Shown here: piece after piece, positions 1 through 46,686 of the stretch
How positions within the stretch are numbered: the stretch's first letter is position 1
How the letters are laid out: each line of letters opens with the position of its first letter
From: a virus
Lineage: Duplodnaviria > Heunggongvirae > Uroviricota > Caudoviricetes
IMG/VR virus record: IMGVR_UViG_2778261229_000001
Coordinates: 1 to 46,686 of that record
DNA length: 46,686 nt
Direction: 5' to 3' (one strand)
Position numbers and translations under genes: made by a program
The notes under the pieces: generated by a model
The model's database searches: none
What the model was told of the DNA's origin: nothing
The model's input: the letters and a program-made list of their open reading frames with translations, nothing else

Positions 1-1143
1 CTATGCTGTTTTGATATCTACGATAATCCAGTCTTTACCACGATCATCATTGTATCGGTCGGTCATTTTTCTGGATTTATGACCTAACAACTTTTGCGTA
101 TCCAGACCCTGTTCCCGATATAACCGTTCTGACAGAGATCGCTGCTCATGAAATGTGGGCGCAGTTCCTTGCTCCCATTTTATGCCACATTTTTCCCTGG
201 CCTTTTTAAAAGCCGTTGTCAGAGTATTTGCAGAAACCTGGTCTCCTCTGTTTGCTTGAGAGGTAGTGTGATGGTAATGGACCAGATATTTACTAACAAC
301 AGCATCCCTGCACTGAGATATAACTTCACGAAGGGTAATATTCAGAGCATCGCATTTCAGGTTAAGCGGAATAGCAAGTTTTGAACCGGTTTTTTCCTGA
401 GTAATGTGCAACATGTCGTCCCAGATATCAGAGAATTTCAAATTGCAGATATCGCCTAAACGTTGTCCAGTGACAAGAGCAAGTAGCATCCCGCATTTTA
501 AATAGGGCTGCCGTCTGCTTACGCTGTCAAATATTGCCTGCCATTCGGGCAGTGATAATCTTTGGCGGTTTACTCGATTTCGCGGTTGTTTTGTTGCCTG
601 CGCTGGGTTAAATCCTGGCGGAACATGTCCTGCGTGTTGTGCTTCTTTGAAGACGTCGATCAACACCATTCTCACGACTTGCGCCATCCTGTTATGACCT
701 TCAGCCTTTACAGCATCAATTATTTCGGCAATATCAAGTGCGGTAATATCCTTGAGGTGTTGCATTCCACAATGCTCACGGAAAAGACGAATGGGTTTGC
801 CTTTTTGCCGATAGGAGTTGGGTCTTAGTTCATTATGTTGCAGCCTGTCCTCCTGGATAGAAATATATTTATCAAGCCATTCTGTCACCGTAATGTCTGA
901 GCGCCTGCCTTTCATTCTTTCCAGACGCTCATTGACGCTTAATATTTGTCGAGTACGTTGTTCAGCAATAATGGTATTTGCTTCAGTAGCAACTTGTTTT
1001 GCTTCATTCTCATCAGTTCCTAAGCTATGAAAACGACCGGATAGTGGATGTTTGTATTGCCAATATACCTTTCCGGTTCGCTTATCTAATTTGCAATATA
1101 AATTGGGTATAGAGATTTTGTGAGATCGGGGTCTAGCAGCCAT
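1..1143 (-). CDS. int: Tyrosine site-specific integrase (lambda Int family)
   Basis: 380-aa ORF; C-terminal HxxR...Y-type region (..FHEQRSLSERLYREQG..LLGHKS..) resembles lambda Int; position at prophage end next to xis. Confidence 0.88.
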   Translation of the reverse strand: MAARPRSHKISIPNLYCKLDKRTGKVYWQYKHPLSGRFHSLGTDENEAKQVATEANTIIAEQRTRQILSVNERLERMKGRRSDITVTEWLDKYISIQEDRLQHNELRPNSYRQKGKPIRLFREHCGMQHLKDITALDIAEIIDAVKAEGHNRMAQVVRMVLIDVFKEAQHAGHVPPGFNPAQATKQPRNRVNRQRLSLPEWQAIFDSVSRRQPYLKCGMLLALVTGQRLGDICNLKFSDIWDDMLHITQEKTGSKLAIPLNLKCDALNITLREVISQCRDAVVSKYLVHYHHTTSQANRGDQVSANTLTTAFKKAREKCGIKWEQGTAPTFHEQRSLSERLYREQGLDTQKLLGHKSRKMTDRYNDDRGKDWIIVDIKTA

Positions 1144-1369
1144 CAGCGATTATCCTTTGGAGTTTTGGGTTTGCGTTTATTGGGAGTTGCGGTTCTGCAA
1201 GCGTTCCTACAAAACGGGAATTTCGGTCAATCATCCAGTAGCGACCAACTTTTATAGCGGGTGGGGCCATCATTTTCCCTTGCGCGTATTTTTTCAGAAC
1301 TCGCTCACTTGGTGCTAAGTCCCCAAATTCTTCTTTAGCCCAGTCCTGTAAAGTGATTAGTCGAGACAT
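1133..1369 (-). CDS. xis: Excisionase-like protein
   Basis: 78-aa ORF immediately upstream of int and overlapping its start by 11 nt; size and position typical of Xis. Confidence 0.55.
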   Translation of the reverse strand: MSRLITLQDWAKEEFGDLAPSERVLKKYAQGKMMAPPAIKVGRYWMIDRNSRFVGTLAEPQLPINANPKLQRIIADGC

Positions 1370-1508
1370 TTGTCCTCCTCTTAGCTGCTGAGGGAGTTTG
1401 TGACCGATATATCTGACATGATATTAAGCTCATGGCAGGTACATCTCTTGACTGGTCATAGAGATAAATTTAATGCTGAGAAATGCAGTATTGAATTTAT
1501 CAATTTTT

Positions 1509-1748
1509 CTATTTCCTGCGCATGTCACGTAACTTCTTAATGTGTTCTGCCGTTTCGATCTCTTCTGCTATCCGATCTGCATCAGCTTTATTCACAGGTT
1601 CAAAGTCATGATTAAAGCGGAACATGCTGGCGATACATGTTTTGCCTTTTCGGATGTAGTGAACTTTGTTGTGGGTAGAACGCAGGATTTTGCAGGGAGT
1701 GCCGTGGTGGTCGACGTACCAGGTGTTAGGGTCAATCACTCTGAACAT
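1509..1748 (-). CDS. Hypothetical early-left protein
   Basis: 79-aa ORF co-oriented with the early-left operon; no recognised motif. Confidence 0.35.
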   Translation of the reverse strand: MFRVIDPNTWYVDHHGTPCKILRSTHNKVHYIRKGKTCIASMFRFNHDFEPVNKADADRIAEEIETAEHIKKLRDMRRK

Positions 1749-2061
1749 TCTTGACCTTGTGTTGTGCGGATTGATATTCAGTGCTGATATTCACCTTTAT
1801 AGCGAACACCTTTACCGGTTTATCGCCAAAGTGCGGATGTGTGATTGTCTTCACTTCATATCCGTCATACGGAACATCAATTCTGCGACTGGAATCGTCG
1901 CGCTTCGGATATCCCTTTGTGATAATCAGGCGGTCATATTCCCGGAACATAATTCGCTTATTCCAGTAGTCATTACACAAGCGATACTCTTCCGTTTTCT
2001 CTCCGCGAATCATGGAATCGAAGTATTCACTTTTAACAGCAAGTTGCAGGTTAGCCATCAC
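1732..2061 (-). CDS. ASCH-domain-like protein
   Basis: 109-aa ORF with GEKTEEYR matching the ASCH GxKxxExR signature. Confidence 0.4.
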   Translation of the reverse strand: MMANLQLAVKSEYFDSMIRGEKTEEYRLCNDYWNKRIMFREYDRLIITKGYPKRDDSSRRIDVPYDGYEVKTITHPHFGDKPVKVFAIKVNISTEYQSAQHKVKNVQSD

Positions 2062-2279
2062 TTAATCCCCCTTTGTTTGCGGATAAGCTCCAGATCTTGC
2101 TGGCAACTGGCGCAAGTCCGACAACCCTGAACGGCCAGTCGTCTTCGTTCATCTATCGGATCGCCACACTCACAACAATGAGTGGCAGATACAGCCAGGT
2201 GGTTCAGGCGGCGCATTTTTATTGCTGTGTTGCGCTGTAATTCTTCTATTTCTGATGCTGAATCAATGATGTCTGCCAT
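2058..2279 (-). CDS. TraR/DksA-family C4 zinc-finger protein
   Basis: 73-aa ORF with CxxC...CxxC (CCECGDPIDERRR...CRTCASCQ) typical of phage TraR-like proteins. Confidence 0.6.
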   Translation of the reverse strand: MADIIDSASEIEELQRNTAIKMRRLNHLAVSATHCCECGDPIDERRRLAVQGCRTCASCQQDLELIRKQRGIK

Positions 2280-2377
2280 CTTCCATTAATCCCTGAATTG
2301 TTGGTTAATACGCTTGAGGGTGAATGCGAACAATAAAAAAGGAGCCTGTAGCTCCCTGAGGATTTTGCTTTTCATGT

Positions 2378-2593
2378 TCACCGTTCCTTAAAGGCGCCGT
2401 TTAACATACCGATTGCCAGACTTAAATGAGTCGGTGTGAATCCCATCAGCGTTACCGTTTCGCGGTGCTTCTTCAGTACGCTACGGCAAATGTCATCGAC
2501 GTTTTTATCCGGAAACTGCTGTCTGGCTTTTTTGATTTCAGAATTAGCCTGACGGGCAATACTGCGAAGGGCGTTTTCTTGCTGAGGTGTCAT
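2378..2593 (-). CDS. Hypothetical protein (start trimmed to internal ATG at 2593)
   Basis: ORF in frame with early-left operon; upstream part of the longer ORF overlaps the Dam gene, so the MTPQQ start is preferred. Confidence 0.3.
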   Translation of the reverse strand: MTPQQENALRSIARQANSEIKKARQQFPDKNVDDICRSVLKKHRETVTLMGFTPTHLSLAIGMLNGAFKER

Positions 2594-2669
2594 TGAACAA
2601 GTCCCATGTCGGCAAGCATAAGCACACAGAATATGAAGCCCGCTGCCAGAAAAATGCATTCCGTGGTTG

Positions 2670-3227
2670 TCATGCAGCCTCCCGACGGGCAAGAATCCTT
2701 GAGCCGAACGCCATCAACTCGCCACGATCAACGGTCGTAAAGTGGCAGTGTGTACGGGGGTATGGGTGCCAGATAATGAGCATCGAGCCTTTATTATTTC
2801 CACTCACGGGTTTCTCGGTGAGTGGGTTAATAAATGCCAGTCGTCCTGCTGTGATGAATCTGACCTCACTGGCGGTTTGTATCGCTTCATGAAACCATCC
2901 GACAGACGTGTCAGCAGGCAATAACATTACACATCCCACACTACTGAATTTGTTTTCGGTGGCTGCCTTTTTCACAAAAGGGGAAATATTGCTGTATGGT
3001 GGATTCAGCCAGACATAACCAGAGGCATATCCCATTGCTTCAGGCCATGAAGTGGTTAATGTGTTCTGCTCCTGTGAGATAAAAAGCCGACATAGCCGGT
3101 TTTTTTCGTTGGCTGCAGCATCAAGTTGAAAAACGAACTCTGCATTCAGCGCAGCAAAAATCTCTGGTGGTGTGCGCCAGCTGTCGCGATGTTCGGCAGG
3201 AGTATTGCTTCCGGTGAAATCAGTCAT
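2670..3227 (-). CDS. Phage DNA N6-adenine methyltransferase (Dam family)
   Basis: 185-aa ORF with NPPY catalytic motif (..YVWLNPPYSN..) characteristic of N6-adenine MTases. Confidence 0.72.
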   Translation of the reverse strand: MTDFTGSNTPAEHRDSWRTPPEIFAALNAEFVFQLDAAANEKNRLCRLFISQEQNTLTTSWPEAMGYASGYVWLNPPYSNISPFVKKAATENKFSSVGCVMLLPADTSVGWFHEAIQTASEVRFITAGRLAFINPLTEKPVSGNNKGSMLIIWHPYPRTHCHFTTVDRGELMAFGSRILARREAA

Positions 3228-3378
3228 ACAGCCCCCCGTTTATTATTTATCTCCTCAGCCAGCCGCTGCGCTTTCAGTGGATTTCTGATAACAGAAAGGC
3301 CGGGAAATACCCAGCCTCGCTTCGTAACGGAGTGGACGAAAGCGATCACGCCTACCCGGATATTATCGTGAGGATGCT

Positions 3379-4059
3379 TCATCGCCATTGCTCCCCAAAT
3401 ACAAAACCAATTTCAGCCAGTGCCTCGTCCATTTTTTCGATGAACTCCGGCACCATCTCGTCAAAACTCGCTATGTACTTTTCATCCCGCTCAACCACGA
3501 CATAATGCAGGCCTTCACGCTTCATACGCGGGTCATAGTTGGAAAAGTACCAGGCATCTTTTCGTGTCACCCACATGCTGTACTGCACCTGGGCCATGTA
3601 AGCCGACTTTATGGCCTCGAAACCACCGAGCCGAAACTTCATGAAATCCCGGGAGGTAAACGGGCATTTCAGCTCAAGGCCATTGCCGTCACTGCATAAA
3701 CCATCGGGAGAGCAGGCGGTGCGCATACTTTCGTCGCGATAGATGATCGGGGATTCAGTAACATTCACGCCGGAAGTGAATTCAAACAGGGTTCTGGCGT
3801 CGTTCTCGTACTGTTTTCCCCAGGCCAGCGCCTTAGCATTAACTTCCGGAGCCACACCGGTGCAAACCTCAGCCAGCAGGGTGTGGAAGTAGGACATTTT
3901 CATGTCAGGCCACTTCTTTCCGGAGCGGGGTTTTGCTATCACGTTGTGAACTTCTGAAGCGGTGATGACGCCGAGCCGTAATTTGTGCCACGCATCATCC
4001 CCCTGTTCGACAGCTCTCACATCGATCCCGGTACGCTGCAGGATAATGTCCGGTGTCAT
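3379..4059 (-). CDS. exo: Lambda exonuclease (Red-alpha)
   Basis: 226-aa protein essentially identical to lambda Exo as recalled ([40 protein letters not shown]...). Confidence 0.95.
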
Positions 4060-4841
4060 GCTGCCACCTTCTGCTCTGCGGCTTTCTGTTTCAGGAATCC
4101 AAGAGCTTTTACTGCTTCGGCCTGTGTCAGTTCTGACGATGCACGAATGTCGCGGCGAAATATCTGGGAACAGAGTGGCAATAAGTCGTCATCCCATGTT
4201 TTATCCAGGGCGATCAGCAGAGTGTTAATCTCCTGCATGGTTTCATCGTTAACCGGAGTGATGTCGCGTTCCGGCTGGCGTTCTGCAGTGTATGCAGTAT
4301 TTTCGACAATGCGCTCGGCTTCATCCTTGTCATAGATACCAGCAAATCCGAAGGCCAGACGGGCACACTGAATCATGGCTTTATGCCGTAACATTCGTTT
4401 GGGATGCGACTGCCACGGCCCCGTGATTTCTCTGCCTTCGCGAGTTTTGAATGGTTCGCGGCGGCATTCATCCATCCATTCGGTAACGCAGATCGGATGA
4501 TTACGGTCCTTGCGGTAAATCCGGCATGTACAGGATTCATTGTCCTGTTCAAAGTCCATGCCGTCAAACTGCTGGTTTTCGTTGATGATGCGGGACCAGC
4601 CATCAACGCCCACCACCGGAACGATGCCGTTCTGCTTATCAGGGAAGGCGTAAATTTCTTTCGTCCACGGATTAAGGCCGTATTGGTTGGCGACGATCAG
4701 CAATGCGATGAACTGCGCATCGCTGGCATCGCCTTTAAATGCTGTCTGGCGAAGAGTGGTGATCAGTTCCTGTGGGTCGACAGAATCCATGCCGACACGT
4801 TCAGCCAGCTTCCCTGCCAGCGTTGCGAGTGCTGTACTCAT
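4056..4841 (-). CDS. bet: Lambda Bet (Red-beta) single-strand annealing protein
   Basis: 261-aa protein matching lambda Bet; overlaps exo start by 4 nt as in lambda. Confidence 0.95.
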
Positions 4842-4846
4842 CCGTT

Positions 4847-5143
4847 TTATACCTCTGAATCAATATCAACCTGATGGTGAGCAATGGTTTCAACCATGTA
4901 CCGGATGTGTTCTGCCATGCGCTCCTGAAACTCAACATCGTCATCAAACGCACGGGTAATGGCTTTTTTGCTGGCCCCGTGGCGTTGCAAATGATCGATG
5001 CATAGCGATTCAAACAGGTGCTGGGGCAGGCCTTTTTCCATGTCGTCTGCCAGTTCTGCCTCTTTCTCTTCACGGGCGATCTGCTGGTAGTGACGCGCCC
5101 AGCTTTGAGCCTCAAGACGATCCTGAATGTAATAAGCGTTCAT
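4847..5143 (-). CDS. gam: Gam, RecBCD inhibitor (short form)
   Basis: 98-aa protein matching the lambda GamS sequence ([21 protein letters not shown]...VDIDSEV). Confidence 0.92.
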
Positions 5144-5218
5144 GGCTGAACTCCTGAAAATGGCTGTGAAAATATCGCCCGCTAAATGCCAGGCTGATTA
5201 GGAAAACAGGAAAGGGGA

Positions 5219-5629
5219 TTAGTGATTCAGGCCGTTACCGCGTCCGTCGAGAAAAACTTCCACGAGCAAATCACGGGTATAAGTGCGCTCGATGCCGCGA
5301 TGCAGATAAAGCCGTCCGCGTAAATTAGCTGATGCAGTCCAGGTACCATCTTTGTGTTTGACCAGCATTCCTGGCATGACCGCACCTCGATTAACGGTCT
5401 GCGTTCCGTAATGTTGATGAACCATAAAAACTCCTGCCCGTAAGCTGGGCTGCTGAACATATAGAGACTTCTGCGCGTATTCAGGCGGTGGATGGCCGCC
5501 GGTTGTCATAACTAAGCCGCCTCGTTGAAGCGACTGAGGTATGAGGTGTTGAGTTGATTTCAGCTGGTCACACCGACGTTCACACGTCCGTTTCACCCCT
5601 CGCACTCCCCGGAGCCTGCTGAAATTCAA
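5219..5629 (-). CDS. Hypothetical protein, first gene downstream of the putative pL (N position); Arg-rich N-terminus
   Basis: 136-aa ORF directly downstream of the predicted leftward promoter/operators; no confident similarity to lambda N; an alternative-frame ORF (5227-5460) also exists. Confidence 0.3.
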   Translation of the reverse strand: MNFSRLRGVRGVKRTCERRCDQLKSTQHLIPQSLQRGGLVMTTGGHPPPEYAQKSLYVQQPSLRAGVFMVHQHYGTQTVNRGAVMPGMLVKHKDGTWTASANLRGRLYLHRGIERTYTRDLLVEVFLDGRGNGLNH

Positions 5630-5702
5630 GCTGCGGATCTAAGCGGTCATCGCAACGGTGAATCAGGTGGTTGCCGTATCGTTGTGTTGTTGCGATGAAC
5701 TC

Positions 5703-5731
5703 ATTTAAAACTATAGTTGTTTTACCGTCAA
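5703..5731 (-). promoter_or_regulatory. Putative pL promoter with overlapping operator OL1
   Basis: Minus-strand TTGACG-17 nt-TTAAAT; spacer carries AAAACTATAGTTGTTTT, near-identical to the operator in the pR spacer; further GTTGTTT half-sites to 5781. Confidence 0.5.
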
Positions 5732-5788
5732 CAACAAAAGTTGTTTCATTGGTTGTTTTAGATATAACTGGTTGTATTTAGGATGGAT

Positions 5789-6412
5789 TTATTTTGTGAC
5801 TTGCATCGCATAGCGATAACTGAAGCGGGGGGTATGGTGGTTTTTTGAACGGTGTGTGATGAGGGGAGGCAAAAGAAAACCCGGCACGACGGCCGGGGAG
5901 GGGGGGCATTTTAATCTATCAAGGAGTGACTCTCTTTCCTTCTTCTCTGATTCTCTTCGGTTTAATAACGCTTTAAACTCTTGAAGCTCAACCATTATTT
6001 TATGAACGAATACACTGGTATAGAGAGAAATAAAGAGTAATCCACCTGAAATTTTTAAGACCCTGAAGAGTAGGGCTTGATCATTTGTGCTTGCTATTAA
6101 CCCCAAGATTACAAACAAAGTTGAAAATACATAGAAAGCTAATAATAAAACCAATTTCAGTCTCTTGGATTTGACTATTGGCACTAATCGCCTAACCTCA
6201 CTAGGGGTTAAAGACGAGTGGTCATTGGCCTCATTTGCCTTAAAAATGGCTTGTATACAATATGATAATGGCAATTGCATGAGTCCAACCACAGCCCACG
6301 GAGCAGTTAGGACAACACCCGGTGTAATATAGCCCAATGCTGACTTGAACAAAAAGTAACCAGCAAAATAGAAGACCAACATACCAATAAGGTGGATGAT
6401 GTTCGATTTCAT
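5789..6412 (-). CDS. Four-TM membrane protein of the rex-position cassette (RexB-position analogue)
   Basis: 207-aa ORF; four hydrophobic segments then a charged coiled-coil-like stretch; RBS AGGAGGG upstream; 21 nt after the upstream gene; AT-rich; last ~40 codons run into GC-rich backbone. Confidence 0.6.
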   Translation of the reverse strand: MKSNIIHLIGMLVFYFAGYFLFKSALGYITPGVVLTAPWAVVGLMQLPLSYCIQAIFKANEANDHSSLTPSEVRRLVPIVKSKRLKLVLLLAFYVFSTLFVILGLIASTNDQALLFRVLKISGGLLFISLYTSVFVHKIMVELQEFKALLNRRESEKKERESLLDRLKCPPSPAVVPGFLLPPLITHRSKNHHTPRFSYRYAMQVTK

Positions 6413-6433
6413 TATCGCCCTCCTTTTGGTAGG

Positions 6434-7456
6434 TTATTTTGCAACCAATTCTCCGGCATCAAGTTTTGAGAACAGCCACTTATGCATTTTTAAGAATAAA
6501 TCATTTTCATCAATAATGCCATTGTTATATTCAACGCTAATTTTTCCGGATAATTTTATCTCTTTTCCCGTTATTTCCCCACCGCCTTGAAGTTTGATGC
6601 TAATATCATCCTCATCTAGATGTCGTAGTGAGGTAGCAATACTGTCTATAACAGCTTGACCGCTATCATTTGTTTTTCTGAAGTATGTAATCTCGAGGCT
6701 TACTTGTAAATTGGCCTCATCTAATGAATCTTTAATGTTTATATCATTTGCCCAGTTATCGCCAAAAAATGCTTTTAGTAGCGCACCTCCTTTCCCTATT
6801 GGGCGGTATTTTATTGTCTTCACCGAACCATTTGAAAAGGAGGGTGTTTGGTTCTCTGAATTTTTAACTTCTGAAGTAATGGGTAATCCACCAATTTTTA
6901 TGCTCTTGGCTGGTGCTTTCTCCATTTTTTTCATCGTTTCTTCGGATGGCTTATCTTGAAGCATTAACACAGATTCTTTTTCATCTGTGAATGTATTAAT
7001 TAGCCAATTCAAATGCGCCTCAAGCTCCCTTGCTCGAAGCGATGTGGATTGAACGATCATGACATGGTTGTTTAGTACACCAAAATATAAAATTGAATCT
7101 ACAAACTCTCTTTTTTTGTCACTACGTTTATCTCCATCAATAATTATATCATTAGACGTGATGGAGTTAATGTCATAAAATTTAACATTATCACTAAGCT
7201 CTAATAGAGACTGGCTTTTGTCTTTTTCAAATAAAACCAGTTGCCCAAAAAGTATAGTTTTGTATGTGTCGCTTTTATTTAAGAAACGATACCCCGAATT
7301 TTCATCTGAAGGTGTTATTTTTTCTTGTCTACTAAGTACTTTTTCTGCAACGCCGCCCTCACCTATAATACTAAGTAGTATGTTTTGTAATGATGATTTG
7401 CTGTGTGGGATTACTGCTTTTTTATAATGAACGACTTTTTGTCTGTTATCTTTCAT
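6434..7456 (-). CDS. 340-aa soluble protein of the rex-position cassette (RexA-position analogue), function unknown
   Basis: Long AT-rich ORF downstream of and co-oriented with cI; no TM segments; no motif I recognise. Confidence 0.6.
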   Translation of the reverse strand: MKDNRQKVVHYKKAVIPHSKSSLQNILLSIIGEGGVAEKVLSRQEKITPSDENSGYRFLNKSDTYKTILFGQLVLFEKDKSQSLLELSDNVKFYDINSITSNDIIIDGDKRSDKKREFVDSILYFGVLNNHVMIVQSTSLRARELEAHLNWLINTFTDEKESVLMLQDKPSEETMKKMEKAPAKSIKIGGLPITSEVKNSENQTPSFSNGSVKTIKYRPIGKGGALLKAFFGDNWANDINIKDSLDEANLQVSLEITYFRKTNDSGQAVIDSIATSLRHLDEDDISIKLQGGGEITGKEIKLSGKISVEYNNGIIDENDLFLKMHKWLFSKLDAGELVAK

Positions 7457-7513
7457 TGCTATAGTCCAACTAGTATTGAATAAATAAACACAGTAAAGAC
7501 ATAAAAATTTCTT

Positions 7514-7543
7514 ATAGCTACCGATAACGTAATCGGTAGCTAT
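7514..7543. promoter_or_regulatory. Perfect 12-bp inverted repeat (ATAGCTACCGAT-aacgta-ATCGGTAGCTAT) between cI and the cassette
   Basis: Read directly from sequence; lies in the 120-bp gap between cI stop and the cassette start. Confidence 0.5.
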
Positions 7544-7578
7544 TACAAATCAACCAAAGGTAATTCTTTACATACTAC

Positions 7579-8268
7579 CTACCCATGCTTCCTGTAGGTC
7601 TGCGGCATGCTCCCAATAACTTTCCCGAAGATAAACACCCGGTTCATCTCGTCTTTCTCAATTGGGTCCCACGGCGAGTAGCTCTTGTTATCAGAGATAA
7701 CCAGTAGCTTATCCTTCATCATTTGCAGGCGCTTTACATGGGCTGTGTCGTCGTACAGAAACGCATAGATACCATCACCGTCGAAAGATTTAACTGTGAT
7801 ATCAACGAACAGCAGATCACCTGGTTCGATCGTTCCTGACATGCTGTCACCACGCACGTTAATGATGCGGATATTTTCCGCCTTCCTACCATCGAACATG
7901 TGACGAGCATCGTCAAACGAGTACTCAACCGAGCGTAGAACTTCTACAAACTCACGGTTGATGACTCCCGGCCCAGCACTGACTTCTATATCAAGAACGT
8001 CAATCTTAAAGTATTTGGAATGGCTGACAGTTGATAGTATTGGTTGCACTGTACTGTCTGACATATTTCCAACGCCAGAAGATAACCATTCTGCGCGCAC
8101 ACCCAAAGCGTTCGCGATCTCCACGATTTTAGTTGTTTGGTTAGCTTTCCCTGTTTCGATTTTCTGAATAGCAGCTTGGCTAACCCCGACCAAATCCCCA
8201 AGCGCCTTTTGTGTAAGGCCTCGCGCTAATCTGGCTTCTTTAAGTCTTTCTGAGAGTGTTGTTTTCAT
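7579..8268 (-). CDS. cI: CI-like prophage repressor (XRE HTH plus S24 LexA-like peptidase domain)
   Basis: N-terminal HTH (LTQKALGDLVGVSQAAIQKIETGK), Ala-Gly cleavage site, Ser (GDSM) and Lys (HVKRL) dyad; start trimmed to ATG at 8268; divergent from cro. Confidence 0.85.
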   Translation of the reverse strand: MKTTLSERLKEARLARGLTQKALGDLVGVSQAAIQKIETGKANQTTKIVEIANALGVRAEWLSSGVGNMSDSTVQPILSTVSHSKYFKIDVLDIEVSAGPGVINREFVEVLRSVEYSFDDARHMFDGRKAENIRIINVRGDSMSGTIEPGDLLFVDITVKSFDGDGIYAFLYDDTAHVKRLQMMKDKLLVISDNKSYSPWDPIEKDEMNRVFIFGKVIGSMPQTYRKHG

Positions 8269-8278
8269 AGTCCAAATG

Positions 8279-8347
8279 TACAACCAAGGTTTTATTCCAT
8301 CAAACGAAAATGGTTGTTGACTAAAAACAACCATAGTTTTAATCTTG
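8279..8347. promoter_or_regulatory. OR operator region with putative pR (TTGACT-17-TAATCT) and three operator-like repeats
   Basis: Repeats of ACAACCA(A/T)(A/G)GTTTT motif at about 8282-8297, 8300-8319, 8324-8340; 25-bp palindrome ATGGTTGTT-N7-AACAACCAT at 8310-8334. Confidence 0.55.
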
Positions 8348-8372
8348 ATTCAAATTAACCACGGAGGTTGTT

Positions 8373-18016: not shown

Positions 18017-18702
18017 ATACCCAATATTTACAGTATGTCCGCGAGCAACTCATTGTGGCTACCGCTGATTTGAGCGGAGCAACGAAAGGACAGCTTGAAG
18101 CCTGGCTGGAGCATGCACAATTTGATACTGGTACATACAAACGAAAGAAGCCGCGCATTCTGGATGAGGTAACTGGCAGGATGATTACGCTGGATAATCC
18201 GCCGATTTCCGGTAAGCAGTTGTACGCAAAAGGTTCATCCATTGCACTGGTCAGCCAGGTTGAGTTCTCAACCTCGTCATGGCGCCGCGCGGTTCTGTCT
18301 CTCGAAGAACATCAGAAAGCGTGGTTGCTGTGGAGTTACAGCGAAAGTGTTCGCTGGGAACATCAGGTCACCATAACGCAGTGGGCATGGAGCGAGTTTA
18401 AGACTCTGTTGGGTACCAGGAAAATTGCAGGTAAAACACTGGAACGTTTGAAGAAGTTGATCTGGCTGGCGGCACAGGATGTGAAGAACGAGCTGGCAGG
18501 GCGTAAGACCTATGAATACCAGGAGCTGGCATCACTGGTGGGAGTGACATCAAAAAACTGGTCTGAGACATTTACTGAACGCTGGGTTGCAATGAAGCAC
18601 ATTTTTCTACAGCTTGATAGCCAAGCTTTATTGCTTTTAACGAAAACACGTTCAAAACAAAAGACCATATTTTCACAGCAAGATATTGCAAAACTGGATT
18701 AA
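18013..18702 (+). CDS. Late-gene antiterminator Q-like protein
   Basis: 229-aa ORF in the Q position just upstream of a terminator-rich leader and the lysis genes; not lambda-Q-like in sequence. Confidence 0.55.
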   Translation: MNTQYLQYVREQLIVATADLSGATKGQLEAWLEHAQFDTGTYKRKKPRILDEVTGRMITLDNPPISGKQLYAKGSSIALVSQVEFSTSSWRRAVLSLEEHQKAWLLWSYSESVRWEHQVTITQWAWSEFKTLLGTRKIAGKTLERLKKLIWLAAQDVKNELAGRKTYEYQELASLVGVTSKNWSETFTERWVAMKHIFLQLDSQALLLLTKTRSKQKTIFSQQDIAKLD

Positions 18703-18766
18703 AAATCATATATTTTATGTAAATCTGATATTTTGCCAATGTTGTACGCACTGGCAGTAATCCAAA

Positions 18767-18805
18767 TTCAAGCCCGAGGTTTAAAGCCTTGGGCTTTTCT
18801 GTTTC
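18767..18805 (+). terminator. Putative tR'-like terminator in the late leader
   Basis: AGCCCGAGG-tttaaag-CCTTGGGCT hairpin (one G-U pair) followed by TTTTCTGTTT. Confidence 0.5.
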
Positions 18806-18883
18806 TGAACGGTTAGTAGCCTTCCAACCTACCCCAGCCAGGGTGTCTTCAGCTGTTGAGTTGATATTGCTTAACCCTCTGTT

Positions 18884-18908
18884 GCCAGCTACATGCTGGC
18901 TTTTTTAT
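18884..18908 (+). terminator. Rho-independent terminator
   Basis: GCCAGC-tacat-GCTGGC followed by TTTTTTATT. Confidence 0.65.
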
Positions 18909-19011
18909 TCCAGGCTTGCGGGGAGCATCAACTCCGTGCTTTGTCGTTAAATTACCCCGTGAGCCTGATTTCTGACATTTAACGTCCCGGCCTTTTGTCG
19001 GCGGCGAAACA

Positions 19012-19329
19012 TTGGCTATTCATATGCACGAAAAAGAGAGCCTTGCCGGAGCGTTCTGGCTCGTTTTGCTGATCATCGCAGGTTGGGGCGGTCTGGTCCG
19101 CTACCTGATAGATGTGAAGCAGAGTAAAGCAACGTGGAGTTGGATAAATGCTCTGGCTCAAATAGTGGTATCAGGATTCACCGGTGTTATTGGTGGCCTG
19201 ATCAGCATCGAAAGTGGATTCAGTATTTACATGATTCTCGCGACAGCGGGGATTAGTGGTGCGATGGGTTCGGTTGCACTGACGTACTTCTGGGAACGAC
19301 TGACAGGGGTGAAAAATGCAAAATCTTAA
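19012..19329 (+). CDS. Putative holin
   Basis: 105-aa ORF with hydrophobic TM segments directly upstream of and overlapping the endolysin; two in-frame Met codons near the N-terminus (MAIHMHEK) suggest possible dual start. Confidence 0.6.
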   Translation: MAIHMHEKESLAGAFWLVLLIIAGWGGLVRYLIDVKQSKATWSWINALAQIVVSGFTGVIGGLISIESGFSIYMILATAGISGAMGSVALTYFWERLTGVKNAKS

Positions 19330-19792
19330 TCCTCAGCGTAAAGCCTTCCTCGATATGTTGGCGTGGTCAGAAGGAACGGATAACGGGCGACAACCGACAC
19401 GTAACCACGGTTATGATGTTATTGTTGGCGGCGAACTGTTTACTGATTACTCCGATCACCCTCGCAAACTTGTCACGCTACACCCCAAACTCAAATCAAC
19501 AGCCGCCGGACGTTATCAGCTTCTTTCACGCTGGTGGGATGCTTACCGTAAACAGCTTGGTTTGAAAGACTTCTCCCCCAAAAGCCAGGACGCAGTGGCA
19601 TTACAGCAGATTAAAGAGCGTGGTGCTTTACCGATGATTGATCGCGGTGATATCCGTCAGGCAATCGACCGTTGCAGCAATATCTGGGCTTCACTGCCGG
19701 GCGCTGGTTATGGTCAGTTCGAGCATAAGGCTGACAGCCTGATTGCAAAATTCAAAGAAGCTGGCGGAACGCTCAGAGAGAGTGAGGTATGA
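19316..19792 (+). CDS. R: Endolysin R (lambda-type lytic transglycosylase)
   Basis: 158-aa protein near-identical to lambda R as recalled. Confidence 0.93.
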
Positions 19793-20250
19793 GCAGAATA
19801 ACCGCGATTATCTCCGCTCTGGTTATCTGCGTCATCGTCTGCCTTTCATGGGCGGTTAATCATTACCGCGATAACGCGATTACCTACAAAGCCCAGCGCG
19901 ACAAAAATGCCAGAGAACTGACGCTGGCGAACGCGGCAATTACTGACATACAGATGCGTCAGCGTGATGTTGCTGCGCTCGATGCAAAATACACGAAGGA
20001 GTTAGCTGATGCGAAAGCTGAAAATGATGCTCTGCGTGATGATGTTGCCGCTGGTCGTCGTCGGTTGCACATCAAAGCAGTCTGTCAGTCAGTGCGTGAA
20101 GCCACCACCGCCTCCGGCGTGGATAATGCAGCCTCCCCCCGACTGGCAGACACCGCTGAACGGGATTATTTCACCCTCAGAGAGAGGCTGATCACTATGC
20201 AAAAACAACTGGAAGGAACCCAGAAGTATATTAATGAGCAGTGCAGATAG
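19789..20250 (+). CDS. Rz: Spanin inner-membrane subunit Rz
   Basis: 153-aa protein near-identical to lambda Rz. Confidence 0.92.
20009..20191 (+). CDS. Rz1: Spanin outer-membrane lipoprotein Rz1 (embedded in Rz, +1 frame)
   Basis: 60-aa ORF with lipobox (VVVGC) and proline-rich region, matching lambda Rz1. Confidence 0.88.
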
Positions 20251-20281
20251 AGCTGCCCATATCGATGGGCAACTCATGCAA

Positions 20282-20575
20282 TTATTGTGAGCAATACACA
20301 CGCGCTTCCAGCGGAGTATAAATGCCTAAAGTAATAAAACCGAGCAATCCATTTACGAATGTTTGCTGGGTTTCTGTTTTAACAACATTTTCTGCACCAC
20401 CACAAATTTTTGCTGCATCGACAGTTTTCTTCTGCCCAATTCCCGAAACGAAGAAATGATGGGTGATGGTTTCCTTTGGTGTTACTGCTGTAGGTTTGTT
20501 TCCAACAGTAAACGTCTGTTGAGCACATCCTGTAATAAGCATTGCCAGAGCGGCAGAAAACAACATTTTTTTCAT
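20282..20575 (-). CDS. bor: Bor lipoprotein (serum-resistance)
   Basis: 97-aa from ATG 20575 (MKKMLFSAALAMLITGCAQQTF...) closely matching lambda Bor. Confidence 0.9.
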   Translation of the reverse strand: MKKMLFSAALAMLITGCAQQTFTVGNKPTAVTPKETITHHFFVSGIGQKKTVDAAKICGGAENVVKTETQQTFVNGLLGFITLGIYTPLEARVYCSQ

Positions 20576-21055
20576 CTTATTATCCTGCATTGTTAAAAAC
20601 GGCAGAATCCTATGTGACAACAATTAAACGATAGTTAAATGGATTGATGAAAATTAAAACTACACAGGTGGGCTCAGACTATTGGAGGAAGTTGGGGACA
20701 CTCAGAATCCTGTGGAATGAAATAAACCGGTCTATCCGTCCATTACCCTTTTAGCTGCGCTGTATCGTCGCCGTATTCCCGCATTAACCATGACCGTAGC
20801 CCGACGGGGAATTCCTTCTGCGTGAGTGTGCGGGAATAATTAAAAACGATGCACACCGGGTTTTTACCGCGTTAATGATTCGCGGGTTTATCCCGGTGCG
20901 ATGGTGGAAGAAACAGGAAGCTGTATTACAGAAAGTGCTACTACTGTATCCCGATGCGATGTATGTAATGTGAGTCAGATAATGGCACAGGATGTGGTGA
21001 TGTGGCAGTCTGGAACACAGGATATATTGTCAGAATAAGACCCGTAGGAATAAAA

Positions 21056-21382
21056 ATGAAAAGACGCCTTTTACTACTTTTTCTGTTATCTGTCCTGGCA
21101 GTGGGATGCTCGCAGCAAAAAGCTGATGAGCCCCGGCAATTAGTAACGGTGTATCCACGATATCCGGAATATGCTGCAGCAAATTATATCAAGGGGCTGG
21201 TTGAGGTTAAGTTCGATATTGGTGCTGATGGGACTGTGACACGGATCGTTTTTCTCCGCTCAGAGCCTCATAATTTGTTTCGTGATGAAGTGGTGAAGGC
21301 CATGGCGAAATGGCGATTTGAAAAGAATCGCCCCTGTCAGGGAGTGAAGAGACAATTTATCTTTACGCCGTCACGTCCTTGA
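21056..21382 (+). CDS. Lipoprotein with TonB-C-terminal-like domain
   Basis: 108-aa from MKRRLLLL; lipobox (LAVGCS); YPxxAxxxxIxGxVxVxF pattern resembling a TonB C-terminal domain. Confidence 0.5.
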   Translation: MKRRLLLLFLLSVLAVGCSQQKADEPRQLVTVYPRYPEYAAANYIKGLVEVKFDIGADGTVTRIVFLRSEPHNLFRDEVVKAMAKWRFEKNRPCQGVKRQFIFTPSRP

Positions 21383-21745
21383 TGCTTCCAGGTAGAGAGG
21401 GGCTGGAAGCAGGAGAAAAATGAAAGAGCCAGCGGTTATATTTTTGTCATGGCTGACGAGGAATGATGGAAGAAGGCGTTGTATGCCACACAACGCCTCA
21501 CTGTTCATTTCTTCTTTTTCTCTGGTGGAACCCGATGAATAAGAGTTGTACTGGTTTCCGATGAGATGGCGATATACTCGGGCAAAGTATGCTGGCAGTT
21601 TTCCAACTGGTCAAAAATACCTGCTCTCGTCTGTTGCAATGCCTGCAGCATGCGGCGGCAATGCGCCTTGCTTTTACTAACCATCTTTCCTTCCTCTATC
21701 AGTCGCTGCGTGAACTCATCATGGAATACCAGGTAAATGCGGATG

Positions 21746-21997
21746 TTATCGGTTTTGGCTACGCAGCATAGTACAAAACGGACAGGTGCATCCCGGGACG
21801 GGGGAGGCGTCACATGTCCCTGTGATGGTTGTTCCGGGTAATGTACTGTGTGGGGCATAAAAATGTCCGATAATTTTACTTTCTACCGCAGTTAGTTGAT
21901 TCGTTGGTCCTGGTAGCACATTGGGCGAGGATTTAAATGCCAGGCAACTGAAGGATGATGTCGCAAGGGAGATAGCGAGAATATTTCTGATTTTCAT
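21746..21997 (-). CDS. Hypothetical small secreted Cys-rich protein
   Basis: 83-aa from MKIRNILAISLATSSFSCLA (signal-peptide-like); weak support. Confidence 0.25.
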   Translation of the reverse strand: MKIRNILAISLATSSFSCLAFKSSPNVLPGPTNQLTAVESKIIGHFYAPHSTLPGTTITGTCDASPVPGCTCPFCTMLRSQNR

Positions 21998-22145
21998 TTG
22001 ATGATGCCTCTGTGTGAAATGACGGTAAACGACGCACTTGTGCCGGCACATAATAGCAAGCACCATAATAGATCAGATTCGATTCTTGCTGTAAGTGATA
22101 ATTATTCTCGTTTTCGGGTCCTTTCCGTCGATCCAACAGGTTACG

Positions 22146-22157
22146 GGGCGGCGACCT
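22146..22157 (+). other. cos site: cohesive-end sequence GGGCGGCGACCT (cosN)
   Basis: Junction ..CAGGTTACG|GGGCGGCGACCTCGCGGGTTTTCGCTATTTATGAAAATTTTCCGG matches the lambda cos junction as recalled. Confidence 0.88.
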
Positions 22158-22332
22158 CGCGGGTTTTCGCTATTTATGAAAATTTTCCGGGGAAAATCAT
22201 GTCGGTACTTCTCGAACATAACTATTTGTTTTTTCTAATATCGAATCCGTAAAGGTCCGACATGAAAACGCCTAAAAAAGTCATTTTCGGGCACTTTCAT
22301 GTCGGACCCTGTATTTATTGTGAGACTGTTTC

Positions 22333-22852
22333 ATGAAGGTTAATAAAAAGAAACTTGCCGAAATTTTCAACGTGGATCCGCGAACGATTGAACGCTGGCA
22401 GTCTCAGGGACTCCCTTGCGTCTCCGGAGGTGGTAAGGGCGTTGAATCTGTATTTGATACCGCCATGGCAATTCAGTGGTATGCGCAGAGGGAAGCTGAT
22501 ATCGAAAATGAAAAACTCCGTAAAGAGGTTGAGGATTACAGGGCTGCCAGCGAGGCAGATCTCCAGCCTGGGACTATTGAGTACGAACGCCATCGACTTA
22601 CGCGTGCGCAGGCTGACGCCCAGGAGCTGAAGAATGCCAGAGACTCCGCAGAAGTGGTGGAAACCGCATTCTGTACTTTCGTGCTGTCACGGATCGCAGG
22701 TGAAATTGCCAGTATTCTTGACGGGATCCCTCTCTCGGTACAGCGGCGTTTTCCGGAACTGGAAAACCGACATGTTGATTTCCTGAAACGGGATATCATC
22801 AAAGCCATGAACAAAGCAGCCGCGCTGGATGAACTGATACCGGGGTTGCTGA

Positions 22853-22878
<26 letters not shown>
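22333..22878 (+). CDS. nu1: Terminase small subunit Nu1
   Basis: 181-aa, lambda Nu1-like. Confidence 0.93.
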
Positions 22879-26559
<3,681 letters not shown>

Positions 26560-26579
<20 letters not shown>

Positions 26580-27879
26580 TCTCCCGCATATTGCCAGTAT
26601 GGCCTTTAATGAGCCGCTGATGCTTGAACCCGCCTATGCGCGGGTTTTCTTTTGTGCGCTTGCAGGCCAGCTTGGGATCAGCCGCCTGACGGATGCGGTA
26701 TCCGGCGACAGCCTGACTGCCGGAGAGGCACCCGCGGCGCTGGCGTTATCCGTTGATGATGACGGACCACGACAGGCCCGCAGTTATCAGGTCATGAACG
26801 GCATCGCCGTGCTGCCGGTGTCCGGCACGCTGGTCAGTCGGACGCGAGCGCTGCAGCCGTATTCGGGGATGACCGGTTACAACGGCATTATCGCCCGTCT
26901 GCAACAGGCTGCCAGCGACCCGATGGTGGACGGCATTCTGCTCGATATGGATACGCCAGGCGGGATGGTGGCAGGGGCATTTGACTGCGCTGACATCATC
27001 GCCCGTGTGCGTGACATAAAGCCGGTATGGGCGCTGGCCAACGACATGAACTGCAGTGCAGGTCAGTTGCTTGCCAGCGCCGCCTCCCGACGTCTGGTCA
27101 CGCAGACCGCCCGGACAGGCTCCATCGGCGTCATGATGGCTCACAGTAATTACGGTGCTGCGCTGGAGAAACAGGGCGTGGAAATCACGCTGATTTACAG
27201 CGGCAGCCATAAGGTGGATGGCAACCCCTACAGCCATCTACCGGATGATGTCCGGGAAACACTGCAGTCCCGGATGGATGCAACCCGCCGGATGTTTGCA
27301 CAGAAGGTGTCGGCATATACCGGCCTGTCCGTGCAGGCTGTGCTGGATACCGAGGCTGCAGTGTACAGCGGTCAGGAGGCCATTGATGCCGGACTGGCTG
27401 ATGAACTTGTTAACAGTACCGATGCGATCACCGTCATGCGTGATGCACTGGATGCACGTAAATCCCGTCTCTCAGGAGGGCGAATGACCAAAGAGACTCA
27501 ATCAACAACTGTTTCAGCCACTGCTTCGCAGGCTGACGTTACTGGCGTAGTGCAAGCGACGGATGGCGAGAACGCCAGCGCTGCGCAGCCGGACGTGAAC
27601 GCGCAGATCACCGCAGCGGTTGCGGCAGAAAACAGTCGCATTATGGGGATCCTCAACTGTGAGGAGGCTCACGGACGCGAAGAACAGGCACGCGTGCTAG
27701 CCGAAACCCCCGGTATGACCGTGGAAACGGCCCGCCGCATTCTGGCAGCTGCACCACAGAGTGCACAGGCGCGCAGTGACACTGCGCTGGATCGTCTGAT
27801 GCAGGGGGCACCGGCACCGCTGGCTGCAGGTAACCCGGCATCTGATGCCGTTAACGATTTGCTGAACACACCAGTGTAA
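26560..27879 (+). CDS. C: Head protease / minor capsid protein C (GTG start)
   Basis: 439 aa from GTG 26560 (MTAELRNLPHIASMAFNEPL...) with RBS GGAGGAG; overlaps B end as in lambda. Confidence 0.88.
27274..27879 (+). CDS. nu3: Scaffolding protein Nu3 (in-frame nested within the 3' part of C)
   Basis: In-frame ATG at 27274 at the lambda-equivalent coordinate; by collinearity only. Confidence 0.5.
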   Translation: MDATRRMFAQKVSAYTGLSVQAVLDTEAAVYSGQEAIDAGLADELVNSTDAITVMRDALDARKSRLSGGRMTKETQSTTVSATASQADVTGVVQATDGENASAAQPDVNAQITAAVAAENSRIMGILNCEEAHGREEQARVLAETPGMTVETARRILAAAPQSAQARSDTALDRLMQGAPAPLAAGNPASDAVNDLLNTPV

Positions 27880-27888
27880 GGGATGTTT

Positions 27889-28221
27889 ATGACGAGCAAA
27901 GAAACCTTTACCCATTACCAGCCGCTGGGCAACAGTGACCCGGCACATACGGCAACCGCGCCCGGCGGATTGAGTGCGAAAGCGCCTGCAATGACCCCGC
28001 TGATGCTGGATACCTCCACCCGTAAGCTGGTTGCGTGGGATGGCACCACCGACGGTGCTGCCGTTGGCATTCTGGCGGTTGATGCTGACCAGACCAGCAC
28101 CACGCTGACGTTCTACAAGTCCGGCACGTTCCGTTATGAGGATGTGCTCTGGCCGGAGGCTGCCAGCGACGAGACGAAAAAACGGACCGCGTTTGCCGGA
28201 ACGGCAATCAGCATCGTTTAA
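27889..28221 (+). CDS. D: Head decoration protein D
   Basis: [12 protein letters not shown]... matches lambda gpD. Confidence 0.93.
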
Positions 28222-28276
28222 CTTTACCCTTCATCACTAAAGGCCGCCTGTGCGGCTTTTTTTACGGGATTTTTTT

Positions 28277-29302
28277 ATGTCGATGTACACAACCGCCCAG
28301 CTGCTGGCGGCAAATGAGCAGAAATTTAAGTTTGATCCGCTGTTTCTGCGTCTCTTTTTCCGTGAGAGCTATCCCTTCACTACGGAGAAAGTCTATCTCT
28401 CACAAATTCCGGGACTGGTAAACATGGCGCTGTACGTTTCGCCGATTGTTTCCGGTGAGGTTATCCGTTCCCGTGGCGGCTCCACCTCTGAATTTACGCC
28501 GGGATATGTCAAACCCAAGCATGAAGTGAATCCGCAGATGACCCTGCGTCGCCTGCCGGATGAAGATCCGCAGAATCTGGCGGACCCGGCTTACCGCCGC
28601 CGTCGCATCATCCTGCAGAACATGCGTGACGAAGAGCTGGCCATTGCTCAGGTCGAAGAGATGCAGGCAGTTTCTGCCGTGCTCAAGGGCAAATACACCA
28701 TGACCGGTGAAGCCTTCGATCCGGTTGAGGTGGATATGGGCCGCAGTGCGGCGAACAACATCACGCAGTCCGGCGGCACGGAGTGGAGCAAGCGTGACAA
28801 GTCCACGTATGACCCGACCGACGATATCGAAGCCTACGCGCTGAACGCCAGCGGCGTGGTGAATATCATCGTGTTTGATCCGAAAGGCTGGGCGCTGTTC
28901 CGTTCCTTCAAAGCCGTCAAGGAGAAGCTGGATACCCGTCGCGGCTCTCATTCCGAGCTGGAGACAGCGGTGAAAGACCTGGGTAAAGCGGTGTCCTATA
29001 AGGGGATGTATGGCGATGTGGCCATCGTCGTGTATTCCGGACAGTACGTGGAAAACGGCGTCAAAAAGAACTTCCTGCCGGACAACACGATGGTACTGGG
29101 GAACACTCAGGCACGCGGTCTGCGCACCTATGGCTGCATTCAGGATGCGGACGCACAGCGCGAAGGCATTAACGCCTCTGCCCGTTACCCGAAAAACTGG
29201 GTGACCACCGGCGATCCGGCGCGTGAGTTCACCATGATTCAGTCAGCACCGCTGATGCTGCTGGCTGACCCTGATGAGTTCGTGTCCGTACAACTGGCGT
29301 AA
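28277..29302 (+). CDS. E: Major capsid protein E
   Basis: MSMYTTAQLLAANEQKFKF... matches lambda gpE. Confidence 0.95.
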   Translation: MSMYTTAQLLAANEQKFKFDPLFLRLFFRESYPFTTEKVYLSQIPGLVNMALYVSPIVSGEVIRSRGGSTSEFTPGYVKPKHEVNPQMTLRRLPDEDPQNLADPAYRRRRIILQNMRDEELAIAQVEEMQAVSAVLKGKYTMTGEAFDPVEVDMGRSAANNITQSGGTEWSKRDKSTYDPTDDIEAYALNASGVVNIIVFDPKGWALFRSFKAVKEKLDTRRGSHSELETAVKDLGKAVSYKGMYGDVAIVVYSGQYVENGVKKNFLPDNTMVLGNTQARGLRTYGCIQDADAQREGINASARYPKNWVTTGDPAREFTMIQSAPLMLLADPDEFVSVQLA

Positions 29303-29343
29303 TCGTGGCCCTTCGGGGCCATTTTCTCTCTGTGGAGGAGTCC

Positions 29344-29739
29344 ATGACGAAAGATGAACTGATTGTCCGTCTCCGGTCGCTGGGTGAGCAACTGAACCGT
29401 GATGTCAGCCTGACGGGGACGAAAGAAGAACTGGCGCTCCGTGTGGCAGAGCTGGAAGAGGAGCTTGATGACACGGATGACGCTGCCGGTCAGGATACCC
29501 CTCTCAGACCGGAAAATGCGCTGACCGGACATGAAAATGAGGTGGTATCAGCACAGACGGATACCGTGACTGATACGGCTGCTCTGGTCACGGTTGTGGC
29601 ACTGGTGACGCTGCATACCGATGCACTTCACGCCACGCGGGATGAACCTGTGGCATTTGTGCTGTCGGGAACGGCGTTTCGTGTCTCTGCCGGTGTGGCA
29701 GCCGAAATGACAGAACGTGGCCTGGCCAGAATGCAATAA
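29344..29739 (+). CDS. FI: DNA packaging protein FI
   Basis: MTKDELIVRLRSLGEQLNRD... lambda FI-like. Confidence 0.88.
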   Translation: MTKDELIVRLRSLGEQLNRDVSLTGTKEELALRVAELEEELDDTDDAAGQDTPLRPENALTGHENEVVSAQTDTVTDTAALVTVVALVTLHTDALHATRDEPVAFVLSGTAFRVSAGVAAEMTERGLARMQ

Positions 29740-29750
29740 CGGGAGGCGCT

Positions 29751-30104
29751 GTGGCTGATTTCGATAACCTGTTCGATGCTGCCATTGCCCGCGCCGATGA
29801 AACGATACGCGGGTACATGGGAACGTCAGCCACCATGACATCCGGTGAGCAGTCCGGCGCAGTAATACGTGGTGTTTTTGATGACCCTGAAAATATCAGC
29901 TATGCCGGACAGGGCGTACGCGTTGAAGGCTCCAGCCCGTCCCTGTTTGTCCGGACTGATGATGTGCGGCAGCTGCGGCGCGGCGACACGCTGACCATCG
30001 GTGAGGAAAACTTCTGGATAGACCGGATTTCGCCGGATGATGGCGGAAGCTGTCATCTCTGGCTTGGGCGGGGCGTACCGCCTGCCGTTAACCGTCGCCG
30101 CTGA
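29751..30104 (+). CDS. FII: Head-tail connector FII
   Basis: 117-aa, lambda FII-like. Confidence 0.9.
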   Translation: MADFDNLFDAAIARADETIRGYMGTSATMTSGEQSGAVIRGVFDDPENISYAGQGVRVEGSSPSLFVRTDDVRQLRRGDTLTIGEENFWIDRISPDDGGSCHLWLGRGVPPAVNRRR

Positions 30105-30115
30105 AAGGGGGATGT

Positions 30116-30694
30116 ATGGCCATAAAAGGTCTTGAGCAGGCCGTTGAAAACCTCAGCCGTATCAGCAGAACGGCGGTGCCCGGTGCCGCCGCAATGGCCA
30201 TTAACCGCGTTGCTTCATCCGCGATATCGCAGTCGGCGTCACAGGTTGCCCGTGAGACAAAGGTACGCCGGAAACTGGTAAAGGAAAGGGCCAGGCTGAA
30301 AAGGGCCACGGTCAAAAATCCGCAGGCCAGAATCAAGGTTAACCGGGGGGATTTGCCCGTAATAAAGCTGGGTAACGCGCGGATTGTCCTGTCCCGACGC
30401 AGGCGTCGTAAAAAGGGGCAGCGTTCAGCCCTGAAAGGTGGCGGCAGCGTGCTTGTGGTGGGAAACCGTCGTATTCCCTGCGCGTTTATTCAGCAACTGA
30501 AAAATGGCCGCTGGCATGTCATGCAGCGTGTGGCCGGGAAAAACCGTTACCCCATTGATGTGGTGAAAATCCCGATGGCGGTGCCGCTGACCACGGCGTT
30601 TAAACAGAATATTGAGAGGATACGGCGTGAGCGTCTTCCGAAAGAGCTGGGCTATGCGCTGCATCATCAACTGAGGATGGTAATAAAACGATGA
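30116..30694 (+). CDS. Z: Tail completion protein Z
   Basis: 192-aa, lambda gpZ-like. Confidence 0.9.
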   Translation: MAIKGLEQAVENLSRISRTAVPGAAAMAINRVASSAISQSASQVARETKVRRKLVKERARLKRATVKNPQARIKVNRGDLPVIKLGNARIVLSRRRRRKKGQRSALKGGGSVLVVGNRRIPCAFIQQLKNGRWHVMQRVAGKNRYPIDVVKIPMAVPLTTAFKQNIERIRRERLPKELGYALHHQLRMVIKR

Positions 30695-31086
30695 AACATA
30701 CTGAACTCCGTGCAGCCGTACTGGATGCACTGGAGAAGCATGACACCGGGGCGACGTTTTTTGATGGTCGCCCCGCTGTTTTTGATGAGGAAGATTTTCC
30801 GGCAGTTGCCGTTTATCTCACCGGCGCTGAATACACGGGCGAAGAGCTGGACAGCGATACCTGGCAGGCGGAGCTGCATATCGAAGTTTTCCTGCCTGCT
30901 CAGGTGCCGGATTCAGAGCTGGATTCGTGGATGGAGTCCCGGATTTATCCGGTGATGAGCGATATCCCGGCACTGTCAGATTTGATCACCAGTATGGTGG
31001 CCAGTGGCTATGACTACCGGCGCGACGATGATGCGGGCCTGTGGAGTTCTGCCGATCTGACTTATGTCATTACCTATGAAATGTGA
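30691..31086 (+). CDS. U: Tail terminator protein U
   Basis: 131-aa, lambda gpU-like. Confidence 0.9.
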
Positions 31087-31093
31087 GGACGAT

Positions 31094-31834
31094 ATGCCTG
31101 TACCAAATCCAGCAATACCGGTGAAAGGTGCCGGAACCACCCTGTGGGTTTATAACGGGAGCGGCGACCCTTATGCGAACCCGCTTTCAGACGTTGACTG
31201 GTCGCGTCTGGCAAAAGTTAAAGACCTGACGCCCGGCGAACTGACCGCTGAGTCCTATGACGACAGTTATCTCGATGATGAAGATGCGGACTGGACCGCG
31301 ACCGGGCAGGGGCAGAAATCCGCCGGAGATACCAGCTTCACGCTGGCGTGGATGCCCGGAGAGCAGGGGCAGCAGGCGCTGCTGGCGTGGTTTAATGAAG
31401 GTGATACCCGTGCCTATAAAATCCGCTTCCCGAACGGCACGGTCGATGTGTTCCGTGGCTGGGTCAGCAGTATCGGTAAGGCGGTGACGGCGAAGGAAGT
31501 GATCACCCGTACGGTGAAGGTCACCAATGTGGGCCGTCCGTCAATGGCAGAAGATCGCAGTACGGTGACGGCGGCAACCGGTATGACCGTGACGCCTGCC
31601 AGCTCCTCGGTGGTGAAAGGGCAGGGCACCACGCTGACCGTGGCATTCCAGCCGGAGGGCGCAACTGACAAGAGTTTCCGTGCGGTGTCAGCGGATAAAA
31701 CAAAAGCCACAGTGTCGGTCAGTGGTATGACCATCACCGTGAAAGGCGTTGCTGCAGGTAAGGTCAACATTCCGGTTGTATCCGGTAATGGTGAACTTGC
31801 TGCGGTTGCAGAAATCACTGTCACCGACAGTTAA
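31094..31834 (+). CDS. V: Major tail tube protein V (with C-terminal Ig-like domain)
   Basis: [20 protein letters not shown]... lambda gpV-like. Confidence 0.93.
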
Positions 31835-31849
31835 TCCGGAGAGTCAGCG

Positions 31850-32272
31850 ATGTTCCTGAAAACCGAATCATTTGAACATAACGGCGTGACCGTCACGCTT
31901 TCTGAACTGTCAGCCCTGCAGCGTATTGAGCATCTCGCCCTGATGAAACGGCAGGCAGAACAGGCGGAGTCAGACAGCAACCGGAAGTTTACTGTGGAAG
32001 ACGCCATCAGAACCGGTGCTTTTGTGGTAGCGATGTCCCTGTGGCATAACCATCCGCAGAAGACAAAGCTGCCTTCCATGAATGAAGCCGTTAAACAGAT
32101 TGAGCAGGAAGTGCTTACCACCTGGCCTACAGAGGCAATTTCTCATGCTGAAAACGTGGTGTACCGGCTGTCCGGTATGTATGAGTTTGTGGTGAATGAT
32201 GCCCCTGAACAGGCAGAGGACGCCGGGTCTGCAGAGCCTGTTTCTGCGGGAAAGTGTTCGACGGTGAGCTGA
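31850..32272 (+). CDS. G: Tail assembly chaperone G
   Basis: 140-aa, lambda gpG-like. Confidence 0.9.
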   Translation: MFLKTESFEHNGVTVTLSELSALQRIEHLALMKRQAEQAESDSNRKFTVEDAIRTGAFVVAMSLWHNHPQKTKLPSMNEAVKQIEQEVLTTWPTEAISHAENVVYRLSGMYEFVVNDAPEQAEDAGSAEPVSAGKCSTVS

Positions 32273-32688
32273 GTTTTGCCCTGAAACTGGCGCGTGAGAT
32301 GGGGCGACCTGACTGGCGCGCCATGCTTGCCGGGATGTCATCCACGGAGTATGCCGACTGGCACCGCTTTTACAGTACCCATTATTTTCATGATGTTCTG
32401 CTGGATATGCACTTTTCCGGGCTGACGTACACCGTGCTCAGCCTGTTTTTCAGCGATCCGGATATGCATCCGCTGGATTTCAGTCTGCTGAACCGGCGCG
32501 AGGCTGACGAAGAGCCTGAAGATGATGTGCTGATGCAGAAAGCGGCAGGGCTTGCCGGAGGTGTCCGCTTTGGCCCGGACGGGAATGAAGTTATCCCTAC
32601 TTCCCCGGATGTGGCGGACATGACGGAGGATGACGTAATGCTGATGACAGTATCAGAAGGAATCGCAGGAGGAGTCCGGTATGGCTGA
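32254..32688 (+). CDS. T: Tail assembly chaperone T segment (expressed as a G-T fusion by -1 frameshift)
   Basis: Slippery heptamer G GGA AAG at 32248-32254 in the G frame; -1 frame ORF continues to 32688. Confidence 0.85.
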   Translation: MFDGELSFALKLAREMGRPDWRAMLAGMSSTEYADWHRFYSTHYFHDVLLDMHFSGLTYTVLSLFFSDPDMHPLDFSLLNRREADEEPEDDVLMQKAAGLAGGVRFGPDGNEVIPTSPDVADMTEDDVMLMTVSEGIAGGVRYG

Positions 32689-35242
32689 ACCGGTAGGCGA
32701 TCTGGTCGTTGATTTGAGTCTGGATGCGGCCAGATTTGACGAGCAGATGGCCAGAGTCAGGCGTCATTTTTCCGGTACGGAAAGTGATGCGAAAAAAACA
32801 GCGGCAGTCGTTGAACAGTCGCTGAGCCGACAGGCGCTGGCTGCACAGAAAGCGGGGATTTCCGTCGGGCAGTATAAAGCCGCCATGCGTATGCTGCCTG
32901 CACAGTTCACCGACGTGGCCACGCAGCTTGCAGGCGGGCAAAGTCCGTGGCTGATCCTGCTGCAACAGGGGGGGCAGGTGAAGGACTCCTTCGGCGGGAT
33001 GATCCCCATGTTCAGGGGGCTTGCCGGTGCGATCACCCTGCCGATGGTGGGGGCCACCTCGCTGGCGGTGGCGACCGGTGCGCTGGCGTATGCCTGGTAT
33101 CAGGGCAACTCAACCCTGTCCGATTTCAACAAAACGCTGGTCCTTTCCGGCAATCAGGCGGGACTGACGGCAGATCGTATGCTGGTCCTGTCCAGAGCCG
33201 GGCAGGCGGCAGGGCTGACGTTTAACCAGACCAGCGAGTCACTCAGCGCACTGGTTAAGGCGGGGGTAAGCGGTGAGGCTCAGATTGCGTCCATCAGCCA
33301 GAGTGTGGCGCGTTTCTCCTCTGCATCCGGCGTGGAGGTGGACAAGGTCGCTGAAGCCTTCGGGAAGCTGACCACAGACCCGACGTCGGGGCTGACGGCG
33401 ATGGCACGCCAGTTCCATAACGTGACGGCGGAGCAGATTGCGTATGTTGCTCAGTTGCAGCGTTCCGGCGATGAAGCCGGGGCATTGCAGGCGGCGAACG
33501 AGGCCGCAACGAAAGGGTTTGATGACCAGACCCGCCGCCTGAAAGAGAACATGGGCACGCTGGAGACCTGGGCAGACAGGACTGCGCGGGCATTCAAATC
33601 CATGTGGGATGCGGTGCTGGATATTGGTCGTCCTGATACCGCGCAGGAGATGCTGATTAAGGCAGAGGCTGCGTTTAAGAAAGCAGACGACATCTGGAAT
33701 CTGCGCAAGGATGATTATTTTGTTAACGATGAAGCGCGGGCGCGTTACTGGGATGATCGTGAAAAGGCCCGTCTTGCGCTTGAAGCCGCCCGAAAGAAGG
33801 CTGAGCAGCAGACTCAACAGGACAAAAATGCGCAGCAGCAGAGCGATACCGAAGCGTCACGGCTGAAATATACCGAAGAGGCGCAGAAGGCTTACGAACG
33901 GCTGCAGACGCCGCTGGAGAAATATACCGCCCGTCAGGAAGAACTGAACAAGGCACTGAAAGACGGGAAAATCCTGCAGGCGGATTACAACACGCTGATG
34001 GCGGCGGCGAAAAAGGATTATGAAGCGACGCTGAAAAAGCCGAAACAGTCCGGCGTGAAGGTGTCTGCGGGCGATCGTCAGGAAGACAGTGCTCATGCTG
34101 CCCTGCTCACGCTTCAGGCAGAACTCCGGACGCTGGAGAAGCATGCCGGAGCAAATGAGAAAATCAGCCAGCAGCGCCGGGATTTGTGGAAGGCGGAGAG
34201 TCAGTTCGCGGTACTGGAGGAGGCGGCGCAACGTCGCCAGCTGTCTGCACAGGAGAAATCCCTGCTGGCGCATAAAGATGAGACGCTGGAGTACAAACGC
34301 CAGCTGGCTGCACTTGGCGACAAGGTTACGTATCAGGAGCGCCTGAACGCGCTGGCGCAGCAGGCGGATAAATTCGCACAGCAGCAACGGGCAAAACGGG
34401 CCGCCATTGATGCGAAAAGCCGGGGGCTGACTGACCGGCAGGCAGAACGGGAAGCCACGGAACAGCGCCTGAAGGAACAGTATGGCGATAATCCGCTGGC
34501 GCTGAATAACGTCATGTCAGAGCAGAAAAAGACCTGGGCGGCTGAAGACCAGCTTCGCGGGAACTGGATGGCAGGCCTGAAGTCCGGCTGGAGTGAGTGG
34601 GAAGAGAGCGCCACGGACAGTATGTCGCAGGTAAAAAGTGCAGCCACGCAGACCTTTGATGGTATTGCACAGAATATGGCGGCGATGCTGACCGGCAGTG
34701 AGCAGAACTGGCGCAGCTTCACCCGTTCCGTGCTGTCCATGATGACAGAAATTCTGCTTAAGCAGGCAATGGTGGGGATTGTCGGGAGTATCGGCAGCGC
34801 CATTGGCGGGGCTGTTGGTGGCGGCGCATCCGCGTCAGGCGGTACAGCCATTCAGGCCGCTGCGGCGAAATTCCATTTTGCAACCGGAGGATTTACGGGA
34901 ACCGGCGGCAAATATGAGCCAGCGGGGATTGTTCACCGTGGTGAGTTTGTCTTCACGAAGGAGGCAACCAGCCGGATTGGCGTGGGGAATCTTTACCGGC
35001 TGATGCGCGGCTATGCCACCGGCGGTTATGTCGGTACACCGGGCAGCATGGCAGACAGCCGGTCGCAGGCGTCCGGGACGTTTGAGCAGAATAACCATGT
35101 GGTGATTAACAACGACGGCACGAACGGGCAGATAGGTCCGGCTGCTCTGAAGGCGGTGTATGACATGGCCCGCAAGGGTGCCCGTGATGAAATTCAGACA
35201 CAGATGCGTGATGGTGGCCTGTTCTCCGGAGGTGGACGATGA
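32681..35242 (+). CDS. H: Tape measure protein H
   Basis: 853-aa, lambda gpH length and position. Confidence 0.93.
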   Translation: MAEPVGDLVVDLSLDAARFDEQMARVRRHFSGTESDAKKTAAVVEQSLSRQALAAQKAGISVGQYKAAMRMLPAQFTDVATQLAGGQSPWLILLQQGGQVKDSFGGMIPMFRGLAGAITLPMVGATSLAVATGALAYAWYQGNSTLSDFNKTLVLSGNQAGLTADRMLVLSRAGQAAGLTFNQTSESLSALVKAGVSGEAQIASISQSVARFSSASGVEVDKVAEAFGKLTTDPTSGLTAMARQFHNVTAEQIAYVAQLQRSGDEAGALQAANEAATKGFDDQTRRLKENMGTLETWADRTARAFKSMWDAVLDIGRPDTAQEMLIKAEAAFKKADDIWNLRKDDYFVNDEARARYWDDREKARLALEAARKKAEQQTQQDKNAQQQSDTEASRLKYTEEAQKAYERLQTPLEKYTARQEELNKALKDGKILQADYNTLMAAAKKDYEATLKKPKQSGVKVSAGDRQEDSAHAALLTLQAELRTLEKHAGANEKISQQRRDLWKAESQFAVLEEAAQRRQLSAQEKSLLAHKDETLEYKRQLAALGDKVTYQERLNALAQQADKFAQQQRAKRAAIDAKSRGLTDRQAEREATEQRLKEQYGDNPLALNNVMSEQKKTWAAEDQLRGNWMAGLKSGWSEWEESATDSMSQVKSAATQTFDGIAQNMAAMLTGSEQNWRSFTRSVLSMMTEILLKQAMVGIVGSIGSAIGGAVGGGASASGGTAIQAAAAKFHFATGGFTGTGGKYEPAGIVHRGEFVFTKEATSRIGVGNLYRLMRGYATGGYVGTPGSMADSRSQASGTFEQNNHVVINNDGTNGQIGPAALKAVYDMARKGARDEIQTQMRDGGLFSGGGR

Positions 35243-35568
35243 AGACCTTCCGCTGGAAAGTGAAACCCGGTATGGATGTGGCTTCGGTCCCTTCTGTAAG
35301 AAAGGTGCGCTTTGGTGATGGCTATTCTCAGCGAGCGCCTGCCGGGCTGAATGCCAACCTGAAAACGTACAGCGTGACGCTTTCTGTCCCCCGTGAGGAG
35401 GCCACGGTACTGGAGTCGTTTCTGGAAGAGCACGGGGGCTGGAAATCCTTTCTGTGGACGCCGCCTTATGAGTGGCGGCAGATAAAGGTGACCTGCGCAA
35501 AATGGTCGTCGCGGGTCAGTATGCTGCGTGTTGAGTTCAGCGCAGAGTTTGAACAGGTGGTGAACTGA
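35239..35568 (+). CDS. M: Minor tail protein M
   Basis: 109-aa, lambda gpM-like. Confidence 0.9.
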   Translation: MKTFRWKVKPGMDVASVPSVRKVRFGDGYSQRAPAGLNANLKTYSVTLSVPREEATVLESFLEEHGGWKSFLWTPPYEWRQIKVTCAKWSSRVSMLRVEFSAEFEQVVN

Positions 35569-36266
35569 TGCAGGATATCCGGCAGGAAACACTGAATGAA
35601 TGCACCCGTGCGGAGCAGTCGGCCAGCGTGGTGCTCTGGGAAATCGACCTGACAGAGGTCGGTGGAGAACGTTATTTTTTCTGTAATGAGCAGAACGAAA
35701 AAGGTGAGCCGGTTACCTGGCAGGGGCGGCAGTATCAGGCATACCCCATTCAGGGGACGGGATTTGAACTGAACGGCAAGGGCAGTGCTGCCCGTCCGAC
35801 ACTGACGGTTTCTAACCTGCACGGCATGGTCACCGGGATGGCGGAAGACCTGCAGAGTCTGGTCGGCGGAACGGTGGTCAGGCGTAAGGTTTACGCCCGT
35901 TTTCTGGATGCGGTGAACTTCGTCAACGGAAACAGTGACGCCGATCCGGAGCAGGAGGTGATCAGCCGCTGGCGCATCGAGCAGTGCAGCGAACTGAGCG
36001 CGGTGAGTGCCTCCTTTGTACTGTCCACGCCGACGGAAACGGATGGCGCTGTTTTTCCGGGACGTATCATGCTGGCCAACACCTGCACCTGGACCTATCG
36101 CGGTGACGAGTGCGGTTATAGCGGTCCGGCTGTCGCGGATGAATATGACCAGCCAACGTCCGATATCACGAAGGATAAATGCAGCAAATGCCTGAGCGGT
36201 TGTAAGTTCCGCAATAACGTCGGCAACTTTGGCGGCTTCCTTTCCATTAACAAACTTTCGCAGTAA
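35568..36266 (+). CDS. L: Minor tail protein L
   Basis: 232-aa, lambda gpL-like. Confidence 0.9.
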   Translation: MQDIRQETLNECTRAEQSASVVLWEIDLTEVGGERYFFCNEQNEKGEPVTWQGRQYQAYPIQGTGFELNGKGSAARPTLTVSNLHGMVTGMAEDLQSLVGGTVVRRKVYARFLDAVNFVNGNSDADPEQEVISRWRIEQCSELSAVSASFVLSTPTETDGAVFPGRIMLANTCTWTYRGDECGYSGPAVADEYDQPTSDITKDKCSKCLSGCKFRNNVGNFGGFLSINKLSQ

Positions 36267-36271
36267 ATCCC

Positions 36272-37015
36272 ATGACACAGACAGAATCAGCGATTCTGGC
36301 GCACGCCCGGCGATGTGCGCCAGCGGAGTCGTGCGGCTTCGTGGTAAGCACGCCGGAGGGGGAACGATATTTTCCCTGCGTGAATATTTCCGGTGAGCCG
36401 GAGGATTATTTCCGGATGGCTCCGGAGGACTGGCTGCAGGCAGAGATGCAGGGTGAGATTGTGGCACTGGTCCACAGTCATCCCTGTGGTCTGCCCTGGC
36501 TGAGTGAGGCTGACCGGCGGCTGCAGGTGCAGAGTGATTTGCCGTGGTGGCTGGTCTGCCGGGGGGCGATTCACAAGTTCCGCTGTGTGCCGCATCTCAC
36601 CGGGCGGCGCTTTGAGCACGGGGTGACGGACTGTTACACGCTGTTCCGGGATGCTTATCATCTGGCGGGGATTGAGATGCCGGATTTTCATCGCGGGGAT
36701 GACTGGTGGCGTCACGGTCAGAATCTCTATCTGGATAATCTGGAGGCCACAGGGCTGTATCAGGTGCCGTTGTCATCAGCACAACCGGGCGATGTGCTGC
36801 TGTGCTGTTTTGGTTCATCGGTGCCGAATCATGCCGCCATTTACTGTGGTGACGGCGAGCTGCTGCACCATATTCCTGAACAACTGAGCAAACGAGAGAG
36901 GTATACCGACAAATGGCAGCGACGCACACACTCCCTCTGGCGTCACCGGGCATGGCGCGCATCTGCCTTTACGGGGATTTACAACGATTTGGCCGCCGCA
37001 TCGACCTTCGTGTGA
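36272..37015 (+). CDS. K: Tail tip protein K (JAB/MPN plus NlpC/P60-like domains)
   Basis: 247-aa; HSHP motif; overlaps I by about 100 nt as in lambda. Confidence 0.85.
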   Translation: MTQTESAILAHARRCAPAESCGFVVSTPEGERYFPCVNISGEPEDYFRMAPEDWLQAEMQGEIVALVHSHPCGLPWLSEADRRLQVQSDLPWWLVCRGAIHKFRCVPHLTGRRFEHGVTDCYTLFRDAYHLAGIEMPDFHRGDDWWRHGQNLYLDNLEATGLYQVPLSSAQPGDVLLCCFGSSVPNHAAIYCGDGELLHHIPEQLSKRERYTDKWQRRTHSLWRHRAWRASAFTGIYNDLAAASTFV

Positions 37016-37584
37016 AAACGGGGGCTGAAGCCATTCGGGCGCTGGCCACACAGCTCCCGGCGTTTCGTCAGAAACTGAGCGACGGCTGGTATCAGGTACG
37101 GATTTCCGGGCGGGACGTCAGCACGTCCGGATTGACGGCGCAGTTACATGAGGTTCTGCCTGACGGCGCTGTGATTCATATTGTTCCCAGAGTCGCCGGG
37201 GCCAAGTCAGGGGGCGTATTCCAGATTGTTCTGGGGGCTGCCGCCATTGCCGGATCATTCTTTACTGCCGGAGCCACCCTTGCAGCATGGGGGGCAGCCA
37301 TTGGGGCCGGTGGTATGACCGGTATCCTGTTTTCTCTCGGTGCCAGTATGGTACTTGGTGGTGTGGCGCAGATGCTGGCACCGAAAGCCAGAACTCCCCG
37401 TACACAGACAACGGATAACGGTAAGCAGAACACGTATTTCTCGTCACTGGATAACATGGTTGCCCAGGGCAATGTTCTGCCTGTTCTGTACGGTGAAATG
37501 CGCGTGGGGTCACGCGTGGTTTCTCAGGAGATCAGCACGGCAGACGAAGGGGATGGTGGTCAGGTTGTGGTGATTGGTCGCTGA
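36913..37584 (+). CDS. I: Tail tip assembly protein I
   Basis: 223-aa, lambda gpI-like. Confidence 0.88.
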   Translation: MAATHTLPLASPGMARICLYGDLQRFGRRIDLRVKTGAEAIRALATQLPAFRQKLSDGWYQVRISGRDVSTSGLTAQLHEVLPDGAVIHIVPRVAGAKSGGVFQIVLGAAAIAGSFFTAGATLAAWGAAIGAGGMTGILFSLGASMVLGGVAQMLAPKARTPRTQTTDNGKQNTYFSSLDNMVAQGNVLPVLYGEMRVGSRVVSQEISTADEGDGGQVVVIGR

Positions 37585-37641
37585 TGCAAAATGTTTTATG
37601 TGAAACCGCCTGCGGGCGGTTTTGTCGTTTATGGAGCGTGA

Positions 37642-41043
<3,402 letters not shown>

Positions 41044-41109
41044 ATTTTATAACCCAGAACGGGCGTCAGAAATGACGCCTTTTTTATTGCAGAAAAGCGA
41101 GAGGTAATT

Positions 41110-41709
41110 ATGCGTAAAGTTTGTGCAGCCATTTTGTCCGCAGCCATCTGTCTGGTCGTATCCGGTGCGCCTGCATGGGCGTCTGAACATCAGTCCACGC
41201 TGAGCGCGGGGTATCTTCATGCCTCGACGAACGTTCCCGGCAGCGATGATCTTAACGGGATTAACGTGAAATACCGTTATGAGTTTACGGACACGCTGGG
41301 GATGGTGACGTCATTCAGCTATGCAGAAGACAAGAATCGCCAGCTGACTCATTACAGCGATACCCGCTGGCATGAAGATTCCGTGCGTAACCGCTGGTTC
41401 AGCGTGATGGCGGGGCCGTCTGTGCGCATGAATGAATGGTTCAGCGCGTATGCGATGGCGGGTGTGGCTTACAGCCGTATTTCGACTTTCTCCGGGGATT
41501 ATCTCCGCGTAACTGACAACAAGGGGAAAACGCACGAAGTGCTGACCGGAAGTGATGACGGTCGCCGCAGCAACACGTCTCTGGCGTGGGGGGCTGGCGT
41601 GCAGTTTAACCCGACCGAATCCGTGGCCATTGATATTGCTTATGAAGGCTCCGGCAGTGGCGACTGGCGCACTGACGGTTTCATCGTGGGTGTCGGTTAT
41701 AAGTTCTGA
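41110..41709 (+). CDS. lom: Lom outer-membrane protein (Ail/Lom family)
   Basis: 199-aa with signal peptide, closely matching lambda Lom. Confidence 0.9.
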   Translation: MRKVCAAILSAAICLVVSGAPAWASEHQSTLSAGYLHASTNVPGSDDLNGINVKYRYEFTDTLGMVTSFSYAEDKNRQLTHYSDTRWHEDSVRNRWFSVMAGPSVRMNEWFSAYAMAGVAYSRISTFSGDYLRVTDNKGKTHEVLTGSDDGRRSNTSLAWGAGVQFNPTESVAIDIAYEGSGSGDWRTDGFIVGVGYKF

Positions 41710-41767
41710 TTAGCCAGGTAACACAGTGTTATGACAGCCCGCCGGTTCAGGCGGGCTTTTTTGTGGG

Positions 41768-44700
41768 GTGAATATGGCAGTAAAGATTTCAGGTGTACTG
41801 AAAGACGGTGCAGGTAAACCGGTACAGAACTGCACAATCCAGCTGAAAGCAAAACGTAACAGCACCACGGTGGTGGTGAACACGGTGGCATCTGAAAATC
41901 CGGATGAAGCAGGGCGTTACAGCATGGACGTTGAGTACGGTCAGTACAGCGTTATTCTGTTGGTGGAAGGCTTCCCGCCATCGCATGCCGGGATCATCAC
42001 CGTGTATGAAGACTCACAACCGGGTACGCTGAATGATTTTCTCGGTGCCATGACGGAGGATGATGCCCGTCCGGAGGCACTGCGCCGCTTTGAACTGATG
42101 GTGGAAGAGGTGGCGCGTAACGCGTCCGCAGTGGAACAGAACACGGCAGCCGCGAAGAAGTCAGCCAGCGATGCCGGCACATCAGCCCGTGAGGCGGCAA
42201 CCCATGCGACTGATGCTGCAGGCTCAGCACGTGCAGCCAGCACATCAGCCGGGCAGGCCGCGACGTCGGCTCAGTCAGCGTCTTCCAGCGCAGGAACGGC
42301 ATCAACAAAGGCTACTGAAGCATCAAAAAGTGCTGCCGCTGCAGAGTCCTCAAAAAGCGCGGCGGCTACCAGTGCCGGTGCGGCGAAAACGTCAGAAACG
42401 AATGCTGCAGCGTCACAAAAATCTGCAGCCACTTCTGCATCCACCGCGACCACGAAAGCGTCAGAAGCTGCCACCTCAGCCCGGGATGCGGCGGCCTCAA
42501 AAGAGGCAGCGAAATCATCAGAAACGAGCGCAGCCTCGAGCGCCAGTAGTGCAGCCTCTTCGGCAACGGCGGCAGGAAATTCCGCGAAGGCCGCAAAAAC
42601 GTCTGAGACGAATGCGGATAACAGCGCACAGGCGGCAGCAGACTCACAAACTGCATCAGCAAACTCCGCGACAGCAGTCAAAAAATCAGAAACCAACGCG
42701 AAAAATAGCGAGGCAGCAGCAAAGAGCAGCGAAACCAACGCTAAAGCCAGCGAAACTAATGCTAAATCCAGTGAAACAAACGCGGCGAAATCTGCGGCGG
42801 ACGCACTTAATTATCGCAACCAGGCCCAGGGTATTGTTGGTACTAACATCGGTTTGGGATCATCACCGCGTGATTGCTCTGACATCTCAGGAAATCCATC
42901 AGGTTATATTGGCTTTATGCGCATCATGGAAAATGCCACGGGTTTTCCTTCGATTGCATCGGGTGAGGGTAATTTAACTGGCTTTATAAGTCAGGTTGAC
43001 GGATCGCCAGCTTATACAGGTATTTTCCAGGGGTGGAACACCAGATCCATTTACACCTATCGCTGGTTAACTAGTATAGGCCCGCAATGGACACGCCACG
43101 CTCGCAAAGATGAAGTCAGTCGATTATTTCAAAACGAATCGACGACTCGTATATATGGCCCAACTAACGATCGTTTCTTTGAAATCCATACTAACGGGAG
43201 TTGGGGGGTTTATGATTCTTCTTCTGGACAATGGTCTCCGTTAGGTTTAGCCCAGGGCGGTACTGGTGGAAGAACTATCGAGCAAGCACGTGCGAACTTG
43301 CGGGTAATGTATGAGCAAAAAGCTGGTCTTGCTAATACTGACCTAAACACCCTTACCGGTGAATATTCTGGTTTCTATCAACAACCAGCGAGCGCTTACG
43401 CAACAGAAGAATTAAATTACCCAATCGGTCTGGCGGGCGCTTTAATAGTGCTCCAAACGAGAGCCAACACTGCTTCTTCCTGCGTTCAGGTGTACTACCC
43501 TTATAATAATCCGGGAATTACTTATAGACGAATATATGAAGGAGGTAGCGGTACCTGGTCTGAATGGAAGAGAGATGTATCAACAGAAAGGGTTGAAGAG
43601 GGAAAAGAAACAACTTACGTATATTCTACGTATTCTTCAGGCGCACCACGCTTACAGGTTTCCAAATCTGGTTTGTGGGGTTGTCATAATGGCACTGGCT
43701 GGTTGCCATTAGCTGTTGGGCAAGGAGGTACAGGTGCGACAACAGTAGAAGATGCGCGAAACAACTTAAGTCTTGGCGAAAGTAGCGCAGTTAAATTTAA
43801 AAACCTTACTTTAACCGAAGCGCTCGACACGACATTAGGACTGCTTACAAAAACAGGACGAGACTGGAACACGCAGCATACTGATAACATTAATAAATTT
43901 ATACCAATTGCAGGCAGTACAAACGGCCCGGCAGGTTCTATGGTTCTTGGCGGCATTCATGTTCAATTTAGTAAAAATTATGCTGTGCAGTTCGGAGGCC
44001 GCAATTCCGGTTTTTGGGGAAGAACAGTTGAAAACGGAACGACGCAGGAATGGAAGAAATTACTAACAGTAGACGATCTAAATTCATCCACCGATCTTGC
44101 TGTCAGGTCATTAACCACATCTAACCCGTTAAAATCTGGCGGAGGGCGGATTGATGTCCTTGGAAGCACGTCAGACTATAGCAAAATGGATTGCTTTGTA
44201 CGTGGGTTTGATAGCACCGGTAATTCTCTCGCGTGGGCGTTGGGTTCATCAGTCGGCGTAAGTAAGATGCTGTCGCTAAAAAATTTCTTTAGCGGAGCTG
44301 AGATACTGCTAAATGGTAATGACGGCGCGGTTCAACTCAAAACAGGTGCTGTTAACGGGGCTAAAGCGCAGGCGCTCACTATCAACAAGGATGAGGTTAA
44401 CTCAACTGTTGATTTAGCTCTTACAAAACAAACAGGGACTGGCAATCGTTTTGTTTTACAGAACTTAGGTAATACAGAACTATCATTTGCTGTCAAGGTG
44501 TGGGGTTCAGGTGATCGACAAAACGTTTTTGAGGTTGGAACGTCTGCCGCGTATCTGTTTTATGCTCAAAAAACATCGTCAGGTCAGCTGTTTGATGTAA
44601 ACGGTGCTATTAACTGTACAACACTGAATCAGTTATCAGACCGCGAGCTGAAAGACAATATTCAGATTATCAGTGACGCAACCGAAGCTATCCGTAAAAT

Positions 44701-45070
44701 GAACGGGTACACCTACACACTTAAGGAAAACGGACTACCTTACGCTGGTGTTATTGCACAGGAAGCAATGGAGGCAATACCGGAAGCGGTAGGCTCATTC
44801 ACTCATTACGGTAAAGAGTTGCAGGGACCAACGGTTGACGGCAATGAATTACGTGAAGAAACACGTTATCTGAATGTTGACTACGCCGCCGTGACTGGCT
44901 TACTTATTCAGGTCGCCCGTGAAACAGATGATCGCGTTACCGCGCTGGAAGAGGAAAATACAACGTTACGTGAAAATCTGGCAACAGCAGGCACCCGGAT
45001 CACCACTCTGGAAAATCAGGTAAGCGAACTGGTTGCACTTGTCCGGCAGTTAACAGAAAGCGAACATTGA
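41768..45070 (+). CDS. stf: Side tail fibre protein with Ala/Ser-rich repeat shaft and C-terminal S74-type intramolecular chaperone domain
   Basis: 1100-aa; N-terminal about 330 aa matches lambda Stf; C-terminal SDRELKDNIQ...YLNVDYAAVTGLLIQ resembles the self-cleaving chaperone of endosialidase-type fibres. Confidence 0.85.
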   Translation: MNMAVKISGVLKDGAGKPVQNCTIQLKAKRNSTTVVVNTVASENPDEAGRYSMDVEYGQYSVILLVEGFPPSHAGIITVYEDSQPGTLNDFLGAMTEDDARPEALRRFELMVEEVARNASAVEQNTAAAKKSASDAGTSAREAATHATDAAGSARAASTSAGQAATSAQSASSSAGTASTKATEASKSAAAAESSKSAAATSAGAAKTSETNAAASQKSAATSASTATTKASEAATSARDAAASKEAAKSSETSAASSASSAASSATAAGNSAKAAKTSETNADNSAQAAADSQTASANSATAVKKSETNAKNSEAAAKSSETNAKASETNAKSSETNAAKSAADALNYRNQAQGIVGTNIGLGSSPRDCSDISGNPSGYIGFMRIMENATGFPSIASGEGNLTGFISQVDGSPAYTGIFQGWNTRSIYTYRWLTSIGPQWTRHARKDEVSRLFQNESTTRIYGPTNDRFFEIHTNGSWGVYDSSSGQWSPLGLAQGGTGGRTIEQARANLRVMYEQKAGLANTDLNTLTGEYSGFYQQPASAYATEELNYPIGLAGALIVLQTRANTASSCVQVYYPYNNPGITYRRIYEGGSGTWSEWKRDVSTERVEEGKETTYVYSTYSSGAPRLQVSKSGLWGCHNGTGWLPLAVGQGGTGATTVEDARNNLSLGESSAVKFKNLTLTEALDTTLGLLTKTGRDWNTQHTDNINKFIPIAGSTNGPAGSMVLGGIHVQFSKNYAVQFGGRNSGFWGRTVENGTTQEWKKLLTVDDLNSSTDLAVRSLTTSNPLKSGGGRIDVLGSTSDYSKMDCFVRGFDSTGNSLAWALGSSVGVSKMLSLKNFFSGAEILLNGNDGAVQLKTGAVNGAKAQALTINKDEVNSTVDLALTKQTGTGNRFVLQNLGNTELSFAVKVWGSGDRQNVFEVGTSAAYLFYAQKTSSGQLFDVNGAINCTTLNQLSDRELKDNIQIISDATEAIRKMNGYTYTLKENGLPYAGVIAQEAMEAIPEAVGSFTHYGKELQGPTVDGNELREETRYLNVDYAAVTGLLIQVARETDDRVTALEEENTTLRENLATAGTRITTLENQVSELVALVRQLTESEH

Positions 45071-46074
45071 TATCCTTCAAGCCCTGAAGGAGGCTGTTCC
45101 TGGTACGTTCAGACTGTTGTTGAGCTGGAAATCGCAACGGAGGAAGAAACTTCGTTGCTGGAAGTCTGGAAAAAGTATCGGGTGTTGCTGAACCGCGTTG
45201 ATACATCAACTGCACCTGATGTTGATTGGCCAGCAGCACCGAAGTGTAATTCATTAGAACTCATCACCTGTGAATAATATCTGTTTTTGAGTAAGTTAGT
45301 AATAATCACTTAAATGTGTTATAAGTTTGTTAAGGCGTGATTTGCAATAGGATAGAGAGTACGATTTTGGATTGAGAATAAGAAAGCGCCATGAAAGAGT
45401 TTCATGGCGAGTACATAAACGTACAAAATATGATGAAAGTAGAGTGGCGTAAACCACTATATTAAGATATTACAATAGCGAAGAAACGTAAATAACATTT
45501 TATGGGCGTTTAATTGTTAATTATAAAAACTAGAGTGCCCGATATTATTTATCTTGCTTTAAAATAATGTACTCAAACCGAATTTTTGATCTAAAAGCTC
45601 AAATAGTATAAATGCAATGATAATGTTTAATAAGACAATCAGCTTGCTTTGTATTTTCATTTCGGAATACTGTTAAGTAACTTTAATAATCCTAACAATA
45701 GATCGGATTTTTCTTAGAGTCAATGGTCCCCGTTTTTGCTTGCAAAGCAAATGTTTTGGTAGTTATAAGTTGTCTTGATATAGTCATGCATGCAACTTGT
45801 TCCGTGAAGAGATTAAAGATTGGAATATAACGCGAAAATTGCTCATAGTTCACCAATACAGCTATAAATCGTAAAGAGAACCGTGGCTCGTTGTATGCAA
45901 AAACGTGCCACGGTTGGCTGATGCACTTTCGAGAGTGCATGTATTGAATTATTTCCAGCTATTATCGATTTTACGTATTTTTTGCATGATAGAATTCGTA
46001 CCTCCTCCCAACGACCTTCCATGACTTTCCGGACTGCTATAGGCTGGCGGACGATGATGTCCTCGGATGTTGTG

Positions 46075-46686
46075 CTAATTGGGTGATAACAGATCCTGTG
46101 TATGGGAGTTTCCCTTTTTGCGTGCGTTGATGCTGGTAACGGCAAACGTCATGATGAACAAAACCGCGAATAAGACGACAATCGTCGGAGCTGGTGCGCT
46201 GTCGATAAAAAAGGACAACCAGACACCAGTCATTGACACTATTACCGATATGCCAGTCGCCAGTAGGAGCGCAATATGAAAGCGTTGTGTCAGGAGTACC
46301 GCAATGGCGCCAGGCGCAATGAGCAGAGAAATGGAGAGAATGATACCTACCGCTTTCAGCGTCGCCACAATGGTCAGAGAGACCATGCACAGCAGCCCAT
46401 AATGCAGCCATCTCGTATGCAAACCGCTTACCTGCGCCTGTTGATAATCAAAGCTGAACAGCAAAAAATCTCGCCATTTTACGCTAATAACAAGTGTAAC
46501 CAGCCCAGCAATAATCACCGTCTGGATTATATCGCCGATGGTTATCCCGAGCATGTCGCCGAAAAGAATATGGTCAAGATGTACGTCTGGTTTGACTGCA
46601 ATATACAAAATCAGACCTGCGGCAAACATGCCAGAAAAAACAATCCCCATCACTGTATCTTGCTTGATTCGGCTGTTGTCTTTCAG
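46075..46686 (-). CDS. ABC-type metal transporter permease (ZnuB/SitD-like), partial - N-terminus beyond window edge
   Basis: Polytopic hydrophobic ORF; reading frame stays open through 46686; likely host chromosomal gene. Confidence 0.45.
   Translation of the reverse strand: MKDNSRIKQDTVMGIVFSGMFAAGLILYIAVKPDVHLDHILFGDMLGITIGDIIQTVIIAGLVTLVISVKWRDFLLFSFDYQQAQVSGLHTRWLHYGLLCMVSLTIVATLKAVGIILSISLLIAPGAIAVLLTQRFHIALLLATGISVIVSMTGVWLSFFIDSAPAPTIVVLFAVLFIMTFAVTSINARKKGNSHTQDLLSPN

Follow-up and report, generated by a model that had tools for sequence, protein, structure and literature searches.

The exo-xis region of a lambda-like prophage beside icd: a probable mosaic of exchangeable accessory cassettes

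Background

The exo-xis region is a well-known accessory region of lambdoid phages, and several of its genes have been studied in lambda and its relatives. [quoted passage not shown] The phenotypes reported for orf73 conflict between groups, being pro-lysogenic in one study (PMC8614690) and a raised lytic yield in the other (PMC9239242). Phenotypes of Orf60a and Orf61 have been described by phage genetics in lambda and Phi24B (PMC6213356, PMC8614690), and the truncation of orf61 in lambda has already been published (PMC8614690).

Described relatives are available for the other products of the region considered here. Proteins with the ASCH fold include YqfB, which is an N4-acetylcytidine amidohydrolase, and ZmASCH, which is a ribonuclease. 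Among the small phage Dam enzymes, M.EcoVT2Dam (PMC6602927), M.EcoT1Dam and M.Btr190III (PMC4996451) methylate GATC, and M.Btr190III has marked off-target activity when cloned (PMC4996451). In E. coli O157:H7, type III secretion and motility are under the control of the DUF4222 protein RgdR, whose RGD tripeptide is needed for the activation of type III secretion (PMC3378721).

In this work, domain searches, comparison with named lambdoid phages and complete E. coli genomes, and a consensus scan for terminators were applied to one such region in a tailed-phage genome of 46,686 nucleotides (IMG/VR record IMGVR_UViG_2778261229_000001), referred to here as the window. A first-pass annotation had read positions 1509-3227 as a host-takeover and anti-restriction module of four to five small genes. 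We report that this block is very probably the exo-xis region of an intact lambda-like prophage beside icd, that is, an early-left, non-essential accessory segment belonging to a leftward early operon and built of mosaic cassettes.

Results and discussion

Organization of the region between xis and exo

The list of open reading frames and the Pfam searches place six minus-strand ORFs between xis (1133..1369; PF07825, phrog_629), the left boundary of the block, and exo (3379..4059; PF09588, E=6e-30), its right boundary; both flanking genes also lie on the minus strand. In the order of transcription, the six encode Orf60a, a DUF1317 protein of 54 aa (3224..3388); an N6-adenine DNA methyltransferase of 185 aa, an orphan belonging to the T1/HP1/VT2 'Dam' family of phage enzymes (2670..3227); Orf61 in its full-length form, with 93 aa counted from the ATG at 2659 (2378..2659); Orf73, a C4 zinc-finger protein of the TraR family, 73 aa (2058..2279); an ASCH-like protein predicted to form a PUA-like beta-barrel, 108 aa from its ATG (1732..2058); and, as the last gene of the block, a DUF4222-domain protein of 79 aa (1509..1748). 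Five intact genes lie within 1509-3227, but the xis-exo interval holds six and not the four to five counted earlier, the sixth being orf60a, just beyond that range and ahead of exo. The same annotation had not recognized the named and studied exo-xis region and had left the DUF4222 ORF unnamed.

The genes are closely packed. There is a 17-nt overlap between the DUF4222 start and the ASCH stop, the ASCH ATG and the orf73 stop codon share one base (TGATG), and orf60a overlaps its neighbours at both ends, by its stop codon with the methyltransferase start (ATGA) and by its start with the exo stop, which is the pattern usual for translationally coupled genes. Since each has hundreds of conserved homologues, the ORFs are real genes and not chance reading frames. 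In the window, the gene order is int-xis-[block]-exo-bet-gam-kil, followed by the repressor, O, P and Q, and a complete set of phage modules is present. A prophage adjoining icd in E. coli A20 matches the window at 100% identity and bears the same RefSeq product names; a literature search by the RefSeq accessions of five of the block proteins found nothing, and the whole window is free of matches to known Rfam families.

The earlier placement of the block between xis and exo, among accessory genes of the early-left operon, is borne out, and all the features then described are present, at the coordinates then given and on the minus strand. The block is already known as a lambdoid accessory region and is annotated gene by gene in public genomes.

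Orf73, Orf61 and Orf60a

The Orf73 protein is 92% identical to its lambda counterpart and scores 36 bits on PF01258 (cut-off 24.9); on the narrower TIGR02419 model it scores 56 bits, slightly below the cut-off of 59.7. By the motif criteria of PMC9239242, the N-terminal DxxDxA motif is kept (D3, D6 and A8), the CxxC-17-CxxC finger is formed by C35/C38/C56/C59 (all cysteines are at positions 35, 36, 38, 53, 56 and 59), and a basic run, R44-R46, stands at the place of R48/R49 in TraR of the F plasmid. The TraR/DksA zinc-finger call of the first-pass annotation is confirmed by these results. Given its identity to lambda Orf73, the protein is probably an RNA polymerase-binding inhibitor of rRNA promoters. 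Acting at the secondary channel of the host enzyme, it would inhibit rRNA and ribosomal-protein promoters, divert host resources and increase the yield of phage. By analogy with the activity of the lambda orthologue (PMC9239242) and with the motifs kept, a part in host takeover is well supported for Orf73, the only gene of the block of which this can be said; the label does not extend to the rest. The TraR-like gene can therefore be named as an orthologue of lambda Orf73 with a known mechanism.

The neighbouring ORF, formerly 'hypothetical', is a real gene with an identity: its product is full-length Orf61, matching phrog_303 (E=1e-42) and 98% identical to orf10 of VT2-Sakai, which is annotated 'similar to orf61 of lambda'. 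The reference lambda orf61 is a truncated form of the gene found here. Alternative starts are the RefSeq start at 2593, giving 71 aa, and a TTG at 2692, giving 104 aa. No Pfam family exceeded its threshold for Orf61, and weak Pfam matches to ZapA and to a viral zinc-binding protein were discarded. Orf60a matches PF07026 (DUF1317; E=2e-32) and is 93% identical to lambda Orf60a. If the phage genetics of lambda and Phi24B apply, Orf60a and Orf61 would bias the lysis-lysogeny decision and prophage induction. Searches of NCBIfam gave no match for Orf60a, Orf61, or the ASCH-like and DUF4222 proteins.

The orphan methyltransferase

The methyltransferase matches PF05869 over model positions 1-168 of 169 (E=3e-56; 190 bits against a cut-off of 28.1) and TIGR01712 with 164 bits (cut-off 97). 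An NPPY motif lies at residues 75-78 (N75-Y78) and a motif-I-like DAAA at 36-39 (D36-A39), and all 42 of the 42 positions invariant in an alignment of 34 sequences are kept. The assignment as an N6-adenine methyltransferase therefore stands, and the loss of a catalytic motif, which the first-pass annotation had named as the finding that would count against it, is not seen on closer inspection. When the block was searched with the PADLOC defence library, only this protein matched, its best match being 'orphan methyltransferase'; the gene is flanked by those for Orf61 and Orf60a with no restriction gene adjoining, and it is the only one of its kind in the window. Its product is 46% identical to orf32 of VT2-Sakai, which we infer to be M.EcoVT2Dam as the only methyltransferase annotated in that phage, and about 40-46% identical to the enzymes of T1-like phages. 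Single-sequence and profile searches of solved structures with the methyltransferase gave nothing significant; the small phage Dam family is without a solved structure, an ordinary gap and not a surprise.

The kept motifs and family membership suggest that the enzyme is catalytically competent; its most likely target is GATC, and its specificity may be relaxed. Where host Dam is limiting or absent, it would maintain full methylation of phage DNA during fast replication. The scarcity of GATC in the sequence (116 sites, 0.54 of expectation) was considered as a clue to the target and set aside as having no bearing on it. A methylome of the lysogen, the check proposed earlier, would be uninformative and would not reveal the activity, because the gene is predicted to lie in a repressed operon and host Dam would mask GATC methylation.

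The ASCH-like and DUF4222 proteins

The ASCH-like protein belongs to phrog_625 (E=6.5e-51), and its GEKTEEYR at residues 19-26 fits the GxKxxExR signature; among 127 relatives, K21 never varies, and G19, E24 and R26 are each kept in 90% or more. Against the Pfam ASCH model (PF04266) it reaches only E=0.075 and 14.2 bits, below the cut-off of 21.2 and over residues 6-28 alone, and the same model matches 10 of 127 remote relatives at E<=0.01. Single-sequence and profile searches of solved structures with this protein gave nothing significant (3iuw, E=0.35). The closest solved neighbours of its predicted PUA-like beta-barrel are all ASCH-clan structures, not YTH domains. The earlier reading of an ASCH signature is thus upheld by the motif and by the predicted fold but falls below threshold by sequence. 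The model points to a PUA-like barrel of a type associated with the binding of RNA or nucleosides.

The DUF4222 protein matches PF13973 (E=2e-18; 66 bits, cut-off 27), on which RgdR itself scores 82 bits, and phrog_285 (E=2e-36). It is 24% identical to RgdR, and the RGD tripeptide is absent from its 79 aa. By these comparisons it is a member of the RgdR family, a distant relative and not an RgdR orthologue, and it is modelled as an SH3/Tudor-like barrel related to that regulator. UvrD/PcrA and CarD dock on RNA polymerase through their C-terminal Tudor domains. That the DUF4222 protein and the RgdR family form a Tudor/SH3-like domain that docks there too is a speculation with a small chance of being right. 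If true, the coupled genes orf73, ASCH and DUF4222, downstream of a conserved hairpin, would make up a sub-unit directed against the host transcription machinery and its RNA, and a mechanism would be at hand for the unexplained pleiotropic effects of RgdR on LEE1 and motility. Prophages of E. coli very often carry the ASCH and DUF4222 cassettes.

Predicted transcription of the block

A putative early promoter, TTGACG-17-TTAAAT, was read from the minus strand and would drive kil-gam-bet-exo together with the block. Gene order and the consensus match suggest a leftward promoter and operator at 5700..5735 on that strand. An element of 31 nt at 5705-5735 is found again in inverted orientation, with 87% identity, at 8313-8342 beside the start of the repressor gene. 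By gene order, the block would be transcribed leftward with kil-gam-bet-exo from a repressor-controlled early promoter; it should then stay off in the lysogen and be switched on during the first minutes that follow induction or infection.

The consensus scan found two terminator-like hairpins on the coding (minus) strand. One, at 3296..3318 inside orf60a and just downstream of exo, is the best site of the scan, with a 9-bp stem containing 6 G-C pairs; it shares 97% identity over 56 nt with the lambda sequence near 31.25-31.30 kb, and is probably lambda tL3. The other, at 2339..2357 between orf61 and orf73, has an 8-bp stem followed by TTTTTTATT, a T-run, and is identical and identically placed in lambda, ev207 and PhiR30_1. 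Its identification as tL3 was considered and dropped, since tL3 sits just after exo, which fits the hairpin at 3296-3318. No homologue of N, cIII or ral occurs anywhere in the window. Given this and the two hairpins, the N-dependent read-through of lambda cannot simply be assumed. With regard to antitermination, no boxB-like hairpin was found, a search for an HK022-type put RNA gave no similarity to the HK022 early region, and the predicted folding of the 274-nt leader is no more stable than that of shuffled sequence (z=-0.77). The genes downstream of the hairpin at 2339-2357, namely orf73, ASCH and DUF4222, might be expressed differently from the rest of the block.

Mosaic structure and alternative interpretations

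Window positions 2068-2673 and 3225-4100 are 96-97% identical in DNA to lambda, exo itself being at about 97%; positions 1100-2673 are 98% identical to ev207 and positions 2054-4100 are 96% identical to PhiR30_1. Measured against lambda and ev207 DNA, the methyltransferase cassette extends over 2674-3224 and is an exact allelic replacement of lambda orf63; the ASCH gene, a cassette of its own, is either present or absent. Phage ev207 has the ASCH gene and carries orf63 instead of the methyltransferase, whereas PhiR30_1 has the methyltransferase and no ASCH gene. Of 5426 complete E. coli genomes, 3932 contain parts of the block, 1487 the ASCH cassette, with varied neighbours, and 312 the methyltransferase cassette; at least 80% of the whole block was found in only 24, and many copies of the region are interrupted by IS elements. 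By this comparison the cassettes of the block have been exchanged independently of one another, making it a mosaic and not one co-evolved machine.

The first-pass annotation had proposed instead a co-adapted module for host takeover and anti-restriction, in which the methyltransferase shields phage DNA from restriction and the TraR-like protein shuts down the host. It is true that the methyltransferase is intact, orphan with no nuclease partner and, by gene order, in an operon expressed early, and that the effect of Orf73 on the host is real in lambda. The coherence of the module is overstated, however, because the methyltransferase replaces orf63 exactly and the ASCH gene comes and goes on its own, with the counts given above; lambda and ev207 have no methyltransferase at this position. 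The own Dam of E. coli already methylates GATC, so that the predicted mark is one made in every normal host, and it protects only against enzymes cutting unmethylated GATC. We consider a co-adapted module distinctly unlikely, and an anti-restriction role for the methyltransferase is weakly founded and finds no support in the present results; the enzyme is best treated as a lytic-phase orphan of the GATC type and not as an anti-restriction device. Somewhat less unlikely, if still improbable, is a methyltransferase whose target is not GATC or is much relaxed, setting a new pattern of adenine methylation on phage and host DNA in lytic growth. The nearest member with a published target is only 46% identical, the protein belongs to a separate branch with one record at least 99% identical and nine at 60-80% in the phage collection, the cloned M.Btr190III acts off-target (PMC4996451), and the family offers no structure from which specificity could be read. 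Against this, the studied relatives, 35-46% identical to the present enzyme, all methylate GATC, and a protein of 185 aa against a model of 169 positions has no extra domain for a new recognition module.

Two further readings carry very little likelihood. A writer-reader pair, in which the PUA-like domain of the ASCH protein reads the N6-methyladenine made by the methyltransferase, was rejected, as the two genes are distributed independently: each occurs without the other in ev207 and PhiR30_1, their genome counts differ widely, the neighbours of the ASCH gene vary, and the closest structural neighbours of its product are ASCH proteins, not YTH domains. It is just as hard to credit that the ORFs are decaying, functionless remnants in a cryptic prophage. 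Nothing specific speaks for it beyond the IS-interrupted copies in E. coli and the truncated orf61 of lambda, whereas here six of six ORFs are intact with family-invariant residues kept, stop and start codons overlap as in coupled genes, and the window has its full set of phage modules. The mosaic exo-xis region remains the preferred reading. Beyond correct annotation its significance is slight, this being a textbook lambdoid region whose exact sequence is named in RefSeq.

Comparison with known systems

The likeness to the exo-xis region of lambda and the Stx phages lies in the position between xis and exo, the orf60a-orf61-orf73 order and the two conserved hairpins; of the conserved core genes these three are present, with 92-98% protein and 96-97% DNA identity, and the other two, orf63 and ea22, are absent. 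The lambda genes ea22, ea8.5 and orf55 are replaced by the ASCH and DUF4222 genes, as in ev207 and phage 21, and orf63 by the methyltransferase; other named lambdoid phages show these substitutions too. The N, cIII and ral genes of lambda have no counterpart in this phage, and its orf61 has the full-length form of the Stx phages in place of the truncated lambda form.

The DUF4222 protein shares with RgdR (ECs1581) the Pfam family and the character of a small prophage-borne protein, but RgdR has 99 aa against 79 and is encoded beside a primase gene in a P4-like element and not between exo and xis. The ASCH-like protein has the GxKxxExR signature and the predicted PUA-like beta-barrel in common with YqfB of E. 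coli, ZmASCH of Zymomonas and 3iuw of E. faecalis. The methyltransferase resembles M.EcoVT2Dam, M.EcoT1Dam and HP1 Dam in family (PF05869/TIGR01712), size, NPPY and DAAA motifs and orphan status, although VT2-Sakai orf32 is a nin-region gene, placed between ninB and ninE and not between exo and xis. Orf73 agrees with lambda Orf73 in its 73 aa, its DxxDxA motif, its C4 finger and the two extra cysteines of the lambda protein, and differs from it by six substitutions (Q27L, I29V, V48A, E60Q, S66R and S72I), none of which falls in the motifs named as functional.

Gene content and organization of the block

The window corresponds to a complete lambda-like prophage, read starting from the integrase end. 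The int (1-1143) and xis (1133-1369) genes on the minus strand are followed by a block of six small minus-strand ORFs and then by exo (3379-4059), bet, gam and kil on the same strand. To the right of kil lie genes for a LexA-type repressor, the replication proteins O and P, NinB and the antiterminator Q, and ORFs run on across the remaining window. The first-pass annotation had placed four to five genes between xis and exo; the cluster is present, with six ORFs instead of that number. In order of transcription, they encode the DUF1317 protein Orf60a (3224-3388; 54 aa, E=2e-32, 93% identity to lambda Orf60a), a methyltransferase (2670-3227; 185 aa), Orf61 (2378-2659; 93 aa, 98% identity to VT2-Sakai orf10), Orf73 (2058-2279; 73 aa), an ASCH-like protein (1732-2058; 108 aa), and a DUF4222 protein (1509-1748; 79 aa). 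The gene initially called hypothetical is Orf61, and the ORF at 1509-1748 belongs to the named family DUF4222. The stop codon of one gene overlaps the start codon of the next at exo/orf60a, orf60a/methyltransferase, orf73/ASCH, and ASCH/DUF4222, an arrangement typical of translationally coupled genes.

Directly downstream of the DUF4222 stop codon and before xis lies an inverted repeat (1463-1501), rich in AT and with a stem of ~16 bp, followed by a T-run only on the plus strand. The repeat is part of the stretch shared with phage ev207 at 98% identity.

Expression of the block

A sigma-70-like promoter was found upstream of kil on the minus strand, at about 5700-5735. It contains a 31-nt element that is an inverted repeat of an element beside the repressor gene start, which fits a putative repressor-controlled leftward early promoter. 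Over 5100-5800, the early-left operon appears to begin with a leader of ~270 nt, with kil (5219-5425) coming immediately after it. Two terminator-like hairpins occur on the coding strand, inside orf60a (3296-3318) and between orf61 and orf73 (2339-2357), and the stems of both are identical in lambda. By tblastn, no homologue of N (from lambda, ev207 or VT2-Sakai) or of lambda cIII, ral, RexA and RexB was found in the window, nor did the window contain known RNA families or similarity to the HK022 put region. The two leftward hairpins of lambda are nevertheless conserved. With N, cIII and ral, unlike in lambda, not detectable, and with no known RNA family or put similarity, the mode and extent of leftward transcription can be inferred only.

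Other features of the prophage

A YdaT-family protein (8673-9212, plus strand; PF06254, E=1.5e-29) sits at the lambda cII position, so the immunity region is of the Rac/YdaS-YdaT type and not of the lambda type. Two minus-strand genes directly downstream of the repressor gene and on its strand (5789-6412 and 6434-7456) occupy the rexA/rexB position of lambda; one of the two encodes a protein of 340 aa and the other a protein of 207 aa whose N-terminal half is hydrophobic. Their products have no Pfam or PADLOC match, only PHROGs of unknown function (phrog_3482, phrog_16807), and may form a lysogen-expressed exclusion or defence pair. Between gene P and the nin region there is a cargo insert consisting of an inverse autotransporter of the intimin/invasin family (11176-15084, plus strand; 1302 aa, IAT_beta E=5e-101, with Big_1 and Invasin_D3 domains in repeated copies) and, convergent to it, an alpha/beta-hydrolase esterase (15121-16164, minus strand; 347 aa, BD-FAE E=1e-43). 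In the whole window, GATC occurs at 116 sites, 0.54 times the number expected under a Markov model; depletion was also seen for CTAG (0.53) and GGCC (0.63).

Functional assignment of the block genes

The block had been read as a host-takeover and anti-restriction module. Host takeover is well founded for Orf73 by homology. Over its 73 residues the window protein has 6 substitutions relative to lambda Orf73, and it retains the D3xxD6xA8 motif, the CxxC-17-CxxC finger (C35/C38/C56/C59), the basic run aligned with TraR R48/R49, and the extra cysteines C36 and C53 that separate lambda Orf73 from TraR. Purified lambda Orf73 binds RNA polymerase, so the binding proposed for this gene has already been demonstrated for a near-identical protein; it also inhibits rrnB P1 and rpsT P2 in vitro and in vivo, complements a dksA-null strain, slows host growth and raises phage yield ~4-fold (Gopalkrishnan et al., PMC9239242).

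For the methyltransferase, PF05869 (E=3e-56) and the equivalog TIGR01712 (164 bits, cut-off 97) were both matched along the full length of the model. Its catalytic motif, the loss of which would have spoken against activity, is present (NPPY at 75-78, with DAAA at 36-39), and it keeps 42 of the 42 invariant positions in a 34-sequence alignment including VT2-Sakai orf32. It is an orphan enzyme, the sole such gene in the window; no solved structure for the family was detectable by sequence search. Identity is 46% to VT2-Sakai orf32, taken to be M.EcoVT2Dam because it is the only methyltransferase annotated in VT2-Sakai, and about 40-46% to enzymes of T1-like phages. M.EcoVT2Dam (PMC6602927) and M.EcoT1Dam (PMC4996451) methylate GATC. 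The same target is methylated by M.Btr190III, an enzyme with 35% identity to M.EcoT1Dam that showed off-target activity once cloned (PMC4996451). By analogy with these relatives, GATC is most likely the target of the window enzyme. Dam is present in all normal E. coli hosts, which makes an anti-restriction gain from GATC methylation doubtful. It is at least as plausible that the enzyme would keep phage DNA fully methylated during rapid replication, or free the phage from reliance on host Dam.

The ASCH-like protein scores below the Pfam ASCH threshold (E=0.075, motif region only). The assignment is supported by other evidence: the protein carries the GxKxxExR signature, which is conserved, and an ASCH protein comes first among its Foldseek hits. 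A profile search returned 1288 cluster representatives; among 127 relatives from the best 150 of these, ten reach Pfam ASCH and four the related DUF3850. As a description of the fold, "ASCH-like" is fair; the enzymatic activity of ASCH proteins is not transferable at such distance. One member of the DUF4222 family has been studied, the prophage regulator RgdR of E. coli O157:H7, an activator of LEE1 and type III secretion and a repressor of motility (PMC3378721, PMC10877973). The window protein shares only 24% identity with RgdR and lacks its RGD motif.

In the lambda reference, the orf61 copy is both frameshifted and truncated (lambda 30.7-31.0 kb; 3013-3325 in L003, the lambda sequence compared), as already noted (PMC8614690). 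Its missing C-terminal part continues in another frame (L003 3013-3195), where it corresponds to the C-terminal half of the intact window gene (2378-2692). The window gene has three possible starts, which would give 71, 93 or 104 aa, none with a strong ribosome-binding site. VT2-Sakai orf10 (5192-5473 in L006, our VT2-Sakai sequence) is labelled "cell division protein ZapA" in RefSeq; Pfam ZapA against the window Orf61 gave E=0.014-0.017 and 16 bits versus a cut-off of 23.8, and the label on Stx-phage Orf61 looks like an over-annotation.

Mosaic structure and comparison with known phages

In local alignments, 2068-2673 (orf73, the intergenic hairpin and orf61) and 3225-4100 (orf60a and exo) are 96-97% identical to lambda. 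Phage ev207 is 98% identical over 1100-2673 and has the same DUF4222-ASCH-orf73 trio, and PhiR30_1 is 96% identical over 2054-4100, with the same methyltransferase and without the ASCH gene. Where the window has the methyltransferase cassette (2674-3224), lambda and ev207 have orf63/DUF1382, the swap being exact at the gene boundaries. Among 5426 complete E. coli genomes, 3932 contain some part of the block, 1487 the ASCH cassette (with varied neighbours), 312 the methyltransferase cassette (with DUF1317 under the match in nearly all records among the matches listed), and only 24 carry 80% or more of the full block. This cassette-wise mosaic and the uneven counts show that the genes are alleles exchanged one by one within a conserved slot, which speaks against a unified module. 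The first-pass interpretation is hence half right: host takeover through Orf73 stands, and the anti-restriction role and the single module fall away.

The block is already known and routinely annotated, and nothing in it should surprise specialists. The 2151 bases around it are 100% identical to the icd-adjacent prophage of E. coli A20, where RefSeq names a DUF4222 protein, an ASCH domain protein, a TraR/DksA family regulator, a hypothetical protein, a phage N-6-adenine-methyltransferase, a DUF1317 protein and lambda exonuclease.

Follow-up and report, generated by a model that had tools for sequence, protein, structure and literature searches.

A pair of adjacent genes in a lambdoid prophage lies at the position at which phage lambda carries rexA and rexB, and the question raised by this locus is whether the pair, in which an initial annotation had recognized no known motif, is a novel phage-exclusion module, a relative of RexAB or something unconnected with defence. 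The window, that is, the whole stretch of 46,686 nucleotides that was analysed, is a lambdoid prophage, and both ORFs lie on its minus strand, at 6434..7456 (gene A, 340 aa) and 5789..6412 (gene B, 207 aa). Along the locus the order is cI-like repressor, gene A, gene B and then a pL/OL-like region. The two genes are separated by a gap of 21 nt, within which a GGAGG ribosome-binding site (6419..6423, minus strand; read as 6423..6419) lies 6 nt 5' of the gene B ATG, and the cassette has a GC content of 36.0%, against 50.5% for the whole window and 46.6% for cI; the tight linkage and AT-richness noted at first were both confirmed. The cI-like repressor gene (7579..8268, minus strand) encodes HTH_3 and Peptidase_S24 domains according to Pfam, its start being taken from the 690-nt gene annotated in Escherichia coli strain 317 together with a reading of the start codon; it is the upstream neighbour and lies outside the cassette proper. 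An OR-like palindrome, ATGGTTGTT-N7-AACAACCAT (8310..8334), adjoins the cI start. Downstream of B, the pL/OL-like region (5700..5760, minus strand) contains a promoter-like sequence, TTGACG-17-TTAAAT (5731..5703), flanked by AACAAC/GTTGTT operator-like repeats that recur in the palindrome beside cI, in keeping with the placement first proposed, between a cI-like repressor and OL/pL-like operators. In prophages with another cI type this region is swapped for different repeats, and an identical cassette was found with two different cI/operator types. Rfam and tRNA scans of the whole window gave no match.

Strain 317 of E. coli, phage Perceval and 16 of 16 aligned homologues all encode a gene B product of 168 aa, and in this form the gene occupies 5909..6412 (minus strand, 168 codons). 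At 5906..5908 the window has TGC where the relatives have TGA, which opens a window-specific read-through tail (5789..5908, minus strand) of 39 proline-rich codons (5789..5905), then TAA. The 207-aa ORF is therefore a product of this stop codon change, and its translation crosses the cassette's own intrinsic terminator (5870..5897, minus strand), which lies directly 3' of the normal stop of gene B and consists of a CCCGGC-loop-GCCGGG stem (5897..5880) followed by the T-tract TTTTCTTTT. A comparable hairpin and T-run follows B in several other loci. The stretch is present in 43 complete E. coli genomes, all of which lack the TGC variant, and a protein cluster of the 207-aa, TGC type is present in public read assemblies (P0121). 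The loss of the stop, which would add 39 residues to a cytoplasmic tail, may weaken or inactivate the system in this prophage.

In the form found in relatives, B is a protein of 19 kDa and pI 9.8 with a charged C-terminal helix. It has four hydrophobic segments (residues 5–27, 33–56, 86–108 and 113–137) and a 31-residue C-terminal region with 16 charged residues, and the AF2 model consists of four long helices (pLDDT 86). The loop between TM2 and TM3 is positive, and 40 homologues of 20–72% identity all have E72 and K83 in it, with R74 and R75 retained in nearly every one. We predict that B is a four-helix inner-membrane protein of which both termini, the conserved basic loop and the charged C-terminal helix face the cytoplasm. 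The four transmembrane helices and charged C-terminal segment described at the outset thus hold, on grounds of hydrophobicity and the AF2 model, whereas the length of 207 aa and the end at 5789 reflect the lost stop codon.

The gene A product (38.2 kDa, pI 6.4) is soluble, and the closest predicted fold to its model is that of lambda RexA. The model runs from seven N-terminal strands through a central alpha/beta region to a long helix at the C-terminus, a topology that fits the split globular domain of RexA with its inserted dimerization domain, so that A is predicted to share the RdgC-like RexA fold. The model is of medium confidence (pLDDT 69.6, with residues 99–118 and 191–254 below 50), and its global TM-scores against RexA are low (0.24–0.29). 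About 26 positions are invariant in the alignment of the A family. At the level of sequence, searches of Pfam, PADLOC and NCBIfam with A and B gave no match; the sole matches of the two were PHROG families of unknown function, and a sequence-profile search of the PDB returned nothing useful. Pfam RexA (PF15969) and DUF4747 were matched neither by A at E≤1 nor by 57 A-family members at E≤10, and Pfam RexB (PF15968) was not matched by B; the positive controls, lambda RexA and RexB, scored 1e-97 and 8.5e-92. With hhalign the probability was <1% for the A family profile against the RexA profile and 0.1–0.6% for the B family against RexB, and nothing significant emerged whether the profile-profile inputs were single sequences, 4-sequence profiles or the 255-sequence A alignment. 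In a BFVD structure search with B, lambda RexB was absent from the best 50 matches; rank 3 was a 165-aa protein of phage Sbash (E 0.44). The comparison with RexA/RexB that had been suggested is therefore upheld by the predicted fold of A and not by sequence or profile similarity of either protein. Kiwa, CBASS and Pycsar had been suggested for comparison as well, and these readings were dropped, as no model or fold matched.

RexAB is the earliest phage-exclusion system to have been described, and, to our knowledge, the Rex-like systems studied to date number only five or six. Our preferred interpretation, to which we give a probability of about 0.6, is that the cassette encodes a two-component phage-exclusion (abortive-infection) module of the RexAB type, which the prophage carries as accessory cargo and which the lysogen expresses. 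Given the RexA-like predicted fold and the four-helix partner, the pair is most likely a sequence-divergent relative of RexAB and not a new kind of system. Our literature search found no experiment on the A/B family, and its anti-phage activity is something that we infer.

The lambda system (PF15969/PF15968; PDB 8TWQ) has the same slot and the same order of elements, namely cI, a soluble protein, a 4-TM protein, a terminator and OL/pL, and lambda rexAB is also AT-rich (40.9% GC, compared with 45.2% for cI); the first reading of the locus as a rexA-rexB position that encodes a soluble and a 4-TM protein remains good. The likeness extends to expression in the lysogen and to excess transcription of the membrane gene. 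However, A and B have no detectable sequence similarity to RexA and RexB. A exceeds RexA in length by 61 residues and is acidic, in contrast to the basic RexA (pI 8.6); B, longer than RexB by 24 residues, carries at its C-terminus a charged helix with no counterpart in RexB; and the A/B family is much more widespread and is not confined to the immunity region. With an acidic A and an extra charged cytoplasmic helix in B, the trigger or the effector chemistry may differ from that of lambda.

Published RNA-seq data from a relative bear on expression. The Perceval prophage of strain LF82 encodes an A protein identical to that of the window, and its cassette region has 97.6% DNA identity to the window. 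In the LF82/Perceval lysogen, B is transcribed at 578, A at 27 and cI at 78 fpkm, over a background of about 5 fpkm (kil, gam and cII; PMC9928086 S1 table), and lytic neighbour genes are silent while B, A and cI are transcribed (PMC9928086), which agrees with the lysogen expression originally proposed. The ratio of A to cI changes about 9-fold across conditions (PMC9928086 S1 table), and B tops the Perceval genes in transcription in LB (PMC9928086). Transcription of B far above that of A suggests a second promoter for B, and promoter-like minus-strand sites within A (6836..6808, 6710..6682 and 7170..7143) are candidates; none is taken as established, since the region holds 11 such sites against 7.7 ± 2.3 in shuffled sequence, which is no excess. 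In lambda, P_LIT offers a parallel for excess transcription of the membrane gene.

Such expression could also be thought to befit a membrane-toxin addiction or host-fitness module, in which a toxic B regulated by A would stabilize the element or alter envelope physiology and would have no phage role. Besides the rank of B among Perceval transcripts, this reading can draw on the adjacency of the pair to HicAB toxin-antitoxin genes in Klebsiella and related prophages and on an Acinetobacter B homologue that weakly matches the PADLOC '4TM effector' (E 0.0014), the one match obtained when six distant A and B homologues were searched against PADLOC. Strong constitutive expression of B without harm, however, speaks against a free toxin, Pfam finds no antitoxin-type DNA-binding domain in either protein, and the RexA fold predicted for A, together with the location of the pair in accessory positions of prophages and satellites, at which defence genes are concentrated, suits defence better. 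We consider this explanation very unlikely.

The two genes are almost always found together. Of 80 IMG/VR loci, two are truncated; in each of the 78 complete ones gene A is followed immediately, on the same strand, by a homologue of B. This arrangement recurs in 23 of another 24 loci, the exception (Cytophagales) having a B-like ORF of 208 aa. The cassette ends in its own terminator and the order of A then B is constant. A-B loci occur across the Gammaproteobacteria. Within prophages and satellites they occupy several accessory positions: behind S24 repressors, between HicAB and Q, by holins, at the ends of tail genes and by methylases, as well as in a P4-like satellite. An S24 repressor accounts for 12 of the 66 distinct upstream neighbours, and most loci do not adjoin a repressor. 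That the pair acts as mobile accessory cargo is supported by these many settings. The family comprises 792 clusters at 50% identity, extends from Enterobacterales to Acinetobacter, methanotrophs and possibly Bacteroidota, and is present in about 0.8% of complete E. coli genomes. Its carriers are prophages of AIEC, STEC, Shigella, Klebsiella, Acinetobacter and Pseudomonas, among them Perceval of AIEC LF82, Stx2a phages and Shigella phage SfIV. Canonical RexA was found in only 19 phage records.

These settings bear on a second alternative, in which the pair serves the prophage life cycle, A tuning the switch between lysogeny and lysis in the way of lambda RexA, which binds to DNA and to the repressors, and B shielding phage or antitoxin proteins from proteolysis. 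The RexA fold predicted for A is compatible with such a role, for a RexB-independent function of lambda RexA in the switch has been documented (PMC11077077). The pair is, moreover, expressed together with cI, and it follows an S24 repressor in the window as well as among the 12 upstream neighbours mentioned above. Yet most loci lie away from a repressor, by holins, HicAB, Q, tail genes or methylases, and the P4-like satellite has no cI; the same cassette serves two different cI/operator types; and the strict coupling of A and B would not be expected were A acting alone. We regard a life-cycle role as unlikely.

Systems recognized as RexAB-like from structure only have already been published, namely Sucellos and the RexABpp system of Pseudomonas putida. 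Sucellos (SclA/SclB) is a Vibrio cholerae superintegron cassette that has a promoter of its own and an abortive phenotype and for which a membrane pore is predicted (Darracq et al., bioRxiv 10.1101/2024.07.02.601686); its homologues are reported from Vibrio integrons and Salmonella prophages (bioRxiv 10.1101/2024.07.02.601686). RexABpp (PP_5643/PP_5644) is located in P. putida prophage P1; both genes are needed, the A protein binds DNA and its overexpression leads to B-dependent membrane damage (Rosendahl et al. 2026, PMC12894663). The family described here could be one that already has a name, either Sucellos (VCA0367-0368) or RexABpp, an identification that we find rather doubtful. Sucellos, which we compared by description only, likewise has two genes and is RexAB-like by predicted structure and not by Pfam, but its range is Vibrio and Salmonella, and it is said to be frequent in the latter; named protein matches, 50,697 phage records, plasmids and 22 species-representative-genome loci yielded no relative of A from either genus. 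RexABpp, which is experimentally validated, was compared by its gene ends only, as deduced from published primers: these termini (MHRTAT..., ...NHSTDV and ...GLYYLGYKLQ) match none of 332 collected family proteins, and the B protein has at least 181 aa and a different C-terminus. A 19-mer from the gene start was absent from species-representative genomes, and its four metagenome matches arose by chance. HHpred ties PP_5643 to RexA at 98%, a signal that the A family lacks, and the GenBank label may stem from a structure-based annotator. As a tentative alternative, somewhat short of an even chance, we propose that A/B forms a separate large branch of RexA-fold plus 4-TM systems, apart from lambda RexAB, RexABpp and Sucellos and far commoner than canonical RexAB.

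Among the actinobacteriophages, Sbash gp30/gp31, CarolAnn gp44/gp43 and Butters gp30/gp31 are likewise prophage-expressed pairs of a soluble and a 4-TM protein, although gene orientation and position differ in several, the roles of the two proteins are reversed in Butters, and Sbash gp30 has a DUF4747 motif in common with RexA that A does not have. [quoted passage not shown] Kiwa is similar in combining a 4-TM protein (KwaA) with a soluble partner, KwaB (DUF4868), of about 320 aa, but A and B did not correspond to KwaB (DUF4868) and KwaA. Of the first interpretation as a whole, the slot, the architecture and the lysogen expression stand, and the match to Kiwa, CBASS or Pycsar and the length and end coordinate of B do not.

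In keeping with a RexAB-type module, the cassette combines A with an adjacent partner of four TM helices, is prophage-encoded and, judging by the RNA-seq data from its relative, is expressed in lysogeny. Our working model, drawn by analogy from lambda RexAB, Sbash gp30/31 and RexABpp, is that A probably forms a DNA-binding dimer and detects either a product of the infecting phage or one of its replication intermediates. A would then switch on B through the cytoplasmic loop or the C-terminal helix of the latter, and B would permeabilize or depolarize the membrane, so that growth stops and the infection is aborted. A second promoter for B, like lambda P_LIT, might set the ratio of A to B that controls firing.

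A large family of 'hypothetical proteins', about 800 clusters at 50% identity, can now be read as a predicted RexA-fold plus 4-TM pair. PHROGs 3482 and 16807, which sequence-based defence finders miss at present, gain an annotation, and the deep alignment names the conserved residues, E72, R74, R75 and K83 in B and about 26 invariant positions in A. There is also a tractable E. coli representative whose expression in the lysogen is known. Should the family prove to be a separate branch, its diversity could allow the Rex trigger to be mapped, and its carriers are medically relevant prophages.

The spacer between cI and A (7457..7578, minus strand), which is the leader of the cassette, contains a perfect 12 bp hairpin (7543..7514; folding energy –29.5 kcal/mol, z –3.0). 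The 3' half of this hairpin and about 90 nt of leader are kept 5' of A in three Klebsiella-type relatives (L028, L030 and L031), although the genes upstream of the leader differ.

The window corresponds to a complete lambdoid prophage and opens with the integrase gene (1..1143); icd adjoins the prophage in E. coli A36, the closest complete genome, which is 99.4% identical to the window across its structural half. The order of features proposed in the initial annotation, a repressor, a linked minus-strand gene pair and a pL/OL-like region, is indeed present. On the minus strand, a cI-like repressor gene with HTH_3 and Peptidase_S24 domain matches (7579..8268) is separated by a 122 nt spacer from gene A (6434..7456, 340 aa), which is followed, after a 21 nt gap containing GGAGG, by gene B, starting at 6412. 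On the same strand, B is followed by a GC-rich hairpin and T-tract (5897..5870), and beyond these is a minus-strand promoter-like site, TTGACG-17-TTAAAT, amid AACAAC/GTTGTT repeats (about 5700..5760), past which kil, gam, bet and exo come next, also on the minus strand; a palindrome adjoining the cI start (8310..8334) has the same half-sites as these repeats. The cassette formed by A and B is as AT-rich as had been claimed, with a GC content of 36.0%, the window as a whole being at 50.5%. We saw no gene for an N-like antiterminator in the interval from the pL-like promoter to the phi80-type kil (5230-5700), and the conserved GC-rich leader of about 200 nt found there, 3' of the promoter, gave no match in Rfam; leftward antitermination may therefore depend on RNA or be absent.

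Of 5,426 complete E. coli genomes, 42 contain the full cassette, annotated as hypothetical every time. Phage Perceval, which resides as a prophage in the adherent-invasive E. coli strain LF82, has it too, with 97.6% DNA identity to the window over the cassette region and 100% identity in protein A. B had been correctly called as a gene, but the length of 207 aa assigned to it does not hold for its relatives: its product has 168 aa in E. coli strain 317, Perceval and 16 of 16 aligned homologues, and the window has TGC at 5906..5908 where these have the TGA stop, which lengthens its ORF by 39 proline-rich codons (5789..5905) through the terminator. The TGC variant was found in none of the complete E. 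coli genomes holding the stretch (n=43, best identity 99.0%); in public read assemblies it does occur, in a protein cluster of 207 aa. The change borders a run of C, so either a true allele or a homopolymer sequencing error could account for it. The 39-residue tail is predicted to be cytoplasmic, and may be either tolerated or inactivating for the system.

Published RNA-seq data for Perceval (Misson et al., PMC9928086) show that in LB the B gene (LF82_152, 'transmembrane protein') is transcribed 81-fold over the prophage background and cI 11-fold; the corresponding S1 table gives 578 fpkm for B, 27 for A and 78 for cI, with kil, gam and cII at about 5, indicating that the lysogen transcribes A and B and keeps the lytic genes flanking them silent. 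B is the most highly transcribed Perceval gene, about 20-fold over A in LB (LF82_152/153/154), and across the data of PMC9928086 its excess over A is 2- to 20-fold. In another condition in the same table, A read counts rise threefold while those of cI fall threefold, which implies that at least part of A/B transcription comes from elsewhere than the cI promoter. The proposed expression in the lysogen is therefore borne out, but co-transcription with cI would not account for all of it. Given the excess of B over A, there is possibly an extra promoter for B alone; promoter-like hexamers do occur inside A, in a number not above chance expectation. The excess can be compared to lambda, which has an additional promoter, P_LIT. 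The cI-A spacer contains a perfect 12-bp hairpin (7514-7543; ATAGCTACCGAT-TACGTT-ATCGGTAGCTAT, then AAGAAATTTTTAT) with a folding z of -3.0, the 3' half of which is kept 5' of A in Klebsiella-type relatives with other upstream genes. We conjecture that this hairpin may be an attenuator of cI read-through, or it may be an RNA-stability element.

Among the 80 IMG/VR loci encoding a relative of A at 35-100% identity, a B homologue lies directly downstream on the same strand in 78, at gaps of -80 to +128 nt (mostly 0-25 nt), and in the remaining two A is truncated or at a contig end. Pairing was also found in 23 of 24 further loci, from species-representative genomes, an Stx2a phage and an Acinetobacter phage; the 24th, from Cytophagales, has an A relative of 28% identity and an overlapping 208-aa ORF of B-like architecture that was missed by the profile. 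The surroundings of the pair vary widely. In Pseudomonas and Methylobacter it follows an S24 repressor, in Aeromonas it is the end of a P4-like satellite, past the primase, in Klebsiella aerogenes and many relatives it has HicAB or the lysis genes on one side and the Q antiterminator on the other, and in Stx2a phages it is placed between Q and a methylase/tRNA/stx2 block (stx2A in phage 1447). Of 66 distinct upstream neighbours, 12 contain Peptidase_S24 and 17 HTH_3, the others including holins, lysozymes, HicB, tail proteins and methylases. That the pair acts in the switch of its own prophage is in our view unlikely, and fits poorly with the many loci where no repressor is nearby. Within E. 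coli, one and the same cassette, along with the 3' part of cI, occurs in combination with two different cI N-termini and operator sets (one locus, L020, against two others, L021 and L022, and Perceval against window 5700-5760), which places a mosaic junction inside cI. A terminator-like hairpin lies 3' of B in several lineages, and in Klebsiella-type relatives about 90 nt of leader 5' of A moves with the cassette. The A-B pair behaves as autonomous accessory cargo, for which the rexAB slot is one among several landing places.

Neither protein has a match in Pfam, PADLOC-DB v2 or NCBIfam; they belong to the function-unknown PHROG families 3482 and 16807, and we found no paper mentioning these numbers or the accessions of A and B. 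A word-indexed search with A gave 130 matches, in Enterobacterales, Aeromonas, Pseudomonas, Halomonas and methanotrophs, and an exhaustive HMMER search (E<=1e-3) gave 792 clusters (50% identity), of which 286 were below 1e-30; Acinetobacter and Dasania are represented among the 792. Single-sequence searches with B reach relatives less easily; a profile built to include the downstream partners of distant A homologues found 50 proteins of 168-180 aa, with identity down to about 20%. Homologous pairs are also seen in Stx2a phage 1447 (AP012536, locus L101, 2992-4555; 343 and 179 aa, 34% identity) and in Shigella phage SfIV. In Acinetobacter phage phi1_092021 (PQ859669, locus L100, 2983-4490) the A homologue lies 3' of a repressor and is labelled 'DefenseFinder protein' in GenBank; this label could reflect an existing defence-database entry for the A family, or be structure-based. 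The B partner in this phage weakly matches the PADLOC '4TM effector' model (E 0.0014).

The structure of A predicted from a 57-sequence alignment (mean pLDDT 69.6, pTM 0.68) is well supported at residues 1-90, 121-185 and 270-340 and poor at 99-118 and 191-254. Lambda RexA (8TWQ) took ranks 1 and 2 in a Foldseek search of the PDB (E 1.1e-3, probability 0.97), with global TM-scores of 0.24-0.29, low as expected for a hinged two-domain protein; RdgC has been reported as the structural relative of RexA. In the model, seven N-terminal strands and accompanying helices precede an alpha/beta segment in the middle and a long helix at the C-terminus, an order that fits the split globular domain, inserted dimerization domain and terminal helix of RexA. 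The fold resemblance did not extend to sequence: Pfam RexA matched 0 of 57 A-family members (controls, lambda RexA 1e-97 and RexB 8.5e-92), and hhalign of the A family against RexA profiles was non-significant, even with a 255-sequence alignment. The model of B (pLDDT 86) has four long helices (2-27, 39-64, 70-107 and 112-167), and the four transmembrane helices and charged segment originally described correspond to four hydrophobic segments and a C-terminal stretch in which 16 of 31 residues are charged. By the positive-inside rule, both termini and the central loop (57-85; 29 residues, polar, net-positive) are predicted to be cytoplasmic, the topology also proposed for RexB and Sbash gp31. 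The most conserved residues of B lie in this loop (E72 and K83 invariant; R74, R75 and R85 nearly so), and in the equivalent loop of Sbash gp31 R70A and D73A abolish defence. B and RexB profiles showed no similarity, and lambda RexB was absent from the best 50 matches in a viral structure library, in which a 165-aa Sbash protein ranked third (probability 0.90, TM 0.48, E 0.44).

Our current working hypothesis, to which we give a probability of about 0.6, is that A and B form a RexAB-type sensor/membrane-effector module that aborts infection. It draws on the predicted RexA fold of A and a four-helix partner with a conserved, putatively cytoplasmic loop, and on obligate pairing, an own terminator, lysogen expression and mobile accessory slots. 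By analogy with lambda RexAB, Sbash gp30/31 and RexABpp of P. putida, A, probably a DNA-binding dimer, would sense an infection-specific product and activate B, which would compromise the membrane, leading to growth arrest and aborted infection; the A:B ratio would be expected to matter. That the pair is instead a membrane-toxin or fitness module seems to us more doubtful still than a role in the prophage switch.

The cassette lies outside the RexA and RexB sequence families, since neither defining Pfam domain was found, yet on its predicted structures and its organization it qualifies as 'RexAB-type' as the term is now used in the literature. Two structure-only relatives have been published: Sucellos (SclA/SclB) of the V. 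cholerae superintegron, in which both genes are required and which has its own promoter, a predicted pore and occurrences in prophages (bioRxiv 10.1101/2024.07.02.601686), and RexABpp (PP_5643/PP_5644), whose authors count 'only five RexAB-like systems' (PMC12894663). Vibrio or Salmonella members of the A family were not found in the collections searched, none of the collected A/B family proteins has termini matching those of PP_5643 and PP_5644, and HHpred ties PP_5643 to RexA whereas the A family gives no such signal; these are weak, indirect signs against identity with either system. The two genes form a genuine module, conserved and expressed in the lysogen, and most likely represent a new, or only now recognized, member of the known RexAB type, not a categorically new system. 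Specialists would not be surprised by it; its value lies in annotation and in giving tractable E. coli access to the old Rex problem. Elsewhere in the prophage, a low-GC accessory block between replication gene P and the nin region (11176-16164) carries a 1302-aa ORF, an inverse autotransporter according to the E. coli A36 annotation, and a convergent 347-aa ORF (alpha/beta hydrolase), and is likely an adhesin/virulence moron.

Follow-up and report, generated by a model that had tools for sequence, protein, structure and literature searches.

In phage lambda, the interval between cI and the immunity terminator is occupied by rexA and rexB. T_IMM is an intrinsic terminator immediately downstream of rexB, and transcripts from both pRM and pLIT end there (bioRxiv 10.1101/2021.04.19.439022). 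The effect of translation on such terminators has been measured in constructs by Li et al. 2016 (PMC4824070; NAR 44:2554), who found that the termination efficiency of tR2 was about 40% of the control when the ORF was extended past it, and that termination inside an ORF produced non-stop mRNAs and lower expression. The locus described here combines both situations. It has the layout of the lambda immunity region, and the gene in the place of rexB has lost its stop codon, so that its frame crosses the conserved immunity terminator; this is probably an ordinary low-frequency mutant allele of a RexB-like gene. The architecture is known and the allele in itself holds no surprise for a specialist.

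The immunity operon and its exchangeable cassette

The window, which is the whole stretch of 46,686 nucleotides analysed (IMG/VR record IMGVR_UViG_2778261229_000001), is a complete lambdoid prophage. An integrase-sized ORF occupies positions 1-1143 of it, and tail genes lie close to its right end. On the minus strand the order is cI, a 340-aa ORF, a membrane ORF, a hairpin, operator-like palindromes with a putative pL, and kil-gam-bet-exo, which is the arrangement of the lambda immunity region with the 340-aa and membrane ORFs standing in the rexA and rexB places. The cI-type repressor gene (7579..8334, minus strand; HTH and S24 peptidase domains) is the first gene of an operon that is closed by the terminator. 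It is followed by the gene of the cytoplasmic RexA-like partner (6434..7456, minus strand; 340 aa), with a predicted RexA/RdgC fold, and by the RexB-like membrane gene, whose native 168-codon CDS spans 5909..6412 (minus strand) and whose product has four long helices in the model. The putative pL (5703..5731, minus strand) consists of TTGACG, a 17-nt spacer and TTAAAT, and is located inside AACAAC/GTTGTT operator-like palindromes; this assignment was made by eye, from alignment with lambda pL.

No N-like antiterminator gene was found between pL and kil. The leader between them (5510-5700, minus strand) contains long complementary stretches, ATCGCAAC...GTTGCGAT and GCAGCTTGAATTTCAGC..., and it is conceivable that it acts as a put-like cis-acting antitermination RNA as in HK022; the leader gave no Rfam match, and its folding z-score is only -0.61. 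Elsewhere in the window, the gene of an inverse autotransporter, an intimin/invasin-type adhesin of 1302 aa (11176-15084, plus strand; IAT_beta and Big_1/Invasin_D3 repeats), immediately follows the replication genes O and P, and adjoins the gene of an alpha/beta-hydrolase (BD-FAE esterase; 15121-16164, minus strand). The adhesin and esterase genes look like prophage cargo (morons).

Base composition changes sharply along this region, with a GC content of 0.49 in the backbone at 5100-5897, 0.358 at 5898-7578 and 0.446 in the other flank. Phages that carry other cassettes align to the window over 5100-5897 and 7579-8700 and nowhere in between. Because related phages align on both sides only and not inside, we define the exchangeable low-GC cassette as 5898-7578 (minus strand), bounded by the cI stop codon on one side and by the first hairpin base on the other. 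The first-pass annotation had let the AT-rich DNA end near 5940 and the ORF continue for about 150 nt into the backbone; comparative alignment moves the junction by some 40 nt, to 5897/5898, and shortens the backbone part of the ORF to about 109 nt. Between cI and the hairpin, PhiR5_1 carries HipA/HipD, PhiR47_2 carries GevT/GevA, and PhiR34_1 has a short stretch with no annotated gene. The interval from the cI stop to the T_IMM hairpin is a site of exchange with sharp limits (5898-7578 in comparison with loci L002, L003, L004 and L018), which in otherwise near-identical phages holds RexAB, a divergent RexAB-type pair, HipA/HipD or GevT/GevA. Literature searches on the PhiR phages or a hot spot adjacent to cI turned up just one passing reference. 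For annotation, the cassette boundary belongs at the hairpin.

A further element lies between the cI stop and the start of the 340-aa gene. At 7507-7550 the minus strand has a perfect palindrome with a 12-bp stem, ATAGCTACCGAT-TACGTT-ATCGGTAGCTAT, followed by AAGAAATTTTTAT, and the 122-nt intergenic RNA that contains it folds with a z-score of -3.04. The E. coli cassette includes the palindrome, and the Enterobacter version lacks it. Possible roles are internal attenuation, RNA processing and protein binding.

The two cassette proteins can provisionally be assigned, as a predicted function, to a divergent RexAB-type pair; RexAB-type systems act by exclusion of superinfecting phages, through depolarisation of the membrane. 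The 340-aa family is widespread in Gammaproteobacteria, where it is labelled 'unknown function', and in every case a membrane gene of 168-176 aa comes next, in prophages or other mobile-element contexts; the pairing is kept in elements of Serratia, Pseudomonas, Aeromonas and Enterobacter. An AlphaFold model of the 340-aa protein, built from 51 sequences (pLDDT 70, pTM 0.68), matched lambda RexA (8TWQ) in Foldseek as the sole PDB entry with E <= 0.001, so that the predicted structure gives the pair a cytoplasmic component of RexA fold. The small partner encoded directly downstream is predicted to have four transmembrane segments, by the helices of its model and by Kyte-Doolittle hydropathy peaks. 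It is by fold comparison only that the 340-aa protein is tied to RexA. BLASTP and HHalign of the cassette proteins against lambda RexA and RexB detected no similarity, a PDB sequence search with the 340-aa protein gave no match, and Pfam, PADLOC and NCBIfam returned nothing meaningful for either protein. In particular, neither Pfam RexA (PF15969) nor RexB (PF15968) was matched at E <= 10, in a search whose controls, lambda RexA and RexB, scored 1e-97 and 8.5e-92. On this basis the 340-aa/168-aa pair can provisionally be read as RexAB-type across Gammaproteobacteria.

Loss of the stop codon in the membrane gene

The C7 run, the hairpin, the Pro-rich tail and an ORF that crosses them, all described in the first-pass annotation, are present at the positions it gave. 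The ORF has 207 codons (5789-6412, minus strand), and the C-terminus of its product reads ...DRLK-CPPSPAVVPGFLLPPLITHRSKNHHTPRFSYRYAMQVTK. Codon 169 (5906..5908, minus strand) is TGC (Cys) in the window and TGA (stop) in phage Perceval and in 43/43 cassette-bearing complete E. coli genomes. The changed base is 5906, a T to G change on the plus strand, which leaves G on the plus and C on the minus strand of the window. Perceval (OV696612) has the same cassette with an annotated 168-aa transmembrane protein, and its sequence ...GAT AGA TTA AAA TGA CCCCCC T CCCCGGCC... aligns with ...AAA TGC CCCCCC T... in the window. By alignment and string extraction, AAAATGA-C6/7-TCCCCGGCC was found in Perceval and seven chromosomal or plasmid E. 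coli loci, and AAAATGC-C6-T in the window and six independent loci.

A 76-nt probe across the site matched 43 of 5426 complete E. coli genomes. Each of the 43 differs from the window at exactly one position, by a substitution in 38 (TGA+C6) and by a span that is 1 nt longer in the other five (TGA+C7); the TGC allele is in none of these cassette-bearing complete RefSeq genomes. The closest TGA locus, AR_0077, is 99.92% identical to the window over 3.6 kb without an indel at the stop site, and its two other differences from the window are private to AR_0077. These alignments indicate that the long ORF arises from one substitution, TGA to TGC at 5906, and not from an indel or slippage. The T to G substitution converts the stop into Cys and thereby lengthens C6 to C7. 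Origin by loss of the A of the stop codon from a TGA-C7 allele was also considered and rejected, since identity to the window is about 95.7% for the C7 loci and 99.9% for the C6 loci. In annotation, the 207-aa ORF should be treated as a stop-loss variant of the 168-aa gene.

The native length of the protein is well defined by its relatives. PHROG 16807 aligns with residues 1-168 only, and 15 homologues at 66-72% identity have 168 aa each, among them named proteins of Enterobacter and Klebsiella. More distant homologues in Serratia, Pseudomonas and Aeromonas, at 22-34% identity, end 2-4 residues past the aligned K168. The native end is the TGA at 5908-5906, 8 nt ahead of the terminator hairpin. 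The same tail in homologues from unrelated contexts had been named beforehand as evidence against a junction-derived C-terminus, and the Pro-rich tail was seen in no homologue outside the stop-loss allele.

The extension (5789..5905, minus strand) has 38 codons and a TAA at 5791-5789, which stands 58 nt upstream of the putative pL. It is composed of the cassette 3'UTR (5905-5898), the terminator (5897-5870) and the spacer (5869-5792). In the codon map, codons 169-171 (C-P-P) correspond to the mutated stop and the C tract of the 3'UTR, codon 172 (S) straddles the junction of cassette and backbone, codons 173-178 (PAVVPG) read the hairpin, codons 179-181 (FLL) the U-tract, and codons 182-207 the spacer. 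By this map the tail is translated 3'UTR, terminator and backbone spacer, and not a native part of the protein. The suggestion that the C-terminal tail is junction-encoded is right in part, as the tail is non-native and encoded by the backbone, but it comes into being through mutation of the stop codon. In the model of the 207-aa form, helices span residues 2-28, 31-62, 70-107 and 112-168, and the tail is predicted to be disordered (pLDDT ~31-41, below 50). A second C6 tract is found in the backbone spacer at 5825-5830 (minus strand; 'ATACCCCCCGC'), where related phages have A-ACCTCGC or A-TCCTCCC. From this tract onward the tail of one 207-aa variant (P0031) differs.

The 207-aa protein of the window occurs in identical form on 47 contigs (74 index blocks) from NCBI, JGI, ENA and Logan, and three further 207-aa variants are present. 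Forms of 168 aa are found on well over 2000 contigs, in comparison with about 50 for the TGC allele. All six of the fetched loci with the identical protein read TGC+C6, and two of them are 100% identical to the window over 5100-8700. One TGC-bearing contig of 12.6 kb was recovered in at least 20 samples and another in 7. The allele is on several mosaic prophage backgrounds and no SNP within 5100-8700 is linked to it; therefore these 3.6 kb give no haplotype argument for a single origin, and the allele may either have had one origin with later spread through recombination or have arisen repeatedly.

An artefact would mean that the T after a G6 run, a short way downstream of a GC-rich inverted repeat on the plus strand, was miscalled as G and that the true stop is TGA. 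A base that follows GGC motifs, an inverted repeat and a G6 run is in a context prone to sequence-specific Illumina errors, and the changed base has just such a context. The absence of TGC from the 43 complete genomes, the lack of a linked SNP and the spread over several prophage backgrounds also fit a miscall. However, a one-off sequencing error is unlikely because the identical product is on 47 contigs from four independent data sources, with recurrence of the two contigs across samples, and a context-driven miscall is disfavoured because it would not be lineage-consistent while TGA is read in this local context on more than 2000 contigs. We regard an artefact as improbable, and the earlier suspicion that the homopolymer marks a sequencing-error site loses its force with the same counts. 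Thus the stop-loss allele is very probably real, with base 5906 of the window itself known from the assembly.

Two stop-loss copies have additional peculiarities. In the prophage of GCA_034322145.1, single-base deletions at window-equivalent positions 7111 and 7181, one of them in the T7 run 7111-7117, break the 340-aa gene into pieces of 103 and 208 aa; this split may be decay (pseudogenisation) or long-read homopolymer error. In the copy on an SRR6362348 contig, an integrase gene and host icd come directly after gam, with no bet or exo between.

The T_IMM homologue within the reading frame

The conserved backbone begins with the hairpin at 5870..5897 (minus strand). A terminator scan identified CCCGGC CGTCGT GCCGGG at 5897-5880, with six G-C pairs and a 6-nt loop, followed by the U-tract TTTTCTTTT at 5879-5871 and then GCC; the stem-loop and the tail UUUUCUUUU together make up a predicted intrinsic terminator. 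The MFE of the hairpin RNA is -12.1 kcal/mol, the folding z-score of its 64-nt context (-1.27) is unremarkable, and seven terminator-like sites were observed in 4 kb where 3.4 +/- 1.8 are expected. The hairpin is significant because it is conserved and homologous to lambda T_IMM; these statistics by themselves do not single it out. Across related phages the stem is invariant and the loop variable, and a single C to U change keeps a G-U pair. An Rfam scan of 5000-9500 gave no match at E <= 1.

In lambda the end of the operon reads rexB-TAA-CCCGGCCTCAGCGCCGGGTTTTCTTTGCC, and the T_IMM region CCCGGCCTCAGCGCCGGGTTTTCTTTGCCTC can be compared with CCCGGCCGTCGTGCCGGGTTTTCTTTTGCCTC in the window. Because its stem and tail match those of lambda, we take the hairpin as a T_IMM homologue. 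It has the position of T_IMM as well, with the genes of the cI (pRM) operon ending before it and oL/pL lying beyond. In an Enterobacter prophage with a 70%-identical cassette, the TGA directly abuts CCGGCCACCGAGCCGGTTTTTT, a CCGGC-N6-GCCGG-T6 hairpin. The first-pass annotation had proposed a terminator for the cI-cassette transcript, and homology to an element that in lambda lies directly after rexB speaks for that proposal: the hairpin is the predicted terminator of the cI-cassette operon, owned by the backbone. We suggest that it be labelled as a T_IMM homologue.

The leftward immunity operon runs from cI through the RexA-like and RexB-like genes to a predicted T_IMM-type terminator, with oL/pL beyond. 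With the change of TGA to TGC the stop is removed, and the frame continues for 38 codons through the C tract, hairpin, U-tract and spacer to the TAA. TGC transcripts that end at T_IMM would lack a stop codon and would be subject to tmRNA tagging and degradation, giving less RexB-like protein. Ribosomes that cross the hairpin would in addition lower termination and let some cI-operon transcription into the pL operon, and the 207-aa form would be made only from read-through transcripts that continue across oL/pL. These consequences are drawn by analogy with Li et al. 2016 (PMC4824070). Most likely, the net effect is a hypomorphic or neutral RexB-like allele.

It might also be imagined that the stop-loss is a natural tuning device, in which T_IMM inside the ORF couples RexB-like output to read-through and tmRNA rescue and leaks transcription into pL (kil-gam-bet-exo). 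If so, the stoichiometry of RexA to RexB would shift, and the lysogen would differ in stability or inducibility; we consider such a device unlikely. In the same unlikely reading, the abutment of stop and T_IMM in lambda, Enterobacter and the window could represent a conserved design of a translation-sensitive terminator. Moreover, the TGA and TGC alleles form a natural isogenic-like pair for studying translation across an intrinsic terminator.

The homopolymer tract and comparison with known systems

The C7 run (5900..5906, minus strand; G7 on the plus strand) consists of the C6 of the 3'UTR and the substituted stop base, and the minus strand around it reads ATG-CCCCCCC-T-CCCGGC-CGTCGT-GCCGGG. 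Two G-runs of at least 7 were observed where 3.6 are expected. Among the 43 complete genomes the tract is C6 in 38 and C7 in five, and loci L009 and L010 have C7. In TGA alleles the tract lies beyond the stop, in the 3'UTR, and its length does not affect the protein. The idea of a slippage site is therefore borne out as far as tract length varies among strains, and fails for the extension of the ORF, which is by substitution.

The same observations bear on a functional contingency or recoding, by which the length of the C tract, a leaky UGA-C or translation over T_IMM would tune the dosage of the RexB-like protein or read-through into pL. The C6/C7 polymorphism among strains is in favour of it. 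A UGA with C as the next base stops translation only weakly in E. coli, and the native stop is of this kind. Contingency is also in line with the loss of efficiency of a translated terminator (PMC4824070) and with a stop that abuts the terminator in lambda, Enterobacter and the window. However, tract length switches the native protein in none of the TGA alleles, and the two lengths that were seen are both short. The tail is neither conserved nor predicted to be ordered, and a stretch of 38 codons is free of stops by chance with a probability of about 0.16 ((61/64)^38). TGC is rare against TGA (about 50 versus more than 2000 contigs), and at one TGC locus the RexA-like gene is disrupted as well, which fits decay. 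We find this explanation very unlikely, and keep to an ordinary stop-loss allele.

Least probable of all is the first-pass view that insertion of the cassette truncated or remodelled a native 3' end and left the tail as a by-product of the junction: the tail is indeed encoded by the backbone left of the cassette junction, but Perceval and 43 genomes keep the complete 168-codon gene with an intact TGA at the identical junction, homologues in other genera and element types end at the same residue, and the junction at 5897/5898 is downstream of the native stop.

Like RexAB of lambda, of P. putida (PP_5643/PP_5644) and of the actinobacteriophages Sbash, CarolAnn and Toast, the cassette forms a module of two genes that lies downstream of cI, shares its operon and has the same terminator. 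Its smaller protein is, like lambda RexB, a predicted four-helix membrane protein. Both cassette proteins are larger than lambda RexA and RexB, with 340 versus 279 aa and 168 versus 144 aa. With phase-variable contingency loci the locus shares a poly-C tract with C6/C7 polymorphism beside or within an ORF; unlike them, it has a short tract that is located in the 3'UTR in the common alleles and touches only the non-native tail in the stop-loss allele, and its long ORF was born of a substitution and not of slippage.

With respect to the constructs of Li et al. 2016, the allele resembles W38p, in which a lost stop extends the ORF past an intrinsic terminator and termination is reduced, and W48, in which a terminator inside the ORF gives non-stop mRNA; the stop-loss in the window differs in being a natural allele, known here from its sequence alone. 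The nearest counterpart of the terminator is lambda T_IMM, with which it shares the identical stem CCCGGC/GCCGGG, a 6-nt loop and the tail TTTTCTTT(T)GCCTC; both elements come directly behind the final gene of the cI operon and precede oL/pL. The loop is CGTCGT in the window and CTCAGC in lambda. In addition, the TAA of lambda rexB abuts the hairpin, whereas the native TGA of the RexB-like gene lies 8 nt upstream of it and is lost in the stop-loss allele.

Follow-up and report, generated by a model that had tools for sequence, protein, structure and literature searches.

A lambda-type side tail fibre gene with a predicted self-cleaving S74 chaperone and a tfa remnant in a lambdoid prophage

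Lambda Stf needs Tfa for its assembly. The window analysed here (a whole stretch of 46,686 nt, IMG/VR record IMGVR_UViG_2778261229_000001) carries a lambdoid prophage with a long ORF that starts like a lambda side tail fibre, ends differently and, according to a preliminary description made from the sequence, is not followed by any tfa-like ORF. The question raised by this locus is thus what kind of fibre the gene encodes, how such a fibre would fold and how its distal end was acquired. The explanation that we consider very probable is that the gene is the stf of a complete lambdoid prophage in which a cassette ending in a self-cleaving S74 chaperone has taken the place of a Tfa-dependent distal end and of most of tfa. 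The features on which this explanation is built are given in Table 1.

Table 1. Coordinates in the window of the features of the stf region
Feature	Position	Strand	Basis or remark
lom terminator hairpin (41736-41757) and T-run, then GGGG(TGA), likely stf ribosome-binding site	41736..41773	+	terminator scan, sequence
stf, preferred ATG start	41774..45070	+	1098 codons + TGA
N-terminal virion-attachment domain, lambda Stf type, residues 3-136	41774..42175	+	PF08400, PDB 9e7m
Ala/Ser-rich shaft, lambda-like, 7-residue (21-nt) periodicity	42140..42802	+	repeat analysis, lambda comparison
Knob unit A, residues 356-520, beta-sandwich knob and connector ending QGGTG..AR.NL	42833..43327	+
Knob unit B, residues 516-675, tandem duplicate of unit A, R-type-pyocin-fibre-like	43313..43792	+	phmmer
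Conserved distal tip, residues 706-956	43883..44635	+	alignment of relatives, phmmer
C-terminal intramolecular chaperone, residues 957-1100, 144 aa	44636..45067	+	PF13884, profile vs PDB
Predicted cleavage and catalytic motif S957-D-R-E-L-K962	44636..44653	+	conservation, structure alignment
In-frame open stretch 3' of the stf stop: 36-nt linker and tfa 3' remnant	45071..45277	+

The stf gene and its locus

The stf ORF is intact on the + strand from 41768 to 45070 and corresponds to 1100 aa when counted from the GTG at 41768, two codons before the ATG at 41774; residue numbers throughout are counted from this GTG. The preliminary description was right in calling an intact ORF at this place but had set its start at the GTG, whereas the true start is more likely the ATG (MAVKISG...). 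The sequence GGGG(TGA) just 5' of this ATG is a likely ribosome-binding site, in strain A36, whose gene is 99.4% identical, RefSeq places the start at the equivalent ATG, and MAVKISG are also the first residues of lambda Stf in PDB 9e7m, in agreement with this start. The GTG, which adjoins the T-tail of the lom terminator, was rejected as a start codon. In mEp460 and Ayreon a terminator is annotated at the same place.

The gene occurs directly after J (37645-41043) and lom (41110-41709), the position expected of an stf gene. Downstream are found only the tfa scar described below and ca. 800 bp of AT-rich non-coding DNA, followed by sitD on the opposite strand. In the near-identical strain A36, the prophage is situated between icd and sitABCD. 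The prophage keeps int, xis, the repressor gene, O/P, Q and the lysis, terminase, head and tail genes. The window begins at the stop codon of int.

The lambda-like left part and the exchanged distal part

The first part of the protein is of the lambda type. The Pfam profile PF08400 (phage_tail_N) matches residues 3-136 above its curated cut-off (E 4.2e-71), this domain is almost identical to residues 1-94 of lambda Stf in PDB 9e7m (E 5e-51), and lambda orf-401, the N-terminal part of Stf, displays 75.7% identity to residues 3-345. Together with the 21-nt repeats of the shaft, these data agree with the lambda likeness that had been claimed for the N-terminal part and the Ala/Ser shaft. Nucleotide identity to lambda, which amounts to 86.5%, ends at position 42614 of the window, and identity to most lambdoid stf genes stops after 845 nt. 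In the same area, near residues 300-370, the GC content falls from 0.59-0.63 (41900-42650) to 0.44-0.48 from ca. 42650-42950 on, that is from about 0.60 to about 0.45, and lambda orf-314, the distal part of Stf, has no meaningful match in the distal part of this fibre. The earlier statement that the distal part is lower in GC and unrelated to lambda Stf was thus confirmed. Judged from these comparisons, the left recombination boundary is located within the shaft stretch. The lambda (Ur-lambda) and window genes share the docking domain, the shaft and the locus, with 76% identity over the N-terminal 345 residues, whereas in the lambda record these are followed by the unrelated distal Stf (orf-314) and then by an intact tfa, and here by an S74 chaperone and 45 codons of tfa. 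By attachment and position the predicted protein is an Stf, but it does not belong to the Tfa-dependent distal class, because its distal part has no significant match to orf-314 and only the 45-codon remnant of tfa is present.

Next to the shaft are two knob units, the second of which matches the R1 pyocin fibre of PDB 6CL5 (phmmer, residues 527-672, E 8.6e-6). Similarity to R-type pyocin knobs is therefore found at the sequence level, the structural match being moderate only. Unlike in this fibre, no chaperone domain was seen in the matched R-type pyocin fibre chains 6CL5 and 6CL6; pyocin fibres use a separate chaperone gene and are not known to rely on an S74 domain. The knob units of relatives are only 55-77% identical to those found here, unit B being the most variable part of the fibre. 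A third knob domain suspected by eye at residues 676-780 received no support from alignment statistics and was not retained. The distal tip is at least 89% identical among relatives and weakly similar to the C-terminal region of T4 gp34 (phmmer, 4UXE/5NXF, E ~0.01). It is presumed to be a beta-structured trimeric tip folded by the chaperone; an AF2 monomer model has beta-strands across residues 706-956, but with pLDDT of ca. 25-35, and the mean pLDDT for tip and S74 core is 38 (low confidence). Searches with Pfam and NCBIfam profiles detected no enzymatic domain in this fibre, and the NCBIfam profiles gave no informative match for the fibre or the tfa remnant.

The C-terminal chaperone and the tfa remnant

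The S74 domain has its prototype in the endosialidase gp17 of K1F, in which self-cleavage depends on the trimer and proceeds through a Ser/Lys pair. It is released from the mature protein in K1F, GA-1 and phi29, and upstream Arg/Asp "folding sensor" residues have been described in T5 pb1. The preliminary description had recognized a resemblance to this domain in two C-terminal strings, here located at residues 956-990 and 1034-1046. The HMM search that it called for supports this far beyond chance, with PF13884 (Peptidase_S74) matching the S74 core at residues 957-1008 over profile positions 1-57 of 58 (E 2.2e-13; 50.7 bits for a gathering score of 22). The whole domain occupies the extreme C-terminus, and the S74 domains found in 4532 cluster representatives are nearly all C-terminal as well. 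When a profile of diverse relatives was compared to PDB, it matched S16 gp37 (6F45, 1.4e-19), MyRF (7DC3, 7.5e-13), 8JOV (3.4e-10), the GA-1 chaperone (3GUD, 2.1e-5) and T5 pb1 (8HQZ, 4.6e-4). A long helix or coiled coil is modelled at residues ca. 1039-1096 (694-751 of the distal part) with AF2 pLDDT of 50-72, and weak coiled-coil Pfam matches occur at residues 1057-1098.

The scissile bond is predicted to be Leu956|Ser957. Among distant relatives (a conservation set of 132 representatives less than 50% identical to each other), Ser957 is conserved in 132/133, Asp958 in 131/133 and Lys962 in 133/133, and the motif is also invariant, or nearly so, in 27 closer homologues. The GA-1 chaperone chain 3GUD begins (SDERHK) at the Ser that aligns with Ser957. 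The spacing of Ser957 and Lys962 is also that of Ser1264 and Lys1269 in T5 pb1, which is cut at Thr1263|Ser1264 (PMC4690869). Like the present protein, T5 pb1 is a siphovirus lateral fibre with a C-terminal chaperone (ca. 133-144 residues in the two proteins), a Ser followed by a Lys at +5, a coiled coil and a cut, predicted in the present protein, just before the Ser. The likeness is seen at the profile level only (E 4.6e-4), the N-terminal attachment differs and the bullet-shaped receptor domain of T5 has no detectable relation to the tip described here. K1F gp17, whose chaperone belongs to the same Pfam family, is an enzymatic tailspike (sialidase), a type of domain not detected in this fibre.

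Immediately 3' of stf, the picture differs in part from the one initially given. That no tfa-like ORF follows holds for an intact gene, since tblastn with lambda Tfa gave only one match in the entire window; this match, however, is a 45-codon 3' remnant of tfa (45107-45241) in frame with stf and starting 36 nt past its TGA, after a linker that contains the hairpin CCTTCA-AGCCC-TGAAGG. It corresponds to the last 45 residues of Tfa, with 78% protein and 88% nucleotide identity to residues 147-191 of lambda Tfa, and matches the Pfam profile Caudo_TAP (PF02413, E 4.1e-19) only at positions 87-131 of 131. The start codon and N-terminal part of a full-length Tfa of ca. 190 aa are missing, and the equivalent stretch of strain A36 is listed in RefSeq as a pseudogene of tfa without its N-terminus. 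By these matches, the open stretch that follows stf is the pseudogene scar of a displaced Tfa-dependent module. The module swap proposed in the preliminary description is more strongly supported as a result, because this truncated tfa 3' end is present on the right and the lambda-like sequence on the left ends in the Ala/Ser shaft.

The fibre is accordingly a mosaic composed, in this order, of a lambda-type docking domain, an Ala/Ser heptad shaft, two duplicated pyocin-fibre-like knob units, a conserved tip and a 144-residue chaperone. The N-terminal domain would dock it on the tail tip, while three chaperone domains would form a trimer via the coiled coil and serve as the template on which the upstream tip folds. 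Once the correct trimer has formed, Ser957 activated by Lys962 would cut the predicted bond, and departure of the 16-kDa chaperone would leave a mature fibre of ca. 954-956 residues. With folding help built into the fibre, a separate Tfa would not be needed. The incoming cassette would have displaced both a Tfa-dependent distal end and tfa itself, except for ca. its last 45 codons. That the prophage has no intact tfa argues for a Tfa-independent fibre, although a second prophage of the same cell could in principle supply Tfa in trans. From the sequence we infer autoproteolysis and Tfa independence as well as the receptor-binding part and an altered host range. The isolated phages mEp460 and Ayreon have the same J-lom-stf-scar arrangement without tfa; their viability is no proof that the fibre assembles, since Stf is dispensable for plaque formation by lambda in the laboratory and lambda PaPa has no Stf (PMC11990801).

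Other explanations differ in what they propose for the chaperone, for the tip or for the fibre as a whole. The S74 domain may be kept on the mature fibre as a trimerisation or folding module, or be an inactive relic, and indeed the AF2 model of its core is of low confidence and cleavage is deduced from sequence; this seems very unlikely given that both catalytic residues, Ser and Lys, are intact along with their flanking motif and do not vary within the family, and that the domain is released in T5 pb1, which has the Ser/Lys pair (PMC4690869). The tip may instead be of the two-part type known from S16 and T2, in which the chaperone is cleaved but a separate gp38-like adhesin caps the tip and binds the receptor. 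Among solved structures, the one closest in sequence to the chaperone and its immediately preceding strands is that of S16 gp37 in complex with gp38 (6F45; E 7.6e-5 in a single-sequence search), S74-ending fibres may use a gp38-like adhesin according to the RBPseg atlas (PMC12143355), and the tip beside the chaperone is unusually conserved (ca. 90% or more) when receptor-binding tips usually vary. S16 is a T4-like myovirus, however, and no adhesin-like ORF occurs here between 45071 and sitD, nor any such gene after stf in mEp460 and Ayreon, so that this highly improbable model was rejected. An intact gene may also encode an idle fibre, either because the prophage is non-inducible or because the fibre is not mounted, the gene being a passenger from recent descent. 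Many related E. coli copies are split, interrupted by IS elements or fused to J fragments, indicating frequent decay at this locus, but an uninterrupted ORF of 1098 codons in a prophage that retains int through the tail genes and a docking domain almost identical to that of lambda leave little probability for this case.

The conservation of the remnant has to be considered in the same way. In all five loci inspected it keeps the frame of stf and a distance of 36 nt, and between the window and mEp460 it is conserved at 157/160 positions as compared to 393/432 for the chaperone coding sequence just upstream, as if it were still used in assembly, whether translated by read-through of the UGA into a C-terminal extension or made as a small peptide. 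We regard such a use as extremely improbable: its match to Caudo_TAP lacks the first two thirds of that profile, RefSeq calls a pseudogene, loci vary freely at the 3' end of the remnant, the frame is shared because a single junction was inherited and not because it was selected repeatedly, and an extension would be attached to a discarded domain. High conservation can also arise when the remnant recombines with intact tfa genes that other prophages carry. A further proposal, which is conceivable but rather doubtful, is that the remnant acts as a portable right-hand homology arm and that specificity resides in the variable knob units and not in the conserved tip. Replacement of cassettes via the remnant would be possible because this stretch is ca. 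88-93% identical to its counterpart in the intact tfa genes of other prophages. If true, such an arm would let chaperone-type and Tfa-type distal cassettes swap by homologous recombination, and would explain why the remnant is retained, and more conserved than the adjoining coding sequence, at one and the same junction in 14% of complete E. coli genomes.

Distribution of the architecture and its meaning

The junction of chaperone and scar was detected in 783 of 5426 complete E. coli genomes (14%) and is identical in mEp460, Ayreon, A36 and FDAARGOS_1058. PHROG 6578, "tail fiber protein", covers the fibre almost end to end, and RefSeq has a product name for it ([quoted passage not shown]). The architecture is therefore already known, being common and annotated in E. 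coli and carried by mEp460 (AFM76057), Ayreon (ATP61598) and PhiR70_1, whose side fibres have the same J-lom-stf position and the same PF08400 N-terminus. In mEp460 and Ayreon, the last 1.1-1.4 kb, with the shared tip and chaperone, are 83-90% identical in nucleotide sequence but the middle differs, their fibres being 100-150 residues longer, and many relatives display an extra block of ca. 226 alignment columns after residue 689. The literature searched gave neither a paper that explicitly describes an intramolecular chaperone in lambdoid side fibres nor an experiment on this fibre or a close relative, and the fibre is not treated in the mEp460 papers found.

As a discovery the locus has little weight, since its architecture is widespread, named in RefSeq and present in sequenced phages. 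Its interest is that of a natural example showing that a distal module with its own chaperone can be joined to the N-terminus of lambda Stf. Such fusions are already exploited by engineers to retarget lambda-derived particles, and an engineered fusion of Stf(1-528) to K1F gp17 is functional on lambda particles, indicating that the lambda Stf N-terminus can carry the C-terminal receptor module of another phage (PMC11338833). For annotation, the fibre of this prophage should be read as complete without tfa, with the mature length predicted above. The tfa scar marks a natural right junction and the Ala/Ser shaft (ca. residues 280-345) the left one, and both could guide the choice of sites at which such swaps are tolerated.

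The stf gene and its lambda-like proximal part

The side tail fibre gene, stf, lies directly downstream of lom, and PHROG 6578 ("tail fiber protein") matches nearly the full length of its product. The preliminary description had placed its start at the GTG at 41768, a codon abutted by the T-run of the lom terminator. The more likely start is the ATG at 41774, which is preceded by GGGG(TGA), gives a product beginning with MAVKISG and is equivalent to the RefSeq start of the 99.4% identical stf of E. coli A36; residues are still numbered from the GTG. Apart from this codon and a tfa scar that had been overlooked (see below), the earlier sequence observations on stf hold, and the C-terminal strings then quoted are present in Stf.

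Features of the prophage relevant to the side tail fibre and its surroundings
Feature	Window position	Strand	Length	Remarks
Inverse autotransporter gene	11176-15084	+	1302 aa	intimin/invasin-like; IAT_beta and Big_1/Invasin_D3 repeats
Alpha/beta hydrolase gene	15121-16164	-		convergent neighbour of the inverse autotransporter gene
J	37645-41043		1132 aa	upstream of lom and stf
lom	41110-41709		199 aa	
stf	41768..45070	+	1100 codons from GTG	single uninterrupted frame
tfa remnant	45107-45241		45 residues	3' end of a tfa

The lambda-like N-terminus and repeat shaft noted earlier were recovered: PF08400 (phage_tail_N, Pfam) covers residues 3-136 (E 4.2e-71), the first 94 residues show near-identity to the lambda Stf chain of PDB 9e7m, residues 3-345 share 75.7% identity with lambda orf-401 (the N-terminal part of Stf), and the shaft repeats have a period of 21 nt, or 7 residues. 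Nucleotide identity to lambda (86.5%) stops at window position 42614, and GC content drops from 0.59-0.63 to 0.44-0.48 across ca. 42650-42950. The distal part, as had been claimed, is unrelated to lambda Stf, with no meaningful alignment of lambda orf-314 (distal Stf) to this protein.

In two proteins from other E. coli genomes, the distal module is fused to a fragment of the central fibre protein J, with J 1-206 joined to Stf 283-1100 in P0067 and J 792-1107 to Stf 279-1100 in P0021. These fusions probably arose by deletion in prophages undergoing decay. Both joins fall at Stf residue ~280, which is also the limit (845 nt) of nucleotide similarity shared by lambdoid stf genes, a point that marks a recurrent junction.

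Distal fibre and C-terminal S74 domain

Residues 356-520 and 516-675 form a tandem duplication (Smith-Waterman z 13.2 versus shuffles) of two knob units, A and B, each closed by a QGGTG..AR.NL motif; the R1 pyocin fibre (6CL5) aligns with unit B (E 8.6e-6). A third knob suspected by eye at 676-780 found no support in alignment statistics. The tip (residues 706-956) is predicted with low confidence to be beta-rich and has weak similarity to the C-terminal region of T4 gp34. Among 27 homologues, picked by overall score so that selection may bias the tip-versus-knob pattern, identity to the query is 55-77% in the knob region (406-705) and ca. 82-96% per 30-residue block, mostly at least 89%, in tip and chaperone (706-1065); many carry an extra block of ca. 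226 alignment columns after residue 689. Along the window, 42980-43880 (proximal knobs) is variable with large insertions, and 43883-45067 (from the tip next to the chaperone onward) is ca. 90% conserved. Based on the block identities, the family therefore combines a conserved tip-plus-chaperone block with a variable middle, a pattern that is opposite to the "variable tip" usually seen in phage fibres and is mildly unexplained.

The proposed similarity of the C-terminus to S74 chaperones was confirmed by HMM search, PF13884 (Peptidase_S74, Pfam) matching residues 957-1008 with E 2.2e-13 and 50.7 bits, where the gathering score is 22. A search of residues 940-1100 against 1.84 billion cluster representatives matched 4532 clusters at E <= 0.001, nearly always at the extreme C-terminus. 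In a set of 132 representatives plus the query, Lys962 and Gly994 are conserved in 133/133, Ser957 in 132/133 and Asp958 in 131/133. When a profile from 20 diverse segments was run against solved structures (PDB), it matched S16 gp37 (6F45, E 1.4e-19), the MyRF self-cleaving domain (7DC3, E 7.5e-13), a putative tail fibre (8JOV, E 3.4e-10), the GA-1 neck appendage chaperone (3GUD, E 2.1e-5), whose chain starts SDERHK with its Ser aligned to Ser957, and T5 pb1 (8HQZ, E 4.6e-4). In T5 pb1 the Thr1263/Ser1264 bond is cut, with Lys1269 activating Ser1264; cleavage requires correct trimer folding and is abolished by S1264A (PMC4690869). The same Ser...Lys(+5) geometry is found in this Stf, and the one long helix modelled by AF2 at ca. 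1039-1096 is consistent with the coiled coil of S74-type chaperone domains.

The 144-residue C-terminal tail would trimerise, template the tip and then cleave itself off at Leu956/Ser957, leaving a mature fibre that would need no Tfa. We hold this scheme as a whole to be highly probable, and we infer cleavage, Tfa independence and receptor choice for this Stf. That the S74 domain is instead kept on the fibre, uncleaved or inactive, is unlikely with a Ser/Lys pair that is intact and essentially invariant. The best PDB match and the conserved tip also suggest that, as in S16, a gp38-type adhesin encoded by its own gene might cap the fibre, which is contradicted by the lack of a further gene after stf. 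Finally, it is unlikely that the present copy is a decayed, unused gene, since its ORF is complete and so is the prophage; in other genomes, related copies are frequently split, interrupted by an IS or joined to parts of J.

A tfa remnant downstream of stf

The stf frame stays open for 68 further codons past its TGA and includes the C-terminal 45 residues of a Tfa (positions 87-131 of the 131 in the Caudo_TAP profile, E 4.1e-19), 78% identical in protein and 88% in nucleotide sequence to lambda Tfa 147-191. The preliminary description, in stating that no tfa-like ORF follows, was right in that tblastn with lambda Tfa gives one match only, and no second tfa, in the 46.7-kb window, but it missed this 3' remnant. 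In two other genomes the corresponding sequence is listed by RefSeq as a pseudogene of tfa without N-terminus. The remnant is the scar of a displaced Tfa-dependent module and the best single evidence for the module swap proposed earlier.

A hairpin (CCTTCA-AGCCC-TGAAGG) lies immediately 3' of the stf stop, in the 45071-45277 stretch. In 5/5 loci, the junction comparison comprising five sequences only, a constant 36 nt separates the stf TGA from the in-frame remnant, whose 3' ends vary. The shared frame could suggest that the remnant is used through read-through, as could its conservation between the window and mEp460 (157/160, against 393/432 for the last 432 nt of stf, which encode the chaperone). 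This appears a very distant prospect, since the common frame is inherited, the 3' ends vary among loci, and the conservation would be accounted for by recombination with tfa genes that are intact elsewhere. Gene conversion with such genes, or a recombination-arm role, could underlie it; the scar might provide a homology arm through which cassettes are exchanged, and its conservation is mildly unexplained.

Prophage setting and distribution

The window holds a complete lambdoid prophage, from the int stop codon to within sitD. In the near-identical A36 locus (NZ_CP028739.1, 3104000-3153500) the prophage lies between icd and sitABCD, and iss (bor-like serum-survival lipoprotein) and a TonB-family gene occur near the lysis cassette. 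From the fibre scar to sitD extend ca. 800 bp of 30-37% GC (45280-46075). The inverse autotransporter gene has the replication genes on one side and Q on the other; it and the hydrolase gene, a pair that RefSeq also annotates in A36, are likely cargo genes for adhesion.

Among 5426 complete E. coli genomes, 90 match the whole stf over at least 80% of its length (3 at no less than 99% identity), and 783 (14%) match at least 80% of a 421-nt stretch that takes in both the 3' end of the chaperone and the tfa scar. In E. coli FDAARGOS_1058 (NZ_CP065970.1 locus, 929-5063), an S74-type stf and tfa scar adjoin the invertase gene pinQ in a Qin-like prophage; this position is the usual site of invertible Tfa-type fibre segments. 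Related genes occur in phages mEp460, Ayreon and PhiR70_1, the annotations of the first two having no tfa after stf. RefSeq names the product [quoted passage not shown] and fragments "pyocin knob domain-containing S74 family peptidase"; the architecture is already known at database and annotation level. An engineered lambda Stf(1-528)-K1F gp17 fusion is functional on lambda particles (PMC11338833), and our literature search found no explicit discussion of an intramolecular chaperone in naturally occurring side fibres of lambdoid phages.

Sequence and comparative evidence back the earlier interpretation, with processing and host range as predictions. This fibre belongs to a class that is very common among the side fibres of E. 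coli prophages and has already been annotated, and the identical scar in mEp460 and Ayreon, in frame 36 nt past the stop, points to one ancestral junction that would later have spread with the cassette.
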